Positions 1 to 64,000 of a DNA stretch of 64,000 bases are shown here, piece after piece. Where the stretch lies: positions 1 through 64,000 of the forward strand of contig CAWJBB010000041.1 of assembly GCA_963840855.1 (NCBI GenBank), read 5' to 3'. The first letter of the stretch is position 1. The number at the start of each line of letters is the position of its first letter. The translations under genes and the position numbers were made by a program. The notes beneath the pieces were generated by a model that was not told the origin of the DNA, did not search any database, and worked only from the letters and a program-made list of their open reading frames with translations. The DNA is from an uncultured delta proteobacterium (GTDB taxonomy: Bacteria; Desulfobacterota; Binatia; UBA9968).

Positions 1-1697
1 GGATCGATGAGATCCGCATTCCGAGCACGGTGCAGAGCGTTGTAGCCGATCGCATAGACCGACTGCCCATCGAGGAAAAACACCTTTTACAAATGGCAGC
101 GGTTATCGGCGTGATCGTTCCCTCGCGGCTGCTGCGTGCGGTGGCCGAGCTATCGGAAGATGAAATCCAACGTTACCTCGCCCACCTCCAAGAAGCCGAA
201 TTCCTCTGCGAGACCGCTCTATTTCCTGAGTTGGAATATACCTTCAAACATGCCCTGACTAACGAAGTTGCCTATGGGGCGCTGCTCCATGAGCGTAGGA
301 CCTCTCTCCACGCGCGAATTGTTGGGGTGCTTGAGACGATAGCTGGCGATAGTTTGTATGATCATATCGAAGCGATCGCCCACCATGCCCTCCATGGTGA
401 GCTTTGGGACAAAGCGGTTACCTATCTGAGACAAGCCGGTGTGAAAGCGATGTCGCACTCGGGATTCGCGGAGGCGTTATCATGGTACGAGCAGGCATCT
501 AATGCCTTAAAGCATCTTCCAGAGTCTCGACAGAAACTCGAACAGGATATCGATCTCCATCTCGACTCGCGTAACGCGCTCTTTCTGTTAGGCGATCTAC
601 CACGGATCGCTGAACACCTACACGCTGCGGAATCTCTTGTGGAAACCCTTGGAGATCGCATTCGAATGGTGCGGGTTTTTAACTTTCTTAATAGTTACTA
701 CGGATTAACGGGTGACCCTGAACTTGCTATACGGTTCGGCCAACGCGCCTCGGCTCTCATTTCGGAAAGCGACGGACCGGTGTTAAGTGTAATGACGGAT
801 TATTACTTAGGTGCGGCCTACAACAAATTGGGCCAATATAGCCAGGGAATAAATGTTCTTAAGCGAGCCATTGGACGCCTTGTGGGTGATCTGCGGCACG
901 GACAAATCGGTACGGCGGGCTATCCCGCTGTCACCTGTCGAGGACATCTCGTGCAATGCCTTGCTGCAATGGGTCAATTCCGCGAAGGAGTCTCTTACGC
1001 GGAAGATGGTATTCAGATTGCTGAGGAAGTCGGTGATGCTTCTGTTCTCGTCTACGTGAATTGCAGTCTAGCTTTTTTGTACCTTCTGAAAGGCGACCTT
1101 GACAAGGCAATTCCAATTCTCGAACGTGCTCTAACGACTTGCCGGTTGTCTAATATTCTGGTTTATATTCCGTTTGTTTCGTCGCGACTGGGCTTCGCCT
1201 ATATGAACGCCGGCCGCGTTATTGAAGGCTTGCCCTTTCTGGAGCAAGGAGTTGAAGATTCGGCCTCTGTCGGCCGGCTAGCCTTCTTATCACTTAGTAC
1301 GGCTTGGCTGAGCGAAGGCCATTTGCTTTTGGGTCATCTAGAAAAAGCTGATGTTCTCGCTGAACGTGCGCTGAAAATCGCCAAAGAGCATAAGGAACAT
1401 GCTCACGAGGCGTGGGCGTTGAAGTTGCTCGGCGACGTTGCAATGGGTCACAAGCCACCGAAAACGCAGCACGCGGAGTCCTGTTATCGTGATGCGTTTG
1501 CTGTAAGTCTTGAGCTTGGTATGCGACCACTTCAAGCACACTGCCACCTCGGTCTCGGCAAAGCCTACGCCGCAGTAGGGGCTGTAGAACAAGCTCGCCC
1601 CGAAATGGCGGCGGCTATTGATCTATACCGCTCTATGGAAATGAACCTTTGGTTGGCGCGGGCGAACGCGCTGCTTAACAACATGACGTTAGCGTAA
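1..1697 (+). CDS. AAA-ATPase/TPR regulatory protein (adenylate/guanylate cyclase-ATPase-TPR type), 5'-truncated by the window edge
   Basis: Frame is open from the window start (IPSTVQSVVADRIDRL...YTFKHALTNEVAYGALL), followed by TPR-like repeats ending in ELGMRPLQAHCHLGLG. This is typical of cyclase/AAA_16-TPR proteins. The N-terminal domain is outside the window. Confidence 0.8.
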   Translation, partial: IDEIRIPSTVQSVVADRIDRLPIEEKHLLQMAAVIGVIVPSRLLRAVAELSEDEIQRYLAHLQEAEFLCETALFPELEYTFKHALTNEVAYGALLHERRTSLHARIVGVLETIAGDSLYDHIEAIAHHALHGELWDKAVTYLRQAGVKAMSHSGFAEALSWYEQASNALKHLPESRQKLEQDIDLHLDSRNALFLLGDLPRIAEHLHAAESLVETLGDRIRMVRVFNFLNSYYGLTGDPELAIRFGQRASALISESDGPVLSVMTDYYLGAAYNKLGQYSQGINVLKRAIGRLVGDLRHGQIGTAGYPAVTCRGHLVQCLAAMGQFREGVSYAEDGIQIAEEVGDASVLVYVNCSLAFLYLLKGDLDKAIPILERALTTCRLSNILVYIPFVSSRLGFAYMNAGRVIEGLPFLEQGVEDSASVGRLAFLSLSTAWLSEGHLLLGHLEKADVLAERALKIAKEHKEHAHEAWALKLLGDVAMGHKPPKTQHAESCYRDAFAVSLELGMRPLQAHCHLGLGKAYAAVGAVEQARPEMAAAIDLYRSMEMNLWLARANALLNNMTLA

Positions 1698-1767
1698 CCG
1701 GAAATCTAGTCATAATTTCTTTTCCGGTGAAATTTTGCGATGACGAACTCTCCAAGGACGGCTAAAT

Positions 1768-3702
1768 TTGGGAAATTACACTCACGCTGTTAAGACGTTC
1801 ATTGAGTTCAGAAAGACAGAAATCGAGCAATCGATAACGGATCGCTTCGAGGAGCAGGTGCGCCGGTATTCGGGCAGGCTAGCCATCAAGACCAAAAGCC
1901 AAACTCTGACATACCAACAGCTAAACGCAGCTTCAAATCGGGTGGCTCATTCGATCTTGACGAGATTAGGAGACACTGACACACCGGTCGCCCTGCTGTT
2001 CAAGCAAGGCGCATCTATGATTATAGCTAGCCTGGGCGTCTTGAAGGCGGGCAAGTCATATGCACCGGTCGATATCCTATTTCCTCACAGCAAGGCAGTT
2101 CAAATCCTACAGGACCTCCAAGCCTCTTTAATTCTTACTGATAATGATCACATCTCGTTAGCCCACCAATTAGCCGACAACCTTGCCAAGGTTCTAAATG
2201 TCGAGGATCTAGATGCTCACTGTTCGAACGATAATCCAGGATTGTCTGTATCGCCTGACCGAATTGCCTACATCAATTATACTTCTGGTTCTACTGGAGA
2301 ACCCAAGGGTATCGTCTGGAATCATCGGAACGAGCTTTTCGGCATCAGGGTCAAGACGAACGCGTTGCATATCTCTCCGGATGATCGGGTTACCTTAGTG
2401 CGTTCAAATAATGTCGGGGCGACAAGGGACATGTTACTTGCTTTATTAAACGGGGCGGCTCTCTTGCCATTCGATCTCCACCAAGAAGGCTTAGCCCATT
2501 TGGGTGATTGGTTGCTGGAAGAAGAGATTACCGTCTATACCTGCGTCGCTACGATTTTCCGTCACTCCTTTGAGAACTTAAACCGGAAAGAAAAATTCCC
2601 AAAAATTCGCCTGATTCACGTCGGCGGAGAGCTAGTATCTAAAACGGACATAGAACTGTACAAGAATCATTTTTCAAATGATTGCCTATTCGTTAATAGG
2701 TATAGCATAAGTGAGACCCAAGCTGTTTCATATTACTTCATAAATAAGCAAACCGAGATCACAGAAGAAAGAGTTCCCGTCGGCTACCCTCTTGAGGGCA
2801 ACGAAGTTCTATTGCTGGATGATGACAGAAATGAAGTAGGTGTGAATCAAGTCGGGGAAATTGCGGTGAAGAGCCCCTATCTCGCAGTAGGCTATTGGCG
2901 CCAGCCCGAACTCACGCGCGCCAAGTTCTTACCTGATCCCAACGGAGGCAACGCGCGCACGTATCTTACTGGAGACCTCGGTTATATGCTGCCCGACGGT
3001 TGCCTTGTGCATGTAGGTCGAAAGGACTTTCAGAGAAAAATCAGAGGTCATCGAGTCGAGGTGTCCGTCATCGAGATGGCTTTACAAGATATTTCAGAGA
3101 TTGCGCAAGCGGCCGTCGTCCCGTCAGTCGACCCACATCACGGCGAGCGTTTGGTAGCCTATGTGGTTCCCCAGCTATCCAAGGAGCTGAAGATAAACCA
3201 GGTGCGGGCGTCCCTGAGAGAAAAGTTGCCCAGTTATATGCTGCCGTCCGCCGTTGTCGTACTAGATCGTCTGCCGTTAACAACAAGCGGTAAAGTTGAT
3301 CGAATGGCTCTTCCTTCTCCGAAAAAATCACGCCACGAGCTTAGCGATACTTTCATTGGGCCGACTACTGCTATTGAGAAAATACTAGCCAAACGATGGG
3401 CTGAGATAATAGAAATAGATGAGGTGGGCATTCACGATGATTTCTTGGAGCTCGGGGGTGACTCAGTACTCGCGGCTCAAATCGTTTCAGAAATAAACAA
3501 CATTTTTCCCCTCAAGCAGCCATTGCAAACCTTATTTGAGGCACCTACCGTGGCCAAGCTAGTTGAATTTGTTCTCATGAACGAGACGCAACCTGGGCAT
3601 TCGGATAAGGTCGCCGATCTCCTGATGAAAATTGAAGGTATGTCACCCGAGGAGATCGAGAAGACACTGGAAGAAAAAAGAGGAAAAAGGGGCGATGTCT
3701 GA
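1768..3702 (+). CDS. NRPS loading protein, A-T didomain with non-canonical A domain
   Basis: YTSGSTGEPKG (A3), YLTGDLG (A7), KIRGHRVE (A8), LPLTTSGKVDR (A10), carrier motif FLELGGDSVLA. TTG start uncertain. Confidence 0.9.
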   Translation: MGNYTHAVKTFIEFRKTEIEQSITDRFEEQVRRYSGRLAIKTKSQTLTYQQLNAASNRVAHSILTRLGDTDTPVALLFKQGASMIIASLGVLKAGKSYAPVDILFPHSKAVQILQDLQASLILTDNDHISLAHQLADNLAKVLNVEDLDAHCSNDNPGLSVSPDRIAYINYTSGSTGEPKGIVWNHRNELFGIRVKTNALHISPDDRVTLVRSNNVGATRDMLLALLNGAALLPFDLHQEGLAHLGDWLLEEEITVYTCVATIFRHSFENLNRKEKFPKIRLIHVGGELVSKTDIELYKNHFSNDCLFVNRYSISETQAVSYYFINKQTEITEERVPVGYPLEGNEVLLLDDDRNEVGVNQVGEIAVKSPYLAVGYWRQPELTRAKFLPDPNGGNARTYLTGDLGYMLPDGCLVHVGRKDFQRKIRGHRVEVSVIEMALQDISEIAQAAVVPSVDPHHGERLVAYVVPQLSKELKINQVRASLREKLPSYMLPSAVVVLDRLPLTTSGKVDRMALPSPKKSRHELSDTFIGPTTAIEKILAKRWAEIIEIDEVGIHDDFLELGGDSVLAAQIVSEINNIFPLKQPLQTLFEAPTVAKLVEFVLMNETQPGHSDKVADLLMKIEGMSPEEIEKTLEEKRGKRGDV

Positions 3703-6700
3703 TGGCGGCTCGAGCAGCCCGGCTAGGCATGACCTTGGAGCCGCGAGGCGTGAACTCCTTGAAACTCTTCTCGAAGAAGAAGGAATCGATCTCCGAAGTT
3801 CTGTTAAGATTCGCCCTAGGCAATGCTTTGATAACCTTCCTCTTTCGTTTGCTCAGGAGCGGCTCTGGTTTCTTGATCAATTAGAGCCTGGCAACCCGGT
3901 TTACAACATCTGTCGGGCGTATCGCCTGACCGGCCCCCTCGACCTAAACGTTCTAACATTGAGCCTGAACGAGGTTGTGCGTCGCCACGAGGTCCTGCGG
4001 ACTACGTTTCCGGCTGTAGATGGGCGACCGATTCAGCTCGTCGCTGGCGCCCTGACGCTGATCGTTAAGGTAATTGAGCTTCAGAAACTGACCTGGACTG
4101 ATCGGGAAGCCGAGTTGTTACGGATAGCCATCGAGGAGGGCCAGCAATCGTTCGATCTAGCCCTCGGTCCGTTATTAAGAGTGGCCTGGCTGCGGATTTC
4201 CGAGGAAGATCATCTACTGGTCTTTACCGTACATCAGATTATCTGTGATGGGTGGTCCGCTGGTATCTTTTTCCGTGAATTGGAGAAGATATATGAGACT
4301 TTCTCCAACGGACAATCCCTTACAATTCCCCCTCTTCCAATTCAATACGCTGACTTCGTCCTGTTTCAACGCCAATGGGTAAACGGCGAGGTGCTAGAGT
4401 CGCTGCTTTCCTACTGGAAAAATCAGCTTGGTAGCGTTGTACCAATGTTGGAGTTGCCAACCGATTGTCCGAGACCTTCGGTTCAGACCTTCCGGGGAGC
4501 AAGGCAAGCCATAGAATTATCAGCTTCGATCACGGCATCGCTTAAAGAGCTCAGTCGGCAAGAAGGCACCACGCTCTTTGTGATATTGATGGCTGCTTTT
4601 AATACTTTGCTTCATCGCTATACAACGCAAGAAGACATCATCGTCGGCTTTCCTATCGCTAACCGCAATTATGCTGAGATCCAAAATGCGATCGGTTTTT
4701 TTGTCAATACCTTGCCGCTACGTGCAGATCTTTCTGGAAATCCCACTTTCAGGGAAGTGCTCTTACGCGTGCGCACCGTCTGTATTGCAGCTCATGCTCA
4801 CCAGGATCTGCCGTTTGAGAAATTGGTCGAGGAGTTACATCAAGAGCGAGATTTAAGTCACAACCCTTTGTTTCAGGTAATGTTTGTTTTTCAAAATGTG
4901 TTGGATCCAGTCTTGAAATTTCGAGGTGTCAAATCCGCACCGGTTGGGATAAACACTGGCACCTCTAAGTTTGACCTGACACTTTGTCTGGGCGAGCGGG
5001 AGCAGACGCTCGTTGGATTCTTCGAATACAGTACGGATTTGTTTGACCGGTCTACCATCGAGCGAATGATCGGCCATTTTCAGACATTGCTGGAGGGAAT
5101 CATAGCAGATCCTGATCAGCCCATATCGACTTTGCCTCTGTTAACTGGCGCTGAGTGGCAGCAGTTGCTGGTGGAGTGGAATTCCACGCGGGTCAATTTC
5201 ACTGAGGCATGGTGTCTCCATAAGCTGTTCGAAATGCATGCGGACCGAACACCTGATGCGGTCGCGGTGGTTTTTGAGAATCAGTGGTTGACGTATAGCC
5301 AGCTCAACACGCAGGCTAACCAATTGGCTCGCCACCTCAAGCAGCGCGGAGTTGGCCCGGACAAAATCGTCGGAATCTGTCTGGAGCGATCTTTGGACAT
5401 GGTAGTCGGCTTACTCGGCATTCTCAAAGCAGGTGGCGCCTATCTACCGTTAGACCCAGAGTATCCAAGCGAGCGCCTCACATTCATGTTGGAGGATGCT
5501 CAGGTATCGGTGTTGCTCATCAAAGGGCGGCTGAAGTCCAATTTTCCAGAGTACGACCGGGACGTCGTATGCCTGGACTCAGATTCGGCCATCATTGCGA
5601 AGTACGACCAACAAAACCCATTCCATGACGGAACGGCTGAAGACTTGGCTTATGTGATATTTACCTCGGGGTCGACAGGCAAACCCAAGGGCGTGATGAT
5701 TACCCATCAGAGTATCTGTAATCGGTTGCTCTGGATGCAGGATGCTTTCCGACTGACTGAGTTCGATCGAGTTTTACAAAAAACCGCGTTTAGTTTCGAT
5801 GTATCAGTCTGGGAGATCTTCTGGCCGTTATTGAACGGAGCCCGTCTGGTCATGGCACGACCCGGCGGCCATCAGGACAACGACTATTTAGTCAACGTGA
5901 TCGCTAATCAAAGAATTACGGTGCTCCACTTTGTTCCTTCTGTGCTCCGAGTTTTTCTTGAACAACCAAGTCTTGACGGTTCTGATTGTCTCAGGCTCGT
6001 TATTTGTAGTGGTGAGGTACTACGTTTCGAATTGCAGGAGCACTTCTTTGCTCGACTTGAAGCAGAATTATACAATCTTTATGGGCCAACTGAAGCTGCC
6101 ATAGACGTGACCTATTGGGCGTGCGAACGAGGGAGCAATCGGTGGACAGTCCCAATTGGTCGTCCCATCGCGAATACGCAGATCTACATCCTCGACTCTC
6201 ACATGCAGCCGGTGCCGATTGGAGTACCAGGTGAGCTACACATCGGTGGTGATGGATTGGCGCGAGGGTACTTAAATCGGTCGGAGCTGAGCGCAGAAAA
6301 ATTTGTTGAGAATCCTTTTAGCAGTGAATCGGGATCGCGGCTGTATAAAACGGGAGATCGAGCTCGGTATCTGCCGGATGGGAACATCGAGTTTCTCGGT
6401 AGGCTCGATAATCAGATCAAGATCCGTGGTTATCGGATCGAGCCTGGCGAGATCGAGACAGCGCTAGATCAGCATTCGGAGGTGAAAGAATCAGTCATCG
6501 TTGCTCGTGAGGCCGAATCATCAGTTGAAAGGGAGCTGGTAGCCTACATTGTTCCCAAGCGGGATTCGATTCCTTCCGTTATCGAGCTACGTAATTTCTT
6601 AGCCGCAAAGATTCCTGAATACCTGATCCCCCGCACCTTTGTAATGTTAAAGGGATTGCCGCTCATGCATAACGGGAAAGTCGATCGAAACGCACTGCCC

Positions 6701-9700
6701 CCCCCTGACGGAGAGAGACCGAAGCTGCAGCATGGTTTCGTCGAGCCGCGCACGGAAGTCCAAGAAATGGTTTCTCAAGTGTGGCGCGAGGTATTGAAGA
6801 TCGACCGAATCGGTATTTACGACAACTTCTTCGAGCTCGGTGGGCATTCACTTTTAGCCACCCGTGTAGTTGCGCGTCTGCGCGGTAATTTCAATATCGA
6901 TCTGCCATTGCGCAAGTTGTTCGAATTACCCACCGTGGCGGAGTTGGCGGAGCATATCGATTTCCTGCGCCGCAATCAGAGCGGCGTCAGCATTCCATCA
7001 ATTAAGCCTGTGCCCCGCGATCGATCGATACCGCTATCGTTTTCGCAGCGCCGGCTCTGGTTTCTGCAAAAACTAGATCCTAACTTGACGGCCTATAACA
7101 TCCCGGCCACGTTTCGCATTAAGGGCGATCTGAATATTTCCGCATTGGAAAAGGCCTTGAGCGAAATCGTCAATCGCCACGAGGTCTTGCGCACGCGCAT
7201 TATCGAAATTGACGGTGAACCGTTTCAAGAAATTGTATCACCATTGACCTTCATGTTACCGGTCACAGACCTTTCGCATTTGCTCAAGGAGCAAGCGGAA
7301 GCCGAAGTTCAGGCGCTATCAATCGATGATGCGCGGCAGCTCTACGCTCTGGGAGACGCTCCGTTGATGCGGGCGAAGTTGTTGCGGTTGGATGAACAAG
7401 AATACGTTCTCATTCTCAACTTTCATCACATCGTATGTGACGGCTCATCGCTGATCATGTTCTACCATGAGCTTGCGATGCTTTACGAGGCGTTTTTGGA
7501 TGACAAGGTTTGCACTTTGCCTCCACTCCCCGTTCAATACGCCGACTATGCTGTTTGGCAGCATGAGCGGCTTCAAGGAGAAACCCCGGGATCCCAGCTC
7601 GCCTATTGGAAGCGGCAACTCGGTACAGGATTGACGACACTCAATCTACCGATCGCCTATGAGCGGCCAGTCGTGCAAACCTACCGTGGGGTAAGGTTAA
7701 CGAGAACGCTTTCCGAAGAGCTCACCAAAGGCCTCAAAGACCTAAGTCGCCGTGAAGGCGTCACGCTGTTCATGACTTTGCTGGCGAACCTCAATATCTT
7801 GCTTTCCCGCCATAGTGGGCAAGACGACATCATCGTCGGCTCAACGATTGCGGGTCGCAACCGCCCCGAGACTGACGGCCTGATCGGATTCTTCATCAAT
7901 GCATTGGCGCTACGCGCGGATCTTTCCGGAAATCCAACTTTTCCAGAGCTATTGAAGCGAATCCGAGAAGTTTGCCTGGACGCTTATACGCATCAGGATT
8001 TGCCGTTTGAAAGAGTGGTTGAAGAAATCAATCCTCAGCGAGACCTCAGTCGCAACCCGTTGTTCCAAGTCATGTTCAATATGGTTGATATCTCGTCGCG
8101 GATTCTTAAGGTAGCTGGCTGCCAGACAATCAAACTCTCGCCTTCTGTCCCCGAAGCAAAGTTCGATATTATCTTCCATGCTCCGGAAATAGATGGGAAA
8201 CTTGAACTCGCTATCGTGTACAATGCTGATCTTTTCACTGAAGGTCGCATAGCCTCTTCCCTGGAACAATTCAGCGACCTATTAGCACACGTTGTTGAGA
8301 GCCCCGAGCTAAGGATCGGTCAATACTCTCTCGTGACTCGGTTGGCACGAGCGGTTTTGCCCGACCCAACCGAATCCCTCGATGATACCTGGGAAGGGGC
8401 CATTCATGAGTTGTTTTCCAGCCAAGCAGAGCGCGTCGCGGATCCCGCGGTTGTTGATCCCGACGATTCTTGGACATACCGCGAACTTGATAAGCAGAGC
8501 AACCAACTAGCGAATTGCCTCATAGCTCGTGGAATTGAGCCGAAGGATGTCATCGCGATTTATGCACACCGCAGTTGTCCTATCGTGCTGGCTCTGCTGA
8601 GCGTTCTCAAGGCTGGCGCCACGTTTGTCATTCTTGACCCTGCTTATCCGGCCCAGCGCTTGATCGATTACGTTAAGATAGCACAACCCAAAGGCTGGTT
8701 AGAAATGGAGGCGGCGGGCGACTTGCCTGAGGACCTTTCTCAGTTTCTTCATAGCCTTGGGATTCCCTGTCGAATCAGGCTTCCCAGAACCAAACATGAA
8801 ATCGCCAATTCCCTCAGTCAGTTTCCTGGAAGTGAGACTGGCGTTCCGGTTAACGCGGATGATCCCGCTTGCATCGCTTTCACTTCCGGTTCCACCGGTC
8901 AACCTAAAGGTGTTCTCTGCCGGCATGGCCCAATGACCCATTTCCTCCCATGGCAGAGGGAAGCATTCGATCTGAGGGAAACGGATCGCTTCAGCCTGCT
9001 TTCTGGTCTTGCGTATAACCACCTGCACCGCGATATTTTCACCCCGCTTTACATGGGGGCGACGCTTTTCATACCGCCGGCTGAGATCGTTAGAGAACCG
9101 CAGTGCTTGACCGAATGGTTGGCAGCTAATTCAGTTTCCGTCCTGCATCTCACTCCGGCGCTGGGGCATCTCTTGTTGACCGCCAGCGGAATCACTCTCC
9201 CAGCCGTGCGACGCATATTTTTCGGCGGGGATGTTTTGACCCAAGGCGAGATTGCGGAGATGCGCAAGCTGGCGCCAAATGCAAACATCGGGAGCTTCTA
9301 CGGCGCGACAGAAACCCAGCGCGCAGTGGGCTATTACGAGGTTCCCTACAATTTCGTTGCACGGGACGCCGAGGCCAACCGGCCGATTCCTCTGGGGCGG
9401 GGCAGCAAAAACGTTCAACTGCTGTTGCTAAATGCAGCCGGGCGGTTGGCGGGAATAGGGGAGTTTGGCGAGCTATACGTCCGCAGCCCTCATTTATCCG
9501 CAGGTTACATCGGAGACGAGAAACTAACCGCGGAAAAGTTCGTAGTGAACCCGTTCACGAACGAACCAAATGATCGGCTATTCCGAACGGGAGAGATGGG
9601 ACGATATTTGCCAGATGGGAACGTCGAATGGGCCGGACGAAACGACCGCCGCATCAACATACGCGGCTTTCGTGTTGAACCGGAGGAAGTTGAGTCTCTT

Positions 9701-10306
9701 CTGAAGCAGCACCCAATCGTCAAAAACGCAGCCGTGGTTGCACGGGAATTAGACGACCCCAATCCAGACAATCTAAAATCCAAAATCGAAAATCCAAAAT
9801 CCGAGACGCGCCTGGTCGCGTACGTCGCCGCTGACGAAACTCACCAAACCCTAGCTGATTTGCTACGTGGATACGTAAGCATGCGCCTTCCAGACTATAT
9901 GGTGCCTGCCCGTTTCGTTATCTTAGAGCAACTGCCTATAAGCCCGAATGGAAAAGTCGATTATCGAGCGCTTCCGCCTTTGCAACAATTTCCTGCGTTT
10001 TCCTCAAGCCCGGTGAAGTCTCCGAGAAATGAGGTCGAGGCAAAGTTATCCGTCATATTTTCGCAAGTGCTGGGGCGGAATCAGGTCGGCATCGATGAGA
10101 GTTTCTTTAGTCTTGGGGGTCATTCATTGCTAGCGGCGCAAACCGCCGTACGTATCAGAGAGTCATTTGGAGTGAGTTTAGATCTGCGGACGTTTCTCGA
10201 TTCCCCAACCGTCGCGGCGCTTGCAAAAGAGATAGAGATTCGAATAAAAGTGCGAGACACCGCCTCGAGCAAAAGCGATACAGATCGGGAAGAGATCGAG
10301 CTGTGA
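3695..10306 (+). CDS. NRPS, C-A(Ser-like)-T-C-A(Lys2/aminoadipate-like)-T
   Basis: ATG at 3695 overlaps the upstream stop. C1 LSFAQERLWFL...HQIICDG; A1 FDVSVWE/VLHFVPS/YGPTEAAIDV; T GGHSLLA; C2 HHIVCDG; A2 RDIFTPL/HLTPA/YGATETQRAV; T GGHSLLA. Confidence 0.95.
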   Translation: MSDGGSSSPARHDLGAARRELLETLLEEEGIDLRSSVKIRPRQCFDNLPLSFAQERLWFLDQLEPGNPVYNICRAYRLTGPLDLNVLTLSLNEVVRRHEVLRTTFPAVDGRPIQLVAGALTLIVKVIELQKLTWTDREAELLRIAIEEGQQSFDLALGPLLRVAWLRISEEDHLLVFTVHQIICDGWSAGIFFRELEKIYETFSNGQSLTIPPLPIQYADFVLFQRQWVNGEVLESLLSYWKNQLGSVVPMLELPTDCPRPSVQTFRGARQAIELSASITASLKELSRQEGTTLFVILMAAFNTLLHRYTTQEDIIVGFPIANRNYAEIQNAIGFFVNTLPLRADLSGNPTFREVLLRVRTVCIAAHAHQDLPFEKLVEELHQERDLSHNPLFQVMFVFQNVLDPVLKFRGVKSAPVGINTGTSKFDLTLCLGEREQTLVGFFEYSTDLFDRSTIERMIGHFQTLLEGIIADPDQPISTLPLLTGAEWQQLLVEWNSTRVNFTEAWCLHKLFEMHADRTPDAVAVVFENQWLTYSQLNTQANQLARHLKQRGVGPDKIVGICLERSLDMVVGLLGILKAGGAYLPLDPEYPSERLTFMLEDAQVSVLLIKGRLKSNFPEYDRDVVCLDSDSAIIAKYDQQNPFHDGTAEDLAYVIFTSGSTGKPKGVMITHQSICNRLLWMQDAFRLTEFDRVLQKTAFSFDVSVWEIFWPLLNGARLVMARPGGHQDNDYLVNVIANQRITVLHFVPSVLRVFLEQPSLDGSDCLRLVICSGEVLRFELQEHFFARLEAELYNLYGPTEAAIDVTYWACERGSNRWTVPIGRPIANTQIYILDSHMQPVPIGVPGELHIGGDGLARGYLNRSELSAEKFVENPFSSESGSRLYKTGDRARYLPDGNIEFLGRLDNQIKIRGYRIEPGEIETALDQHSEVKESVIVAREAESSVERELVAYIVPKRDSIPSVIELRNFLAAKIPEYLIPRTFVMLKGLPLMHNGKVDRNALPPPDGERPKLQHGFVEPRTEVQEMVSQVWREVLKIDRIGIYDNFFELGGHSLLATRVVARLRGNFNIDLPLRKLFELPTVAELAEHIDFLRRNQSGVSIPSIKPVPRDRSIPLSFSQRRLWFLQKLDPNLTAYNIPATFRIKGDLNISALEKALSEIVNRHEVLRTRIIEIDGEPFQEIVSPLTFMLPVTDLSHLLKEQAEAEVQALSIDDARQLYALGDAPLMRAKLLRLDEQEYVLILNFHHIVCDGSSLIMFYHELAMLYEAFLDDKVCTLPPLPVQYADYAVWQHERLQGETPGSQLAYWKRQLGTGLTTLNLPIAYERPVVQTYRGVRLTRTLSEELTKGLKDLSRREGVTLFMTLLANLNILLSRHSGQDDIIVGSTIAGRNRPETDGLIGFFINALALRADLSGNPTFPELLKRIREVCLDAYTHQDLPFERVVEEINPQRDLSRNPLFQVMFNMVDISSRILKVAGCQTIKLSPSVPEAKFDIIFHAPEIDGKLELAIVYNADLFTEGRIASSLEQFSDLLAHVVESPELRIGQYSLVTRLARAVLPDPTESLDDTWEGAIHELFSSQAERVADPAVVDPDDSWTYRELDKQSNQLANCLIARGIEPKDVIAIYAHRSCPIVLALLSVLKAGATFVILDPAYPAQRLIDYVKIAQPKGWLEMEAAGDLPEDLSQFLHSLGIPCRIRLPRTKHEIANSLSQFPGSETGVPVNADDPACIAFTSGSTGQPKGVLCRHGPMTHFLPWQREAFDLRETDRFSLLSGLAYNHLHRDIFTPLYMGATLFIPPAEIVREPQCLTEWLAANSVSVLHLTPALGHLLLTASGITLPAVRRIFFGGDVLTQGEIAEMRKLAPNANIGSFYGATETQRAVGYYEVPYNFVARDAEANRPIPLGRGSKNVQLLLLNAAGRLAGIGEFGELYVRSPHLSAGYIGDEKLTAEKFVVNPFTNEPNDRLFRTGEMGRYLPDGNVEWAGRNDRRINIRGFRVEPEEVESLLKQHPIVKNAAVVARELDDPNPDNLKSKIENPKSETRLVAYVAADETHQTLADLLRGYVSMRLPDYMVPARFVILEQLPISPNGKVDYRALPPLQQFPAFSSSPVKSPRNEVEAKLSVIFSQVLGRNQVGIDESFFSLGGHSLLAAQTAVRIRESFGVSLDLRTFLDSPTVAALAKEIEIRIKVRDTASSKSDTDREEIEL
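9761..9802 (+). repeat. Heptamer tandem repeat (AAAATCY/G-type) in frame inside NRPS A2 domain
   Basis: aatccagacaatctaaaatccaaaatcgaaaatccaaaatcc encodes NPDNLKSKIENPKS. The same array family occurs at 50071-50134 and 55235-55273. Confidence 0.85.
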
Positions 10307-13300
10307 GCATTGCGGAATTCGTCTCCCAGCTGCAAACCCTAGACGTTCGGCTGAGCGTCGAAGGGGAGCGTCTGCGCGTTAACGCTCCCAAAAGCGTGTT
10401 GACCGATGGTTTGCGTTCGCAAATTGCTGACCGCAAACAGCAGCTGCTCGATTTCCTTCGTGCCAATGGGGCTTCGGCACCATTGGATCCCCCCACCATC
10501 GTGGGGCGCATGGATACTAACCCCACGCCGCTTTCCTTTGCCCAGGAGCAGATTTGGTTCCTGGAGCAGTTGAAACCAGGCAACACGGTTTACAACATCT
10601 GCCGGGCTTGGCGTCTCGGAGGAATGCTGAACCTTTCCGCGATGGAGTCGAGCCTAAATGAAATCATGCGGCGGCACGAAGTTGTGCGCTCATCGATTCG
10701 TGTAGCCGACGGTCAACCCGTACAAGCTGTCCAGCCGCCGTTCGAGTTGAATTTATCTGTTATAGAACTTCAGGGCACGTCCTCCATCCGGCGGGACTCC
10801 GAGATACGACAGAGAATTCAGCAAGCGGCAGACGCGCCTTTCGATTTCGCTGCCGGAATGTTTCTAAGAGCCGAGCTGCTCCGTGTTGCTGATGATGAGC
10901 ACGTTTTGATTCTGGCAACCCATCACATAGTCTCCGACGCTTGGTCGATGGGAATTCTGACAAGGGAACTGTGGTCGCTTTATGAAACGTATGCAGCGGG
11001 CAAATCATCCCAACTCGAAGAGCTTCAGATCCAGTACGCGGATTTTGCCACTTGGCAGCGCGAGTGGCTGCAACGAGACGTGCTTGAAGGACAAGTGTCC
11101 TACTGGAAAGAGCAACTCAAAGATTTGACCCCTCTAAATTTGCCTACCGACCGGCCACGCCCCGCGCGGCAAAGCTTTGAGGCGGCAAGGACAGCGATTA
11201 GTCTGCCCGAGACTCTGACGGCAGCGATCCATGAATTAAGCGATCAAGCTGGCGTGACACCTTTTATGATTTTACTGGCTGCGTTCCAAGTATTGTTGTA
11301 CCGCTACTGCGTGCAAGAGCACATCGTTGTCGGCTCGCCGATTGCAAACCGCGCCCGCACAGAGTTTGAGCCCCTGATTGGGTTTTTTGTCAATATGCTG
11401 GTCTTGCGCTCGGATCTTTCCGGCAATCCCGCCTTCAAACAATTACTCCATCGCGTGCGCGAGGTGTGCCTGGGCGCATACGCGCATCAAGACGTTCCCT
11501 TCGAAAAGCTTGTCCAAGAGCTGCAGCGGGACCGGGATCCGAGTCGGAATCCTTTGTTTCAAGTCATGTTCGGGTTGCAGAATGCGACGCGTCCGTTCAG
11601 CGGAATTCCCTGTCTTAGAATTGAACCGCTTGAAATCGAAAGAACGCGGTCGCCGCTTGACCTCTCGGTTTTTTTACGTGAGCGCGATGGAAGGTATATG
11701 GGCTCCATCGAGTACAGCACGGATCTCTTCAACCGCGACCGAATCGAGCGAATGGCGACTCACTATCGGACGCTTCTGGAAGCCGTCATCGCCGACCCGA
11801 ACCAGCCGATCGCTACACTGGCCATTCTGACGGAAGCCGAGCGCCAGCAGATCCTCGTCGAATGGAACGAGACCGCGGCCGATTACCCCAAAGACAAATG
11901 CATCCACGAGCTGTTCGAAACTCAAACGGACCGGACACTGGAAGCCGTTGCAGTGCAGTTCGAAGGTGAGCAATTGACCTATCGGGAGCTAAACAGCCGA
12001 GCGAATCAAGTCGCGCATTTCTTACGCGGAGTTGGAGTCGGGCCGGAGAAATTGGTGGGGATTTGCGTGGAGCGGTCTTTGGACATGGTGGTTGGACTGC
12101 TAGGGATTCTCAAGGCAGGTGGAGCCTATGTGCCGTTAGACCCGGCTTATCCGAAAGAGCGACTGGAATTCATGCTGCAAGACGCGCAGGTCTCGGTCCT
12201 CCTAACCCAAGAGAAGTTGATCGAGGATAGAGGATGGAGTCCTGTCCTGAGTGAAGCCGAAGGAATGGATGATCGTGGTCCCCGGTTCTTTCGACCAAGC
12301 TCAGGGCAGCACTCGGTCCTCAATCCTCAAATAAAGATGGTCTGCCTGGACACCGATTGGGAGACTATTGCCCGCGAAAGCGAACAGAATCCCCACTCCG
12401 AAGTGAGACCGGATCACCTTGCTTATGTCATTTACACGTCAGGTTCAAGCGGTGAACCCAAAGGCGTTAAGATCAATCATCATTCTGTGGTCAATCTGTT
12501 TTATTTAACGAATGCGAAACTAGGTTTCGACGAAACTGATGTTTGGACGCTTTTTCACTCCTATGCTTTCGATTTCTCGGTTTGGGAAATCTGGGGCTGC
12601 CTTCTCTCGGGCGGCCGTCTTCTCGTCGTTCCTCTGCAGTTAACACGGTCGCCCGATCGGTTCTTGAAATTATTGCGCAGAGAAGGGGTTACAGTTCTTA
12701 ATCAAACTCCTACAGCCATTAGTCAGTTAGTTGAAAGGATATCGGCAGAATCGGATATTACGGATTTAAGCCTTCGTCTGGTTATCTGCGGTGGCGAAAT
12801 ACTGTCTCCAGTGTTAGCGGCCTCGCTTTTGACATGGGGCATTCCACTCTGGAACTTCTACGGGCCGACGGAGGCCACAGTTTGGTCTGCTGTTCATGAG
12901 GTGACGTCTGTTGATGCTCAAAAGTCATTCATCCCCATTGGTCGACCACTTGCGAACACGCAGATTTACGTTTTGGATAACGAATTGCAGCCAGTCCCGA
13001 TCGGCGTCCAAGGCGAGATTTATATAGGTGGCGACGGTCTAGCCCGGGAATACTTGAACAGGCCTGAACTAACGGCGGAGAGGTTTGTTCAAAATATCCT
13101 TAAGTTCGGGACGCGAATTTACAGGACGGGCGATCTTGGCAGTTACAGATCAGATGGCAGAATCGAGTGCCATGGTCGGGCTGACAACCAGGTCAAGGTT
13201 CGTGGTTATAGAGTTGAGCTTGGCGAGATCGAGGCTCATCTGCGGCAACATCCCGCAATAGAAGACGCTCTCGTCGTGCTTTCGAATGAGCCGTTGGAAA

Positions 13301-15162
13301 AAGGTGCTCGAGCTAGAAGTCCAGAACCCACAATTGCACATTCATTTCGGGTTCAGCGTTTAATTGCGTACATTGTTTTCGCCGAGCAAAATCTATCGGT
13401 CGCTGAACTGCGCGCTTTTTTGAGAAAAAGGCTCCCTGAGTATATGGTGCCCTCTACATTTCTGTTTTTAGACTCGTTGCCAGTTTCAGCTAACGGAAAG
13501 ATAGATCGGCAAGCCTTACCATTACCGAAAGATTTGAGATCCGGGCTCGAGTACTTGCGTGCTGAACCTCGGACACCAATTGAAGAAATGCTAGCGGAGA
13601 TCTGGAAAGAAGTTTTAAAGCTGGATGCGATAAATGTAAATGACAATTTCTTTGAGCTGGGAGGCCATTCGTTACTTGCCGTTCAGATTATCTCTCGAGT
13701 ACGTGAAACCTTTGCCAAAGATGTGTCCATCCATGCAATGTTCGAAATGCCCACGATTGCCGAATTGGCATCCAGCTTGGAGAAAACAGATGATCGTAGC
13801 TCAAACTATCTGCCGCCGATAACGCGCGTTCCACGCGATAAACCGCTGCCCTTATCAATGAATCAGGAACACTTATGGCATCTCGACCAGATTATTTCAG
13901 GAACTCACTTCTTCAACGTGCCGTACGTTCATCGAGTGACTGGCGTTCTCAATATAATCGCGTTGAAAAAAGCGTTACGGGAAGTTATTAAGCGGCACGC
14001 AGCATTGCGAACTGTTTTCGGTCACGAAAACGGTCGTCCTTTTCAGATCATTAAAAAAGTTACTGCGTTTCGCCTGCCTATAATTGACTTTCGGAGTGCA
14101 GACCCCGATGCAGCGAGTGAAGGGACTGCAGACGTCATCCTGCAGGAAAGAACTCAGCCGTTCGACTTGGCCCATGGCCCGCTTATTAGAATAAAATTGT
14201 TATGCTTGCCCAACAATGAGTACTTATTGCTTGTCACGATGCATCACATTATTACGGATGAATGGTCAATGCGAGTTTTTTTTAAAGAGCTGACCGCACT
14301 CTATGATGCTTATTTCCAGAGACGCCAACCGCCATTAAACGTTCCGCCGATCCAGCACGCTGATTTTGCTCACTGGGAGAGGGAACTGTTGAATCGCGGT
14401 CTGCTTGAGGGGCAACTTAATTATTGGAGGATGCAACTCAGTGGACGAATCTCTGAACTGAAGTTTAAGAAAGGTCGCAAAACAACAGAACTAAAATCAT
14501 TTCGTACCAGAAGCGTTGCAATCGAATTTGACGAGGATTTATTTTTCGATATCAGAGAGGTGGCCCATGCCGAAAATGCTACTCCTTTCATCGTTGTGCT
14601 TGCGGCTCTAAATATTCTGCTTTATAAGTGTACAGAACAGAGAGATATACGGATTGGAACCCTTATGGCGAACCGGGGAAGGAAAGAAAGCGAAAACGTT
14701 ATCGGCCATTTTACGAATACGATAGTGCTTTGCAATAAGATCGATCGAAAGCTAACGTTTCGCCAATGCGTAAAGCAAGTAGGGACAGGGGTTCGTTCAG
14801 CTCTTACAAATCAAGGTCTTCCCTTTCACTATCTAGCACATGTCCTCGAGCAAGAGCGAGGAATTCACCGCGCTAACCTCGTGCCAATTATGTTTATTTA
14901 CCATAAGCGTTCGTCGGATGCTGTAAGGCTACCTGGCACAACGTTTGCTCCGGTGGGTTGGCAATATCCTGGCCCTGATACTAGCGTTATGATTACATCG
15001 TGCGACCTAGTCATCAACATGTGGGAAATTAAAACAAAGATTGTCGGTACTGTAAACTACAAGCCCGATGAATTTGGTAACGAAGTTGTCACTAAGATGG
15101 TAACTCAGTTGACTACGATCCTAAAGCGAATGGTAGCTGATATGGGAGATTCGATTTCATAG
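10303..15162 (+). CDS. NRPS, TubC-like N-terminal docking domain-C-A-T-C(terminal); no thioesterase
   Basis: GTGA overlap with the previous stop. N-terminus LDVRLSVEGERLRVNAPKSVLT..RKQQLLDFL resembles TubC_N; C HHIVSDAWS; A FDFSVWE/LNQTPTA/YGPTEATVWS; T GGHSLLA; terminal C HHIITDEWS. Confidence 0.95.
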   Translation: MSIAEFVSQLQTLDVRLSVEGERLRVNAPKSVLTDGLRSQIADRKQQLLDFLRANGASAPLDPPTIVGRMDTNPTPLSFAQEQIWFLEQLKPGNTVYNICRAWRLGGMLNLSAMESSLNEIMRRHEVVRSSIRVADGQPVQAVQPPFELNLSVIELQGTSSIRRDSEIRQRIQQAADAPFDFAAGMFLRAELLRVADDEHVLILATHHIVSDAWSMGILTRELWSLYETYAAGKSSQLEELQIQYADFATWQREWLQRDVLEGQVSYWKEQLKDLTPLNLPTDRPRPARQSFEAARTAISLPETLTAAIHELSDQAGVTPFMILLAAFQVLLYRYCVQEHIVVGSPIANRARTEFEPLIGFFVNMLVLRSDLSGNPAFKQLLHRVREVCLGAYAHQDVPFEKLVQELQRDRDPSRNPLFQVMFGLQNATRPFSGIPCLRIEPLEIERTRSPLDLSVFLRERDGRYMGSIEYSTDLFNRDRIERMATHYRTLLEAVIADPNQPIATLAILTEAERQQILVEWNETAADYPKDKCIHELFETQTDRTLEAVAVQFEGEQLTYRELNSRANQVAHFLRGVGVGPEKLVGICVERSLDMVVGLLGILKAGGAYVPLDPAYPKERLEFMLQDAQVSVLLTQEKLIEDRGWSPVLSEAEGMDDRGPRFFRPSSGQHSVLNPQIKMVCLDTDWETIARESEQNPHSEVRPDHLAYVIYTSGSSGEPKGVKINHHSVVNLFYLTNAKLGFDETDVWTLFHSYAFDFSVWEIWGCLLSGGRLLVVPLQLTRSPDRFLKLLRREGVTVLNQTPTAISQLVERISAESDITDLSLRLVICGGEILSPVLAASLLTWGIPLWNFYGPTEATVWSAVHEVTSVDAQKSFIPIGRPLANTQIYVLDNELQPVPIGVQGEIYIGGDGLAREYLNRPELTAERFVQNILKFGTRIYRTGDLGSYRSDGRIECHGRADNQVKVRGYRVELGEIEAHLRQHPAIEDALVVLSNEPLEKGARARSPEPTIAHSFRVQRLIAYIVFAEQNLSVAELRAFLRKRLPEYMVPSTFLFLDSLPVSANGKIDRQALPLPKDLRSGLEYLRAEPRTPIEEMLAEIWKEVLKLDAINVNDNFFELGGHSLLAVQIISRVRETFAKDVSIHAMFEMPTIAELASSLEKTDDRSSNYLPPITRVPRDKPLPLSMNQEHLWHLDQIISGTHFFNVPYVHRVTGVLNIIALKKALREVIKRHAALRTVFGHENGRPFQIIKKVTAFRLPIIDFRSADPDAASEGTADVILQERTQPFDLAHGPLIRIKLLCLPNNEYLLLVTMHHIITDEWSMRVFFKELTALYDAYFQRRQPPLNVPPIQHADFAHWERELLNRGLLEGQLNYWRMQLSGRISELKFKKGRKTTELKSFRTRSVAIEFDEDLFFDIREVAHAENATPFIVVLAALNILLYKCTEQRDIRIGTLMANRGRKESENVIGHFTNTIVLCNKIDRKLTFRQCVKQVGTGVRSALTNQGLPFHYLAHVLEQERGIHRANLVPIMFIYHKRSSDAVRLPGTTFAPVGWQYPGPDTSVMITSCDLVINMWEIKTKIVGTVNYKPDEFGNEVVTKMVTQLTTILKRMVADMGDSIS
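12220..12331. repeat. Composite palindromic repeat in frame inside NRPS A domain (inverted heptamer arrays plus two inverted 24-bp units)
   Basis: tcgaggatagagga pairs with tcctcaatcctcaa; cctgtcctgagtgaagccgaagga (12241-12264) pairs with tctttcgaccaagctcagggcagc (12287-12310). Confidence 0.85.
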
Positions 15163-15215
15163 TTGAACAAGATTTCTTGTCAAACGACAACGTCGAAAGG
15201 GGGTCGGTAAGAAAA

Positions 15216-16850
15216 ATGAAACGACTGGCTATATCCGGTACGTGTTTGTGGATTATATTGAGTTCTATCGCTTGCACACAAGTCTGGCTCCCGGATGAAC
15301 GCTCAGGGCTTGGTGTCATAGATTCACGCGTGCGTCTAATTCCCGTAAAAACCGACCCGCTGACGATGTTTCAACCGATCCCTAAAACGCTTGAAAGGAC
15401 GATAAGAGTTCCCCTGACTCCTGCCCGACGAGAGTTTTTTGACCTTTATTATTTTGTTCGGATGCCTAGTACCGGAAAGGCCGCAAAGACTGTTCTTTTT
15501 TGTGCTGGAGGTCCTGGACAGTTTATCCCCACCACTGTAGAAGGCCCGTTTACGGATTTCCTAACTAACAATGACTACAATGTTGTCTATTATCATCCCC
15601 GTGGAGCAGGATTCAGTCAAATCTCACCGAGTAACAGGGACGATCGATTTCTTAAAACTTCTTATGTGGTCGACGATATCGAGGTAATTCGCGATGATTT
15701 GATTCGCCAAGGCTTTCTCGGCCCAACCGGAAAATGGGACGCGGTGATTGGTTATAGCTTCGGAACAGTCGTGGCCCAGTATTACGCAGGTACCCAAGTG
15801 GCTCCAGGTACGTCTCCAGTCCCCAAACTAGACCGGCTTATTCTAATTGGCGTTGATTCACGGCACGGGTTCAAAGGACCCGCCGACCCGTTCGATAATA
15901 TAAGAAGCGAGATTCTACAGACTAATCGAACTACGTTAGAATATCTTTTTCAGAAACCGTTCTTTAATTTTCTCTCAAGTCAAGAAAAGGCTGAGTTTCC
16001 AGACACGGCATTCGGTACAAACGGAATTTTTAAAAGAGCCGAGGAGAAATTCGGTAGAATTGGTTTCGTGGTCAGCGCATATTGTGAAATTGAAAATGAA
16101 CTCGTAAGTAACAACCTAGACTATAGCCGGGCATTTTTTAGGGCTCTTCGGGATTTACGGAGCGATGGCTGGTTACCGCCATTCACAGGTCCTAGCTTCG
16201 TTATCGCCATGGGATTAAAAGGATTACTACCGAGTAGCGCTGAGTGCGTTCCAGATCTTAGCGGATCGGCAGATCGTGTGTACAATGTTGTTAGCATCTA
16301 CGACGGTCTAAATATGAAGTTTCTTAGCAAATGGTTGGCGAACGGAAAGACGAACGTTAAGGACGCAGTACGAGCGAGCGGTGGCGAGGTTCATTATACA
16401 AGCGGGAGTATTAACAAGCAGCTTGAGAAGGTTGGCATAAGCAACACCGAGGCCATTGAACCGTGGGATCCGGCACAACACAAACATGATACGCCAACAA
16501 TGATTTTAAACGGTAGCGCTGATACTGTTTCCGCAGGAAAAGCGGTCGAATATATTTTTATCAATGCTCTTTCTGGTCCCCGAACTTTCATCAATTATCC
16601 CGGAGTTGGACATTCTTATGCTACTATGGGGGTACTTTCAAGTTTTCCATCGACGCTTCCAGGAGCCGCTTGCGTTCCTGGCACGTCCAAACCACTCCGC
16701 GATTGTCTACTCTACTCATTTTTGCAGATGAGCCCGGCAGTGTTTAATGCCACCGCCAATGGAATCCTCGGTTCAGTAAGTGGCATGGATATTTGTTACC
16801 GGGATCAGACTATGCCCAGTACCCTCACGGTAGCGGGTTCTTGTCCGTGA
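15216..16850 (+). CDS. Alpha/beta-hydrolase (S33/TAP-like peptidase fold), probable lipoprotein
   Basis: MKRLAISGTCLWIILSSIAC signal with lipobox-like SIAC; AGGPG oxyanion motif; HPRGAGFS; nucleophile GYSFG; NGSADTV (Asp) and GVGHS (His). Confidence 0.8.
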   Translation: MKRLAISGTCLWIILSSIACTQVWLPDERSGLGVIDSRVRLIPVKTDPLTMFQPIPKTLERTIRVPLTPARREFFDLYYFVRMPSTGKAAKTVLFCAGGPGQFIPTTVEGPFTDFLTNNDYNVVYYHPRGAGFSQISPSNRDDRFLKTSYVVDDIEVIRDDLIRQGFLGPTGKWDAVIGYSFGTVVAQYYAGTQVAPGTSPVPKLDRLILIGVDSRHGFKGPADPFDNIRSEILQTNRTTLEYLFQKPFFNFLSSQEKAEFPDTAFGTNGIFKRAEEKFGRIGFVVSAYCEIENELVSNNLDYSRAFFRALRDLRSDGWLPPFTGPSFVIAMGLKGLLPSSAECVPDLSGSADRVYNVVSIYDGLNMKFLSKWLANGKTNVKDAVRASGGEVHYTSGSINKQLEKVGISNTEAIEPWDPAQHKHDTPTMILNGSADTVSAGKAVEYIFINALSGPRTFINYPGVGHSYATMGVLSSFPSTLPGAACVPGTSKPLRDCLLYSFLQMSPAVFNATANGILGSVSGMDICYRDQTMPSTLTVAGSCP

Positions 16851-17189
16851 AGATGAGGCTTCATCACAGTGGTAGCGTCAAGAGTTGTGTGTAAATTTAA
16901 GGTTTCGCTGACTCCAGTTTTGATTGAGGTGTGCCGTGCCGCTACGATACAATCGCGCTAAAATCCTTGGATACTTTTTCAATCCATGGGTTTCTCCTCG
17001 GGTATGTGCAGGTTGAATCTAATCTGCTAGGGCTGCGCAACGGGAACGCATTGCCCGTAGGCTCTGGTGGCTGGATCAACATTGTTGAGAAGTACACGAA
17101 GGCGAAGCGCTACTGCACAGCGCCATTCGAAGTGGCTTTTGAGGGGAAAAGCAAGATAAACATTCCCATTCACGGCGAGTGGACTGGCC

Positions 17190-17675
17190 GATCTTGGGCT
17201 TCCATACCCCGTTCTGTTGTATCAGCGTTTCCTTGGGAGGCCGTTCGCGTCGCACCGGGATTCTGTTAGCGAACAGGTCGGTGAAGTCGTCGAGGCTGCC
17301 GTCAAGGACGTCCTCACGGCCGCCAAGGTCAGTTTTCGCGAGACAAAACGGGCCGAGCGCATTACTGGTTTTGACCAGGCGCCGGATTTCATTCCTGACG
17401 AGTTTAATCCAGTAGCTCTTATATACGCGAGGCTTACGGAGGATGACGGCACGGCGCGCGCGACAAAGTATTGCGTCTCCAGAGATTGCGGACGCTTCGC
17501 GATCAGGGCGGGCCATGACTACGATCGGATCGCCTGTATTGCCGGCCGCGGTTTCAAAGTGCGGCGTGAGGACATGCGCAGACTGCTTCAGGCGACCGAT
17601 GGCAAAGTTTTCACACTAACGACCATGCACCTGCTGATCGAAGAGACCCGCATCAGGGAGTATCGTTCAAAATGA
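17190..17675 (+). pseudogene. Degenerate PD-(D/E)xK restriction-endonuclease-like gene, 5' part missing
   Basis: RFLGRPFASHRDSVS...QAPDFIPDEFNP..IYARLTEDDGTAR resembles a PD..ExK nuclease with the ExK motif decayed; overlaps the start of the DUF262 gene. Family recognised from memory. Confidence 0.45.
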
Positions 17676-19069
17676 GAAGACCGATTAAAGCACCGATTGA
17701 GAGACTAGACGCGAGACTTGACGGGATCGGTCACGTTCTCGCTGACCGGAACATGATTGTTCCCGCCTATCAGCGGCCTTATTCCTGGACAGACGAACAG
17801 ATTCTGGCTCTTCTGCGCGATCTCTCAGATGCCATTCGTGACAAGGATTCGGAGTACTTTCTGGGAACCATCGTCTTGACGAAGAACAATAAAGGTACTC
17901 ATTTCGTTATCGATGGGCAGCAGAGACTCGCGACGGTGAGCATCATCATCTGCGCGATCCGAAATTACTTTCACCGGGTTGGGCACAAAGAACGTGCAGA
18001 CGGTATTCACCAAGGGTATTTGGCACGTAAGGAACTCCGCGGGCTGACGGAAACGGCACACCTGAAGCTGATCGCCGCCGATAACGGCTTTTACGAGAAG
18101 GAAATTTTAGGTCAATCGCCTGGGCCAAAGGGTGCATCTCGCAAGAAGCTGAATCCGTCATCGCATACACGTCTCGAAAACGCGTTGCGTCTTGCGATGG
18201 ATCACGTTGCAGCGATTGCAAACCAAACTCAGGAGCCTGCCCAACTTCTGCTGGACTGGGTAGATTACATTCGCGATAAAGCTAAGGTGATCGTAGTCGA
18301 GGTTAATGACGAGGTGGGGGCTTACACGATTTTCGAAGTTCTCAATATTTGGAAGCCATACGGCGCTGCCGTTCGGGAGTCAATTGACGCTCTAGAGCTG
18401 CTGAAAGCTACTCAGATTCGGCCGCTTGTTTTGGCGATTTTGAAGCACTTTGAAGACGACGAAGTGAAGCGCGCCTTGCCTATGCTTGTGTGTTGGACGG
18501 TGCGCTTTCTAGTTGTGGGCCGCGTAGGCAGCGGGCTGCTGGAGAACGGGTGCTCTGAACGGGCAAAAGAGGTGAGTGCGGGTAGGATCAAAACAGCGAA
18601 AGCACTCTATACTGCGAGCACGGGCTTTCTGGCGTCGGATGACGAGTTCGAGCAGGCATTCAGGACCGTGCGAGTCGCTGCAGATTATCTCTGTCGCTAC
18701 TACTTAAAGGTACTGGAGCACTCTGCAACATCCAGCACAACTGAGCTTGTTGTTAACCCAAATGAAAAGACGGCTACGTTGGAACACGTAATGCCGCAGA
18801 TGAGGGAACCGCACTGGAGGCATGTTACGCCAGAGCAGCATAAGGCATCTTTGAAGCGGATCGGCAACCTCGCCCTGCTAGACAAGAATTTGAATGAATA
18901 CGCCGGTAATCTTGCATTCAGTGACAAGAAAAAGGCATTTGCAAAATCAAAGATCACCCTCACACGGGGGATCGCTGCATTTTCGGAATGGGATCCAAAA
19001 ACCATTGACACACGCCAGGCCCAGCTTTCAAAATTAGCCGTTCAAGCATGGCCGTTGATACCTCGATAA
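17672..19069 (+). CDS. DUF262/DUF1524 (GmrSD-like) protein, probably internally deleted
   Basis: VPAYQRPYSW, YFLGTIV, VIDGQQRLAT, IFEVLN (DUF262); TLEHVMPQ and IGNLALL...N (DUF1524 HNH-like). Confidence 0.85.
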   Translation: MRRPIKAPIERLDARLDGIGHVLADRNMIVPAYQRPYSWTDEQILALLRDLSDAIRDKDSEYFLGTIVLTKNNKGTHFVIDGQQRLATVSIIICAIRNYFHRVGHKERADGIHQGYLARKELRGLTETAHLKLIAADNGFYEKEILGQSPGPKGASRKKLNPSSHTRLENALRLAMDHVAAIANQTQEPAQLLLDWVDYIRDKAKVIVVEVNDEVGAYTIFEVLNIWKPYGAAVRESIDALELLKATQIRPLVLAILKHFEDDEVKRALPMLVCWTVRFLVVGRVGSGLLENGCSERAKEVSAGRIKTAKALYTASTGFLASDDEFEQAFRTVRVAADYLCRYYLKVLEHSATSSTTELVVNPNEKTATLEHVMPQMREPHWRHVTPEQHKASLKRIGNLALLDKNLNEYAGNLAFSDKKKAFAKSKITLTRGIAAFSEWDPKTIDTRQAQLSKLAVQAWPLIPR

Positions 19070-19131
19070 GCTGGTATTTGCCTTAGGACTGTATTTGCCC
19101 TACGACCGAACGCAAATTGATATCGGCTCAG

Positions 19132-19502
19132 TTATTTAAAACTATCGACAAATCCTGGGTCGATCTCGTACATTCTGCGTGGCTTCAAACCCATTTCGAG
19201 TTGCTCAAGCATAGGAACGAGTTTTTCGCCGTCCACGAGTTCAATCGGCGGAACTCCATCCCGAACAGCCTCTTTCCTCAACAGTGAAAGAGCCGGTGGT
19301 GACAATGATTCCTTATCGGCTCGGCAGATCATGGCCCCTCTGAAATCACGGACCTGCACCGGCAAAACAGTTCCTTGGTATTTTTTGCACTGAAACAGCA
19401 CTTTGAAACTGACTAGCGTATTGACTTGCAAGATGCCGATTCCATCGATTCCGCCGTCGCCGGATCTGCCAGTTATACTGACTTTCTGGAATCCAGACTC
19501 CC
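19132..19502 (-). pseudogene. mrr: Mrr-family restriction endonuclease C-terminal fragment, frameshifted
   Basis: TGRSGDGGIDGIG..FQCKKY..VRDFRGAM..RADK..IELVDGEKL; the N-terminus is absent. Confidence 0.8.
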
Positions 19503-19844
19503 TTAATAGGCGTTGGCAGAAGCGCTCGAATCCGGCTGGCGATAACGACTGCAGCTTTGCGATAACTTCGTCCCGATAGATTTGCTGAATGGCTGTCGGG
19601 TCAGCTCGAGCGTGAGCAGAGCGGGAATTTTCGCTTCAATCACTGGAAGAGAGGGTGCACCCAGCAGCAGCATATCTATAATAGGTTTGGCGCCCAATCC
19701 AGGCACCTTAGTGCTTCCGATGTGCTCGATCTGGACGTTGGCGGATGAGAAGACAACCTCAAGCACTTCGCGCTCAGCCGCAAAGCATTCAGGCCACGCT
19801 GAAGAATACGGGTATATTTTAATGAGGTCCGGGTGCGGCATCAT
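19503..19844 (-). pseudogene. GrpB-family nucleotidyltransferase-like protein, 3'-truncated, cassette-like
   Basis: YPYSSAWPECFAAE..IEHIGSTKVPGLGAKPIIDM; starts a few bp after an attC GTTAGGC core. Confidence 0.8.
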
Positions 19845-19848
19845 TGAG

Positions 19849-19915
19849 GCCTAACTCCACGCCTCGCGAGCGTAGAGAGCAGGCGCATAGGTCTTTTCAA
19901 ACCCGATTGTTAGGC
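19849..19915 (-). mobile_element. Integron attC site (degenerate, 67 bp)
   Basis: Minus strand begins GCCTAAC (RYYYAAC) and ends GTTAGGC (GTTRRRY), lying between two co-oriented genes. The inner palindrome is weak. Confidence 0.6.
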
Positions 19916-19958
19916 TTCAAGAATCGAATAGACCCTTTTTCTCTCGCGGACGGGAGCC

Positions 19959-20717
19959 CTATAACTTATTGAGATTCGTCTCCGAGACCAATTTCCAGAG
20001 TCGCGGCGGACTTCCTGAGTCGAGCTCAATTAAATACACGTCGTCATTGGCTTGGTTCATCGATTGTGCCTGCTCAGCCGTCAAGCCCAAAAGTGCCCGG
20101 AGAATCATTCGGTTTGCACCCTGGTGGCCCACAATGAGAATCGCTCCCGCGGCATGTTGGTCTCGGATCGAGTTGATCGTGGAACGAACGCGCTCGAAAA
20201 ACTGGTTTTGAGATTCTCCTCCATCAAGTGCATCGTCGGGATCTTGACCCCGTCTTTTGTACTCTGCGGCCGTCACGGGATCGCTGGCGTCGACCCGGCG
20301 CCCCTCAAATTTTCCCAACTTGCGCTCGCTCAGGCCAGCCAAGCTTTTCAGAGGGGCTTGACCGCGCGCGATCTCAGCCGTCTCTCGACTACGGCTGAGA
20401 GTGCTTGAGTAGACTACGTCGAGCCGAAGACCGTTGAGCCGATCGCGGAGCTTCGCCGCCTGCTGCCGGCCCGTCGCGTTCAGCACCGTGTCGGTTCCCC
20501 CCTGGAGCCGGCGCTCGACGTTCCATTCCGTCTCGCCATGGCGGGCGAGATATATCCTAAGCGTCGCAGCAGACTGACCTGAGACGAGGTGCGCTGCTCC
20601 CGATATCAGAACAAACGAAAGGCAGAGAAGAGATACAGTCAAGCAACGCAATTCCCAAGACCGTGTGCAGCGACGGCTTCGAGCGAACCGCTGTGCGAAA
20701 GATACCGTTTCCCACAT
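19959..20717 (-). CDS. Histidine phosphatase family protein, probably exported; integron cassette-like
   Basis: IYLARHGETEWN, SSTLSRSRETA, GGES, ILIVGHQG; AAGGAGG RBS before ATG 20717; hydrophobic N-terminal segment; bounded by two attC sites. Confidence 0.88.
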   Translation of the reverse strand: MWETVSFAQRFARSRRCTRSWELRCLTVSLLCLSFVLISGAAHLVSGQSAATLRIYLARHGETEWNVERRLQGGTDTVLNATGRQQAAKLRDRLNGLRLDVVYSSTLSRSRETAEIARGQAPLKSLAGLSERKLGKFEGRRVDASDPVTAAEYKRRGQDPDDALDGGESQNQFFERVRSTINSIRDQHAAGAILIVGHQGANRMILRALLGLTAEQAQSMNQANDDVYLIELDSGSPPRLWKLVSETNLNKL

Positions 20718-20797
20718 AAGGCCTCCTTTCGGACTTCGCCTGCCCGAGTGGTAATCTTTACCCCGGCCGTACCTGACGCCCCTTGCTTGGACTTGAC

Positions 20798-20856
20798 GCC
20801 TAACGCTAAGGATGAGCGACGCGTTTTTCCGCGTTCGCTCAATCCTTTTGTTAGGT
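20798..20856 (-). mobile_element. Integron attC site (59-base element)
   Basis: Minus strand ACCTAAC-aaaaggattgagcgaacgcg-gaaaaa-cgcgtcgctcatccttagc-GTTAGGC: 59 bp, R''/R' cores and an imperfect palindrome with extrahelical bases. Confidence 0.85.
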
Positions 20857-20908
20857 GGTTCACGATGCCCACCACGCTGATTCTTCGGCATTGCTTATCC
20901 TCTCGTCT

Positions 20909-21720
20909 TATATAGGCTGTTGATGTAGCCGCTCTGATCCAGCTCTTTGATGAAGCTTACATCGACAAAGTCCTCAGGCTTGGCAGCCTTTGACTTGGGA
21001 TCCGTCTGCGCTAGCGGCTCTAAAATGTTCTTGATCCCTCCAGCGTCGGATATTGTTTTGGGGGAAGTTTTTCGTCAGCACAGTGATGATCATAGATCCT
21101 CTCTAGGATCTTCTTGTCTTGCGAGCCGTGGTATTTCGCCAGTAACTTTTAGTCCAGTCTCCCGGTCCGTCTTCATCCGGTGGACAGCCTCAATCTGAGA
21201 CTTGACATATCTCCTTACGATTTCAGGATTTTCCCGAATGAATCTGCGGGTAGTTGCAACTGACGTGGTTTGGTAAGGCAGGGTCACATGCGCTAGAGCG
21301 TAAAAGCCCTTTTTTCTGGGCCATAAACACGTCAGGTGTGGCGAGCATAGCGGCGTGAACTCTTCCGTTCTCCAACGAACTCAGGCGCTCTGCAAGCTCA
21401 CCGATTTGCAAGATTGCGACATCCTTCACCGGAGTCAGTCCGAGCCTCTTTAGTGCAATGCGAGCGAAAGAATCGGACGTCCCGCCAAAGACGGCAGTGG
21501 CAACAGAGCCTCCTCTGAGCTGTTCAGCGGTTTTAATATTTGGACTCATAAGCCACAATCAGAGGTCGCGACTCCCCAGCAATCATCACCGTATCGGCTC
21601 CCCTGAGACTGGCGCTCAACGATTGACGAGCCACCCACGGACCGACTATTGATACACTGATCCGGCTTTGTTGACAACCACTCTTTCGATGGCTTAGCGT
21701 TGCCATCAAGGGATACGAAA
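20909..21720 (-). pseudogene. NMT1/THI5-like ABC substrate-binding protein remnant
   Basis: Fragments in several frames: IKTAEQLRGG..FGGTSD..ALKRLGLTPVKDVAILQIG; YQTTSVATTRRFIRENPEIVRRYVKS; KPEDFVDVSFIKELDQSGYI. Confidence 0.75.
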
Positions 21721-21789
21721 TTTGACGCCGTTTACTGCCGACAAATAAGTCCAATCATTAAGAGTGCGACATGAGTGATCTTGACGTCA

Positions 21790-21915
21790 CAGTGGAGCAG
21801 CGCTGGTTTGCGCGTATTGATTCTCGCCGCCAAGGCGCTGCAAAAGCGAGGCGAACGCTTGTGCGCCATCAACGTCGCACCGCAGATATACAACGGTTTG
21901 AACCTAGCCGGGTCG
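21790..21915 (+). pseudogene. STAS (anti-sigma-factor antagonist) fragment
   Basis: SSAGLRVLILAAKALQKRGERLCAINVAPQIYNGLNLAG matches the STAS phospho-Ser loop and the following helices. Confidence 0.55.
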
Positions 21916-22489
21916 ATAGTCCCAAACAAAAACAGGCCAACAACACCCGGTCCACCGAACGGCACCCCTTCTTTCTTTTCCCAATCCCAAAATGACCTTG
22001 GCATTTCCCTTCACACCTCCCGATCCTCACTCCTTGGCCAAATATGAAGGCTATTTTTTTCTCTTCCTCTTTCCCCATGTAGAATTTACACAGTGTTCGT
22101 TACATCACCCGTTTCTTTTTTTGTTTGACAATGAGTGCTAAAGTCCGATATTAGTAATTAATCTTTTGGGAAGGAGCAGTGTTATGTTTATCTGTGCTGG
22201 ACTCTCTACAGATCTGACTTGTGAGGAGCAACTTGCTTTGCTGTGCCAGATAATGCAAACAAGCATGGAGAATCGTAGCAATGCGTTACCTCCCCAGGCC
22301 AGGATCGGCCGAAAAGCTGGCGAGCTGCTGAGCCAGAAGAACAAATCTTCAGATTCAATTCGAGCAGAACTGGCTAAGTTTATCAAGAGTGAGATACTCA
22401 ACAAATCTGAGCTGCGTCGACATCGCCGGAAATAGCTGGGACTAGGGTGAGATCGCCGGTCTCCGTCAGTTTTCGCAGAGACGAAACCC

Positions 22490-22712
22490 GTTGCTTGGTG
22501 ATGTGGTATTGGGCACAATCCACCAAGAACGCAGCAGGCTGAGCCCTATTATCGTCGCCATGCGTCTGCAGTGAGTCTTGAGCTTGGAATGCGACCACTG
22601 CGAGCACACTGCGATCTCAGCCTTGGAGGGCTTTACACGCAAATGGATCAAAGTGGAAGGCGCAGAAAGAATTATTGACGGCTATCGATCTATACCGTTC
22701 GATGGATATGAC
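22490..22712 (+). pseudogene. Remnant paralog of the 3' end of the TPR gene at 1-1697
   Basis: DNA aligns by eye with 1424-1645 (agtcttgagcttggaatgcgaccact, gcacactgc, gatctataccg), with several frameshifts. Confidence 0.8.
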
Positions 22713-22784
22713 AGCTTCGTGAGGCAGAGATCGTGCCGGGAAAATTGCTGGCACAATACCGTCAGCGAGCCAAACGGTGGTAAC

Positions 22785-23015
22785 TCATTGATTAATAGAG
22801 AGCCGCTTCAACTTCTTAATCAACCCCTGGCAGCTCAGGCCTAACGTCTGGGCCGCTTTTTGTTTGTTGCCGCCGGTTTTGCGGAGGGCGTCGTCAATCA
22901 TGCGGCGTTCCAGGGAGTCGATGGCTTTGGGTAGGGTTGGCGTGAGGGGTGGTACCGGTGCCGGCTCGTTTGATTCTCGCTCCGCCGGAGCAGGGCTGTC
23001 CAAGTTCCGAATCAT
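22785..23015 (-). pseudogene. Fis-type HTH-only remnant of the sigma-54 activator at 23870-25369
   Basis: Near-identical to the activator C-terminus (AIDSLERRMI..GNKQKAAQ.LGLS.QGLIKKLKRL) and fused directly to a copy of that gene's upstream DNA. Confidence 0.85.
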
Positions 23016-23220
23016 CTACATCCGCAAAATCACTATCAACGCGGTGTACGAAACGTTAACTCCGTTGCTGCGCCAAATCATAAAAAGTTAGTTTCCCGGC
23101 GAGTCGCGCCCTTCTCGAGATTGCAGCTGCGTTTCCCCTCTGGGCAAAAAACTGTGCGTATTGAAGGCTTGGCGCAAGGTTTCTTGGATTGGACCGCCGT
23201 TAAGCAACGACGGCGGGTTT

Positions 23221-23236
23221 TGGCACGTCCTATGCA
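23221..23236 (+). promoter_or_regulatory. Sigma-54 -24/-12 promoter
   Basis: TGGCAC-gtcct-ATGCA, about 50 bp upstream of the ATG at 23285. Confidence 0.8.
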
Positions 23237-23284
23237 CAACGGTCGGTCAGGTAGTGAAAACAAAAAAGAAAAGGGACGAAAGCC

Positions 23285-23584
23285 ATGAAAAAGCCGATAT
23301 CACTTCTGTCCAATCTGTTTTTGTCTTCGACTTTGCTCTGGTGCGCGCCGACAGTGGGAGCGGCCGAGCTTGTCGTCAGAGAGGCTGCGAGTCTGAGCTT
23401 ATACTGCCACATGCAGGTCCCAGAGATTCGCACCGATATCCTGTCTTGGGACCGGCGGGTGCTCGATGAAACTACCGGGTACGGTATCGACTTCGATGGG
23501 CCATGCGATCACGATCTCAACGAAGGCGACGAGATCAAGATTCAGCGCCAAACCACGCTGGAGAGTTACCACCGGGGTCGCTAG
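23285..23584 (+). CDS. Small secreted two-cysteine protein, paralog 1
   Basis: Signal peptide MKKPISLLSNLFLSSTLLWCAPTVGA; YCHMQVPEIRTDIL..IDFDGPCDHD; clear paralog at 25656. Confidence 0.8.
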   Translation: MKKPISLLSNLFLSSTLLWCAPTVGAAELVVREAASLSLYCHMQVPEIRTDILSWDRRVLDETTGYGIDFDGPCDHDLNEGDEIKIQRQTTLESYHRGR

Positions 23585-23869
23585 CATGTGATGAACAGGA
23601 GTTGAGAAACACCCTGGGGGCAAGAAAAGTCTACTCCATAGAGCCGCCCCGAAAACTTAGACCGTGAAGAGTGCGAGGGGGAGGCGAGTTAGTATGAACG
23701 GAAAGCTTAGGTGGGACGCTACAGGGGGGTGAAATGTTTCCCCTCGGCCGTTTGCGGCTCAACTTCGAGCACATCTCCTGTGGCATGATAACTAGCCCTT
23801 GCTAAAACCTGACCAACGGTTTATTAGGGGCGGGCAAATTCCTAAAGCTTAACCAACAAAGAACGATTT

Positions 23870-25369
23870 CTACAATCCCAACCTCTTCAACTTCTTAATC
23901 AATCCCTGGCGGCTCAGGCCTAAGGCCTGGGCCGCTTTTTGTTTGTTGCCGGCGGATTTGCGCAGGGCTTCTTCAATCATGCGGCGTTCCAGGGAGTCGA
24001 TGGCTTCAGGTAGGGTTCGCGTGGGAGGCGGCACTGGTGCCGGCTCCTTTGATTCTTGCTCCGCCGGAGCAGGTGTGTCCAAGTTGCGAATCGTCGGGTC
24101 CAGATGCTCTTCTTTTATCGATGTGCCCCGCACGAAAGCGATTAGCCGTTTGACCTCGTTCTCCAATTGCCGGTTGTTGCCCGGCCACGCATAGCCCATC
24201 AGGCATTGCAGCGCTGCGGGCGTGAAGCTTTTTAGATCGACGTTCATGTCCTGGCAGTGTTTTTCCAGGAAATGGTTCGCCAGTAACGGAATATCCTCAG
24301 TGATTTCCCGCAGCGGCGGCGTTTGAACCCGAATGACTTTAACCCGGTAATATAAGTCCTCGCGAAACTGTTTTTCACGGATAGCGCCGAGTAGGTCGCG
24401 GTTGGTGGCGGCGATGATCCTGATGTCGATGGGGATCGGTTTGGTGTTACCGACGCGGTCGACGGCCCGCTCTTGCAGGGCGCGCAGGAGTTTGGCCTGG
24501 GCGGTAAGGCTAAGGTCGCCGATTTCGTCGAGAAACAGGGTGCCGCGATTGGCCGCCTCAAATTTGCCTGTGCGTCGCTCGACGCCGGTAGCAACCCCCC
24601 TTTCGATGCCGAAAAGTTCCGCTTCGACGAGATTGTCGGGCAAGGCGGCACAGTTGAGTGCGACAAACGGCCCATTGGCCCGCGGGCTGTTGTAATGTAA
24701 CGCTCGAGCCACCAGTTCCTTCCCCGTTCCACTTTCGCCCTGGATAAGGACGTCCACCGAGCAATCGCGAATCTGGTCGATGAGCCTGATGATGGATTCC
24801 ACCTTATGGCTCATGCCGACAATTTTCTGGGTGGAAAATCCTTCACCGGGTCGCTCGAACGTGTGAATCACGCCCCCCGGTTTTTTGAACGAAATGCCCT
24901 CGAGCGTCTTTGCGATGGGCGTCACCAGGGTTTGCATGGCTTCGGCGTCTGCGCTCGTGAAACGCCCCTTGTATTTGTTTACCGCCTCACCGACGGCCAT
25001 CACTTCTCCGCGGGAGTTTCTTAACGGGACGGCGAGCAGCGTGCGCGTGCGGTAACCGGTTTCCAGGTCGACTTCTTTGTAAAACAGCGGGTGCTCATAG
25101 GCATCCTCCACGTTCACCACTTCCCCCGTCATCGCCACGTGACCGGCGATGCCTAGACGCGCGTCCAAACACATCGTCTTCTTTTCCTGGGAGACTACCG
25201 ACCAGAGCTCACAATTTTCACGGTCGAATAAAAAAACGCTGACGCGATCCGCTTTCAATCGGTCTTTGATTTCAGCGGTGATCTCGCTGAGAATCGCGTG
25301 CAACCGATCTGAAACGACGCCTTCGATTTGCCGAGTTGAGGGATGCTCCGTGGTGCTTTCCTCTGCCAT
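23870..25369 (-). CDS. GAF-domain sigma-54 enhancer-binding protein
   Basis: GAF (GIAGHVAMTGEVVNVEDAY..GYRTRTLLAVPL), Walker A GESGTGKE, GVATGV loop, Walker B FLDEIG, WPGNNRQL, Fis HTH. Confidence 0.93.
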   Translation of the reverse strand: MAEESTTEHPSTRQIEGVVSDRLHAILSEITAEIKDRLKADRVSVFLFDRENCELWSVVSQEKKTMCLDARLGIAGHVAMTGEVVNVEDAYEHPLFYKEVDLETGYRTRTLLAVPLRNSRGEVMAVGEAVNKYKGRFTSADAEAMQTLVTPIAKTLEGISFKKPGGVIHTFERPGEGFSTQKIVGMSHKVESIIRLIDQIRDCSVDVLIQGESGTGKELVARALHYNSPRANGPFVALNCAALPDNLVEAELFGIERGVATGVERRTGKFEAANRGTLFLDEIGDLSLTAQAKLLRALQERAVDRVGNTKPIPIDIRIIAATNRDLLGAIREKQFREDLYYRVKVIRVQTPPLREITEDIPLLANHFLEKHCQDMNVDLKSFTPAALQCLMGYAWPGNNRQLENEVKRLIAFVRGTSIKEEHLDPTIRNLDTPAPAEQESKEPAPVPPPTRTLPEAIDSLERRMIEEALRKSAGNKQKAAQALGLSRQGLIKKLKRLGL

Positions 25370-25590
25370 TGGCCCTCCCTAACACATCCGCAAAATCACT
25401 GTCAACGACGTAGACGCTACGTTAACCGAGTTCCCGCCTAAAAACACTATCGAGGGGTTGTCGCGGCTCGCCAGGTTTCACTCGAGCCCTGGGGGGCCTG
25501 GGTTCCGTCCGGCGGAAAAACCACGCGTATTGAAGGGCTTAGCGCGAGTTTTCTCGGACCTGACCGCCGTTGAGCAGGGACGGCGGGTTT

Positions 25591-25606
25591 TGGCACATCC
25601 TATGCA
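25591..25606 (+). promoter_or_regulatory. Sigma-54 -24/-12 promoter
   Basis: TGGCAC-atcct-ATGCA, divergent from the GAF activator gene. Confidence 0.8.
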
Positions 25607-25655
25607 CAGCAGTCGAGTCAGGTAGTGAAAACGCAAAGGAAAGGAGGTGAAAAAA

Positions 25656-25958
25656 ATGAAAAAGACCATATCACTATTGTCCAACATGTTCTTGGCATCG
25701 ACTTTGTTTTGGGGTGTGCCCACATTGGGAGCGGACGAGTCGGTGATCAAGGAAGCTGCCGATCTGAGCACCTATTGCCACATGAAGTTTCCGCCGATAC
25801 GCGAAGACACTCTTTTTTGGGCGCAGCCGGTGCTCGATGTGACGGCCGGTAACGTCATCGACTTCTACGGGCCATGCGATCACGACCCCACGGGAGCCGA
25901 AGAGGTCAGAATTCAGCGACGGATGTTGCGGGGAAATTATTCCGGAGATGGGGATTGA
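25656..25958 (+). CDS. Small secreted two-cysteine protein, paralog 2
   Basis: AGGAGGT RBS; signal peptide; YCHMKFPPIREDTL..VIDFYGPCDHDPTGAEEVRIQR. Confidence 0.85.
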   Translation: MKKTISLLSNMFLASTLFWGVPTLGADESVIKEAADLSTYCHMKFPPIREDTLFWAQPVLDVTAGNVIDFYGPCDHDPTGAEEVRIQRRMLRGNYSGDGD

Positions 25959-25979
25959 TAACGTTCAGAAATTGAGACG

Positions 25980-26015
25980 CGGTCTCGGGGGAGGGCAAGC
26001 TCTCCCCCAAGACCG
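25980..26015 (+). terminator. Strong hairpin after the small-protein gene (terminator or stabiliser)
   Basis: cggtctcgggggagg-gcaa-gctctcccccaagaccg inverted repeat; no clear poly-U tail. Confidence 0.5.
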
Positions 26016-26057
26016 AGCTGGCCGATCTGGAGGAGGACGGTCGAAAAGGAGGCTTTT

Positions 26058-26249
26058 ATGAATCCGGGAGATGCACTTAAAACGATCGGACCCATTCGGT
26101 CGCAAAAAACCGGACTTATTTTGCCACGCGAAGGCAAGTTTGTGGGAGCCATTGAAAATCTGGGCCGGACGCTCATCCTGGTCAATTTCGGGAATGCAGG
26201 TGATGAATACCTGTTCCCAAATGAAGTGCTGCCCGAGACCGTTCATTAG
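26058..26249 (+). CDS. Small hypothetical protein (63 aa, beta-rich)
   Basis: AGGAGG RBS plus ATG; protein-like composition (ENLGRTLILVNF..EYLFPNEV). Confidence 0.7.
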   Translation: MNPGDALKTIGPIRSQKTGLILPREGKFVGAIENLGRTLILVNFGNAGDEYLFPNEVLPETVH

Positions 26250-26257
26250 AAGAAAGG

Positions 26258-27106
26258 ATGGCTGCTAACATGTTACGAGTCTTGTGTCTAACTGTTTCGC
26301 TCTGCCTATCGGGCGTATTTGGAAACCGAGCCAATGGGGCTGGCGATGACTGGCTTACAGCGAGCACAACAATGGTCGCTGATCGCAATGACGCGCAGTC
26401 CGGCAAGCGGCTCTCTCGTCCTTTGAATCCCGCCGCTTGCTTCAGTGGCAGCTCGGAATTTGTCGCCTCGTGGCAGGGTAAAAAGTTTTCGGCTCCCTGC
26501 CGGTTTATTTATGAAACCATCGCGCAATTGCGAGCGGTATCTCAACTGGGCGCGTCAAAGCTTACGTTCCCGGTGCGTACGGATCACGTTCACCTGGCTG
26601 TCCCTTCGGAGCTTTGGGAAGAAAAGTACCACAAGTTGCCGAAAGATGAGATCTTGTCCGCGGTTCTGCGGGAATCACGCCTAGTGGCGGTCTATCACGC
26701 CACTGACGGCCTCACGCTGGTTGATTCGAAGGGAGCAGGAGCCGATCCGAATAAGAGGCAGCCATACGATAATCGACAAGTCCTCGGCTATTACGATGGA
26801 CGAGTCATTGAAATTCTGCCTGCTCGCGCAAACGTCTTAGCGCATCGGTATCGGTCCGTCGCATGGTTCTATTTTTTGCCGCACCGATTGGACGGACTGA
26901 CTGGTTTATCCAGTAGTGACGCGGTTACTTTTGATATTTCGTTCGACCATGACCTCGCCACCGCATGCTCGTCTTCGGATCGGATGGAGAGCGGGAATTT
27001 CCGAATCAAAATGGACGAGCCGGATCACACTCAGGAGTGTGGCGAATTGTCATTTGAGACGGTGACCGATACTGTTTTTGGAGCAGTCGACCGGAAGAAC
27101 CGTTAA
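26258..27106 (+). CDS. Hypothetical exported protein
   Basis: 282-aa ORF 8 bp after the previous stop; N-terminal hydrophobic signal; DHVHL motif. Confidence 0.7.
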   Translation: MAANMLRVLCLTVSLCLSGVFGNRANGAGDDWLTASTTMVADRNDAQSGKRLSRPLNPAACFSGSSEFVASWQGKKFSAPCRFIYETIAQLRAVSQLGASKLTFPVRTDHVHLAVPSELWEEKYHKLPKDEILSAVLRESRLVAVYHATDGLTLVDSKGAGADPNKRQPYDNRQVLGYYDGRVIEILPARANVLAHRYRSVAWFYFLPHRLDGLTGLSSSDAVTFDISFDHDLATACSSSDRMESGNFRIKMDEPDHTQECGELSFETVTDTVFGAVDRKNR

Positions 27107-27467
27107 TTGGCCAGATACCAGAGCGGGCGACAGGCTTGCATTGGAGCGCAATGACTGCAGTCCGCTCGATGGAAACGATCGAACCCCCAAGACACTGCCG
27201 ACAAACAGGCTTCGACCAAGAGCTTAGGCAAGCGGATTGGTCGCCGGGCGCTTTTAGACTTCGGTGTGCGCTTCTCGCGTTAACTTCCTGGTGATCGCCC
27301 CGTGTTGACGCTGGACCGCAATCAATAGTATATACGACGTAACAAAAGCATACGCTGCGCACGCAGGGCAGAGTTGCTACTGAAAACATTTTTTACCAAT
27401 TCTTTGCAGTCAGATTTCTGCGAAGAATTCGCATGCGCCTTTAAACTGGTTTTCGCATATGAGTTCT

Positions 27468-27483
27468 TGGTATGCGTATTGCA
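27468..27483 (+). promoter_or_regulatory. Sigma-54 -24/-12 promoter
   Basis: TGGTAT-gcgta-TTGCA. Confidence 0.65.
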
Positions 27484-27628
27484 CGTAAAATCGGTCGACG
27501 GGTTGCTGATCGGACTGGAATCAATCGATTGAGACCTGATAACTCCAAGCATTTCACGGTTCCGAATTTCACCACGAGTGCCACCTTTGTGCCACACATA
27601 ACTCAAGCGAATTACAACGGAGAGAGCA

Positions 27629-28038
27629 ACGGCAGCACACAGCTATTGGTCGTGCTCCAGTGCGAAGATCGGTTTGAGGACTTACTGCCGTGCATTCAAG
27701 TGCTTGCGAGTGGTGCGAGCGAAGCGGTGGTCTTGTTGCATCAAGAGCTCAGACACGGTGGCGTATCGCGTAAACGGACCGATACACAACTTTTCGATTG
27801 CAACGCGCCGCTTCCGCCGAGTCTCGAAGTTGAGGCAAAACAGGTTCAGTGTATCCGTGAAACTTTCCGCTCCCATGGCCTAGACGCGCGGGTGATCTTT
27901 TCCCTGGGCCATTTGACCGACGCGATCGAGTGTTGCATACGCGATAGCAGCGCAACCGGTTTTACCATCGTGACGCCGACTGACTACTGGTTTGTGAATC
28001 GTTCAAGCCGCGACAACGAGCGAAGGGAGACTATTTGA
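27629..28038 (+). pseudogene. Hypothetical universal-stress-protein-like gene with damaged start
   Basis: QLLVVLQCEDRFEDLLPCIQ...ETFRSHGLDARV..GHLTDAI suggests a USP-like pattern. The GGAGAG RBS is followed by ACG rather than ATG, and the listed ATG 27472 lies inside the promoter. Confidence 0.4.
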
Positions 28039-28166
28039 TGAAGGTCGGGTGGCCGTACCACTTCGCGGTCATTCTGGTGTTTTGAGCTGGCAAGCTCGAT
28101 CCACGGTTGGTCTCATTCACGCAATAGATTTAGAATCTAGACATCTCCGTTAGTATAACTACTCAC

Positions 28167-28186
28167 TGTATCCTTTCTAATACACT
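28167..28186. promoter_or_regulatory. Putative enhancer (UAS) TGTATCC-N6-ATACACT, copy 1
   Basis: Same arms and spacing as 34056-34075; an extra TGTATCC half-site at 28188; 125 bp upstream of a sigma-54 promoter. Confidence 0.6.
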
Positions 28187-28310
28187 CTGTATCCAATTGT
28201 GAACGCTGCAGGTTGGTCGGGTTCGGCTGATCGGCCCGCCCGCGCGCAGATTCAATAGCGTTTTTGCTGCAACTCGCTACTCTACATGGCTCGGACTACA
28301 AGCATGGTGG

Positions 28311-28326
28311 TGGCGTAAAGGTTGCT
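28311..28326 (+). promoter_or_regulatory. Sigma-54 -24/-12 promoter
   Basis: TGGCGT-aaagg-TTGCT upstream of the DUF1329 operon. Confidence 0.7.
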
Positions 28327-28367
28327 ATGCATAAATATCTTACGATAGGTCTGGGCATAGATTCTGA

Positions 28368-29707
28368 TTGGACAGGGTCTGGTTGGATACGCTGAACGTG
28401 GCAACGAATAACGAAATTTCACACCGCTCAGGATCCAGGAAAAGCCGCGGCGGCACGATCGGCTCAACCGCGCCGAACCAGCGCGGGATATCTTTGCTTG
28501 CGTTGGGGTTATTAATCGCGGGATACGCTGCCCTTTTTTCGGCCTCATTGAGTCGCGCCGCGGAACCGGACCTCAAACCCGGCGACACCATCGGCCCGCA
28601 AAACTGGGAGCGTGTAAAGGGGATGGTGGGAGAAAACCTGCTCAACCGCATCAAACGAGGCTACAGTTTCGAAATCAAAAACGATCGCAGCATCGGCCCG
28701 CCCCGTGAATTTGTCGCGGCTACCGCTAAATACGCCGGCCAAGTCAAGTTGGGACTTCAAGGGTGAGCTACTCAACTATGCCGCCGGCCAACCGTTTCCC
28801 AACGTCGATTCGAGTGATCCGCAAGCGGGACTGAAGATGGCCTGGAACTTTTATTGGCGCTGGATCGGCGATGATTATAAGACCGGCGGCGGCACCGGAC
28901 AAGGGAAGATCATCCGCTACGCCATCGAGCAGAGACGGCTCAGAGCGGCGCGCCGACGTGTTGCACCATTCGATCAAAACACGAGGGCGCGTGAGTCTCA
29001 GCGCGGATGTGGTGCTGCCGGGCTACGAACATATCGACTGGATGCAGCTTCGGGCCGACGAATATCCGCGGGATACTTCAGGCACGACGACGCTTGAGAT
29101 CCGCTACGCCAGCCCGGACCGCGAGGACGACCTCTATATCTATGTCCCAAGCATCCGCCGCGTCCGGCGCGCGCCGCCGATTCAGCGCTGCGCAACGATC
29201 GCCCCTAGCGAGTTCAATTTCGATGATATCAACAGCTTTGGCGGCAAGATTACTGACTTCAACTATCGGTTGCTGGGAAGATTCAAGATGCTTGGGAATT
29301 TTGCCCAAGACCAGATACCTTTCGCGCGCAGACCAGGCGATTATTTGCCGAGCAAGGAAAGCTGGTCGGTAGTCGATACCTACGCCCTGGAGATTACGCC
29401 CAAGGATCGGAACTATTGCTACCCGAAAAAGGTCATCTATATCGATCCGGTCAATTATGAAGCCTTCTGGACTATGATATGGGATGGCAGCGGCAGCTAT
29501 TGGAAGGAGCAGTTCGCGTTTCGCAGCCCGGTGAAACTGCCGGACGGCCAGGAGGTGCTTTCCGTGGGTGCGGTTGTCATCGTGAATCTGAAAAACGGCA
29601 GGAGCACGCTCGTTGACGCTGTGCGGGTTTATAATCAGGGCTATCAACCGAGCTTGTTTACCTTGGCGACGCTCCAGACGGTAATGCGCGGCGGGACCAT
29701 CCGATGA
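28368..29707 (+). CDS. DUF1329 / outer-membrane lipoprotein-sorting-like protein, two frameshifts (about 28760 and 28930)
   Basis: Three consecutive frames join into one protein: KPGDTIGPQNW..AKYAGQVKL / LLNYAAGQPFP..DPQAGLKMAWNF / YIYVPSIRRVRR..DDINSFGG..YCYPKKVIYID. Confidence 0.8.
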
Positions 29708-30696
29708 AGTATGCCTTGCGCGTGGTGCTCTTGCTGATCGCGGCGTCATTCGGACTGCCAATCGGTGCGAACCAAACTGCGCGGGTAAACCGGGTTGCGG
29801 TGGTCCTGCATGGAGCTGCGGTCGGCGACCTGCCGCAAATCAACGGGCTGCGCGCCGGTCTTGAGGAACTGCGTTACATGGAGGGCGAAAATCTGCTGCT
29901 CAAATTTATTCACGATGAGAATCTGCCGCTGTTGCGCGATCGGCTCAGAGCGGAGTTGCGGCGCGGCGATATCAATTTAATTATCGCCCTTGGAACGGTG
30001 GAAGCGGTTGTGGCCAGGGAAGTTGCCGGCAGCGCTCCGATTATTTTCCTGCCCGCCACGGATCCCGTTCAGTCGGGATTTGTGAGCTCATTGGCCACCC
30101 CTCGGACCAATCTTACCGGATTGACGTTTTTCATCGATAGCGAGAGCGTCGGCAAACAGTTGGAGGTTTTTAGACAAATGGTTCCCTCGTTGCGCCAAGT
30201 CGTGGCCCTGACCGATGGACGCCCGGACGCGGGGATGAACAACCAGTTGCGGGCAAGGCTGAACGTTACCGCCGCCCGGCTGGGAGTCGAGCTATCGGAA
30301 ATGGCCGTCATGTCGGCGGCCGCGATGAGCGGGGACACTCTATCACTTTCCAAAAGAACTCCGGGCGCCGGCATATTCGTGGTTTGCACGGGACTCTTTA
30401 AAGACCTCAGCAAGCTGGCTGCGGCGGCGGTCAAAATGCGAGCGCCGCTGTTTGGCTGCAGCGCCTCGCAAGTCGCAGAGCAAAAGGTTTTGATGACATA
30501 CGCCCCCGATTTATACGCGATAGGCTATCGCGGCGCTTGGTTCGTTGACCGGATTCTTAAGGGGGCAACGCCGCAGAGCCTCGCGGTGGAGACGCCGCGT
30601 AAGTTCGACCTGGTGATCAACCGGAAGGCCGCTCAGGAGATCGGTCTCAAGCTTCCTCCAGAAATGCTGATTCTTGCGGACCGAGTTTTCGATTAG
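29704..30696 (+). CDS. ABC_sub_bind-type substrate-binding protein (no permease adjacent)
   Basis: DPVQSGFVSSLATPRTNLTGLT, VDRILKGATPQSLAVETPRKFDLVIN; ATGA overlap with the upstream gene. Confidence 0.9.
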   Translation: MKYALRVVLLLIAASFGLPIGANQTARVNRVAVVLHGAAVGDLPQINGLRAGLEELRYMEGENLLLKFIHDENLPLLRDRLRAELRRGDINLIIALGTVEAVVAREVAGSAPIIFLPATDPVQSGFVSSLATPRTNLTGLTFFIDSESVGKQLEVFRQMVPSLRQVVALTDGRPDAGMNNQLRARLNVTAARLGVELSEMAVMSAAAMSGDTLSLSKRTPGAGIFVVCTGLFKDLSKLAAAAVKMRAPLFGCSASQVAEQKVLMTYAPDLYAIGYRGAWFVDRILKGATPQSLAVETPRKFDLVINRKAAQEIGLKLPPEMLILADRVFD

Positions 30697-30721
30697 CAAG
30701 GCTTTGCCACGACGGGGCCGG

Positions 30722-32647
30722 ATGGGAATCTATCCCATGCGTTTTAAGCTACCTAGTTTTCGCTCTCGCATGCCGCGGCGGAGCCGTCTGGTCCGGAACT
30801 ATTTTTTTATTTTCGCCACGCTCATCGGCGGCGGCCTGGTCACCAGCGGCCTTCTGGAAATCTATTTCCGCTACTATGAAAACCAGGAGCAGATTGCCGT
30901 AATGCAAGGAGAAGCGGCGAAAGCCGCAGTAACGAAGATTGCCCAATACATTCTTGAGATCGAAGGTCAAATGAAGTCGGCGACCCTGAGCCAGGTTGTC
31001 GCTGTCAACGGGCTATCGCCGGCGTACCGCTTTGAGTTGAGCAAACTTCTCTATGTCGCTCCCGCCATTACTGACGTGGCCGCAGTCGACGGGCAAGGGA
31101 CCGCTCGGCTCCAGGTGTCCCGTTTTCGCGCGACCGAGCCCAGCGAGAACGCCGACTATTCCAAGTCGCCGGCCTTTCTCCAGTCGCAGCAAGGCGTTAC
31201 TTTTTTTGGGCGGGTCTATTTTGTGCGCGACTCCGAGCCCTATTTAACTATGGCCGTTCCCATGGAAAGATTTCCCGGCAGCATCATTGGCGTGCTCGTG
31301 GCCGAAGTCAATCTCCGCTACATTTGGGAGATCGTCCGGGATATTCGTGTCGGCAAAGCCGGCTATGCTTATATCGTTGCCCGTTCCGGCGATATCATTG
31401 CTCACCCGGATATCGGTCTGGTGCTTAACCGGCGCAAAGCGGATCATCTGGAGCAAGTCAAGGCCGCCCTGCGACCGGCGCCGGTGATTCAAAAACCGGA
31501 AAGCATGGTGACGTCGAGTTTGAGCGATGAAAAGGTCTTGAGTTCCTATGCGTTTCTGCCCGGGCTGGACTGGGCCGTTGTCGTGGAACAGCCGCTAGGG
31601 GAAGCCTACGAAAGGCTCTACGCTTCACTGCTCAGAACTTCCACACTTGTTTTGCTCGGTTTAGGCATGGCTTTGTTGGCGGCAGCCTACGTCGCACGCC
31701 GGGTCGTTCGGCCGTTGCACACGCTGCAGCGCGGCGTCGAGCGCATTGGCAAGGGTGATCTTGATTTTCGCCTGCAAATCGCCACCGGCGATGAAATCCA
31801 GACTTTGGCGGAGGAATTCAATAAGATGGCGGCGGCGCTGCGGGATGCCTACGCCAACTTGGAGGACAAAGTGCGCGAGAGAACGCAGGAGCTGATGATT
31901 GCCAATGAACGGTTAAAAGAGCTCGACAAGATGAAGTCCCTGTTTCTTTCCAACGTTTCCCATGAACTAAAGACCCCGCTTACCGCAATTGGGGGTCTCG
32001 TTGATAACATGATCGACGGCCTAACCGGTCCGCTCAACGGCAAGCAAACCCGATATATGACAGGGATCAAAGATAGCACGGAGCGTTTGGCGCGGCTCAT
32101 CCGAGATCTGCTGGATCTCTCGGTGATCGAGACCGGGAAGAGCGAATTGAAGCCCGCAAGGTTCTCTCTCACTAGTTTGATTCACGAAGTGGTGGAAACC
32201 CTGAAGCCATTGGCAGTGGAAAAAGGTATCTCAGTGGAAATTGCCCGGACCCATGGCGACCCAACGGCCTGGGCGGACCGCGACAAAATTACGCAAGTCC
32301 TGACCAACTTGATCGTCAATGCGGTGAAATTTTCGCCAGCTGGAGGTAGTTTGAAGCTGAGCATGGCGCCGGCAAACGACCGCGGGTTGCTGGAGGTTTC
32401 GGTCTCGGATACGGGACCCGGAATTCCGCCGACCGAAGTCGAGCGGATCTTTCATGAATTCTATCAGATCAGCCAACCCGGCCGCGAGAAAACGATGGGC
32501 GTCGGACTTGGGTTGGCGATTTCAAAAAAGCTCGTCGAGATGCATGGCGGCAAGATTCGCGTGGAAAGCGTCCCGGGTGAAGGCAGCACGTTCTTCTTTA
32601 CCCTTCCGGTGTGGCAGCCGCGCACAAATTCGTCCTTGCCGAGTTGA
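30722..32647 (+). CDS. Sensor histidine kinase (TM-dCache-TM-HAMP-HisKA-HATPase)
   Basis: GYAYIV..GDIIAHPD (Cache), TGDEIQTLAEEFNKM (HAMP), FLSNVSHELKTPLT, NLIVNAVKF, DTGPGI, GLGLAISK. Start uncertain. Confidence 0.93.
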   Translation: MGIYPMRFKLPSFRSRMPRRSRLVRNYFFIFATLIGGGLVTSGLLEIYFRYYENQEQIAVMQGEAAKAAVTKIAQYILEIEGQMKSATLSQVVAVNGLSPAYRFELSKLLYVAPAITDVAAVDGQGTARLQVSRFRATEPSENADYSKSPAFLQSQQGVTFFGRVYFVRDSEPYLTMAVPMERFPGSIIGVLVAEVNLRYIWEIVRDIRVGKAGYAYIVARSGDIIAHPDIGLVLNRRKADHLEQVKAALRPAPVIQKPESMVTSSLSDEKVLSSYAFLPGLDWAVVVEQPLGEAYERLYASLLRTSTLVLLGLGMALLAAAYVARRVVRPLHTLQRGVERIGKGDLDFRLQIATGDEIQTLAEEFNKMAAALRDAYANLEDKVRERTQELMIANERLKELDKMKSLFLSNVSHELKTPLTAIGGLVDNMIDGLTGPLNGKQTRYMTGIKDSTERLARLIRDLLDLSVIETGKSELKPARFSLTSLIHEVVETLKPLAVEKGISVEIARTHGDPTAWADRDKITQVLTNLIVNAVKFSPAGGSLKLSMAPANDRGLLEVSVSDTGPGIPPTEVERIFHEFYQISQPGREKTMGVGLGLAISKKLVEMHGGKIRVESVPGEGSTFFFTLPVWQPRTNSSLPS

Positions 32648-32658
32648 GGAACAGATCA

Positions 32659-34011
32659 ATGAAGTTGTTTGGCGAAACCATTCTAGTTGCTGACGATGAC
32701 CCGTACGTTCAAGAGGCTCTAAAGGACCGACTCGAATCCCTCGGTTGTCGCGTCTTGCAAGCGGCCGATGGCTTGCAAGCTGTGGAGATCATCGAGCGTC
32801 AGACCCCGCACATGGCATTTCTGGACATCGAAATGCCGGGCATGAAGGGGCTGGATGTTCTAAGGGAGATACGCAAGCGCGATCACAATTTGCCGGTCGT
32901 GATTATTACCGCCTATGGCACAATCGGTTTGGCCGTGGAAGCTATGAAGGAAGGCGCCTACGATTTTATTGCCAAGCCGTTTCAGGGTGGCCATATCGCA
33001 CTGGTGGTACAGAAGGCTTTGGAAAAAGAAAGACTGACGCGGGGAATCGAAGTCTTGTCGGAGGAGATCGATAAGCGTTACCAACTCACTATTGGCGCAA
33101 GTCTCGAGATGAATCGCGCCCTCGATTCGGCGCGCAAGGCGGCGATCAGCAGCTCCACCGTCTTGTTGCTTGGCGAAAGCGGCACCGGCAAGGAAGTCTT
33201 CGCCCACGCGATTCACAATTGGAGCGAGCGCAAAGACAAGCCATTCGTCGCCATCAACTGCGTCGGCCTTTCGCGCGAGCTTTTGGAGAGCGAGCTTTTC
33301 GGCCATGAAAAAGGCGCGTTTACCGGCGCCAGCGAACTGAAGAAAGGCAAGATCGAGCTCGCTCACGGCGGCACGGTTTTCCTCGACGAGGTCGGCGATA
33401 TATCCGCGGAATTGCAGACCAAGCTACTGCGTTTTTTGCAGGAACGAGAGTTCGAGAGGGTCGGCGGCATCAAGCCGATCAGTGTCGATGTCAGGATCAT
33501 CGCCGCCACCAATCGTGATCTGGAAAACGCTCTCCAAACGGGCCAGTTCCGCGCCGATCTGTTCTATCGACTCAACGTGGTGCCGATTGCGCTGCCGCCG
33601 CTGCGCCAGCGCAGAGAGGATATACCGGTTCTCGCCGCTTATTTTCTGCAGCGTTTCGCGGTTGAAACGAAGAAACGCTTTACGGATATCAGCCCTGACG
33701 CGGCGGAATCGCTGCTGACCTACGACTGGCCCGGCAACGTGCGCGAACTTGCCAACGTCATCGAGAGGGCCGTGGTGCTCGGCCAGGGACCGGAACTGAC
33801 GCTGCTCGACCTGCCGGGTAACGTTGTTTCGGCGGCTCCGGGTCCGGCGATCGAAAGCTCTAACTATCACGATGCCGTCGATGCCTACCGGCGCGAGTTG
33901 ATCGCAAAAACCCTCGAACAAGCCCAGGGTAGCCGGGCCGCCGCGGCGAAAATGCTGGGCCTGCAGAGAACCTATCTTTCGCGTCTAATCAAGTCTCTGG
34001 GGATCGAATGA
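32659..34011 (+). CDS. NtrC/AtoC-family sigma-54 response regulator
   Basis: REC (VADDD..LDIEMP), GESGTGKE, GAFTGA, FLDEVG, WPGNVREL, HTH. Confidence 0.95.
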   Translation: MKLFGETILVADDDPYVQEALKDRLESLGCRVLQAADGLQAVEIIERQTPHMAFLDIEMPGMKGLDVLREIRKRDHNLPVVIITAYGTIGLAVEAMKEGAYDFIAKPFQGGHIALVVQKALEKERLTRGIEVLSEEIDKRYQLTIGASLEMNRALDSARKAAISSSTVLLLGESGTGKEVFAHAIHNWSERKDKPFVAINCVGLSRELLESELFGHEKGAFTGASELKKGKIELAHGGTVFLDEVGDISAELQTKLLRFLQEREFERVGGIKPISVDVRIIAATNRDLENALQTGQFRADLFYRLNVVPIALPPLRQRREDIPVLAAYFLQRFAVETKKRFTDISPDAAESLLTYDWPGNVRELANVIERAVVLGQGPELTLLDLPGNVVSAAPGPAIESSNYHDAVDAYRRELIAKTLEQAQGSRAAAAKMLGLQRTYLSRLIKSLGIE

Positions 34012-34055
34012 AAGCGGTTTGCCAATCACGGCATGAATCCTTTCGGATAATGGGT

Positions 34056-34075
34056 TGTATCCGATGGTATACACT
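34056..34075. promoter_or_regulatory. Putative enhancer (UAS) TGTATCC-N6-ATACACT, copy 2
   Basis: Matches 28167-28186; about 93 bp upstream of a sigma-54 promoter. Confidence 0.6.
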
Positions 34076-34167
34076 GAATTCGCATATTGCTGCTCTCCGC
34101 CAGTATTCAAAAGGTCTTTTATGAGCTAAGTCGCAGGGTTGTGGGCCGAATCCAGACCCGTATAGCT

Positions 34168-34183
34168 TGGCACGGCGGCTGCA
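34168..34183 (+). promoter_or_regulatory. Sigma-54 -24/-12 promoter
   Basis: TGGCAC-ggcgg-CTGCA. Confidence 0.7.
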
Positions 34184-34244
34184 TAAATGGCCCCAGAGTT
34201 TCCGGTAATCATCAAAGTGGTTGGGTCGAAAAGATGAGGTGTCA

Positions 34245-34631
34245 ATGAATAGGTTTATACTTTTGCCCCCGCTCCCCAATGAAGGCGCAAAATCCTCCGA
34301 GGACGCGCATGAGACGGAAATAGCAGCCGTCGTGCATGAATTAAAGAATCAAGCCTGCACGATTGGCCTGGGAATCGCAGCGCTCAAGTATCCTGATGAA
34401 ACCGAGGATGAGAGACAGTGCCATCTCGCCGCGTTGGAGGCTGTGATCGGTGCCATGAGCCGGCAGTTCAATCGGTTGGATGATTGGCTCATAGACGCTG
34501 GCTACAAACGCAAACCAGGGGAACCGATCAGCCGGGCGCGGGACCGGCGAACCAAGGCGCGGCCGCACGCATCAGGGCGCCGCCGTCAGAGTGGTTTAGC
34601 GCCACCGGTGCCCGTTACCATTCGAAAATAA
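34245..34631 (+). CDS. Small stand-alone HisKA-like (H-box) protein
   Basis: GAGGT RBS; IAAVVHELKNQACTI..HLAALEAVIGAMSRQFNRL two-helix DHp-like pattern; no ATPase domain. Confidence 0.6.
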   Translation: MNRFILLPPLPNEGAKSSEDAHETEIAAVVHELKNQACTIGLGIAALKYPDETEDERQCHLAALEAVIGAMSRQFNRLDDWLIDAGYKRKPGEPISRARDRRTKARPHASGRRRQSGLAPPVPVTIRK

Positions 34632-34655
34632 TCGAGACGCATGAACTCGCCTTGT

Positions 34656-35654
34656 TTATCCGGCCGCGCTAAGTGTGGCGTAGTTTTGTATGTCGAGCGG
34701 CCGTTTTCCTGATTCCAGCTCGCGGATCATGTTCAGAACCTTTTGACAGAGCGGCGTCGGGATGTCGCGCTTTTTTCCCTCGGCCACGACATAAGCCAGA
34801 ATGAAATCCGCTTCCGTTTTGATACCCTTCTGAATCTGCCTGAGCGGCCCCTTGCGGTCATCTAAGTTCCACGATTTGGCGAACTCATTTACCGCCGAGA
34901 GCCGTTTGTCGAATGAATTGCTCGGATGGAAATCCGGCGGGTTGTATTCCGTCAGGCGAATCCAGCGCGCGCCCGCGGCTTGGCCGACGGCGACGACTTC
35001 ACCGAAAAAATTCGCAAGAGCCCGGCGGTCGGCGGCGGCGGCGCAACTCGTCGCCAACGAGGCGTCGGCCAGCGACCCATAGTAACCGAGACACGTGTAG
35101 GTCAGTTTGCTCCACAGCACGCCGAGGATGTTTTCGGAAATTTCCGTTTCCATCACCGTGTTGAGAAGTCCGCTGAGGCTTTCAAGCTGCGGCGTTGTCC
35201 TACCGTGGAGGTGGCCGATGTATAGATGGCCGCGATTGGCCGTGCGCAAGTGCCCCGGACCGACCTTGCGGCTGCCCATGCGGATCGCCATGCCGACGGT
35301 GCGGTCGGGACCGACTCGGTCTTGCAGCAACGGTGGATTGATGCCGTTCTGCATGGACACGAGCAAGCCGTCGTCGGCGAGGCGTGGCATGACCGTGCTC
35401 AGCGCATCCGGCGTGTAATTGGACCGTACCGCAATCATGCCGATGTCGTATTTGCCGTCGATCTCATTGGGGAAAACAACGTTGATTTTGACGTTAAAAG
35501 CACCGTCCGGCACTTCGACTTGCAGGCCCTTTTCACGAATGGCCGAGACATGCTCCTTGTCGATGTCGACGAAAGTGATGTCATTGCCCGCGCGGGCGAG
35601 TCTGCCGCCGATGATGCCGCCGATGGGTCCCACGCCGATGACGATTATGCGCAT
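34656..35654 (-). CDS. Ketopantoate reductase (PanE/ApbA) family protein
   Basis: MRIIVIGVGPIGG, SMQNGI, LWSKL, KTEADFI. Confidence 0.85.
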   Translation of the reverse strand: MRIIVIGVGPIGGIIGGRLARAGNDITFVDIDKEHVSAIREKGLQVEVPDGAFNVKINVVFPNEIDGKYDIGMIAVRSNYTPDALSTVMPRLADDGLLVSMQNGINPPLLQDRVGPDRTVGMAIRMGSRKVGPGHLRTANRGHLYIGHLHGRTTPQLESLSGLLNTVMETEISENILGVLWSKLTYTCLGYYGSLADASLATSCAAAADRRALANFFGEVVAVGQAAGARWIRLTEYNPPDFHPSNSFDKRLSAVNEFAKSWNLDDRKGPLRQIQKGIKTEADFILAYVVAEGKKRDIPTPLCQKVLNMIRELESGKRPLDIQNYATLSAAG

Positions 35655-35873
35655 GGCTGTGATTCCTCCAAGATGCATAGATAGTTGAAGCGCAAATTTT
35701 GGTCAAGTCGAAGGCCGACACCGAAATGTGAAGCGCGCCGTCGATAACCACCGAGGCTCGCTTCGCTTGACAGCGGAGGAAGCTCTCTGTAGAGCATCGT
35801 TAAACGAAGCCCCTTCAGCCGATTGCGGCCATTGTCAACCTCAGCTGAAATCTTCAAGGACTGGAGCAACGAA

Positions 35874-36974
35874 ATGCTGTTATTAAATAATGCCGACGTC
35901 GCCGGCGTGCTGACCATGGAAGTCACCATGCGAGCGCTGGAAGACGCCTACCGCGAATTGACCGATAGGCGGGCCGTGTGCCGGCCGCGCATCGATATTC
36001 AGATTCCAACCCAAGACCCCGCAAAAATTTTTCAATGGGGAACCATGGAAGGCGGTTCGACGTCCGGCTACTTCGCCATCCGCATGAAGTCCGACGTGAT
36101 CTACGAACAAGAGTACGAAGGCGCTCGCACGCAGGAAAAATATTGCGTCGAACCGGGAAAGTTCTGTGGCTTGATTCTTTTGATCGACATTCAAAACGCC
36201 GAGCCTGTGGCGCTGATGAATGACGGCTATCTCCAGCATATGCGCGTCGGCGCGGACTCCGGCATCGGCGCCAAGTATATCGCGCGCGAAGACGCCGAAG
36301 TGGTCGGCATGATCGGGTCGGGCGGCATGGCGCGCACCCATATCGAGTCTTTTCGGCTGGCCCGGAGTATCAAGAAAATTCAAGTCTACAGTCCGACGAA
36401 AGCGCATCGTGAAGAATACGCCAAAGAAATGGGCGAGCGCTTCGGCATTGAAACTATCCCGGTGGAAAATTTGCAGGACGTTTACAAAGGCGCGCATATC
36501 GTTGCCGGTTGCACGGATTCAGCAATACCGATCATCATCGGCAAATGGTTGGAAGAGGGCACTCATGTTACCTCTATCGGCGGCAAACCGGACGCAGACG
36601 CGCTTGAGCGCATCGATGTGTCGTTGCGTCTTGGCAATGCGCCGGCGCCGTGGGGCCTGCCGGAAATGGGTCTGCCGGATGAATATATCACCTATGCGGC
36701 GATGCCGAACGAGAACGCCGGTTTTCAAATGAAGCGGGCCGGCAAAAGAGCCCATGGCGCCATCGCCGAGGACCGCTGTGTTTTGTTGGAGGAACTATTG
36801 AGCGGCAAGAAAAAAGGGCGGACTTCAGATAAGCAGATCACTTACTCCGAGCGCGGCAATATCCAGGGCGCGCAGTTCTTTGCCGTTGCCGGCAAGGTCT
36901 ACGAGTTGGCCAAGGCGCAAAGGTTGGGGCGGGAAATTCCGACGGAATGGCTGCTGCAGGATATTCGGGATTAA
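35874..36974 (+). CDS. Ornithine cyclodeaminase/mu-crystallin family protein
   Basis: LQHMRVGADSGIGAKYIARED, GMIGSGGMARTH, GAQFFAVA. Confidence 0.88.
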   Translation: MLLLNNADVAGVLTMEVTMRALEDAYRELTDRRAVCRPRIDIQIPTQDPAKIFQWGTMEGGSTSGYFAIRMKSDVIYEQEYEGARTQEKYCVEPGKFCGLILLIDIQNAEPVALMNDGYLQHMRVGADSGIGAKYIAREDAEVVGMIGSGGMARTHIESFRLARSIKKIQVYSPTKAHREEYAKEMGERFGIETIPVENLQDVYKGAHIVAGCTDSAIPIIIGKWLEEGTHVTSIGGKPDADALERIDVSLRLGNAPAPWGLPEMGLPDEYITYAAMPNENAGFQMKRAGKRAHGAIAEDRCVLLEELLSGKKKGRTSDKQITYSERGNIQGAQFFAVAGKVYELAKAQRLGREIPTEWLLQDIRD

Positions 36975-37044
36975 GAAAACGTGCTCGTGATTCGTGATCG
37001 TAAATTCAGCAACATTAATCCCGAGCACGAACAACGAGGTTTCC

Positions 37045-38136
37045 ATGCCATTGTTTCTGAACAACGAAGATGTGGACCAGTTGCTCACCATGAAAGATAC
37101 GATGGCGGCGCTGGAAACTCTTTACCGGGAAATGGGCGACGGCGTCGCCGTCGCGGCACCGCGCTCTGATGTGCATTCGCCCACCGCTTCGGCGCAGAGC
37201 GCCGAAGGCCCCATGGCCCACTATCTCAAGAGCATGAGCGGCGCATCGCCGCACTTTGGCACCGCCGCTTTACGTTTCTCCTCCGACATCGTGGCATGGC
37301 GCGATACCGGCGGAGGGATGCGCCGGGAGAAGTTGCCGATGCTGCCGGGCAACCGCTGGATGGGCATCGTGCTGCTGTTCAGCACGGCTAATGGCGAGTT
37401 GTTGGCGATCATGAACGACGGCGTGCTGCAACGCTACCGCGTGGGTGGCGCCAACGGCGTAGCAACCCAATATATGGCGCGGCAAAACGCCGAGAGCGCG
37501 GGATTGATCGGTTCCGGCTGGCAGGCGGGAACTCAGGTGATGGCCGCGTGCGAAGCGCGCAAAATAAAAAGTATCAAGGTGTTCAGTCCGACCAAGGCCA
37601 ATCGCGAGAAGTTCGCCAAGGAAACCAGCCAGCAGGTCGGAGTGGAGATCGTTCCGGTGGCCTCGTACGAAGAGGCCGTGAAAGATGTGGACATCATCAT
37701 CACCTCGACGAACTCGCGCAAACCTTTTCTCGGCAAATGGGCGTTGAGAGAAGGTATTCATATCAGCAGCATGCAACGGGACGAGTTCGATGATGAAGCG
37801 TTAATGAGCTGCGCGCCCCTCGTGCTGCACAGCCATGCAACGGAAAACAACGTCACGTCATCGGCCCTGGCGCATTTCGAACGCGATGACTTCAAACTGC
37901 GCGATCACCCTACCGATCGCGGCATCGATTGGAAGTCGCTGCCGACGCTTGCCGATTTGCTCGCCGGCAAGATCAAAGGACGCGAAAGGGACGGCCAAAT
38001 TACCGGCTTCGTCAATAACATCGGCCTAGGCGCGCAGTTCGCCGCGGTGGGCAAGATAGTCTATGACGCCGCGAAAGCAAAAGGGGCAGGGCGCGAGGTG
38101 CCGCTGGATTGGTTTACCCAGGACGTTCATCCATAG
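37045..38136 (+). CDS. Ornithine cyclodeaminase/mu-crystallin family protein
   Basis: LQRYRVGGANGVATQYMARQ, GLIGSGWQA, GLGAQFAAVG. Confidence 0.88.
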   Translation: MPLFLNNEDVDQLLTMKDTMAALETLYREMGDGVAVAAPRSDVHSPTASAQSAEGPMAHYLKSMSGASPHFGTAALRFSSDIVAWRDTGGGMRREKLPMLPGNRWMGIVLLFSTANGELLAIMNDGVLQRYRVGGANGVATQYMARQNAESAGLIGSGWQAGTQVMAACEARKIKSIKVFSPTKANREKFAKETSQQVGVEIVPVASYEEAVKDVDIIITSTNSRKPFLGKWALREGIHISSMQRDEFDDEALMSCAPLVLHSHATENNVTSSALAHFERDDFKLRDHPTDRGIDWKSLPTLADLLAGKIKGRERDGQITGFVNNIGLGAQFAAVGKIVYDAAKAKGAGREVPLDWFTQDVHP

Positions 38137-38252
38137 GTTTGGTTTCTGAATTTCTGGTTTTGCAACGATGCCTGAAAATACCATGGAGGCGGGCACGAGT
38201 TGCTCCTGTTCACGACCCGCTGAACCCTATCCGGCCTAACTTTTTCTGATTC

Positions 38253-38289
38253 TGCTTACCTTTTGGGCATTATGCCTAAGTTCTAAGCA
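38253..38289. promoter_or_regulatory. Tandem NtrC-like boxes (TGC-N11-GCA x2)
   Basis: tgcttaccttttgggca and tgcctaagttctaagca, 17 bp each, about 85-120 bp upstream of a sigma-54 promoter. Confidence 0.55.
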
Positions 38290-38373
38290 ATAGTCTGTTT
38301 TTTTGCTCTCTTCAAATCTTCTAGTCTTGAACAAGTATTTGAATTTATTCAGCTCGTGCGCCCGCAAACGCCA

Positions 38374-38389
38374 TGGCACAGGCGTTGCT
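38374..38389 (+). promoter_or_regulatory. Sigma-54 -24/-12 promoter of the cyn operon
   Basis: TGGCAC-aggcg-TTGCT, a consensus match. Confidence 0.85.
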
Positions 38390-38519
38390 CCACCTCCACG
38401 TAAGTCCCGTCACAGAATCGTCGGGCGTGGGTAACCAGCTGCGTGTTGTCTGATTGTCGGTCCTGCAAAAAGCACTGGCTCTGGAAGAAGATCGGAGATT
38501 CCACCATGAGGAGGCCCGA

Positions 38520-39863
38520 ATGAGAGACGAGTTGTTTGGAAAAACAGCTCCCTTAGAACAAACCCGTGTCAACACTGTGGAACCGGTCAAGTCCGATGCC
38601 GCCGAGCAGCTGATAGATCAGGCCGTGGAGCGGGCCGTGACCGACGCCGTGTTCGGTCACCATGCCGAGCGGCGCGAGTTCCTGCACCATGTCGGAGTCG
38701 CTACCGCGGCGGCGATTCTCAGCTCGATTTTCCCGATGCACGCCGCGAAGACGTTGGCACAGGAAAAAACGGGCCCCATTGAAAAGAAGAGTCTCAAAGT
38801 CGGCTTCATCCCAATTACCTGCGCGACCCCCATCATCATGGCCGAACCGATGGGTTTTTATAAGAAGCATGGGCTCGATGTCCAGGTTCATAAAGCTTCC
38901 GGTTGGGCGATGATCCGCGATTTGTCGATCAACGGCGAGACCGACGCCACGCATATGCTGACGCCGATGCCGCTTGCGATCAGCATGGGCGCAGGCTCGC
39001 AAACTGTGCCTTTTGTCATGCCAGCCGTCGAAAACATCAATGGCCAGGCGATTACCCTGCACAACAAGCACAAAGGCGTGAAGGAAGCGAAGGACATGAA
39101 GGGCTTCAAGTTCTGCGTGCCCTTCGATTACTCGATGCATAATTTTCTGCTCCGTTACTATCTCGCGGAAGGCGGCGTCGACCCTGATAAAGACATACAG
39201 ATTCGTGTGGTTCCGCCACCGGAGATGGTGGCGAACCTCAGAGCGGGAAACGTCGACGGTTATCTCGCGCCCGATCCGTTCAACCAGCGCGCCGTATATG
39301 AAGGCGAAGGGTTCATTTTCATGCTCAGCAAAGACATCTGGCCGGGTCATCCCTGCTGCGCTTTTGCCGCGCGCAAAGACTTTGCCGAGAAGAATCCCAA
39401 TACCTTTCAAGCTTTGTTCAAAGCGATCGTCGATGCCACGAACTATGCCCACGATTCATCGCACCGAAAAGAAATCGCCAAAGCGATCGCGCCGCGCAAT
39501 TTTCTGAACCAGCCGGTAGAAGTATTGGAACAGGTCCTAACGGGAGTCTATCCCGACGGGCTGGGAAACACGAAAAACGTCCCGGACCGTATCGACTTTG
39601 ATCCGTTCCCGTATCATTCCATGGCGATCTGGATTCTTACGCAGATGAAGCGGTGGGGCTATATCAAGCAGGATGTCGACTACAAGAAGATCGCTCAAGA
39701 AGTCTATCTGGCGTCCGGTTGCCGCGAGGTCATGAAATCTCTCGGCTATAAGGTGCCGGCTCAGGACTCCATTAAACACCAGTTTGCCTTCGGTAAAAAC
39801 AAGACTTTCGATCCCAGCGCTCCCGCGGAATACATTCGTTCGTTTCCCATTCGTCGGGCGTGA
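38520..39863 (+). CDS. cynA: Cyanate/nitrate ABC transporter substrate-binding protein (CmpA/NrtA family)
   Basis: Tat motif RREFL; GFIPITCATPIIMA, ENINGQAI, PFDYSMHNFLLRY, PDPFNQRA, HPCCAF; upstream of cyanase. Confidence 0.9.
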   Translation: MRDELFGKTAPLEQTRVNTVEPVKSDAAEQLIDQAVERAVTDAVFGHHAERREFLHHVGVATAAAILSSIFPMHAAKTLAQEKTGPIEKKSLKVGFIPITCATPIIMAEPMGFYKKHGLDVQVHKASGWAMIRDLSINGETDATHMLTPMPLAISMGAGSQTVPFVMPAVENINGQAITLHNKHKGVKEAKDMKGFKFCVPFDYSMHNFLLRYYLAEGGVDPDKDIQIRVVPPPEMVANLRAGNVDGYLAPDPFNQRAVYEGEGFIFMLSKDIWPGHPCCAFAARKDFAEKNPNTFQALFKAIVDATNYAHDSSHRKEIAKAIAPRNFLNQPVEVLEQVLTGVYPDGLGNTKNVPDRIDFDPFPYHSMAIWILTQMKRWGYIKQDVDYKKIAQEVYLASGCREVMKSLGYKVPAQDSIKHQFAFGKNKTFDPSAPAEYIRSFPIRRA

Positions 39864-39882
39864 AAGGGGAGGCGTCTCCGTT

Positions 39883-40686
39883 ATGGATCAAATCGGAGCC
39901 CTGTCTGAACGAAAGAAATCGATTTTATCCTCAGTCGTCCTGCTGACAGTTTTTCTTGCCATTTGGCAACTCTCGGTGCAAACCCCGATACCGGGAGGGA
40001 AAGCAGAGGGACTTCCCGGGCCTGTGGCCGTGGCCGCCCGCGCTTGGGAAATGATTTCGGATCCCTTCTACAACAATGGCCCCAACGACAAGGGAATCGG
40101 CATCCAACTCGGCTATAGCGTGGGGCGATTATTGATCGGCTACACTGCCGCAGCAGTGGTGGCGATTTGCCTGGGCGTCATGCTAGGTCTGTCGCCCGGA
40201 TTCTATCGCGCGCTCAATCCCTACATCCAGGTCTTGAAACCGATCTCACCCCTGGCGTGGATGCCGCTATTTCTTTACACGATCAAAGATTCGAGCCAGT
40301 CGGCGATCATGGTCATTTTCATGTCATCGCTATGGCCGATCCTTGCGAATACTGCATTCGGTGTTGCGGGTATCAAACGGGATTATTTGAACGTTTCGGC
40401 GCTACTTCAGCTCTCGTGGTTAAAGCGCCTGTGGAAAGTTATTTTGCCGGCGGCGGCGCCGGCGATTGTCGCGGGCCTGAGAATTTCCATCGGCAGCGCT
40501 TGGGTTGCCATCGTCGCGGCGGAGATGTTAATCGGCGGGACCGGGATCGGCTATTTTGTCTGGAACGAGTGGAACAATCTGCAATTGACCAGCGTGATCT
40601 TCGCGATCCTGATGACGGGGTTGGTGGGACTGCTCTTGGACATGGGCTTCGGCAGCATGGCGAAAACCTTGACGTACAGGGAGTAG
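39883..40686 (+). CDS. cynB: Cyanate/nitrate ABC transporter permease
   Basis: NGPNDKGIGIQL, LKPISPLAWMP, IVAAEMLIGGTGIGYFVWNEWN. Confidence 0.9.
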   Translation: MDQIGALSERKKSILSSVVLLTVFLAIWQLSVQTPIPGGKAEGLPGPVAVAARAWEMISDPFYNNGPNDKGIGIQLGYSVGRLLIGYTAAAVVAICLGVMLGLSPGFYRALNPYIQVLKPISPLAWMPLFLYTIKDSSQSAIMVIFMSSLWPILANTAFGVAGIKRDYLNVSALLQLSWLKRLWKVILPAAAPAIVAGLRISIGSAWVAIVAAEMLIGGTGIGYFVWNEWNNLQLTSVIFAILMTGLVGLLLDMGFGSMAKTLTYRE

Positions 40687-40689
40687 ACC

Positions 40690-41532
40690 ATGTCATTTCT
40701 CGAAGTCGAGACCGTCAGCAAATATTTTTCCGAAGCGAGCGGAAGGCGGCTTTGTGTATTCGAAGACGTTCGCTTGCACATCCAAAAGAGTGAGTTCGTA
40801 ACCATGGTTGGACACTCGGGTTGCGGCAAGAGCACTCTTCTGAATATTATCGCCGGCCTGGAGAAACCGAGCAAGGGCGGAATCATCCTCGATGGGAAGG
40901 AGATCGATACTCCGGGGCTCGACCGCATGGTTGTTTTCCAGAATTTTTCGTTGCTGCCCTGGATGAGCGTTTACGAGAATATTCGCCTTGCAGTGAAAGC
41001 CGCCTTTGCTCCCTGGCAGGCGCAAAGGATCAACGACTACGTGCAGCGTTACATCAACATGGTTGGACTGGCCGGAGCCGAGCATAAGAAGCCGGCGGAA
41101 CTTTCCGGCGGTATGCGGCAACGCGTAGGGCTGGCGCGAGCCTTCGCCGTTCAGCCCAAGGTGCTTTTGCTCGACGAACCGTTTGCGCAGATCGACGCGT
41201 TGACCCGCGGCGCGATTCAAGACGAGCTCATGCGCATGTGGACGGCGACGAAGAATACCGTTTTTATGGTCACTCACGATGTCGAAGAGGCGATCTTGCT
41301 TTCGGATAAGATCGCGCTGATGACCAGCGGACCGTCGGCGCGATTGGCGGAAATCGTCGAGGTGAAATTTCCCCGTCCGCGGGTGCGGGAGGAGATTTTG
41401 GATCTGCCCGAGTTTATCCGGATCAAGAAGCAAATTATGCAGTTCCTCAAGAACTGCGCGTGCGAACAGCCGGCCACCGATGCGCCCTCGGCGGGCGTCG
41501 TAGTCAGCCGGCGGATCGCCGCTGAAGCGTAG
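40690..41532 (+). CDS. cynD: Cyanate/nitrate ABC transporter ATPase
   Basis: GHSGCGKST, LSGGMRQR, LLLDEPF. Confidence 0.88.
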   Translation: MSFLEVETVSKYFSEASGRRLCVFEDVRLHIQKSEFVTMVGHSGCGKSTLLNIIAGLEKPSKGGIILDGKEIDTPGLDRMVVFQNFSLLPWMSVYENIRLAVKAAFAPWQAQRINDYVQRYINMVGLAGAEHKKPAELSGGMRQRVGLARAFAVQPKVLLLDEPFAQIDALTRGAIQDELMRMWTATKNTVFMVTHDVEEAILLSDKIALMTSGPSARLAEIVEVKFPRPRVREEILDLPEFIRIKKQIMQFLKNCACEQPATDAPSAGVVVSRRIAAEA

Positions 41533-41595
41533 CGCATTGAGGTAAGAATCTTATTTGCCATTCGTGAAACTTGTAAAACAGGAAGGAGTTGAAAA

Positions 41596-42055
41596 ATGAT
41601 CACACGTCCAGAAGCTACCGCAAAGATTCTCGGAGCCAAGCAGAAGCTAAAACTTAGCTGGGAGCAGATTGCGAAAGGTGTGGGCCGCCACAAGATCTGG
41701 ACCACGGCGGCGTTACTCGGGCAACATCCGATGTCGGTCGAGGAAGCGGAGAGCGTCATAAAGATCCTCGGTTTTTCCGGTGAAGAAGCCCAAGCGGTTC
41801 TCCTCTGCACTTCAGGAGTTTCCGATGCGAGGATCGCTGGACGGCGCTGTTCCCGTCGATCCGACGATCTATCGCTTTTACGAACTCATCCAGGTTTACG
41901 GTCCAACTATCAAAGCGCTCATTCATGAAGAGTTTGGCGATGGGATCATGAGCGCCATTGATTTCGACATGGAGATCAAACGAAAAGAAGATCCCAAGGG
42001 CGACCGTGTGGTGGTTACATTAAACGGAAAGTTTCTGCCCTATAAAAAATTTTAG
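41596..42055 (+). CDS. cynS: Cyanase, one frameshift near 41805
   Basis: [12 protein letters not shown] then, in another frame, [44 protein letters not shown]. Confidence 0.92.
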
Positions 42056-43561
42056 TCACGACTCTTCCCATGGCACTTCCCGAGCCGCGTTTTGTCCGGC
42101 GATTTTTCCGGCAACAAAGCACTCCGTTATATTGCCGGCTTCCAAATAGAGGTGTCCGTAGATCGAGCTGATCTCGCCGGCGACGTAGAGGCGCGGAATC
42201 GGCTTCTTCATGGGGTCTAAGACCCGCTGTTTTACGTCATGCTCGGGGCCGCCCTGGGTATTGTTAACGATGGGCCAGGCTTCCATGACATAATACGGCG
42301 GCGTGGTGATGGGCATCATAGTTTTCGGCGGGCGGCGTTGATCGTCGTCCTGGCCCTTTTGGCAAAGCTCGTTCCAGCGTTCCACCGTCGCTCTCAGCAC
42401 TTTCGGGTTCACGTCGATTTGCCCGGCAATATCGTCAATAGAGTTGCCTTTTTTGATCCAGCCTTTGTTTATTTCAGTGAAATTATCGTCGCTCCAGCTG
42501 GCGTTGTAACGCTCGTCGTTAACGATGGGAATGCCGATGGGGCCGAGCTTGCGGCCTTCTTCGTCGAAAATCAGATAGCACGGGATGCGCGGATAATCCT
42601 GAATATCGGCGTCGTAAAATTCCAGAGATCGGGTGCCGGTGTCCTGGGGCGCGGGTGGATACTCGTCCATGAAGCGTTTGCCAAAGCGGTCCACGGCGAT
42701 CCAGATCATCTTCCGATTCTCGTTTCGTGGCCCGGCCCAGACATGACGGATGGCGAACGGCAGTTCGGGATACTTGAATCCATAACCGCCGTGGAAGTGC
42801 CACATATGCCAGAGCCCGGCGCCGGCTTTTTGCGCCATCTTGATGCCGTCACCGGTATTACCCAAAAAAACCGGATATACCGGCTGGGCTTCGAAGTATT
42901 GCAGCTTCATGGCGTCGTCGTTCTCATAACCGCCGCAAGCCAAGATCACGCCCTTGCGCGCTTTGACGTTGATAGGTTTGCCGTTCTGCTCCGCCTTGAG
43001 TCCGATCACCGCGCCCTCGGCGTTCATCACCAATTCTTTCGCCGGCGCGGAGAGCATCACTTCGATCTCACGCCCGTGGACATTGTCGTAGACGACTTTG
43101 AAAAGCCGCGCGCCGCCGCGCAGTCCCTTGGCCCAGGGGAATTCCGAATAGGCGGCGAAGTCCTTCAACTTGATCGAGTCGATATCCCTGGTGCCCGGGA
43201 AAGGGTAGGTGCCGTGGCCGCGGGTCTCGGTTTTGGTCGGCTCGGTGCCGCTGACCTTGGCAAGCTCCGTGACCCAGTCGATCACGCCGACCATTTCCTC
43301 GGCCATTTTGCGCAGTATGTCGTCGGGAGTCGTGCCGTTGCAGGTGCGTTTGAGATACTGAAAAGCGCCTTCGGCGTTGTGAGCGAAGGCGATGCCGCCA
43401 CCGGAAAGAATGGAGATGCCGCCGGGGTGCGGCATTTTTTCGATTACCAACACCTTCGCTCCGGCGTCGTGCGCCGTGATCGCAGAAATCCCGCCGGCGG
43501 CGCCGAAACCGACGACGATGACGTCTACTTCTTTGTCCCAGGTGTTCGCGTTGGTTGCCAT
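42056..43561 (-). CDS. FAD-dependent oxidoreductase (fumarate reductase / 3-ketosteroid dehydrogenase flavoprotein family)
   Basis: DVIVVGFGAAG, GVILACGGYE, NTGDGIKMA, NTQGGP, IPRLYVAGE. Confidence 0.88.
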   Translation of the reverse strand: MATNANTWDKEVDVIVVGFGAAGGISAITAHDAGAKVLVIEKMPHPGGISILSGGGIAFAHNAEGAFQYLKRTCNGTTPDDILRKMAEEMVGVIDWVTELAKVSGTEPTKTETRGHGTYPFPGTRDIDSIKLKDFAAYSEFPWAKGLRGGARLFKVVYDNVHGREIEVMLSAPAKELVMNAEGAVIGLKAEQNGKPINVKARKGVILACGGYENDDAMKLQYFEAQPVYPVFLGNTGDGIKMAQKAGAGLWHMWHFHGGYGFKYPELPFAIRHVWAGPRNENRKMIWIAVDRFGKRFMDEYPPAPQDTGTRSLEFYDADIQDYPRIPCYLIFDEEGRKLGPIGIPIVNDERYNASWSDDNFTEINKGWIKKGNSIDDIAGQIDVNPKVLRATVERWNELCQKGQDDDQRRPPKTMMPITTPPYYVMEAWPIVNNTQGGPEHDVKQRVLDPMKKPIPRLYVAGEISSIYGHLYLEAGNITECFVAGKIAGQNAAREVPWEES

Positions 43562-43600
43562 TCCAAGAACTCCTTTGCGATTGTGGGTTCAGCTGCCGGT

Positions 43601-43691
43601 TTCCTTCCCCTTGACGGGGAGGACTAAAGGGGTGATCTTGATCGCTCACCGGCACCCCTATCCTAACCTTCCCCCGTCGAGGGGGAAGGAA
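43601..43691. repeat. REP-like palindromic repeat
   Basis: ttccttccccttgacgggga...cttcccccgtcgagggggaaggaa inverted hairpin doublet. Confidence 0.7.
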
Positions 43692-43863
43692 TCGGAATGG
43701 GAGATCCTACCTCTTTTTGATTGCTTTCTTTGGTAATTCGGACCGGTCAGAAAGGTGCAGTTACGAGGCGCGCGAGGAATCGACGCGCCGAGGCGTACTC
43801 TTCAGTACATTGAGGCGCGGCGATTGAGCGCAACGAAGTAAATGCGCCTTTATCACCGGTCCG

Positions 43864-44973
43864 TTATAGCCGCTCCTCCAACCAGTCCAGCATATACGGC
43901 ACATTATGCGCCCAGTAGTCGTGGCTGCAATGAATTCTGCCGCCGTCATTCGGATCGTCGTAGATTTTTAGGGTTTTGTCTTTGGCGGCGATCTCGTCGA
44001 ATAGCCGCTTGGCGCCATCAACCGACATCAGCGTGTCTTTGGCGCCGTGGGTAATGAGCGTCGGGCAAGTGATGTTCTTGGCGACTCCCGCCATGGTGAA
44101 ATCTTGCAAAAGCCTGCGCGCGTCCTGGTGGCTGACGCCGCCCAACAATCTTTGGCAAACCGGCTGCAAGTGCGCGCAAAAGTCGTAAAGGTCGTCGAGC
44201 ACGCTGTAACAACCGCTCCAGGCGATCAGCGCTTTGATGCGCGATTCGAACGCCGCCACGCGGGGCGCATAATAGCCCGCCATGCTGATGCCGAGCAGGG
44301 CGACGCGATTCGGGTCGACTTCGGGCCGCGCGACCAAATAGTCAATGCACGCTTTTCCCGGCACCTCGTAATCCGGTCTCGTCTTGATCCCCTTTAGGTA
44401 GATCGAAGAACCGCGGCCCGGCGTGTCGACGAGCAACATGGCCCAGCCGCGGTCGAGCATCTGTTTGCCGGCGAAGTAGATTTCTTCGGCATAAGCGTCG
44501 GCGCCCCCGAGAAATAAAACCGCCGGCCACTTGCCCGGTTGCGGATGCGCCGGATGACAGAAATAGCCGTCGTATTCTTCGTCGCCGCAGCGAATCGAGA
44601 CGACTTCGATATTCGGATCATGCAGCTTCGCCGCGGCACGGAAGTTCTCTTGTGCTTTGCGGAAGCGCTCGGCGCGCTTCGGTTCCTCGGCAATCGTGAG
44701 CAGCACGTCGGACATGCGGTAATAGTTACTGGCATGGAAAAAATTTTGCTTCGCAGTGCGCAGGTGTCCTGACGCTAAAGCTTCTTTGGCTCGCGCTTCC
44801 GTCCTGTGCGCGAGTTCCCACCACGCCTTTTCCCAAGCGTTTTTATCACCGGCGTCGACGCTCCGCATCGCCCTGGCAATGTCGAACACGTCAGCGCCGC
44901 CCTGTTGCGCCTGGGCAACCAGGCGCAGTGTGTGGCCGCCGAACGGATGAGCGGGAAAGAGAAAATCGAACAT
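43864..44973 (-). CDS. Alpha/beta-hydrolase (dihydroxypseudooxynicotine hydrolase/FrsA-like)
   Basis: GGADAYAEE, DTPGRG, GISMAGYYAPRVAA, HGAKD, HCSHD. Confidence 0.85.
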   Translation of the reverse strand: MFDFLFPAHPFGGHTLRLVAQAQQGGADVFDIARAMRSVDAGDKNAWEKAWWELAHRTEARAKEALASGHLRTAKQNFFHASNYYRMSDVLLTIAEEPKRAERFRKAQENFRAAAKLHDPNIEVVSIRCGDEEYDGYFCHPAHPQPGKWPAVLFLGGADAYAEEIYFAGKQMLDRGWAMLLVDTPGRGSSIYLKGIKTRPDYEVPGKACIDYLVARPEVDPNRVALLGISMAGYYAPRVAAFESRIKALIAWSGCYSVLDDLYDFCAHLQPVCQRLLGGVSHQDARRLLQDFTMAGVAKNITCPTLITHGAKDTLMSVDGAKRLFDEIAAKDKTLKIYDDPNDGGRIHCSHDYWAHNVPYMLDWLEERL

Positions 44974-45342
44974 AGAGCCTCCCCGGCGCGTTGATTGTCG
45001 GATTCAAACCGCCGGATTCGATAATTGGTCTTATGGGTAATCCAAAAGAACATACGAAACAAGCCGATGCCGCAGGAGTCGCCCCGCTAACCAGCTTGCA
45101 TCGCTTACAGATAGTCGACCGGTAAGAATCAGCTTGAGCTTGACAGTCTTGCACCGGGTTGGTAGCGTTTCGGCAGATGGCTCCGTCGTATTCGAGCTAG
45201 CACCGCAAGCCGGAGCTTTGTAGCGTAAAACACAGCGTGGTCTTCGAGAGGGATAGTCACGGCAGAAAGCCGGTTGCATTTGCGTCGCGGCGCAATGGGG
45301 TGACTGGCTTTTTTGATTTGACGGACCGCAGAGGAGGCTCAG

Positions 45343-45660
45343 ATGGCAACCTATATCGCTCTCGTGAACTTTACCGATCAGGGTATACGTTATATCAAGC
45401 AAACTACAGAAAGAGCTAAAGGGCTGGTGAACGCGGCTGCTAAAATGGGCGTCACCATTAAAGATATTTATTGGACGATGGGCCCCTTTGATGCTTTATT
45501 TACGGCCGACGCGCCGGATGATGAAACGATGACTATTTTAGCAATCAGCTTGGGGTCCTTGGGCAACGTGCGAACCCAGACGATGAGGGCGTTCTCCGCG
45601 GAGGAGATGAATAGCATCGTTGGTAAGCTTCCAAAGATGGAAATAATTTCCGCAAAGTGA
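45343..45660 (+). CDS. GYD domain protein
   Basis: YIALVNFTDQG..YWTMGPFD..GNVRTQTMRAF; GAGGAGG RBS. Confidence 0.88.
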   Translation: MATYIALVNFTDQGIRYIKQTTERAKGLVNAAAKMGVTIKDIYWTMGPFDALFTADAPDDETMTILAISLGSLGNVRTQTMRAFSAEEMNSIVGKLPKMEIISAK

Positions 45661-45685
45661 AACCGCCAGCAGGGGAGGAATCGCC

Positions 45686-47477
45686 ATGGCGAAAGTCGAT
45701 CTCTCAATCGCAATTGGAGGCGCAGCCGGCCAGGGAATCGCCACACCCGGTGATATCCTGGCCAGAATCTTCGTTCGCCGCGGACTGCACTTGAACGCCT
45801 ATAATGCATACCAGTCGATCATTCGCGGCGGCCACATTTTCCTCACGCTTCGCACCAGCGATGCCCCGGTTCTCAGTTTCGGTGACAAGCTCGACATTTT
45901 GATTCCCCTCAATCAGGACACGATGAATCGCCATCTTCGGCTTAATGAAATCTGGTTCTCTTGTCCTTTACAACGGCGATAAGATCAAACCGGGCGAAGT
46001 TGAAGCCGGCGTCCAGCTTTGTCCCTTTTCGGTGAAGGAGTTGGCGCCGAACATCAGAGGAGATCTGGTTCAAAACACCATTGCTTTGGCGGCGGTGCTG
46101 CGCCTGATCGGCGTCGAGTTCAAGATCCTCGAAGACATCCTCACTCTACAGTTCAAAAGAAAAGGGGAGACCGTCATTGCCGAAAACGTCGGAGTGGCCC
46201 GCGCCGGTTACGACTACGCTGGTGCGCATTTCAAGCCGTTCGCATTCTCGCTGCCCGACACCGGAAAAAGACTGGCGTTCTTCGAAGGCAACCAGGCGCT
46301 GGCGATGGGAGGAGCGGCGGCGGGCGTGCGTTTTTACTGTGCCTATCCTATGAGCCCTGCATCCGGTGTGCTTCACTGGATGGCCCGACATGGGCGCCAG
46401 TTGGGCATCATGGTGCGTCAGATTGAAGACGAGATCGGAGTTATCAACGTAGCCATCGGCGCTGCCCATGCAGGATGCCGGGCGATGTGCGCGACTTCGG
46501 GGGGCGGCTTTGCGCTGATGAGTGAGGCTCTGGGATCGGCGGCCATGATGGAGATACCCGTCGTCTGTATCAACGTTCAGCGCGCAGGTCCTGCCACAGG
46601 CGTGCCGACCAAAACCGAGCAAGGTGATCTCTGGCAAGTGATGGGAGCAGGGCAGGGAGACTACCCGCGCATTATTGTCGCGCCAACCGACATACTGGAT
46701 TGCTTCAAAACAGTGCCCGAGCTTTTTAACCTGGTGGATAAATTTCAGTGTCCGGGCATCGTCATTTCAGATCTCTTGCTTTCCGAGGGTCGTTCCAGTG
46801 TGGACCCGGCGGAATTAGACTTCAACGTTCCCATCGACAGAGGTGAAGTCATCGGCCTCAACGGTAGCGTCCCGCCCGTCAATGGCGGCTATAATCGTTA
46901 TCAGCTCACGGATACCGGTATCTCTCCTAGGGCGCTGCCAGGGACGGCGGGATACACGCATGTGGTGGCGACCGATGAACATGACGAGGATGGCGTGCTG
47001 ATCAGCGATGAATTCACCAACCCGCATAAGCGCCAAGCCATGCATGAAAAACGCATGCGCAAGATGGAATCGATTCTGCCGCTCCTGGAGCCGCCTAGGC
47101 TGTTCGGACCGCAAGACGCGCAGGTGACCTTGGTGGGTTGGGGCTCAACGGAAGGGGTCATTCGCGAAGCCATGCAAAAGTTAGCAAACGAAGAAGGGGT
47201 TGCCGCCAATAACCTCCAGATTAAGTGGATGGTTCCTCTCCATTGCGAAGCAATCACGGCGATAGTTTCCAAGTGTAAGAAGCTCATCATCGTAGAGAAT
47301 AACTACAGCGGACAGTTCGCGCGCTACCTGCGCTCCGAAACCAGCATCGTCGCCGACGGTCACATTCGCAAGTACGATGGCGAGCCCTTTATGCCGCATC
47401 ACATGGTAGATGGCGTGAAAGCCATCTTGGCGGGCACAACGCAAAAATATGTCCCGGTGCACGAAATCATGGTCTAA
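45686..47477 (+). CDS. korA: 2-oxoacid:ferredoxin oxidoreductase alpha subunit, one frameshift near 45940
   Basis: IGGAAGQGI, YQSIIRGGH, AYPMSPAS, EDEIG, ATSGGGFALM, QRAGPATGVPTKTEQGD. Substrate not determinable. Confidence 0.88.
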
Positions 47478-47483
47478 GCGATT

Positions 47484-47546
47484 GTTTCTAGTTTTCAGTT
47501 TCTCGTTTCGAGTTAACCCGAAACCAGGAACTAGGAACCAGAAACT
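47484..47546. repeat. Inverted heptamer arrays (GTTTCTA/GAAACCA type) forming a hairpin
   Basis: gtttctagttttcagtttctcgtttcg...cgaaaccaggaactaggaaccagaaac; same family at 63470-63642. Confidence 0.7.
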
Positions 47547-47581
47547 TCAAAGCGCGAAGGAGTGAATCATGAGTGTACCCA

Positions 47582-48499
47582 ATGCAAACAGAGACCATAA
47601 CCTCACGCGGGGAACAGACCCGCCAGGCGCCGTTGACCGTCAAGGATTTTAAGGGCAAGGCAGATCCTGACTGGTGCCCGGGCTGCGGCGACTTCGGTGT
47701 GCTTACAGCATTGAAACAGGCGCTAGTGGAGTTGAATCTGCACCCTCATCAGGTGATGACCATCAGCGGCATCGGCTGTTCTTCCAACCTGCCTGGGTAT
47801 GTTAGTACCTACGGTATGCACACGCTGCATGGACGCGCTTTGGCAGTGGCGACCGGCGCCCAGCTTGCCAATCACGATCTCAAGATCATCGTTACCGGGG
47901 GCGACGGCGACGGCTACGGCATCGGCGGCAATCATTTCGTGCACAGCATGCGACGCAACGTCGATCTAACCTACATTGTGATGAACAATCAGATTTATGG
48001 ACTTACAACCGGACAGATCTCTCCGACCAGCACTAAAGGGATGAAAACAAAGAGCACGCCTATCGGCAGCGTGGAGAATCCTATCTTTCCCGTTTCGCTC
48101 GCCATTGCTGCGGGGGCGACTTATGTGGCGCGGGGATATACCGGACAAGTAAAACATCTCGTCGAGCTCATTAAGGGCGGGATTCAACACAAGGGGTTTG
48201 CGCTCATCGATGCCTTCAGTCCGTGCGTGACATTCAATCTCGACAACACCCACGAGTTTTTCAAACACCGGACAAAAAAGTTAGAAGACATGGGGCATGA
48301 TCCGACCGACTTCGCCGCGGCTATACAGAAGAGTTACGAGTGGGGGGATGAGATTCCCATCGGGCTTTTCTGGAAGCGAGAAGATCTTCCCTCGCTGGAT
48401 CAACTAGAGCCGATTCTTGACGAAGGCGGCCCGCTTGCCCGCCGCCCGCTCGGTATTTCCCCGGATGTCGCGAAATCGTTGGTCCGCGAGCTAATGTAG
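47582..48499 (+). CDS. korB: 2-oxoacid:ferredoxin oxidoreductase beta subunit
   Basis: WCPGCGDF, SGIGCSS, HTLHGRA, GGDGDGYGIG, NNQIYGLTTGQ, FSPCVTFN. Confidence 0.92.
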   Translation: MQTETITSRGEQTRQAPLTVKDFKGKADPDWCPGCGDFGVLTALKQALVELNLHPHQVMTISGIGCSSNLPGYVSTYGMHTLHGRALAVATGAQLANHDLKIIVTGGDGDGYGIGGNHFVHSMRRNVDLTYIVMNNQIYGLTTGQISPTSTKGMKTKSTPIGSVENPIFPVSLAIAAGATYVARGYTGQVKHLVELIKGGIQHKGFALIDAFSPCVTFNLDNTHEFFKHRTKKLEDMGHDPTDFAAAIQKSYEWGDEIPIGLFWKREDLPSLDQLEPILDEGGPLARRPLGISPDVAKSLVRELM

Positions 48500-48745
48500 C
48501 GACGCGCCTATCTGACCACGACCGGATTCAGCGTTGTCGCAAACTACGTTCAGAATACTGTTCGCTCATTTGCCTTTCCTACGCACGGGTCTCGCCTCGC
48601 AGGGTAGAGGGCAGGTTTGAAACCTGCCCCTACGAAAACCGCCTACACTTGACTAGCACGTCTTTGCCTCTGCATATAGTTGACATCCCAATACGGGATC
48701 GTGATACTCGCTCAGCGAATCAGCAAAAACAGACGGAGATATGGC

Positions 48746-49856
48746 ATGAAATCCGGTTTCAAGATTCTGGATTCCGACATGCACCTGCGCGAGCCGGCGG
48801 ATCTGTGGGATAAATACATGGAACCGGAGTGGCGCGAGCGGGCGCCGAAAATTTTGAGTTCCACCGCCCGCAGCTCGGCAATGGTGATGATCGAGGGAAA
48901 AATTCTTCAAGGTTACAAACCGACTTACCGTGGCGGCATCTTCGATGCGACCCGCATCGATGAAGAAATCGCCGACTATCGCTCGCGGGGTTTCGATGCC
49001 AAGACCCAACTTCAAGCGATGGATCGAGAAGGGCTTGGACGTCGCCGCGCTCTATCCCTCCATCGGCCTCGGCATCATGATGCGCGAGGAAATGGATCCC
49101 AAGCTGGCCGCGGCGATCGCGCGAGCCTACAACAACTGGCTCTATGATTTTTGCCAGACCGATCCGAAACGGCTCAAAGGCGTCGGCGATGATCCCGCTG
49201 CACGATCCCAACGAGGCCGTAAAGGAAGCCCAGCGGGCCGTGGGTAAGCTTGGCTTCGTCGGCGTCTTCGCCAGGCCGGAACCGCTGCGCAACATGCCCT
49301 GGCATGCGCGCTATTTCGACACGGTTTGGTCGGCGCTCGAAGAACTCGGTGTGCCGCTGGGTTTTCATTCCGCTGCCGCTGCCGGCGAGGTGCCACAGAT
49401 CGGCGACCGTTTCGGCGACAATTTGTTGCTGCGCCACGTGGTTTCGCATTCGCTGGAAAACATGGTCGCCATGACCGACACCATCGGCGGCGGCGTCTGC
49501 GAGCGTCATCCGAAACTGAAACTGGCTTTTCTGGAATGCTATTGCGGCTGGGTTTCATTTCTCTCCACCGCATGGACAACGCCATGGAGAAAGGGCGCTT
49601 CCCGACGGCCGGTAAGTTAAAACCGAGCGAGTATTTCCAACGCCAGTGCTGGATTTCCACCGAACATGAAAAAGAGCTGCCGATGATCATCGATCTGATC
49701 GGCGACGACAATATCGTGTTCTCCACCGACTATCCGCATGGCGATTCGGATTTTCCCCATGCGGTGGAAGAGTTTTTGGAGATGGACGGCGTATCGAAAG
49801 AGAGCCGGAAGAAAATTCTCTGGGACAACTGCGCGCGGCTGTATGGGCTGGGCTAA
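48746..49856 (+). CDS. Amidohydrolase_2 family protein, three frameshifts
   Basis: DSDMHLREP / RAYNNWLYDFC / LGFH..HPKLKLAFLECYCGW / FSTDYPHGDS..KILWDNCARLY. Confidence 0.85.
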
Positions 49857-49895
49857 CAAAATGCAGTATGGGTTGTTGGAGTGAACTAGATGAAT

Positions 49896-49985
49896 TCCGT
49901 CATTCCGGCGAAAGCCGGAATCCAGGTTCATTCCGTAAGCAAAGACGAAAAAGCCTGGATTCCCGCCTTCGCGGGAATGACGGAA
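49896..49985. repeat. Palindromic repeat doublet (GTCATTCC...GGAATCCAG type)
   Basis: cgtcattccggcgaaagccggaatccagg...cctggattcccgccttcgcgggaatgacgg; relatives at 52216-52331 and 57671-57770. Confidence 0.8.
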
Positions 49986-50033
49986 GGGAAGTTGCGCTGA
50001 CGCACATCGGCCGCCAAGGCGAGGGGAAAATCC

Positions 50034-51109
50034 ATGAGGCAAAAATCCTTCTTTCGATTCCTTGGTTTTCAATCCGACAATCTAAAATCCAAAACCTGTA
50101 CTGAGCTATGTCGAAGGATCCAAAATCGAAAATTGGCTTGGGGTTTTCGCCCTCGCTGTCGCATTCGCTCTGTGTGGGGCGGTGGCCGAGGCGCAGCAGA
50201 CAGGGAAAATCCTCCGCATCGGTTTCCTGGATGCAAGCACTGCTTCCGGTAGCGCGGTCCTCGTGGAAGCGTTCCGGCAGGAGCTGAGCAAGCTTGGATG
50301 GATCGAGGGAAAGAATATCACCATCGAGTATCGGTTTGCAGAGGGAAAAGCCTGAGCGCCTGCCTGAGCTTGCGGCGGACCTGGTTCGTCTTAAGGTTGA
50401 TCTGATCGTGGTCACAGGGACGCCACGGCGTTAGCGGCAAAGAAAGCGACTACTACCATCCCCATCGTGATGACGAACGCTGGGGACCCCGTGGGTGCAG
50501 GTCTGGTTGCCAGTCTGGCGCGGCCGGGAGGCAATGTCACCGGGTTCTCGAGTTTATCGACTGAACTAAACACGAAAAGGCTAGAGATACTCAAGGACGC
50601 GGTCCCCAAGCTCGCCCGAGTTGGACTTCTGCGGCCGCGGGAGCCGCAGGATCAGACCTCCAACTGAAAGAGCTCAGGCCTGCGGCTCTGGCACTGAAGC
50701 TAAAATTGGAGGAGATCGAGACTCAAGCCGACGCCAAAGGTTTAGAGAGCGCCTTTCAAACCGCAAAGCAGAAGCAGGTGGGCGCGATTATGACGACCGC
50801 CGGTCGCCGCTTTTTCGCCGAAAGAAAGCGGATCGTCGAGCTTGCCGTCAAATACCGGTTGCCGGCTATTTACTTCTCAGAAGGAGTTTGTCGATGAGGG
50901 CGGCCTCATGTCCTACGGGGCGGACTACGATGACCTCTATCGGCTCGCGGCTGTTTACGTGGACAAGATCTTGAAAGGTGCCAAACCGGCTGATTTGCCG
51001 GTGCAGCAGGCAACGAAGTTTGAATTCGTCATCAACCTGAAGGCGGCAAAACAGATTGGTCTGACAATTCCGCCGTGTGCTCGAGCGGGCGAATCAAGTG
51101 ATTAAATAG
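50034..51109 (+). pseudogene. ABC_sub_bind-type substrate-binding protein, multiply frameshifted
   Basis: RIGFLD, DPVGAGLVASLARPGGNVTG, VDKILKGAKPADLPVQQATKFEFVINLK spread over several frames. Confidence 0.85.
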
Positions 51110-51129
51110 GCGAGAGGCAACAGGCAGTG

Positions 51130-51212
51130 GTAGGGGCGGACCGGCGCCTGCCCTGAGCGGAGTCGAAGGATGTCCGCCCGTTCGGAGGGCCGACACGCAG
51201 GTCGGCCCCTAC
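51130..51212. repeat. GTAG-type REP doublet interrupted by a 24-bp unit
   Basis: gtaggggcggaccggcg[cctgccctgagcggagtcgaagga]tgtccgccc...gggccgacacgcaggtcggcccctac. Confidence 0.8.
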
Positions 51213-51261
51213 ACGCGTCCGACAATCGGCAATCAAAAAGCGGCCCCGCAGACGAAAAAAA

Positions 51262-51412
51262 TTGGTGGGGATTGTTGCTCTCCTTTTCACACTCGCGCTG
51301 TGTGGGGCTATGGCTCAGGCGCAGCAATCAGGAAAAATATTCCGCATAGGTGTCCTGGATGACGGCACTGCTTTTGGTAGCGCGGTCCTTGAGGCGTTCT
51401 GGCAGGAGATGC
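51262..51412 (+). pseudogene. 5' fragment of a third ABC_sub_bind gene
   Basis: AQAQQSGKIFRIGVLDDGTAFGSAVLEAFWQEM then an abrupt break; a matching 3' fragment (VTIPLEVLARANRLIK*) lies at about 54035-54087. Confidence 0.7.
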
Positions 51413-51485
51413 CGCATGGCTCGTCAACTGCCAGCCGAATTCGAGGGAGCGCTCGACTCGAGCAATCATCCATCACTTCTTGAAT

Positions 51486-51531
51486 TTGACATCCCCATCG
51501 ACCGGCGCTAGTCTGAATTCTAGTCCGATTT
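51486..51531 (+). promoter_or_regulatory. Sigma-70 promoter of the TA operon with overlapping direct repeat (candidate operator)
   Basis: TTGACA-17 bp-TAGTCT; ctagtctgaatt / ctagtccgattt 12-bp repeat. Confidence 0.6.
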
Positions 51532-51544
51532 TAAGGAGACCGTT

Positions 51545-51832
51545 ATGGTACGTGTTCTAAGCTTATCAGAAGCCAAGGCCCATCTAAGCCGGATAGTGGC
51601 TGACTGTGAAAAGGATGAGGAAGAGCTTGTCATTACCCGAAATGGGCGGCCCGCGGCTGTTCTCATAAGCGCAGACGAGTATGAAGGGTGGCGCGAGACA
51701 AGAGAGATCATGCGGAACCGCGCCCTGATGAAGGAAATTAGACAAGGTCTGCGGCAGCTCGAGAAAGGCCGGCGGTTTACTTTTGAGGAAGTTTTCGGGG
51801 AGCCCTTGAGACCGAGCAAACCTCCGAAATGA
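51545..51832 (+). CDS. Phd/YefM family antitoxin
   Basis: LSLSEAKAHLSRIV..LVITRNGRPAAVLISADEYE..ET. Confidence 0.92.
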   Translation: MVRVLSLSEAKAHLSRIVADCEKDEEELVITRNGRPAAVLISADEYEGWRETREIMRNRALMKEIRQGLRQLEKGRRFTFEEVFGEPLRPSKPPK

Positions 51833-52128
51833 TCCGTTATCGCATCGAGATGCCTCGGGTGCTGCGGGATCTCATCCGCCATCTCCCGCCGGAGTTAAAA
51901 GCAAAAGTCAAAGCTACACTGAGATCAATTTCTGATGACCCCTATCGCGCTAAGGAGTTGAGGGACGAATTGGCAGGCTTGAGAAGCTGCCGGGTAGCCA
52001 GGTCCCGAGTCATCTATCGCATCGTAGGTTCCATGGTCCAAATCGTTGCGCTTGGACCCCGTGCGGACATCTATGAGCGTGCGGCCGCCGAACTCAGCAA
52101 GACGCTGAGAAAAGGCAAAACCGATTGA
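51829..52128 (+). CDS. RelE/ParE family toxin
   Basis: ATGA overlap; ELAGLRSCRVARSRVIYRI..IVALGPRADIYE. Confidence 0.88.
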   Translation: MIRYRIEMPRVLRDLIRHLPPELKAKVKATLRSISDDPYRAKELRDELAGLRSCRVARSRVIYRIVGSMVQIVALGPRADIYERAAAELSKTLRKGKTD

Positions 52129-52415
52129 CGAATACCAAGACCGCAACAGAATTCAGAGCGTTAATGTCTCTCTCGGGGATGGTTGAAATCTTTCGCCTTC
52201 AGGCGAAGTGAAAGTTCGTCATGCAGGCTAAGGCCGGCATCCAGGTGACGGACAGCGTCCCGTCATACCGTTGAAAAACGGTATCCAGGTTAAGGGGATG
52301 GGGATGGACCCCGGTTTTCACCGGGGTGACGATAAGGCCGGAATGACCGAGCGTTAATGGGACAGGCTACTTTTTCTGATTCTGTTGAAAAACCCACCGT
52401 TCGTCCTTCGAGGGC

Positions 52416-53867
52416 CTCTATTGATGTCAAGTCGCGAAAGGCACAAATGCTCTTATGAGTTTTCTTTTCCATGTTTGTTCTCCTATGAACTTAACAATCC
52501 TCGACCGAAGAGAGACTGCCTGCTATGCGTGGCACGGCACAAAGTCCGTCACACTGACTTGGGATGCGCCCCTCTCTAAGGCGTCTGGCCACGGGCTCTC
52601 TGTCTCAAAGATCGAACCGTTAGGAGTTGTCGTATCTCCTGGTTCTGGCTCTCGTCGAGTAGTTCCCTGGGGCACAGTCTCCTCCTGGGTCAAAGGAACC
52701 GATTTAACCTTTTTCCTGACTACATAGGGTCTTTGTTTCATCAACACGACAGAAATCCTGACACTGAGTTTTCGCGCCACTGCAACAATGGCGACTCGGG
52801 AAGCGATGTTTCGCGGATGCCTGCGGCAAACCGAGCGAAAGAATTCCCTCAGCTCAGCCGTCTTGGCGGATGGCCGAATAGGAACCTTGGATGAGCTTAC
52901 TTCTCAGCCGTGGGTCACCCGATATGGGTGATCGATCCCCGATCGATTCTCTCTCCGGTGGAGTTCTCCGTGGGCACCAAACCCAAAAAGACTGCCAGTT
53001 GGCGTATGTTGTTAAGCTCTCGACAGTCGCCGATGCGGGCCAGAAGTTGACTGGCCACAATCCAACCAATCACAGAAATCGTCATCAGGTATTTCATGCA
53101 GCGGGACAATTCCGGATCTGCTTACAGAAGCGGCGGATCTCTAGAGTCGTCTTAATAACGCGTTTCTCATAAAACTCCAAGCTGTCCAGCAACTCATAGA
53201 GCTTAAAGCGCACCGTCGAAGAACAGGGGAGCTTGCGCAGCTTCGCTTTCACAGTAAACGACCACTGACTGCCCCCAGGAGCCGGGGGAAACTCAATCCC
53301 TTCGAAAAGCAACAGCGATTTAATACGTTGCTTCATCCCGACCATGTCGCTGATAAAGGTGTCGCGCAATTGGGTGAGGTGGCGAAGCTCACGATACACC
53401 GCAGTGGGAACATGAATGCCTTTGAGTTGCCCCCCACGAAAGATTCTGCGCCAGCATCCGCTGTCCAGTAGATTGGTCTTCACTCTCTGTCCTGGTGCTT
53501 TGGGTATCATCGATGGAGAAGCGATCAAGCACCGATACGCTTGCGCCTCAAGCCCATCATACAAGCCGTACCCTGTCGGCCAGCCTCATAGGCGAAGGCT
53601 ACCTTCTGATCGGGAAAGTGCTTGCGCACATAATTCACAAGATGCTCCACGCTATACGGCATGCGCAGCGACTTAAGCAACCCTTGGTGATCGGCAAAGG
53701 TTACCGAGATGCTTTGCTTGTCCACGTCCAATCCGGCAAAGATATCGTAATCTCTGGGTATGAATGTTTCGCTTCTCATCGAAGTGCCTCCTCTGTACAA
53801 CCGGTTTGTGTGCCGCCATTGTACATGAGCACTCGTTTCGAAGCTCGACATCCATCATACAGGACTC
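52416..53867 (-). mobile_element. IS110-family insertion sequence (about 1.45 kb) inserted in a palindromic repeat
   Basis: Flanks rejoin as ccgttcgtccttcgagggc-CTC-aggaacgaacgg. CTC is present at both junctions (52416-18, 53865-67). The host repeat has 14-bp terminal inverted repeats at 52382-52395 and 53956-53969. Confidence 0.85.
52523..53779 (-). pseudogene. IS110 DEDD transposase/recombinase, several frameshifts
   Basis: FAGLDVDKQSI, AYEAG, RVKTN..DS, ELRHLTQLR, FLGLVPTENSTG, VAVARKL. True 3' end uncertain. Confidence 0.88.
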
Positions 53868-54143
53868 AGGAACGAACGGTGGAGCCGTTGAAATCATTGG
53901 AGTTATTTCCGTTCTACTGAGCTTGCCGAAGTATGAGCCTGTCGAAGCATTCTTAGGGTTTTTCAACAGAGTCTTTTTCTTTGACGGGCGATCTCGTGGA
54001 AGAGTAATGTTAATCAAGAGAACAAAAGTTGGTGGAGTGACAATCCCACTGGAGGTGCTCGCCCGGGCGAATAGGCTGATCAAGTGAGAAGGGGCGAGGG
54101 GTCAAGTGTCGAGTGACACGTGGTTCCAGAAAAAGAAAATGAC

Positions 54144-55130
54144 ATGAAGAAACAAATCACGGTCCTTACTCTTTGCGCTATGCTCTTTGCGCTTTGCTCG
54201 TTCGCCGAGCGCGCAGCAGCCAGGAAAAATCTTCCGCATAGGTTTCCTCGATCCAAGCACTGCTTCCGGTAGCGCGGTCCTCGTGGAAGCGTTCCGGCAG
54301 GAGCTGGGCAAGCTTGGATGGATCGAAGGAAAGAATATACACCATCGAGTACCGGTTTGCAGAAGCAAAAGACTGAGCGCCTACCTGAGCTTGCGGCGGA
54401 CCTGGTTCGTCTTAAGGTTGATCTGATCGTGGTCACAGGGACGCCATCGGCGTTAGCGGCGAAGAAAGCCACTACTACCATCCCCATCGTGATGACGAAC
54501 GCTGCGGACCCCGTGGGTGTAGGTTTGGTTGCCAGTCTGGCGCGGCCGGGAGGCAATGTCACCGGGTTTTCGAGTTTATCGTCCGAACTAAACACCAAAA
54601 GGCTAGAGATACTCAAGGACGCGGTCCCCAAGCTCGCCCGAGTTGGACTTCTGCGGCCGGCGGGAGGATCAAGACCTCCAACTGAAACAGCTCAGGCCTG
54701 CGGCTCTGGCACTAAAGCTAAAATTGGAAGAGATCGAGACTCAACTCGATGCCAAAGGTTTAGAGAGCGCATTTAAAACCGCAAAGCAGAAACAGGTGGG
54801 CGCGATTATGACGACCGCCGGTCGCCGCTTTTTCGCCGAAAGAAAGCGGATCGTCGAGCTTGCCGGCAAATACCGGTTGCCGGCTATTTACTTCCAGAAG
54901 GAGTTTGTCGATGAGGGCGGCCTCATGTCCTACGGGGTGGACTACGATGACCTCTATCGGCGCGCAGCTGTTTACGTGGACAAGATCTTGAAAGGTGCCA
55001 AACCGGCTGATTTGCCGGTGCAGCAGGCGACGAAGTTTGAATTTGTCATCAACTTAAGGCGGCGAAACAGATTGGTCTGACAATTCCAGGCCGAACGTGC
55101 TCGCGCGGGCGAACCAAGTCATTAAGTATG
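54144..55130 (+). pseudogene. ABC_sub_bind-type substrate-binding protein, multiply frameshifted; close paralog of 50034-51109
   Basis: Long stretches of near-identical DNA to 50210-51070. Confidence 0.85.
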
Positions 55131-55291
55131 CAAGAGGCATGAGGCAACAGGCGATATAGGATATTGGACTTGCCTGAACAAGACAGCGATCAAAACTTGC
55201 TTCGAAGAAATTGCTTTCATGCGTCTTCTCCCTTAATCTAAAATCGAAAATCCAAAATCGTAAAATCGAAAATGGAAATGGGAGGTGAACC

Positions 55292-57536
55292 TTGGCATTT
55301 CGTACCATAGGAAAGGCGCTGCCCCGCGTCGAGGGCGAGGGGAAAGTTACCGGTCAAACTAAATACGCGGCGGACTTGCCGTTCAAAGATCTACTGTGGG
55401 CTAAGGTGCTGCGCGCGTCGGTGCCGCATGCACGCATTGTTAAAATCGACACTTCGAAAGCCAAGGCGCTTCCCGGCGTTCATGCTGTGCTCACCGGGCG
55501 CCGACGTGAAAGATATTTACGTCGGCACGCGGGTTAAAGACCAGCCTGTCTTGGCCTATGACAAAGTCCGCACTTGCGGCGATGCGATCGCGGCTGTCGC
55601 TGCCGAGAGCGAAGCGATTGCCGACGAGGCGATCGGATTGATCGATGTCGAATATGAGGAACTACCCTATGTCGACGATCCGGTCGAAGCGTTGAAGCCA
55701 ACGTCGCCGCTGATTCACGAAGATCGAAACAAATATAAGAACGCGCCCAAGTTGCCGGAAGGCATGTCGGGCCACAATCTTCAGTCTCACGTCGTATGGA
55801 AGAACGGCGATATCGAAGCCGGATTCCAAAAGGCCGCGCGGATCTTCGAGCACACGTTTCGCACGCCACTTTCGCATCACGGCTATATCGAGCCTTGTGC
55901 GTGTACGGTTCACGTGCACGACGACGGGAGCGTCGAAGTGTGGCCGTCAAACAAAGGTCCTTGGGGTTTGCGCGACCAGATGGCCGAAGACTTCGGCGTG
56001 CCGAAAGAAAAGATCAAAATTTACATCGTGAATGTCGGCGGCGATTTCGGCGCGAAGGCGTCGCTGATCGACGTGCCGATCGCTTATTATTTATCCAAGG
56101 CGACGAAGCGGCCGGTGAAACTGGTATTCGACTACACCGATGAGCTCCTCGCCGGCGGACACAGACATCCGGCCGTCCTTTCGCTCCGTACCGGCGTCGA
56201 TCAAGATGGAAACTTCACGGCGATCAAGGGGACGATCCATTTCAGCGGCGGCGCCTATGGCTCGCAAAAAGCCAACCCCCAGGTCACTGTGCTCGGCGGG
56301 CGGCGCCTGGCGAGCATGTACCGCTGCCCGGCGATCCACGTGGAAACCTTTTGCGCCTACACCAATCAGGTGCCCTGCACGCAGACGAGGACACCGGGGA
56401 GCCCGCAAGTCGCTTTCGCGTTCGAATCCCAAGTCGACATCATCGCCAAAGAAATGGGCATCGATGCTCTCGAATTGAGGCGAAGAAACATTCTACACGA
56501 CGGCGATGCCAATCCCATGGGTGAAAAATGGAGCGATATTCTCATGGGCGAAGTGCTAGAACGCGTCGTCAAAACTTCCGGCTGGAAGAAGGGTGGAGCG
56601 AAGAAAAACCGCGGCTGGGGCATGGCGCTTTATGATCGCGGCACTCCGGAAGGCAAGGCTAGCTCCGCGCTCACGCTTGAAGCCGATGGCAGGGTTAATA
56701 TTCTTACCGGCGTACCCGATGTTGGCCCCGGATACTATACCGTCAGCCAGCAAATGGTCTGTGAAACGCTCGGCCTGCCGCCGGAGAAAGTTGGCGTGGT
56801 TTTCAAAGACACCGATAGCTTGCCTTTCGATCCCGGCACGGGCGGCAGCAAACAGACGAATACTTCCGGTCACGCGGTCAACCAGTCGGCCCATGAGGTG
56901 CGCGAGAAGCTGATCAATTTGGCGGCGCGGGAGTTAGGCTGTCAGCCGGACGAGATTCGGCAGGAGGGCGGCAAGCTCACGGCGCCCAACAAAAAGTCGA
57001 CGACGACGCAAAAGATGATCGAGCTGGCTGTGAAAGAAAACGGTGGACCCGTTTTTCACCTGACCAATTATGTCCCCAAGGACATGCCGAAGGTCACCGG
57101 CTTCGCCGCGCAAGTGGCTGAGGTCGAAGTTGATCCAACTACCGGCGGCGTGAAGGTTTTAAATTTGACCACGGCGCACGATACTGGCACGGTGCTCAAT
57201 CATCTCACCTTGACTGGCCAGATCGAAGGGGGAGTCGTAACTGGGTTTGGTTTCGCTTTAATGGAAGAAAATCCAATGATTGACGGTAAAATCGCAACTT
57301 TAACTTTAGGTGAGTCAAAGTTCCCGTGCATCGCCGACATTCCGCCGTTAAAAACTGTCCTGGTGGAAAGTCCAACCGGGCCAACACCCTTCGGCGGTAA
57401 AGCCATCGCCGAGAATCCGAACGTCCCGACGGCGGCGGCGATCGCCAACGCGATTGCCGATGCTTGCGGTGTGAGGCTGTTCGATCTGCCGCTCAACGCC
57501 GAAAAAATATATTGGGCATTGAATGGAAAGAAGTAG
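55292..57536 (+). CDS. Xanthine dehydrogenase family molybdopterin-binding subunit, one frameshift near 55497
   Basis: KVTGQTKYAAD, HGYIEP, VGGDFGAK, RTPGSPQ, GQIEGG, GKAIAENPN; GGAGGT RBS with TTG start. Confidence 0.9.
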
Positions 57537-57847
57537 TGGCAAAGAACGCAAGACTAATATGCGGAGAACTTAACCACAAAGAGCTTGCGCTCGCTCACAG
57601 AGCATAAAAAAGAGGTACATCCCTCCAAGCCACTACCAATGTTCAACGGGTTTTTTGGCCATCGGCAGCTTCCGTCATGCCGGCATGGATTGCCGGCATC
57701 CAGGCCCGCAGGATGCGTCCGGATACATCCATGTGAACCTGGGTTCCGGCAGTCCATGCCGGAACGACGGGCTCGTACTGTAATGTTACGCAAATAAACA
57801 AGGCGTAAATGAATTTGCCGTTGTCCTGCCGCAAGAGGTCGAAGAAG

Positions 57848-58972
57848 ATGAAGTATAAGAGAACAGCGATGGAGTTTGCTCTCTTTTTTGTCTTTGGGCT
57901 TTTCGCTACCAGTAGCCGCGCCGACTGGAAAAGCGACTGGGACCAGACCGTCAAAGCGGCTGAGCAGGAAGGCCAGCTCATGGTCTCCATCGGCGGTTAC
58001 GGAGCTATCATCGATTCCGGGGCATTTCAAAAGACTTATCCCAAGATCAAGATAACTCACATTACCGGTGCCGGAACCGACCTCACGCAGCGCATTTCGG
58101 CGGAGCGGCGGGCCGGCAAATATCTTGTCGACGTTTACAACGGCGGTGGAAATTCCTTGTTTCAGGTTCTCTATCAGGGAAAAATGCTCGACCCGATCAA
58201 GTCCGTGTTGATTCTGCCCGAGGTTTTGGACGCCACGAAATGGTGGGAGGGCAAACAGAAGTACTTGGACAAAGAAGGTCAATATATTTTCGTCTACGAG
58301 GGCAACGTGTCGGCCGGCGCGGGCGCGGCTTACAACAGCCAATTGCTTGATCCGCGCGAGTACAAGAGCTATTGGGATTTCCTCAATCCCAAACTCAAGG
58401 GAAAGATTCTTTCCACCGATATTCGCAAAGTTCGCGGCGCAGGTATTCCCTGGCAGTTTCTTTATTACTCCTCCGACCTGGGTCCTAAATATCTCCGCCG
58501 CCTGTTCGGCGAGATGGACGTCACTTTAACCGCCGATCTTCGTCAAGCCGTTGACTGGCTTGGCACGGGGAAATTCGCCGTGGGTATGCCGATACAAGGT
58601 GGAACGGTCTATAAAGCAAAACGCCAGGGTTTGCCGGTGGATGAGTTCAGTCCGTACCACTTCAAGGAAGGCGTCAATTTGTCGTCGGCATTCGGTTCTC
58701 TTGCGGTGATGAATCGCGCGCCTCATCCCAACGCGGCTAAGGTCTTTGTCAACTGGTTGTTATCGCGCGAAGGACAGACGCTATTTCAAAAAGTGATATC
58801 CATGCCGGAGAATGCGCGAAATTCGCGCAGAGTGGACGTGCCCAAGGATCACATCCCGGCCGACGAGCAGCGCCGCGACAAGATGAGCTATTTCGACACC
58901 GACGATTCGGATACCAAAGATCTCAATCCGGCTATGAAGCTGCTGGATGAAATATTGGGCGGGAAGAAGTAA
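57848..58972 (+). CDS. Extracellular solute-binding protein (AfuA/SBP_bac_6-like)
   Basis: Signal-like N-terminus; AAEQEGQL, RISAERRAGK, APHPNAAKVFVNWLLSREGQ. Confidence 0.85.
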   Translation: MKYKRTAMEFALFFVFGLFATSSRADWKSDWDQTVKAAEQEGQLMVSIGGYGAIIDSGAFQKTYPKIKITHITGAGTDLTQRISAERRAGKYLVDVYNGGGNSLFQVLYQGKMLDPIKSVLILPEVLDATKWWEGKQKYLDKEGQYIFVYEGNVSAGAGAAYNSQLLDPREYKSYWDFLNPKLKGKILSTDIRKVRGAGIPWQFLYYSSDLGPKYLRRLFGEMDVTLTADLRQAVDWLGTGKFAVGMPIQGGTVYKAKRQGLPVDEFSPYHFKEGVNLSSAFGSLAVMNRAPHPNAAKVFVNWLLSREGQTLFQKVISMPENARNSRRVDVPKDHIPADEQRRDKMSYFDTDDSDTKDLNPAMKLLDEILGGKK

Positions 58973-59035
58973 TGGTGTCCAGAAGCAAAAGTTATTGGTG
59001 GGAATGGAACCCTTCTCGAATCAGGGATAAACAAG

Positions 59036-60165
59036 ATGAAATCTAAAGCTATCCTTTCACTATTTTTCTCCTCTTGGTCTCGTCGAGTGCCACATTGTTT
59101 GCCGCGGATGCTAAGCCCCCTTGGCAAGTAACTTGGGAGAATACGGTTGCGGCCGCGAAGAAGGAGGGGCGGTTGAATTTCTACGTCGGCCGCTACGGCA
59201 CGGAGCCGCTGCTCAATGAATTCCGCAAAGAATTTCCCGAGATCAGGCTTGTCACGGTCAACGGGACGGGAAACTCGCTTGGTACGAGGATTGTTGCCGA
59301 GCTTCGCGCCGGCAATGTTGTCGCAGATCTTTTCAGCGGCGGGGCGAATACCAATTACGAAGTGCTCTACGAAGGCAAGGCCCTCGATTCCATCAAGTCC
59401 ACACTGATTCTCCCCGAAGTTCTCGATGAGAGTAAATGGTACGAGGGACGGCACCGTTACACCGACCCGGAGCAAAGGCATATTTTTGTCTACATCGCCA
59501 ACCCGTCGTCTTCCGGCTTTTATTACAACACTACCCTCGTGAATCCGAAGGAATTCAAATCCTACTGGGACCTGGTTGCGCCCAAGTGGAAAGGGAAATA
59601 CGTTTCCCAGGAGCCGACGAGCACAGGGCTAGGGGGAGGACTTCAGTTCATGTATTATCATCCCGAGCTTGGGGCGGAGTTCATCAAGCGGCTCTTCGGT
59701 GATATGCAGCCGACCTTGGGGCGTGACAGGCGGCAGATTACGGACTGGTTGGCCCAAGGGAGATATGCGCTTTGCGTTGGCTGCCGCGAGACGAACCGGG
59801 CGAAGAGCCAGGGACTGCCGGTCGATGAATTCGACAACGTCGACTGGAAAGAAGGAATTCAGCTGACCACCGGCGGTGGCTCCATGAGCTTGATCAAGGG
59901 CGGACCGAACCCAAACGCGGCGAAAGTTTTCGTTAACTGGTTTCTCTCGCGCCGGGGGCAAGTTGCGTTGCAAAAATATAACGACCTGTACGGCGAAGAT
60001 CCGCCCAACTCCCGGCGCATCGATATCCCCAAGGACATTCTCGTGCCGGTCAACCGCATGATCCCAGGAAAAAAATACTTCGACGTCTCCGATCCCAAAT
60101 ACGCCGACATGACGCCGATGTTCAACATAATTAAAGAGATCATGAAGCGGCGGGACGTGAAATAA
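59036..60165 (+). CDS. Extracellular solute-binding protein, paralog of the previous gene; frameshift in the signal region
   Basis: AAAKKEGRL, PNPNAAKVFVNWFLSRRGQ, NSRRIDIPKD; ATG 59036 is out of frame with the body. Confidence 0.82.
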
Positions 60166-60209
60166 AATTGTGCCGAATTTCCTTTATTCTCTCCATAAAA
60201 CTGATTTAT

Positions 60210-62438
60210 CTACCCCCTATTCAGTGCCGCGTAAACTTTTTCAGACGTGAGCGGCAGGTCCATGATGCGCACGCCGACGGCGTCTTGGATGGCGTTGGCA
60301 ATGGCCGCGGCCGTAGGCACGTTGGGGATCTCGGCGATCGCCTTGCCCTGATACGGACTTGGCCCAGTCGGGCTTTCCATTAAAACCGTCGTTAGCTTTG
60401 GCACATCCGCGGCCGTCGCCATCTTGAACTCGCCCAGGTTAGCCGTCGCCATCTTTCCATCGACCAACGAGCTGTCTTCCATCATGGCGAACCCCAAACC
60501 GGTAATGACGCCGCCGTCGACCTGCCCCTGATAACTCAAGTGGTTCAAGACCGTGCCGGAATCATGCACCGTCGTTAGCTTTTTGACTTTGACCTGTCCG
60601 GTTACCGGGTCGACCTCGACTTCGGCGACCTGGGCCGCGAACGACGTGATCGGCGCGCGCGCTGGTTCATAGATGCTAAGATGGGTGATGGGCGCGCCGT
60701 TTTGCTCGACGGCCAAACGCATGATCTCGGTGAACGACATGGGCTTACTGCCGGGGGCGACGTAGCGGCCATTTTGCGCCGTGATATTTTCCGGCTTGCA
60801 GCCGATCCGTTCCGCGGCCAGGGCCAATAATTTTTCTTTGACCTCGGTGACGGCTTGATAAGCGGCGGTGCCGACGCTGTTGGTCGACTTGCTGCCGCCG
60901 GTGCCCGAGTCGTAGGGCGACTTGTCGGTGTCTTCGACGCGAATATTCACGCGCTCCCGTGGCAGGTCGAGCACCTCGCCGACGATCTGCTGCACGACCG
61001 TATGGATGCCCGGGCCGACATCGGGCACGCCTAGATCCACGGTGACACTGCCGTTAGCTTCAACCGTGATCGCGGCGCCGGATTTACCCGCGCCGGAGGG
61101 CCGTTCATAGACTGCCAAGCCACGGCCGATGTTTTTGCCTTTCGGCTTCTTGAAACCGGAAACATCGATAGCTTTGTTCACAGTCTCCTGTACCACTATG
61201 CCTTGCAGTTTCTGACCGAAAGGGGTGGGATCACCGGCCCGGAGCAAATTCTTTTTGCGAAACTCGACCGGGTCCATGCCCAGCTCGCGCGCGATGATGT
61301 CGATTTGCGACTCCATGGCAAAGGTCGTTTGCGGGCTGCCCGGCGTGCGTGTCTGCGTGCAGGGGACCTGGTTGGTATAGGCGCAAAACGTTTCGACTTG
61401 AATCGCGGGAATGCGGTAGTAGCTGGCCACGCGCCGCGGCCCTTGGACGGTGACTTCGGCATTGGCCTTGAGCGCCGCATAACCGCCGCCGCTGAAAACC
61501 GCTCGCGCGTGCAGCGCGCAGAGCTGGCCTTCGCTGTCGACACCCGTTCGGAGCGTGATCACGGCAGGGTGGCGATGCGAGCAAGCGGCTAGCTCCTCGC
61601 TGTAATCGAGAATCATTTTGACGGGCTTGCCCGTTCGTTCAGCCAAGAAATAGCAAACTGGCACTTCGACGACGGAAGTTTTGCCGCCGAAATCGCCCCC
61701 TACGGGAAGTATATGCACTTTGATTCTCGCTGGATCGAGACCCAAATCCCGCGCGAAGCGGTCACGGAGCGTAAACGGCGCCTTGTTCGAAGCCCAGATT
61801 TCGACTTGACCGCCTTCATTAATTCGCACGGTGCAAGCATGGGGCTCGATGTAGGCGTGAAAGCCGAGCGGAGTGCGAAAAGTGTGCTCGAAGACGCGAG
61901 TCGCTTTGCTAAACCCCGCCTCGACGTCGCCGTTGCTCCATTGGCCGTAGGATTGAATGTTGGGAAGTTCCGTGGAGCGTTCTGGGGCGTTTTTGTATTG
62001 CGCTGGGTTGTCGTGCAGTACGGGAGCACCAGGTCGTATCGCCTCCACGGGGTCGGTGACATACGGTAGTTCTTCGTATTGAACGTCGATCAAGCCAAGC
62101 GCCTCTTCGGCAATCTCCACGCTATCCGCGGCCACAGCGGCCACCGGCTCGCCGACGTAGCGGACTCGGTCACGGGCGAGGAGCGGCATGTCTTTCATTC
62201 TCAGGCCTACCATAACCGGCGGAATGTCGGCCGCCGTGATTATGCAACGCACGCCCGGGAAATTTGCGGCTTTGGAAGTGTCGACTTTGACTATGCGCGC
62301 GTGGGGCAGGGGGGAGCGCAAAATCTTTGCCGACAGGGCGCCCGGAATTTCAATGTCGGCGGCGTAACGCAGCTTGCCGGAGACTTTTTCCCCTCCCTCG
62401 AGCCGGGGAACCGGCTTCCCAACAAATCTATAGGCCAT
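60210..62438 (-). CDS. Xanthine dehydrogenase family molybdopterin-binding subunit
   Basis: KVSGKLRYAAD, HAYIEPH, VGGDFGGK, RTPGSPQ, GQVDGG, GKAIAEIPN. Confidence 0.92.
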   Translation of the reverse strand: MAYRFVGKPVPRLEGGEKVSGKLRYAADIEIPGALSAKILRSPLPHARIVKVDTSKAANFPGVRCIITAADIPPVMVGLRMKDMPLLARDRVRYVGEPVAAVAADSVEIAEEALGLIDVQYEELPYVTDPVEAIRPGAPVLHDNPAQYKNAPERSTELPNIQSYGQWSNGDVEAGFSKATRVFEHTFRTPLGFHAYIEPHACTVRINEGGQVEIWASNKAPFTLRDRFARDLGLDPARIKVHILPVGGDFGGKTSVVEVPVCYFLAERTGKPVKMILDYSEELAACSHRHPAVITLRTGVDSEGQLCALHARAVFSGGGYAALKANAEVTVQGPRRVASYYRIPAIQVETFCAYTNQVPCTQTRTPGSPQTTFAMESQIDIIARELGMDPVEFRKKNLLRAGDPTPFGQKLQGIVVQETVNKAIDVSGFKKPKGKNIGRGLAVYERPSGAGKSGAAITVEANGSVTVDLGVPDVGPGIHTVVQQIVGEVLDLPRERVNIRVEDTDKSPYDSGTGGSKSTNSVGTAAYQAVTEVKEKLLALAAERIGCKPENITAQNGRYVAPGSKPMSFTEIMRLAVEQNGAPITHLSIYEPARAPITSFAAQVAEVEVDPVTGQVKVKKLTTVHDSGTVLNHLSYQGQVDGGVITGLGFAMMEDSSLVDGKMATANLGEFKMATAADVPKLTTVLMESPTGPSPYQGKAIAEIPNVPTAAAIANAIQDAVGVRIMDLPLTSEKVYAALNRG

Positions 62439-62470
62439 CTTCTATCCTCCATCCTCGATCGTCAGAGATT

Positions 62471-63451
62471 CTAGATTTTCACTTTCGTAAAGACCTTCAG
62501 CGGGTTCTTCTGAAAAATCTTTAGTTTGTCTTCGGCGCTCAAGAAACCAAGAGCGTCGATCACGGGGATCATATCATCCGACGGTTTGCCGGTGTCGGGG
62601 CGCACGGCGCCGCCGGAACCCGGGGATTCGGTGCCGAACAGCATTTGATCCACGCCGCGTTGTTTGATGGCGGCGGCGAGAAAGTTCTCGTCGTAGGCGC
62701 AGCAATCGAAATATAGATTATCGCGCAGATCTTGCCGCCCGACGTGATGGTCGGTTGGAATGAACCGGTTGAGACCGCCGCCGCAGTGGCAGACCACGAT
62801 CTTCAGTTTCGGGAAGGTCTCGAAGACTTTACTATGTGAATAGAGCTGCATGGCGACGAATTCTTCCAAATAGTTATTCATCTGGTAATTCGCCGGGATG
62901 ACCTCTAACCGGCGGTCGTAAGTAATCGAAGGGTGTACCATCAAGGGAACATCCAAGCTTATGGCTTTTTCATAGAGCGGATACCAGTATTCCTCGTGCA
63001 CTCCGGGGGTTTGCTTGTCGCCCGCCGGGTCGGGATTCAAATAAGCGCCGACGAAGCCCAATTCTTTCACGCAGCGTTCAAGCTCCGCGACGCAGTTGCG
63101 CGTGTCCTTTTCCTTCGATTGCGGGAGCTGCGCCATGCCGCGAAAGCGGTCGGGGTGCAGTTTGACGATGCGCGCGATGACATTGTTGACGGTGGTGGCC
63201 CAGAAGTCTTGAAGGAATGGCCTCATCCAGTGCCACATGGCGATGGGCCGCGGGCCGATGAACTGGACGTCGATATTGCGGTCGTTCATGAATTTCAAAT
63301 GGCGTTGCTGGGCGTTCTCCAACTGCTCGTCCGTCATTTCGAGCTTTCGGCCCGGTGTGTTTTGCGCCACGGTTTCAGCGAGAAACTGGCGAAAGGGCGC
63401 GGGTGTGGTCATATGACCGTGGACATCGACGACTGTTTGACCGTTGTACAT
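62471..63451 (-). CDS. Amidohydrolase_2 family protein (LigJ/4-oxalomesaconate hydratase-like)
   Basis: VVDVHGHMT, GMAQLPQS, ELERCVKELGFVGAYLNPDP, WYPLYEK, HCGGG, LFGTE. Confidence 0.8.
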   Translation of the reverse strand: MYNGQTVVDVHGHMTTPAPFRQFLAETVAQNTPGRKLEMTDEQLENAQQRHLKFMNDRNIDVQFIGPRPIAMWHWMRPFLQDFWATTVNNVIARIVKLHPDRFRGMAQLPQSKEKDTRNCVAELERCVKELGFVGAYLNPDPAGDKQTPGVHEEYWYPLYEKAISLDVPLMVHPSITYDRRLEVIPANYQMNNYLEEFVAMQLYSHSKVFETFPKLKIVVCHCGGGLNRFIPTDHHVGRQDLRDNLYFDCCAYDENFLAAAIKQRGVDQMLFGTESPGSGGAVRPDTGKPSDDMIPVIDALGFLSAEDKLKIFQKNPLKVFTKVKI

Positions 63452-63644
63452 GGGACCCTAACCTGGAAATGTTTCTAGTTTCAAGTTTCTGGTTTCATTG
63501 TTAGCCGGAAACCCGTTCGTATTTCTCGGCGTCATATTGTGTGGCGAGTTTCTTCGAAGCCGCATAGCTAATCCCGCGGCGCCTAATTTCTGGTGCTGGT
63601 TTCTCTTCAACTATGAAACCAGAAACTAAAAACCAGAAACTTAG

Positions 63645-64000
63645 TTAATCATCCGGCGCCGGAACCTGGTGCGACAACATAATTTCTTTTCTTTCCTTGG
63701 CCGATTGCATAATCGCCAAACAAACTTCCAACGTGGCCATGCCCCACGGACCGGTGTGACGGATCGGTTGATCGAGCACGACCGCGTTATAGAGTTCCAT
63801 CAATTCGCCGCGGCGCGACGGGCCGCCACCGCCGATGAGTGGAACATCCCTTGTCCCTTCGTCGCTGTGAACGTAGAGACCATGCTGCGATTGGCGGATA
63901 TCGGCGCGCTCGCAGCTAGCGACCAAGATGCCCAGGTCATTGGGCAGCCAAACCCTCCCAGGGATTCCACGACTGAGAACCTCTTGCTCATTGGCGCCGC
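63645..64000 (-). CDS. Gfo/Idh/MocA oxidoreductase C-terminus (phthalate dihydrodiol dehydrogenase-like), partial
   Basis: VASCERADIRQSQHGLYV..ELYNAV..WGMATLEVCLAIMQSAKERKEIMLSHQV; runs off the window edge. Confidence 0.7.
   Translation of the reverse strand, partial: GANEQEVLSRGIPGRVWLPNDLGILVASCERADIRQSQHGLYVHSDEGTRDVPLIGGGGPSRRGELMELYNAVVLDQPIRHTGPWGMATLEVCLAIMQSAKERKEIMLSHQVPAPDD

Follow-up and report, generated by a model that had tools for sequence, protein, structure and literature searches.

Positions 52418-53864 of the window (the whole 64,000-nt stretch of DNA that was analysed), read on the minus strand, very probably hold a decayed copy of an IS1111-type element, which sits exactly in the loop of one of the many hairpin repeats of this soil bacterium. 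Such elements belong to the IS110 family, whose recombinases are RNA-guided and of the DEDD/serine type, and this one would move by the mechanism proposed below. Family membership, the exact junctions, an intact matching repeat, a common target family and orientation, and a statistical match between guides and targets were observed directly. The element is real and well explained, its kind is already known and only the member is new; the understanding of IS110/IS1111 systems is unchanged by the finding. It provides a worked natural IS1111-type example with exact ends, core, empty site, four guides, and relatives with differing guide cassettes and targets.

The initial annotation had claimed that removal of 52419-53867 rebuilds a repeat with 14-bp terminal inverted repeats, and this was borne out. 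Excision of 1449 bp (52419-53867, or the same length moved by at most 3 bases) left a repeat of about 139 bp with perfect ends, 52382-52395 and 53956-53969 being exact reverse complements over 14 bp; the repeat search lengthened these ends to 18 nt at 94%. A perfect 11-nt stem was formed by 52394-52404 and 53872-53882. Because CTC is present at both junctions, the excised 1449 bp has four equivalent registers. The repeat, the junctions and the body of the element were placed as follows.

52382-52415, plus strand: left part of the host repeat, with the 14-bp terminal inverted repeat (52382-52395), the stem (52394-52404) and the loop part TTCGAGGGC; this is the right target (RT) in IS orientation
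52416-52417: core dinucleotide CT (AG in IS orientation) at the right-end junction of the IS; bases common to both junctions, type B junctions sharing AG alone
52418-53864, minus strand: IS body, type A copy of the IS1111-type element, 1447 bp (1449 bp with one core copy)
53865-53866: core dinucleotide CT at the left-end junction of the IS; bases common to both junctions
53867-53969, plus strand: right part of the host repeat, with the loop part CAGG, the stem (53872-53882), a second hairpin unit and the terminal inverted repeat (53956-53969); this is the left target (LT) in IS orientation

An intact repeat at C83:12231-12345 aligned across the junction with the rejoined flanks and had an identical 13-nt loop; C40:6633-6691 and C34:81730-81774 also aligned across it. 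The exact 14-mer of the loop had one other occurrence in the genome, in the same C83 repeat, and the junction was spanned by at least 8 nt on each side in 3 of 16 BLAST HSPs between the rejoined flanks and the genome. The window repeat differed from the intact ones by one extra A, 4-5 nt to the right of the junction. As expected of an IS110-family insertion, there was no target duplication, a short core stood at both junctions and the rejoined flanks equalled an intact repeat, in agreement with the claimed entry into a CCTGAG...TCGAAGG hairpin family. The repeat has terminal inverted repeats of its own and encloses the IS, and could on that account be part of a composite mobile unit rather than a pre-existing target. 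Intact repeats free of any IS (C83, C40, C34, C28) and other IS copies sitting in hairpins with different surroundings leave this idea next to no probability. A low-depth joint of 52395 to 53906 (depth 2.97, side 25) probably reflects a different repeat copy, and no conclusion on excision was drawn from it.

The repeat had further been called abundant in the genome, and it is. CCTGAG-N(4-8)-TCGAAGG occurred 145 times in 7.1 Mb, with about one copy expected by base counting; one intact motif copy lies in the window (51152-51169; 0.03 expected). Many dispersed imperfect palindromes (the 145 motif copies) and terminal inverted repeats around a short non-coding unit are both found here, as in REP/BIME-like or MITE-like repeats. 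A tie between the hairpin and Y1 (RAYT-like) transposases was considered and dropped: none of the 10 Y1_Tnp matches in the genome had the motif within 1.2 kb, showing no linked REP-associated tyrosine transposase among them. Hairpin repeats of this kind, which are common in soil bacteria, serve RNA-guided insertion sequences as landing sites; in Pseudomonas and E. coli, REPs play that part.

Six copies of the element were present in this genome, and 20 related loci were found in other assembled genomes. Type B consisted of four identical 1429-bp copies with an open 358-aa frame, on contigs C7, C27, C40 and C83. The copy on C85 (type C), with a shared AGC and an apparently empty site at C65:137829, was considered as a third type of target and core but was not accepted as a clean example: the left end and most of the RNA region depart from the family, the gene is frameshifted, and the fold of the 3' stretch reaches only -15.5 kcal/mol. 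Twenty insertions were counted, 5 in this genome and 15 in other assembled genomes, leaving out L017 (at a contig end), L023 (its right end followed by a run of N), L024 (left end missing), L020 (without an identifiable right end), L022 (extracted stretch not reaching the donor loop) and the C85 copy. All 20 insertions with both junctions readable lay in one hairpin family and in one orientation. LT ended in TGAG and TCGAA lay within 13 nt of RT in every one of them, with the longer forms CCTGAG in 17 and TCGAAG in 19. The initial annotation would have been given up had other copies lain in unrelated targets or had intact repeats differed from the rejoined flanks; since the aligned flanks of the other copies (TGAG left, TCGAA right, 20/20) belong to one target family and the intact repeats on C83, C40 and C34 match, neither objection applies.

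The sharing of GAG/CTC at both junctions was correct for the window copy, where CTC (GAG on the minus strand) stands at 52416-52418 and 53865-53867, but it did not hold as the core. In the type-B copies (n = 4) and relatives, only AG (CT on the plus strand) was common to both junctions. Judged from these junctions, the crossover dinucleotide is most likely AG (CT on the window plus strand), and the 3-nt GAG/CTC of the window is probably the 2-nt core plus one chance base.

Within the element, the subterminal repeats and the gene were located as follows.

53848-53860, minus strand: subterminal inverted repeat, left-end arm, holding the -10-like TATGAT at 53854-53859
52418-52430, minus strand: subterminal inverted repeat, right-end arm, with the -35 TTGACA at 52425-52430; 3 nt shorter than in intact relatives
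52706-53779, minus strand: transposase pseudogene, ATG at 53779, with indels near 53579, 53439, 53118, 52922 and 52856; the stop is lost and the last frame continues to 52523

Members of the IS1111 group were recognised by subterminal inverted repeats of 7-17 bp, a short left end, a long non-coding right end with an RNA, and the motif GL-P----S(T)G. Subterminal inverted repeats were found; in type B their arms, read by eye, had 12 matching positions with one 1-nt gap, offset by 5 nt from the left end and by 2 nt plus the core from the right end. On the 3' side of the gene the non-coding stretch measured 290 nt (window copy) or 264 nt (type B), and on the 5' side about 85-91 nt, with all guides in the 3' part; the left end is thus short and the right end long and RNA-bearing. 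The motif was present as GLVP....STG, invariant in an alignment that included the IS4321-family protein.

The assignment to the IS110 family also stood at the protein level. The sister protein P0001 had the N-terminal DEDD/RuvC-like and C-terminal Transposase_20 domains (PF01548, E 2.4e-13, 50.6 bits, cut-off 29; PF02371, E 4.7e-23, 81.8 bits, cut-off 21.3), and NCBIfam NF033542 scored 205 bits on it against a cut-off of 140. Among the fragments in the window, one matched PF02371 at 47.9 bits and another PF01548 at 21.6 bits, below the cut-off; two of the four matched nothing. With D11, E60, D102, D105 and S241 of IS621 as catalytic reference residues, D18, E65, D106 and S274-T275-G276 were invariant in a 5-protein alignment. 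Asn103 aligned with the third acidic DEDD position, and Asn stood there also in the IS4321-family and Microvirga proteins. K-T-N-R-L-D was found in 12 of the 14 relatives listed, the remaining two rows being out of register or out of frame. Pairwise identity to the IS4321-family transposase was 23.6% over 87% of the length, and the closest transposase of the plasmid collection searched was 34.9% identical, placing the clade below 35% identity to any transposase there. The same Pfam/NCBIfam family and a repeated palindrome as target, as the available part of PMC11208160 gives for IS621, might suggest an IS110-group element like IS621, with a bridge RNA in the left end, ahead of the gene. This is scarcely credible: only about 85 nt separate the left end from the ATG, compared with 290 nt on the 3' side, the four guide segments are all in that 3' stretch, subterminal inverted repeats are present, GLVP....STG is common to the IS4321-family protein, and the match to IS621 covers the C-terminal domain only (E 9.6e-9).

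For the IS1111-type element, the parts of the predicted guide RNA were assigned as follows.

52499-52696, minus strand: predicted bridge/seek RNA scaffold, with the outer stem (52677-52696 with 52499-52516) around a target-binding and a donor-binding internal loop
52647-52654, minus strand: right target guide, complementary to the target top strand right of the core; 7/8 pair in the window copy
52602-52610, minus strand: left target guide, core and 2 nt, with the sense of the left junction (TGAG followed by two IS nucleotides); TAAG covariation in L020 and L022
52556-52561, minus strand: right donor guide, complementary to the core G and the first 5 nt of the left end; 4/6 pair in the window copy, and it covaries in L008
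52518-52527, minus strand: left donor guide, core and 2 nt, in the same sense as the right end, core and first 2 target nt; the right end in the window is without one base of the guide

The 54-pair scaffold, which was derived from one of the sequences, had 92.3% of cells paired, compared with 34-54% when slid. Covariation in the scaffold was small, as 5 pairs changed on both sides and 26 of 500 shuffles did as well; RNAalifold gave 1 compensatory pair in 44. RNAalifold and the single-sequence fold disagreed on the 3' half, and the trimmed single-sequence scaffold was used for testing. A scan of 52000-54300 against Rfam returned no family at E ≤ 1.

The guides, in turn, followed their targets. 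Across five variable guide positions, 59 of 80 paired with the element's own target (16 distinct guide/target pairs), while shuffled pairings gave a mean of 31.9/80 and none of 20,000 reached 59; the elements are related, so such shuffle tests overstate independence. The right target guide paired at 8/8 by Watson-Crick bonds in 6 of the 20 insertions, at 8/8 with G-U allowed in 10 and at 7/8 or better in 15. Pairing was 6/8 or less in the other five (6/8 in L009, L012 and L015, 5/8 in L025, 4/8 in L019). Outside the counted set, L020 and L022 had TAAG in both the left target guide and the target, and the right target guide of L022, by eye, paired 8/8. On the donor side, at least 8 of 10 positions of the left donor guide were identical to the right junction in 17/20 insertions, and at least 5 of 6 pairs were formed by the right donor guide in 18/20, with one covarying case (L008, where guide and left end change together). 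In 20/20 insertions the base following the core of the donor guide was identical to the first target base, with G, T and C all used. As described for bridge RNAs and seekRNAs, the guides thus match both target strands and change with the target, and guides match the element's ends. The 3' stretch is predicted from these matches to encode a two-loop bridge/seek RNA with a guide matched to each hairpin variant, and guide-target covariation supports RNA-guided targeting. Of the earlier proposal that an IS110 element was programmed against the host repeat in the manner of IS621, RNA guidance was supported by the covariation; the layout proved to be that of IS1111, with the guide RNA 3' of the gene.

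The choice of target might instead lie with the protein, through the shape or sequence of the hairpin (compare IS200/IS605-type or REP-associated transposases), the 3' complementarity being incidental. In favour of this, 12 of 20 targets had, outside the loop, three or more of four stem bases complementary, and the constant target parts (TGAG, TCGAA) are invariant and so cannot show covariation. It is nevertheless very improbable, because the bases that vary in the loop follow the five variable RNA bases to a degree that none of the 20,000 shuffles reached, proteins about 75% identical with different guide cassettes occupy different loop variants, and no good stem is present at the sites of L008 and L012.

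Several elements already described come close to this one. In the available text of Siddiquee et al. 2024 (PMC11187229), ISEc11, ISPa11, ISKpn4 and ISPst6 have the same long downstream non-coding region, subterminal inverted repeats and GL-P----S/TG. IS1111-group elements with 3' seekRNAs there also have top- and bottom-strand matches that overlap at the crossover and a target for each variant. Their reported guide order, with the top-strand match 5' of the bottom-strand match, is the order seen in the window element. The named IS1111 members differ in length (330-350 aa for the family in that text, 358 aa here), and the present element further has a distant protein and a hairpin family of soil bacteria as target. 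IS4321/IS5075 (IS1111 family; an annotated copy lies in L026) has a transposase alignable over its full length, Asn at the third DEDD-aligned position and STG. The title of a reference within PMC11208160 gives an inverted repeat as the target of IS4321/IS5075; its identity is only 24%, and its target is the ends of Tn21-type transposons and not a host hairpin repeat.

The strand assignments of the guides were those of the LTG/RTG/LDG/RDG definitions in PMC11208160. As in IS621 (Durrant et al. 2024, PMC11208160; Hiraizumi et al. 2024, PMC11208158, in the parts available), there is a repeated palindrome as target, and the present element is predicted to have a two-loop RNA with four guides, LTG and LDG reading the bottom strand and RTG and RDG the top strand, and a circle-junction promoter. 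IS621, as far as those parts describe it, differs in having the RNA at the opposite end of the element, the reverse guide order within each loop and a core of CT, not AG, in gene orientation; protein similarity to it is confined to the C-terminal domain. The ISPpu9/ISPpu10 elements of Pseudomonas putida are IS110-family elements that lie at an AG within REP sequences, many in REPs that are clustered and alternate in orientation (available part of PMC12288879), and resemble the present element in using AG within a hairpin-type repeat. In the same source, ISPpu9 differs as an IS110-group element without end repeats, with its RNA upstream and circles without a junction promoter; host and repeat are also different.

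By analogy with IS621 and ISEc11, the element would be released as a circle, its right end joined to its left end at the core. TTGACA-17 nt-TATGAT, facing the gene, would arise at this circle junction in intact copies; inside the integrated type-B copy, 0 sigma-70-like promoter sites were found, against 0.7 expected. An RNA of about 200 nt from 3' of the gene would fold into two internal loops, the second of which would read the element's own left and right ends with its 5' and 3' strands. Recombination at the shared AG would then place the element in the loop of the CCTGAG-N-TCGAAGG hairpin without target duplication, the 5' end of the gene always coming to lie beside CCTGAG. We infer RNA expression and processing, circle formation and the order of strand exchange by analogy with the known systems. 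None of the public sequencing runs held half of the sampled words of the stretch (best share 0.31). Contigs aligned to the stretch belonged to relatives rather than to this locus, and the 3' non-coding part had no cover in the one RNA run compared; no conclusion on expression or habitat was drawn from these data.

The extra covarying bases follow the bottom-strand guides here, unlike in IS621, where the handshake guides, in the available descriptions, adjoin RTG and RDG and read top strands; IS1111-type elements may therefore reverse the order of strand exchange or use these bases to recognise integrated junctions for excision. On a bolder reading, which is less likely than not, the clade would represent IS1111-type bridge RNAs that nature has re-programmed in series. 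The right-target-guide cassette of 5 nt and 1-2 bases after the bottom-strand donor guide would be re-set to loop variants of one hairpin family common to several soil phyla, with a strand order possibly opposite to that of IS621, or extra bases recognising integrated junctions for excision, and with Asn at the third DEDD position.

The window copy itself had been put forward as a new bridge recombinase, and this did not survive. Its gene is broken into at least 4 ORF pieces by five single-base indels relative to type B, and its stop codon is lost. Compared with intact copies, the right end is short by 3 nt; one guide has a mismatch to its target, and a scaffold stem and the opening base of the left end carry substitutions. 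The spacer of the junction promoter is 14 nt, compared with 17 nt in type B, and the fold z-score is -0.84 against -2.37 (folding energy alone, a weak measure). The copy is probably dead, a fossil with lesions in gene, ends and guides. Polishing fails in repeats, and the five indels and small end lesions might be assembly or polishing errors in a repeated region, the copy being intact and active. All five gene lesions are single-base indels absent from near-identical contigs of other soil samples; at the same five places contigs of other soil metagenomes differ by one base. The adjoining ABC_sub_bind gene is also split (at least 2 frames), and the window bins at 48-56 kb have 0.28-0.32 in long open frames against 0.795 genome-wide. 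We nevertheless consider an intact copy unlikely, since all four type-B copies in the same assembly are open, stop-free frames of at least 200 aa cover 79.5% of the genome, the indels, read from the alignment, are mostly outside long homopolymers, and independent lesions other than indels agree (the scaffold-stem and left-end first-base substitutions, the lost stop and the guide mismatch). Candidates for a usable recombinase, RNA and target are the four type-B copies on C7, C27, C40 and C83 and not the decayed window copy; in the intact sister copies the putative guide RNA is matched to each hairpin variant.

The outer ends of the host repeat (52382-52395 and 53956-53969) were perfect 14-bp reverse complements, and the outer inverted repeat reached 18 nt at 94% when extended in a repeat search. 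A perfect 11-nt stem (52394-52404 with 53872-53882) lay directly within these ends. CTC was found at both junctions (52416-52418 and 53865-53867), which allows excision of the 1449-bp insert in four equivalent registers; the terminal repeats and shared trinucleotide agree with the initial annotation. Its claim that excision rebuilds a host repeat also held, as three intact repeats (C83:12231-12345, C40:6633-6691 and C34:81730-81774; C numbers are contigs of the same genome, G000) aligned with the rejoined flanks over the junction, giving the 3 of 16 BLAST HSPs that span it. The 13-nt loop was identical in the C83 repeat, and no other site in the genome had the loop 14-mer; relative to the intact repeats, the window copy had one additional A, a few bases to the right of the junction. 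The motif CCTGAG-N(4-8)-TCGAAGG was present 145 times in the 7.1-Mb genome, compared with about 1 expected by our own arithmetic, and one intact hairpin motif lay within the window (51152-51169). Of ten places in the genome matching Y1_Tnp (PF01797), none had the hairpin motif within 1.2 kb.

The minus strand of the insert carried an IS110-family transposase gene in pieces. Five further copies were found in the genome, four of them sister copies called type B:

Further copies of the element in the genome
C7:87989-89275, type-B copy, 79% identical to the window copy
C27:132166-133452, type-B copy, 79% identical to the window copy
C40:4722-6008, type-B copy, 79% identical to the window copy
C83:33439-34713, type-B copy, 79% identical to the window copy
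C85:157783-158915, C85 copy (L002), 93% identical to the window copy, rearranged

A 358-aa frame was open in all four type-B copies. Their protein (P0001) matched PF02371 and PF01548 in a profile search and scored 205 bits against NF033542, 'IS110 family RNA-guided transposase' (cut-off 140), confirming the family first assigned to the insert. The solved proteins IS621 and ISCro4 aligned with it in the C-terminal domain only (E about 1e-8). The top identity in a plasmid collection was 34.9%, and an IS4321-family transposase was 23.6% identical over 87% of the length. The third acidic position of the IS621 DEDD tetrad was Asn in this clade (K-T-N-R-L-D, P0001 residues 101-106 in the five-protein alignment A2); the same Asn was present in one IS4321-family and one Microvirga transposase, indicating a trait of the branch and not a lesion.

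The distance from the left end to the ATG was about 85-91 nt, 264-290 nt followed the gene, and the element had subterminal inverted repeats and a GLVP....STG motif in the protein. This layout is the one described for the IS1111 group in sections of PMC11187229 and PMC11208160. In gene orientation, AG alone was common to both junctions of the type-B copies. The window copy fits the same AG register, so its GAG is probably the AG core plus one chance G; the GAG/CTC noted earlier at both junctions is present, but as a core only its AG is common to the type-B copies. The four type-B insertions had different outer flanks, yet these were mutually complementary (CCC..GGG, GTGG..CCAC), showing that they are host hairpins and not IS sequence. 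An empty site with exactly the type-B loop was absent from the genome, and four empty hairpins had the one-base loop variant occupied by the C27 copy. TTGACA was located in the right end and TATGAT in the left end; when the ends are joined via one core, the predicted spacer is 17 nt in type B and relatives and 14 nt in the window copy. A circle-junction promoter is described for IS621 and ISEc11 in part of PMC12288879.

Twenty related loci, all from assembled genomes, were labelled Binatia, delta proteobacterium, Syntrophobacteraceae, Pyrinomonadaceae, Sulfotelmatobacter, Nitrospira, Elusimicrobia or Patescibacteria. The 3' stretches of these relatives aligned well with the window copy (type A) and type B apart from short variable patches. 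Four patches matched the four guides defined for IS621 in sections of PMC11208160:

Guide segments of the putative RNA
Right target guide: CGA plus five variable bases, complementary to the target top strand right of the core
Left target guide: ..TGAG plus two bases, same sense as the left target, core and first two IS bases
Right donor guide: CAAGTC-like, complementary to the core G and first five left-end bases
Left donor guide: ATAGCAG plus two bases, same sense as the right end, core and first two target bases

Pairing was counted in 20 insertions for which both junctions could be read (5 from this genome, 15 from relatives); the C85 copy and rows L017, L020, L022, L023 and L024 were left out of the counts. 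The right target guide paired at 8/8 positions in 6 insertions, at 8/8 including G-U in 10, and at 7/8 or more in 15; the five weaker guides paired at 6 (L009, L012, L015), 5 (L025) and 4 (L019) positions. Among 16 distinct guide/target pairs, pairing at the five variable positions was seen in 59/80 cases, compared with a shuffled mean of 31.9 (63 compared with 39.8 with G-U), and 0/20000 shuffles attained the observed pairing, although the elements are mutually related and such tests overstate independence. The variable guide bases track their targets, in line with the earlier proposal of an IS programmed against this genome's abundant repeat. The base after the donor-guide core was the first target base in 20/20 insertions, with three different bases used, and the second matched in 9/20; jointly, 47/20000 shuffles equalled the observed match. 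L020 and L022 had TAAG in left target guide and target alike, and in L008 the right donor guide changed along with the left end.

The top-strand match lay 5' of the bottom-strand match, the order given for IS1111-type seekRNAs and opposite to that in the IS110 type (PMC11187229, in part). In IS621, handshake guides adjoin the top-strand guides (sections of PMC11208158), whereas here the extra covarying bases follow the bottom-strand guides. They may reflect a different strand-exchange order, or recognition of integrated junctions.

The predicted fold had an outer stem around two hairpin-capped internal loops, which bore the guides and were separated by a small hairpin. In a trimmed 54-pair scaffold of 17 sequences, 92.3% of cells were paired, compared with 34-54% with slid partners. 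Only 5 pairs changed on both sides, a number equalled by 26/500 shuffles, and RNAalifold reported 1 compensatory pair in 44. Type B had a fold z-score of -2.37, and the window copy one of -0.84. The modelled scaffold is thus conserved and plausible, yet unproven by covariation.

The window-copy gene had five single-base indels relative to type B. At these same places (52856, 52922, 53118, 53439 and 53579), one-base differences were seen in 90-99% alike contigs of three DNA runs from soil and of one RNA run. The stop codon was gone, the last frame continuing into the RNA region to 52523; the right end was 3 nt shorter and the left end differed in its first base. The right target guide had one mismatch to its own target, and the donor guides fitted poorly (4/6 and 6/10). 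We consider it likely that these lesions are real decay. Local assembly error would fit the few long frames at 48-56 kb of the window (a fraction of 0.28-0.32 per bin in long open frames) and the split neighbouring ABC_sub_bind gene, but is an improbable source: 79.5% of the assembly lies within stop-free frames of at least 200 aa and all its type-B copies are open, indicating that the assembly as a whole looks sound. Read as decayed, the window copy is a relic and not the usable recombinase first envisaged; usable recombinase, RNA and target material is offered by the sister copies. Genes nearby were:

50842-51105 (+), C-terminal fragment of an ABC_sub_bind paralogue
51545-52128 (+), Phd/YefM antitoxin (PF02604, E 5e-21) overlapping a ParE toxin (PF05016, E 5e-7), immediately to the left of the repeat
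54187-55080 (+), ABC_sub_bind (PF04392) gene spread over at least two frames

The split gene, the paralogue fragment and the scarcity of long frames at 48-56 kb point either to a region rich in pseudogenes or to poor assembly at this place.

IS110-family elements aimed at REP-type palindromes, with an AG or CT core and an RNA from the non-coding end, are established in sections of PMC11208160, PMC11187229 and PMC12288879. The present case adds a distant clade whose ends are exactly placed, an empty site, and a natural series in which guide cassettes match the loop variants of one hairpin family.

In the C27 copy (L003), the last 118 bp of the element were doubled in tandem at about C27:131984-132219, from within the donor loop to the right end. 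At the joint, the right-end core AG was linked to an internal AG followed by TCAGTG, and the duplication looks as if the right end had recombined with a pseudo-target in the element's own RNA region. The C85 copy, its gene 93% identical to the window copy, had frameshifts, a different left end and a shortened RNA region (3' stretch folding at -15.5 kcal/mol). In a contig of sequencing run X3, a window-type left end continued into the flank found at the C85 locus, so the C85 left end looks secondarily altered.

Matches at E <= 1e-50 were found in 3/30 related genomes searched (G004, G009 and G015), two of which, G009 and G015, are unpublished. On a 2.6-kb contig from a genome labelled Acidobacteriota, locus L006 (labelled Pyrinomonadaceae) encoded a protein with 99% identity to that of type B, suggesting either that the element spread horizontally in recent times or that the contig was misbinned; other relatives among L007-L025 carried the label Binatia or delta proteobacterium. 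G000 also had a second, longer repeat family, built on a GTGG-TGAGGCTCTCGAA-CCAT hairpin with conserved flanks and seen at many of the sites listed, including C1:2865, C5:499, C6:43572, C12:1001, C34:113534 and C46:35825; the C85 copy was inserted in a member of this family.
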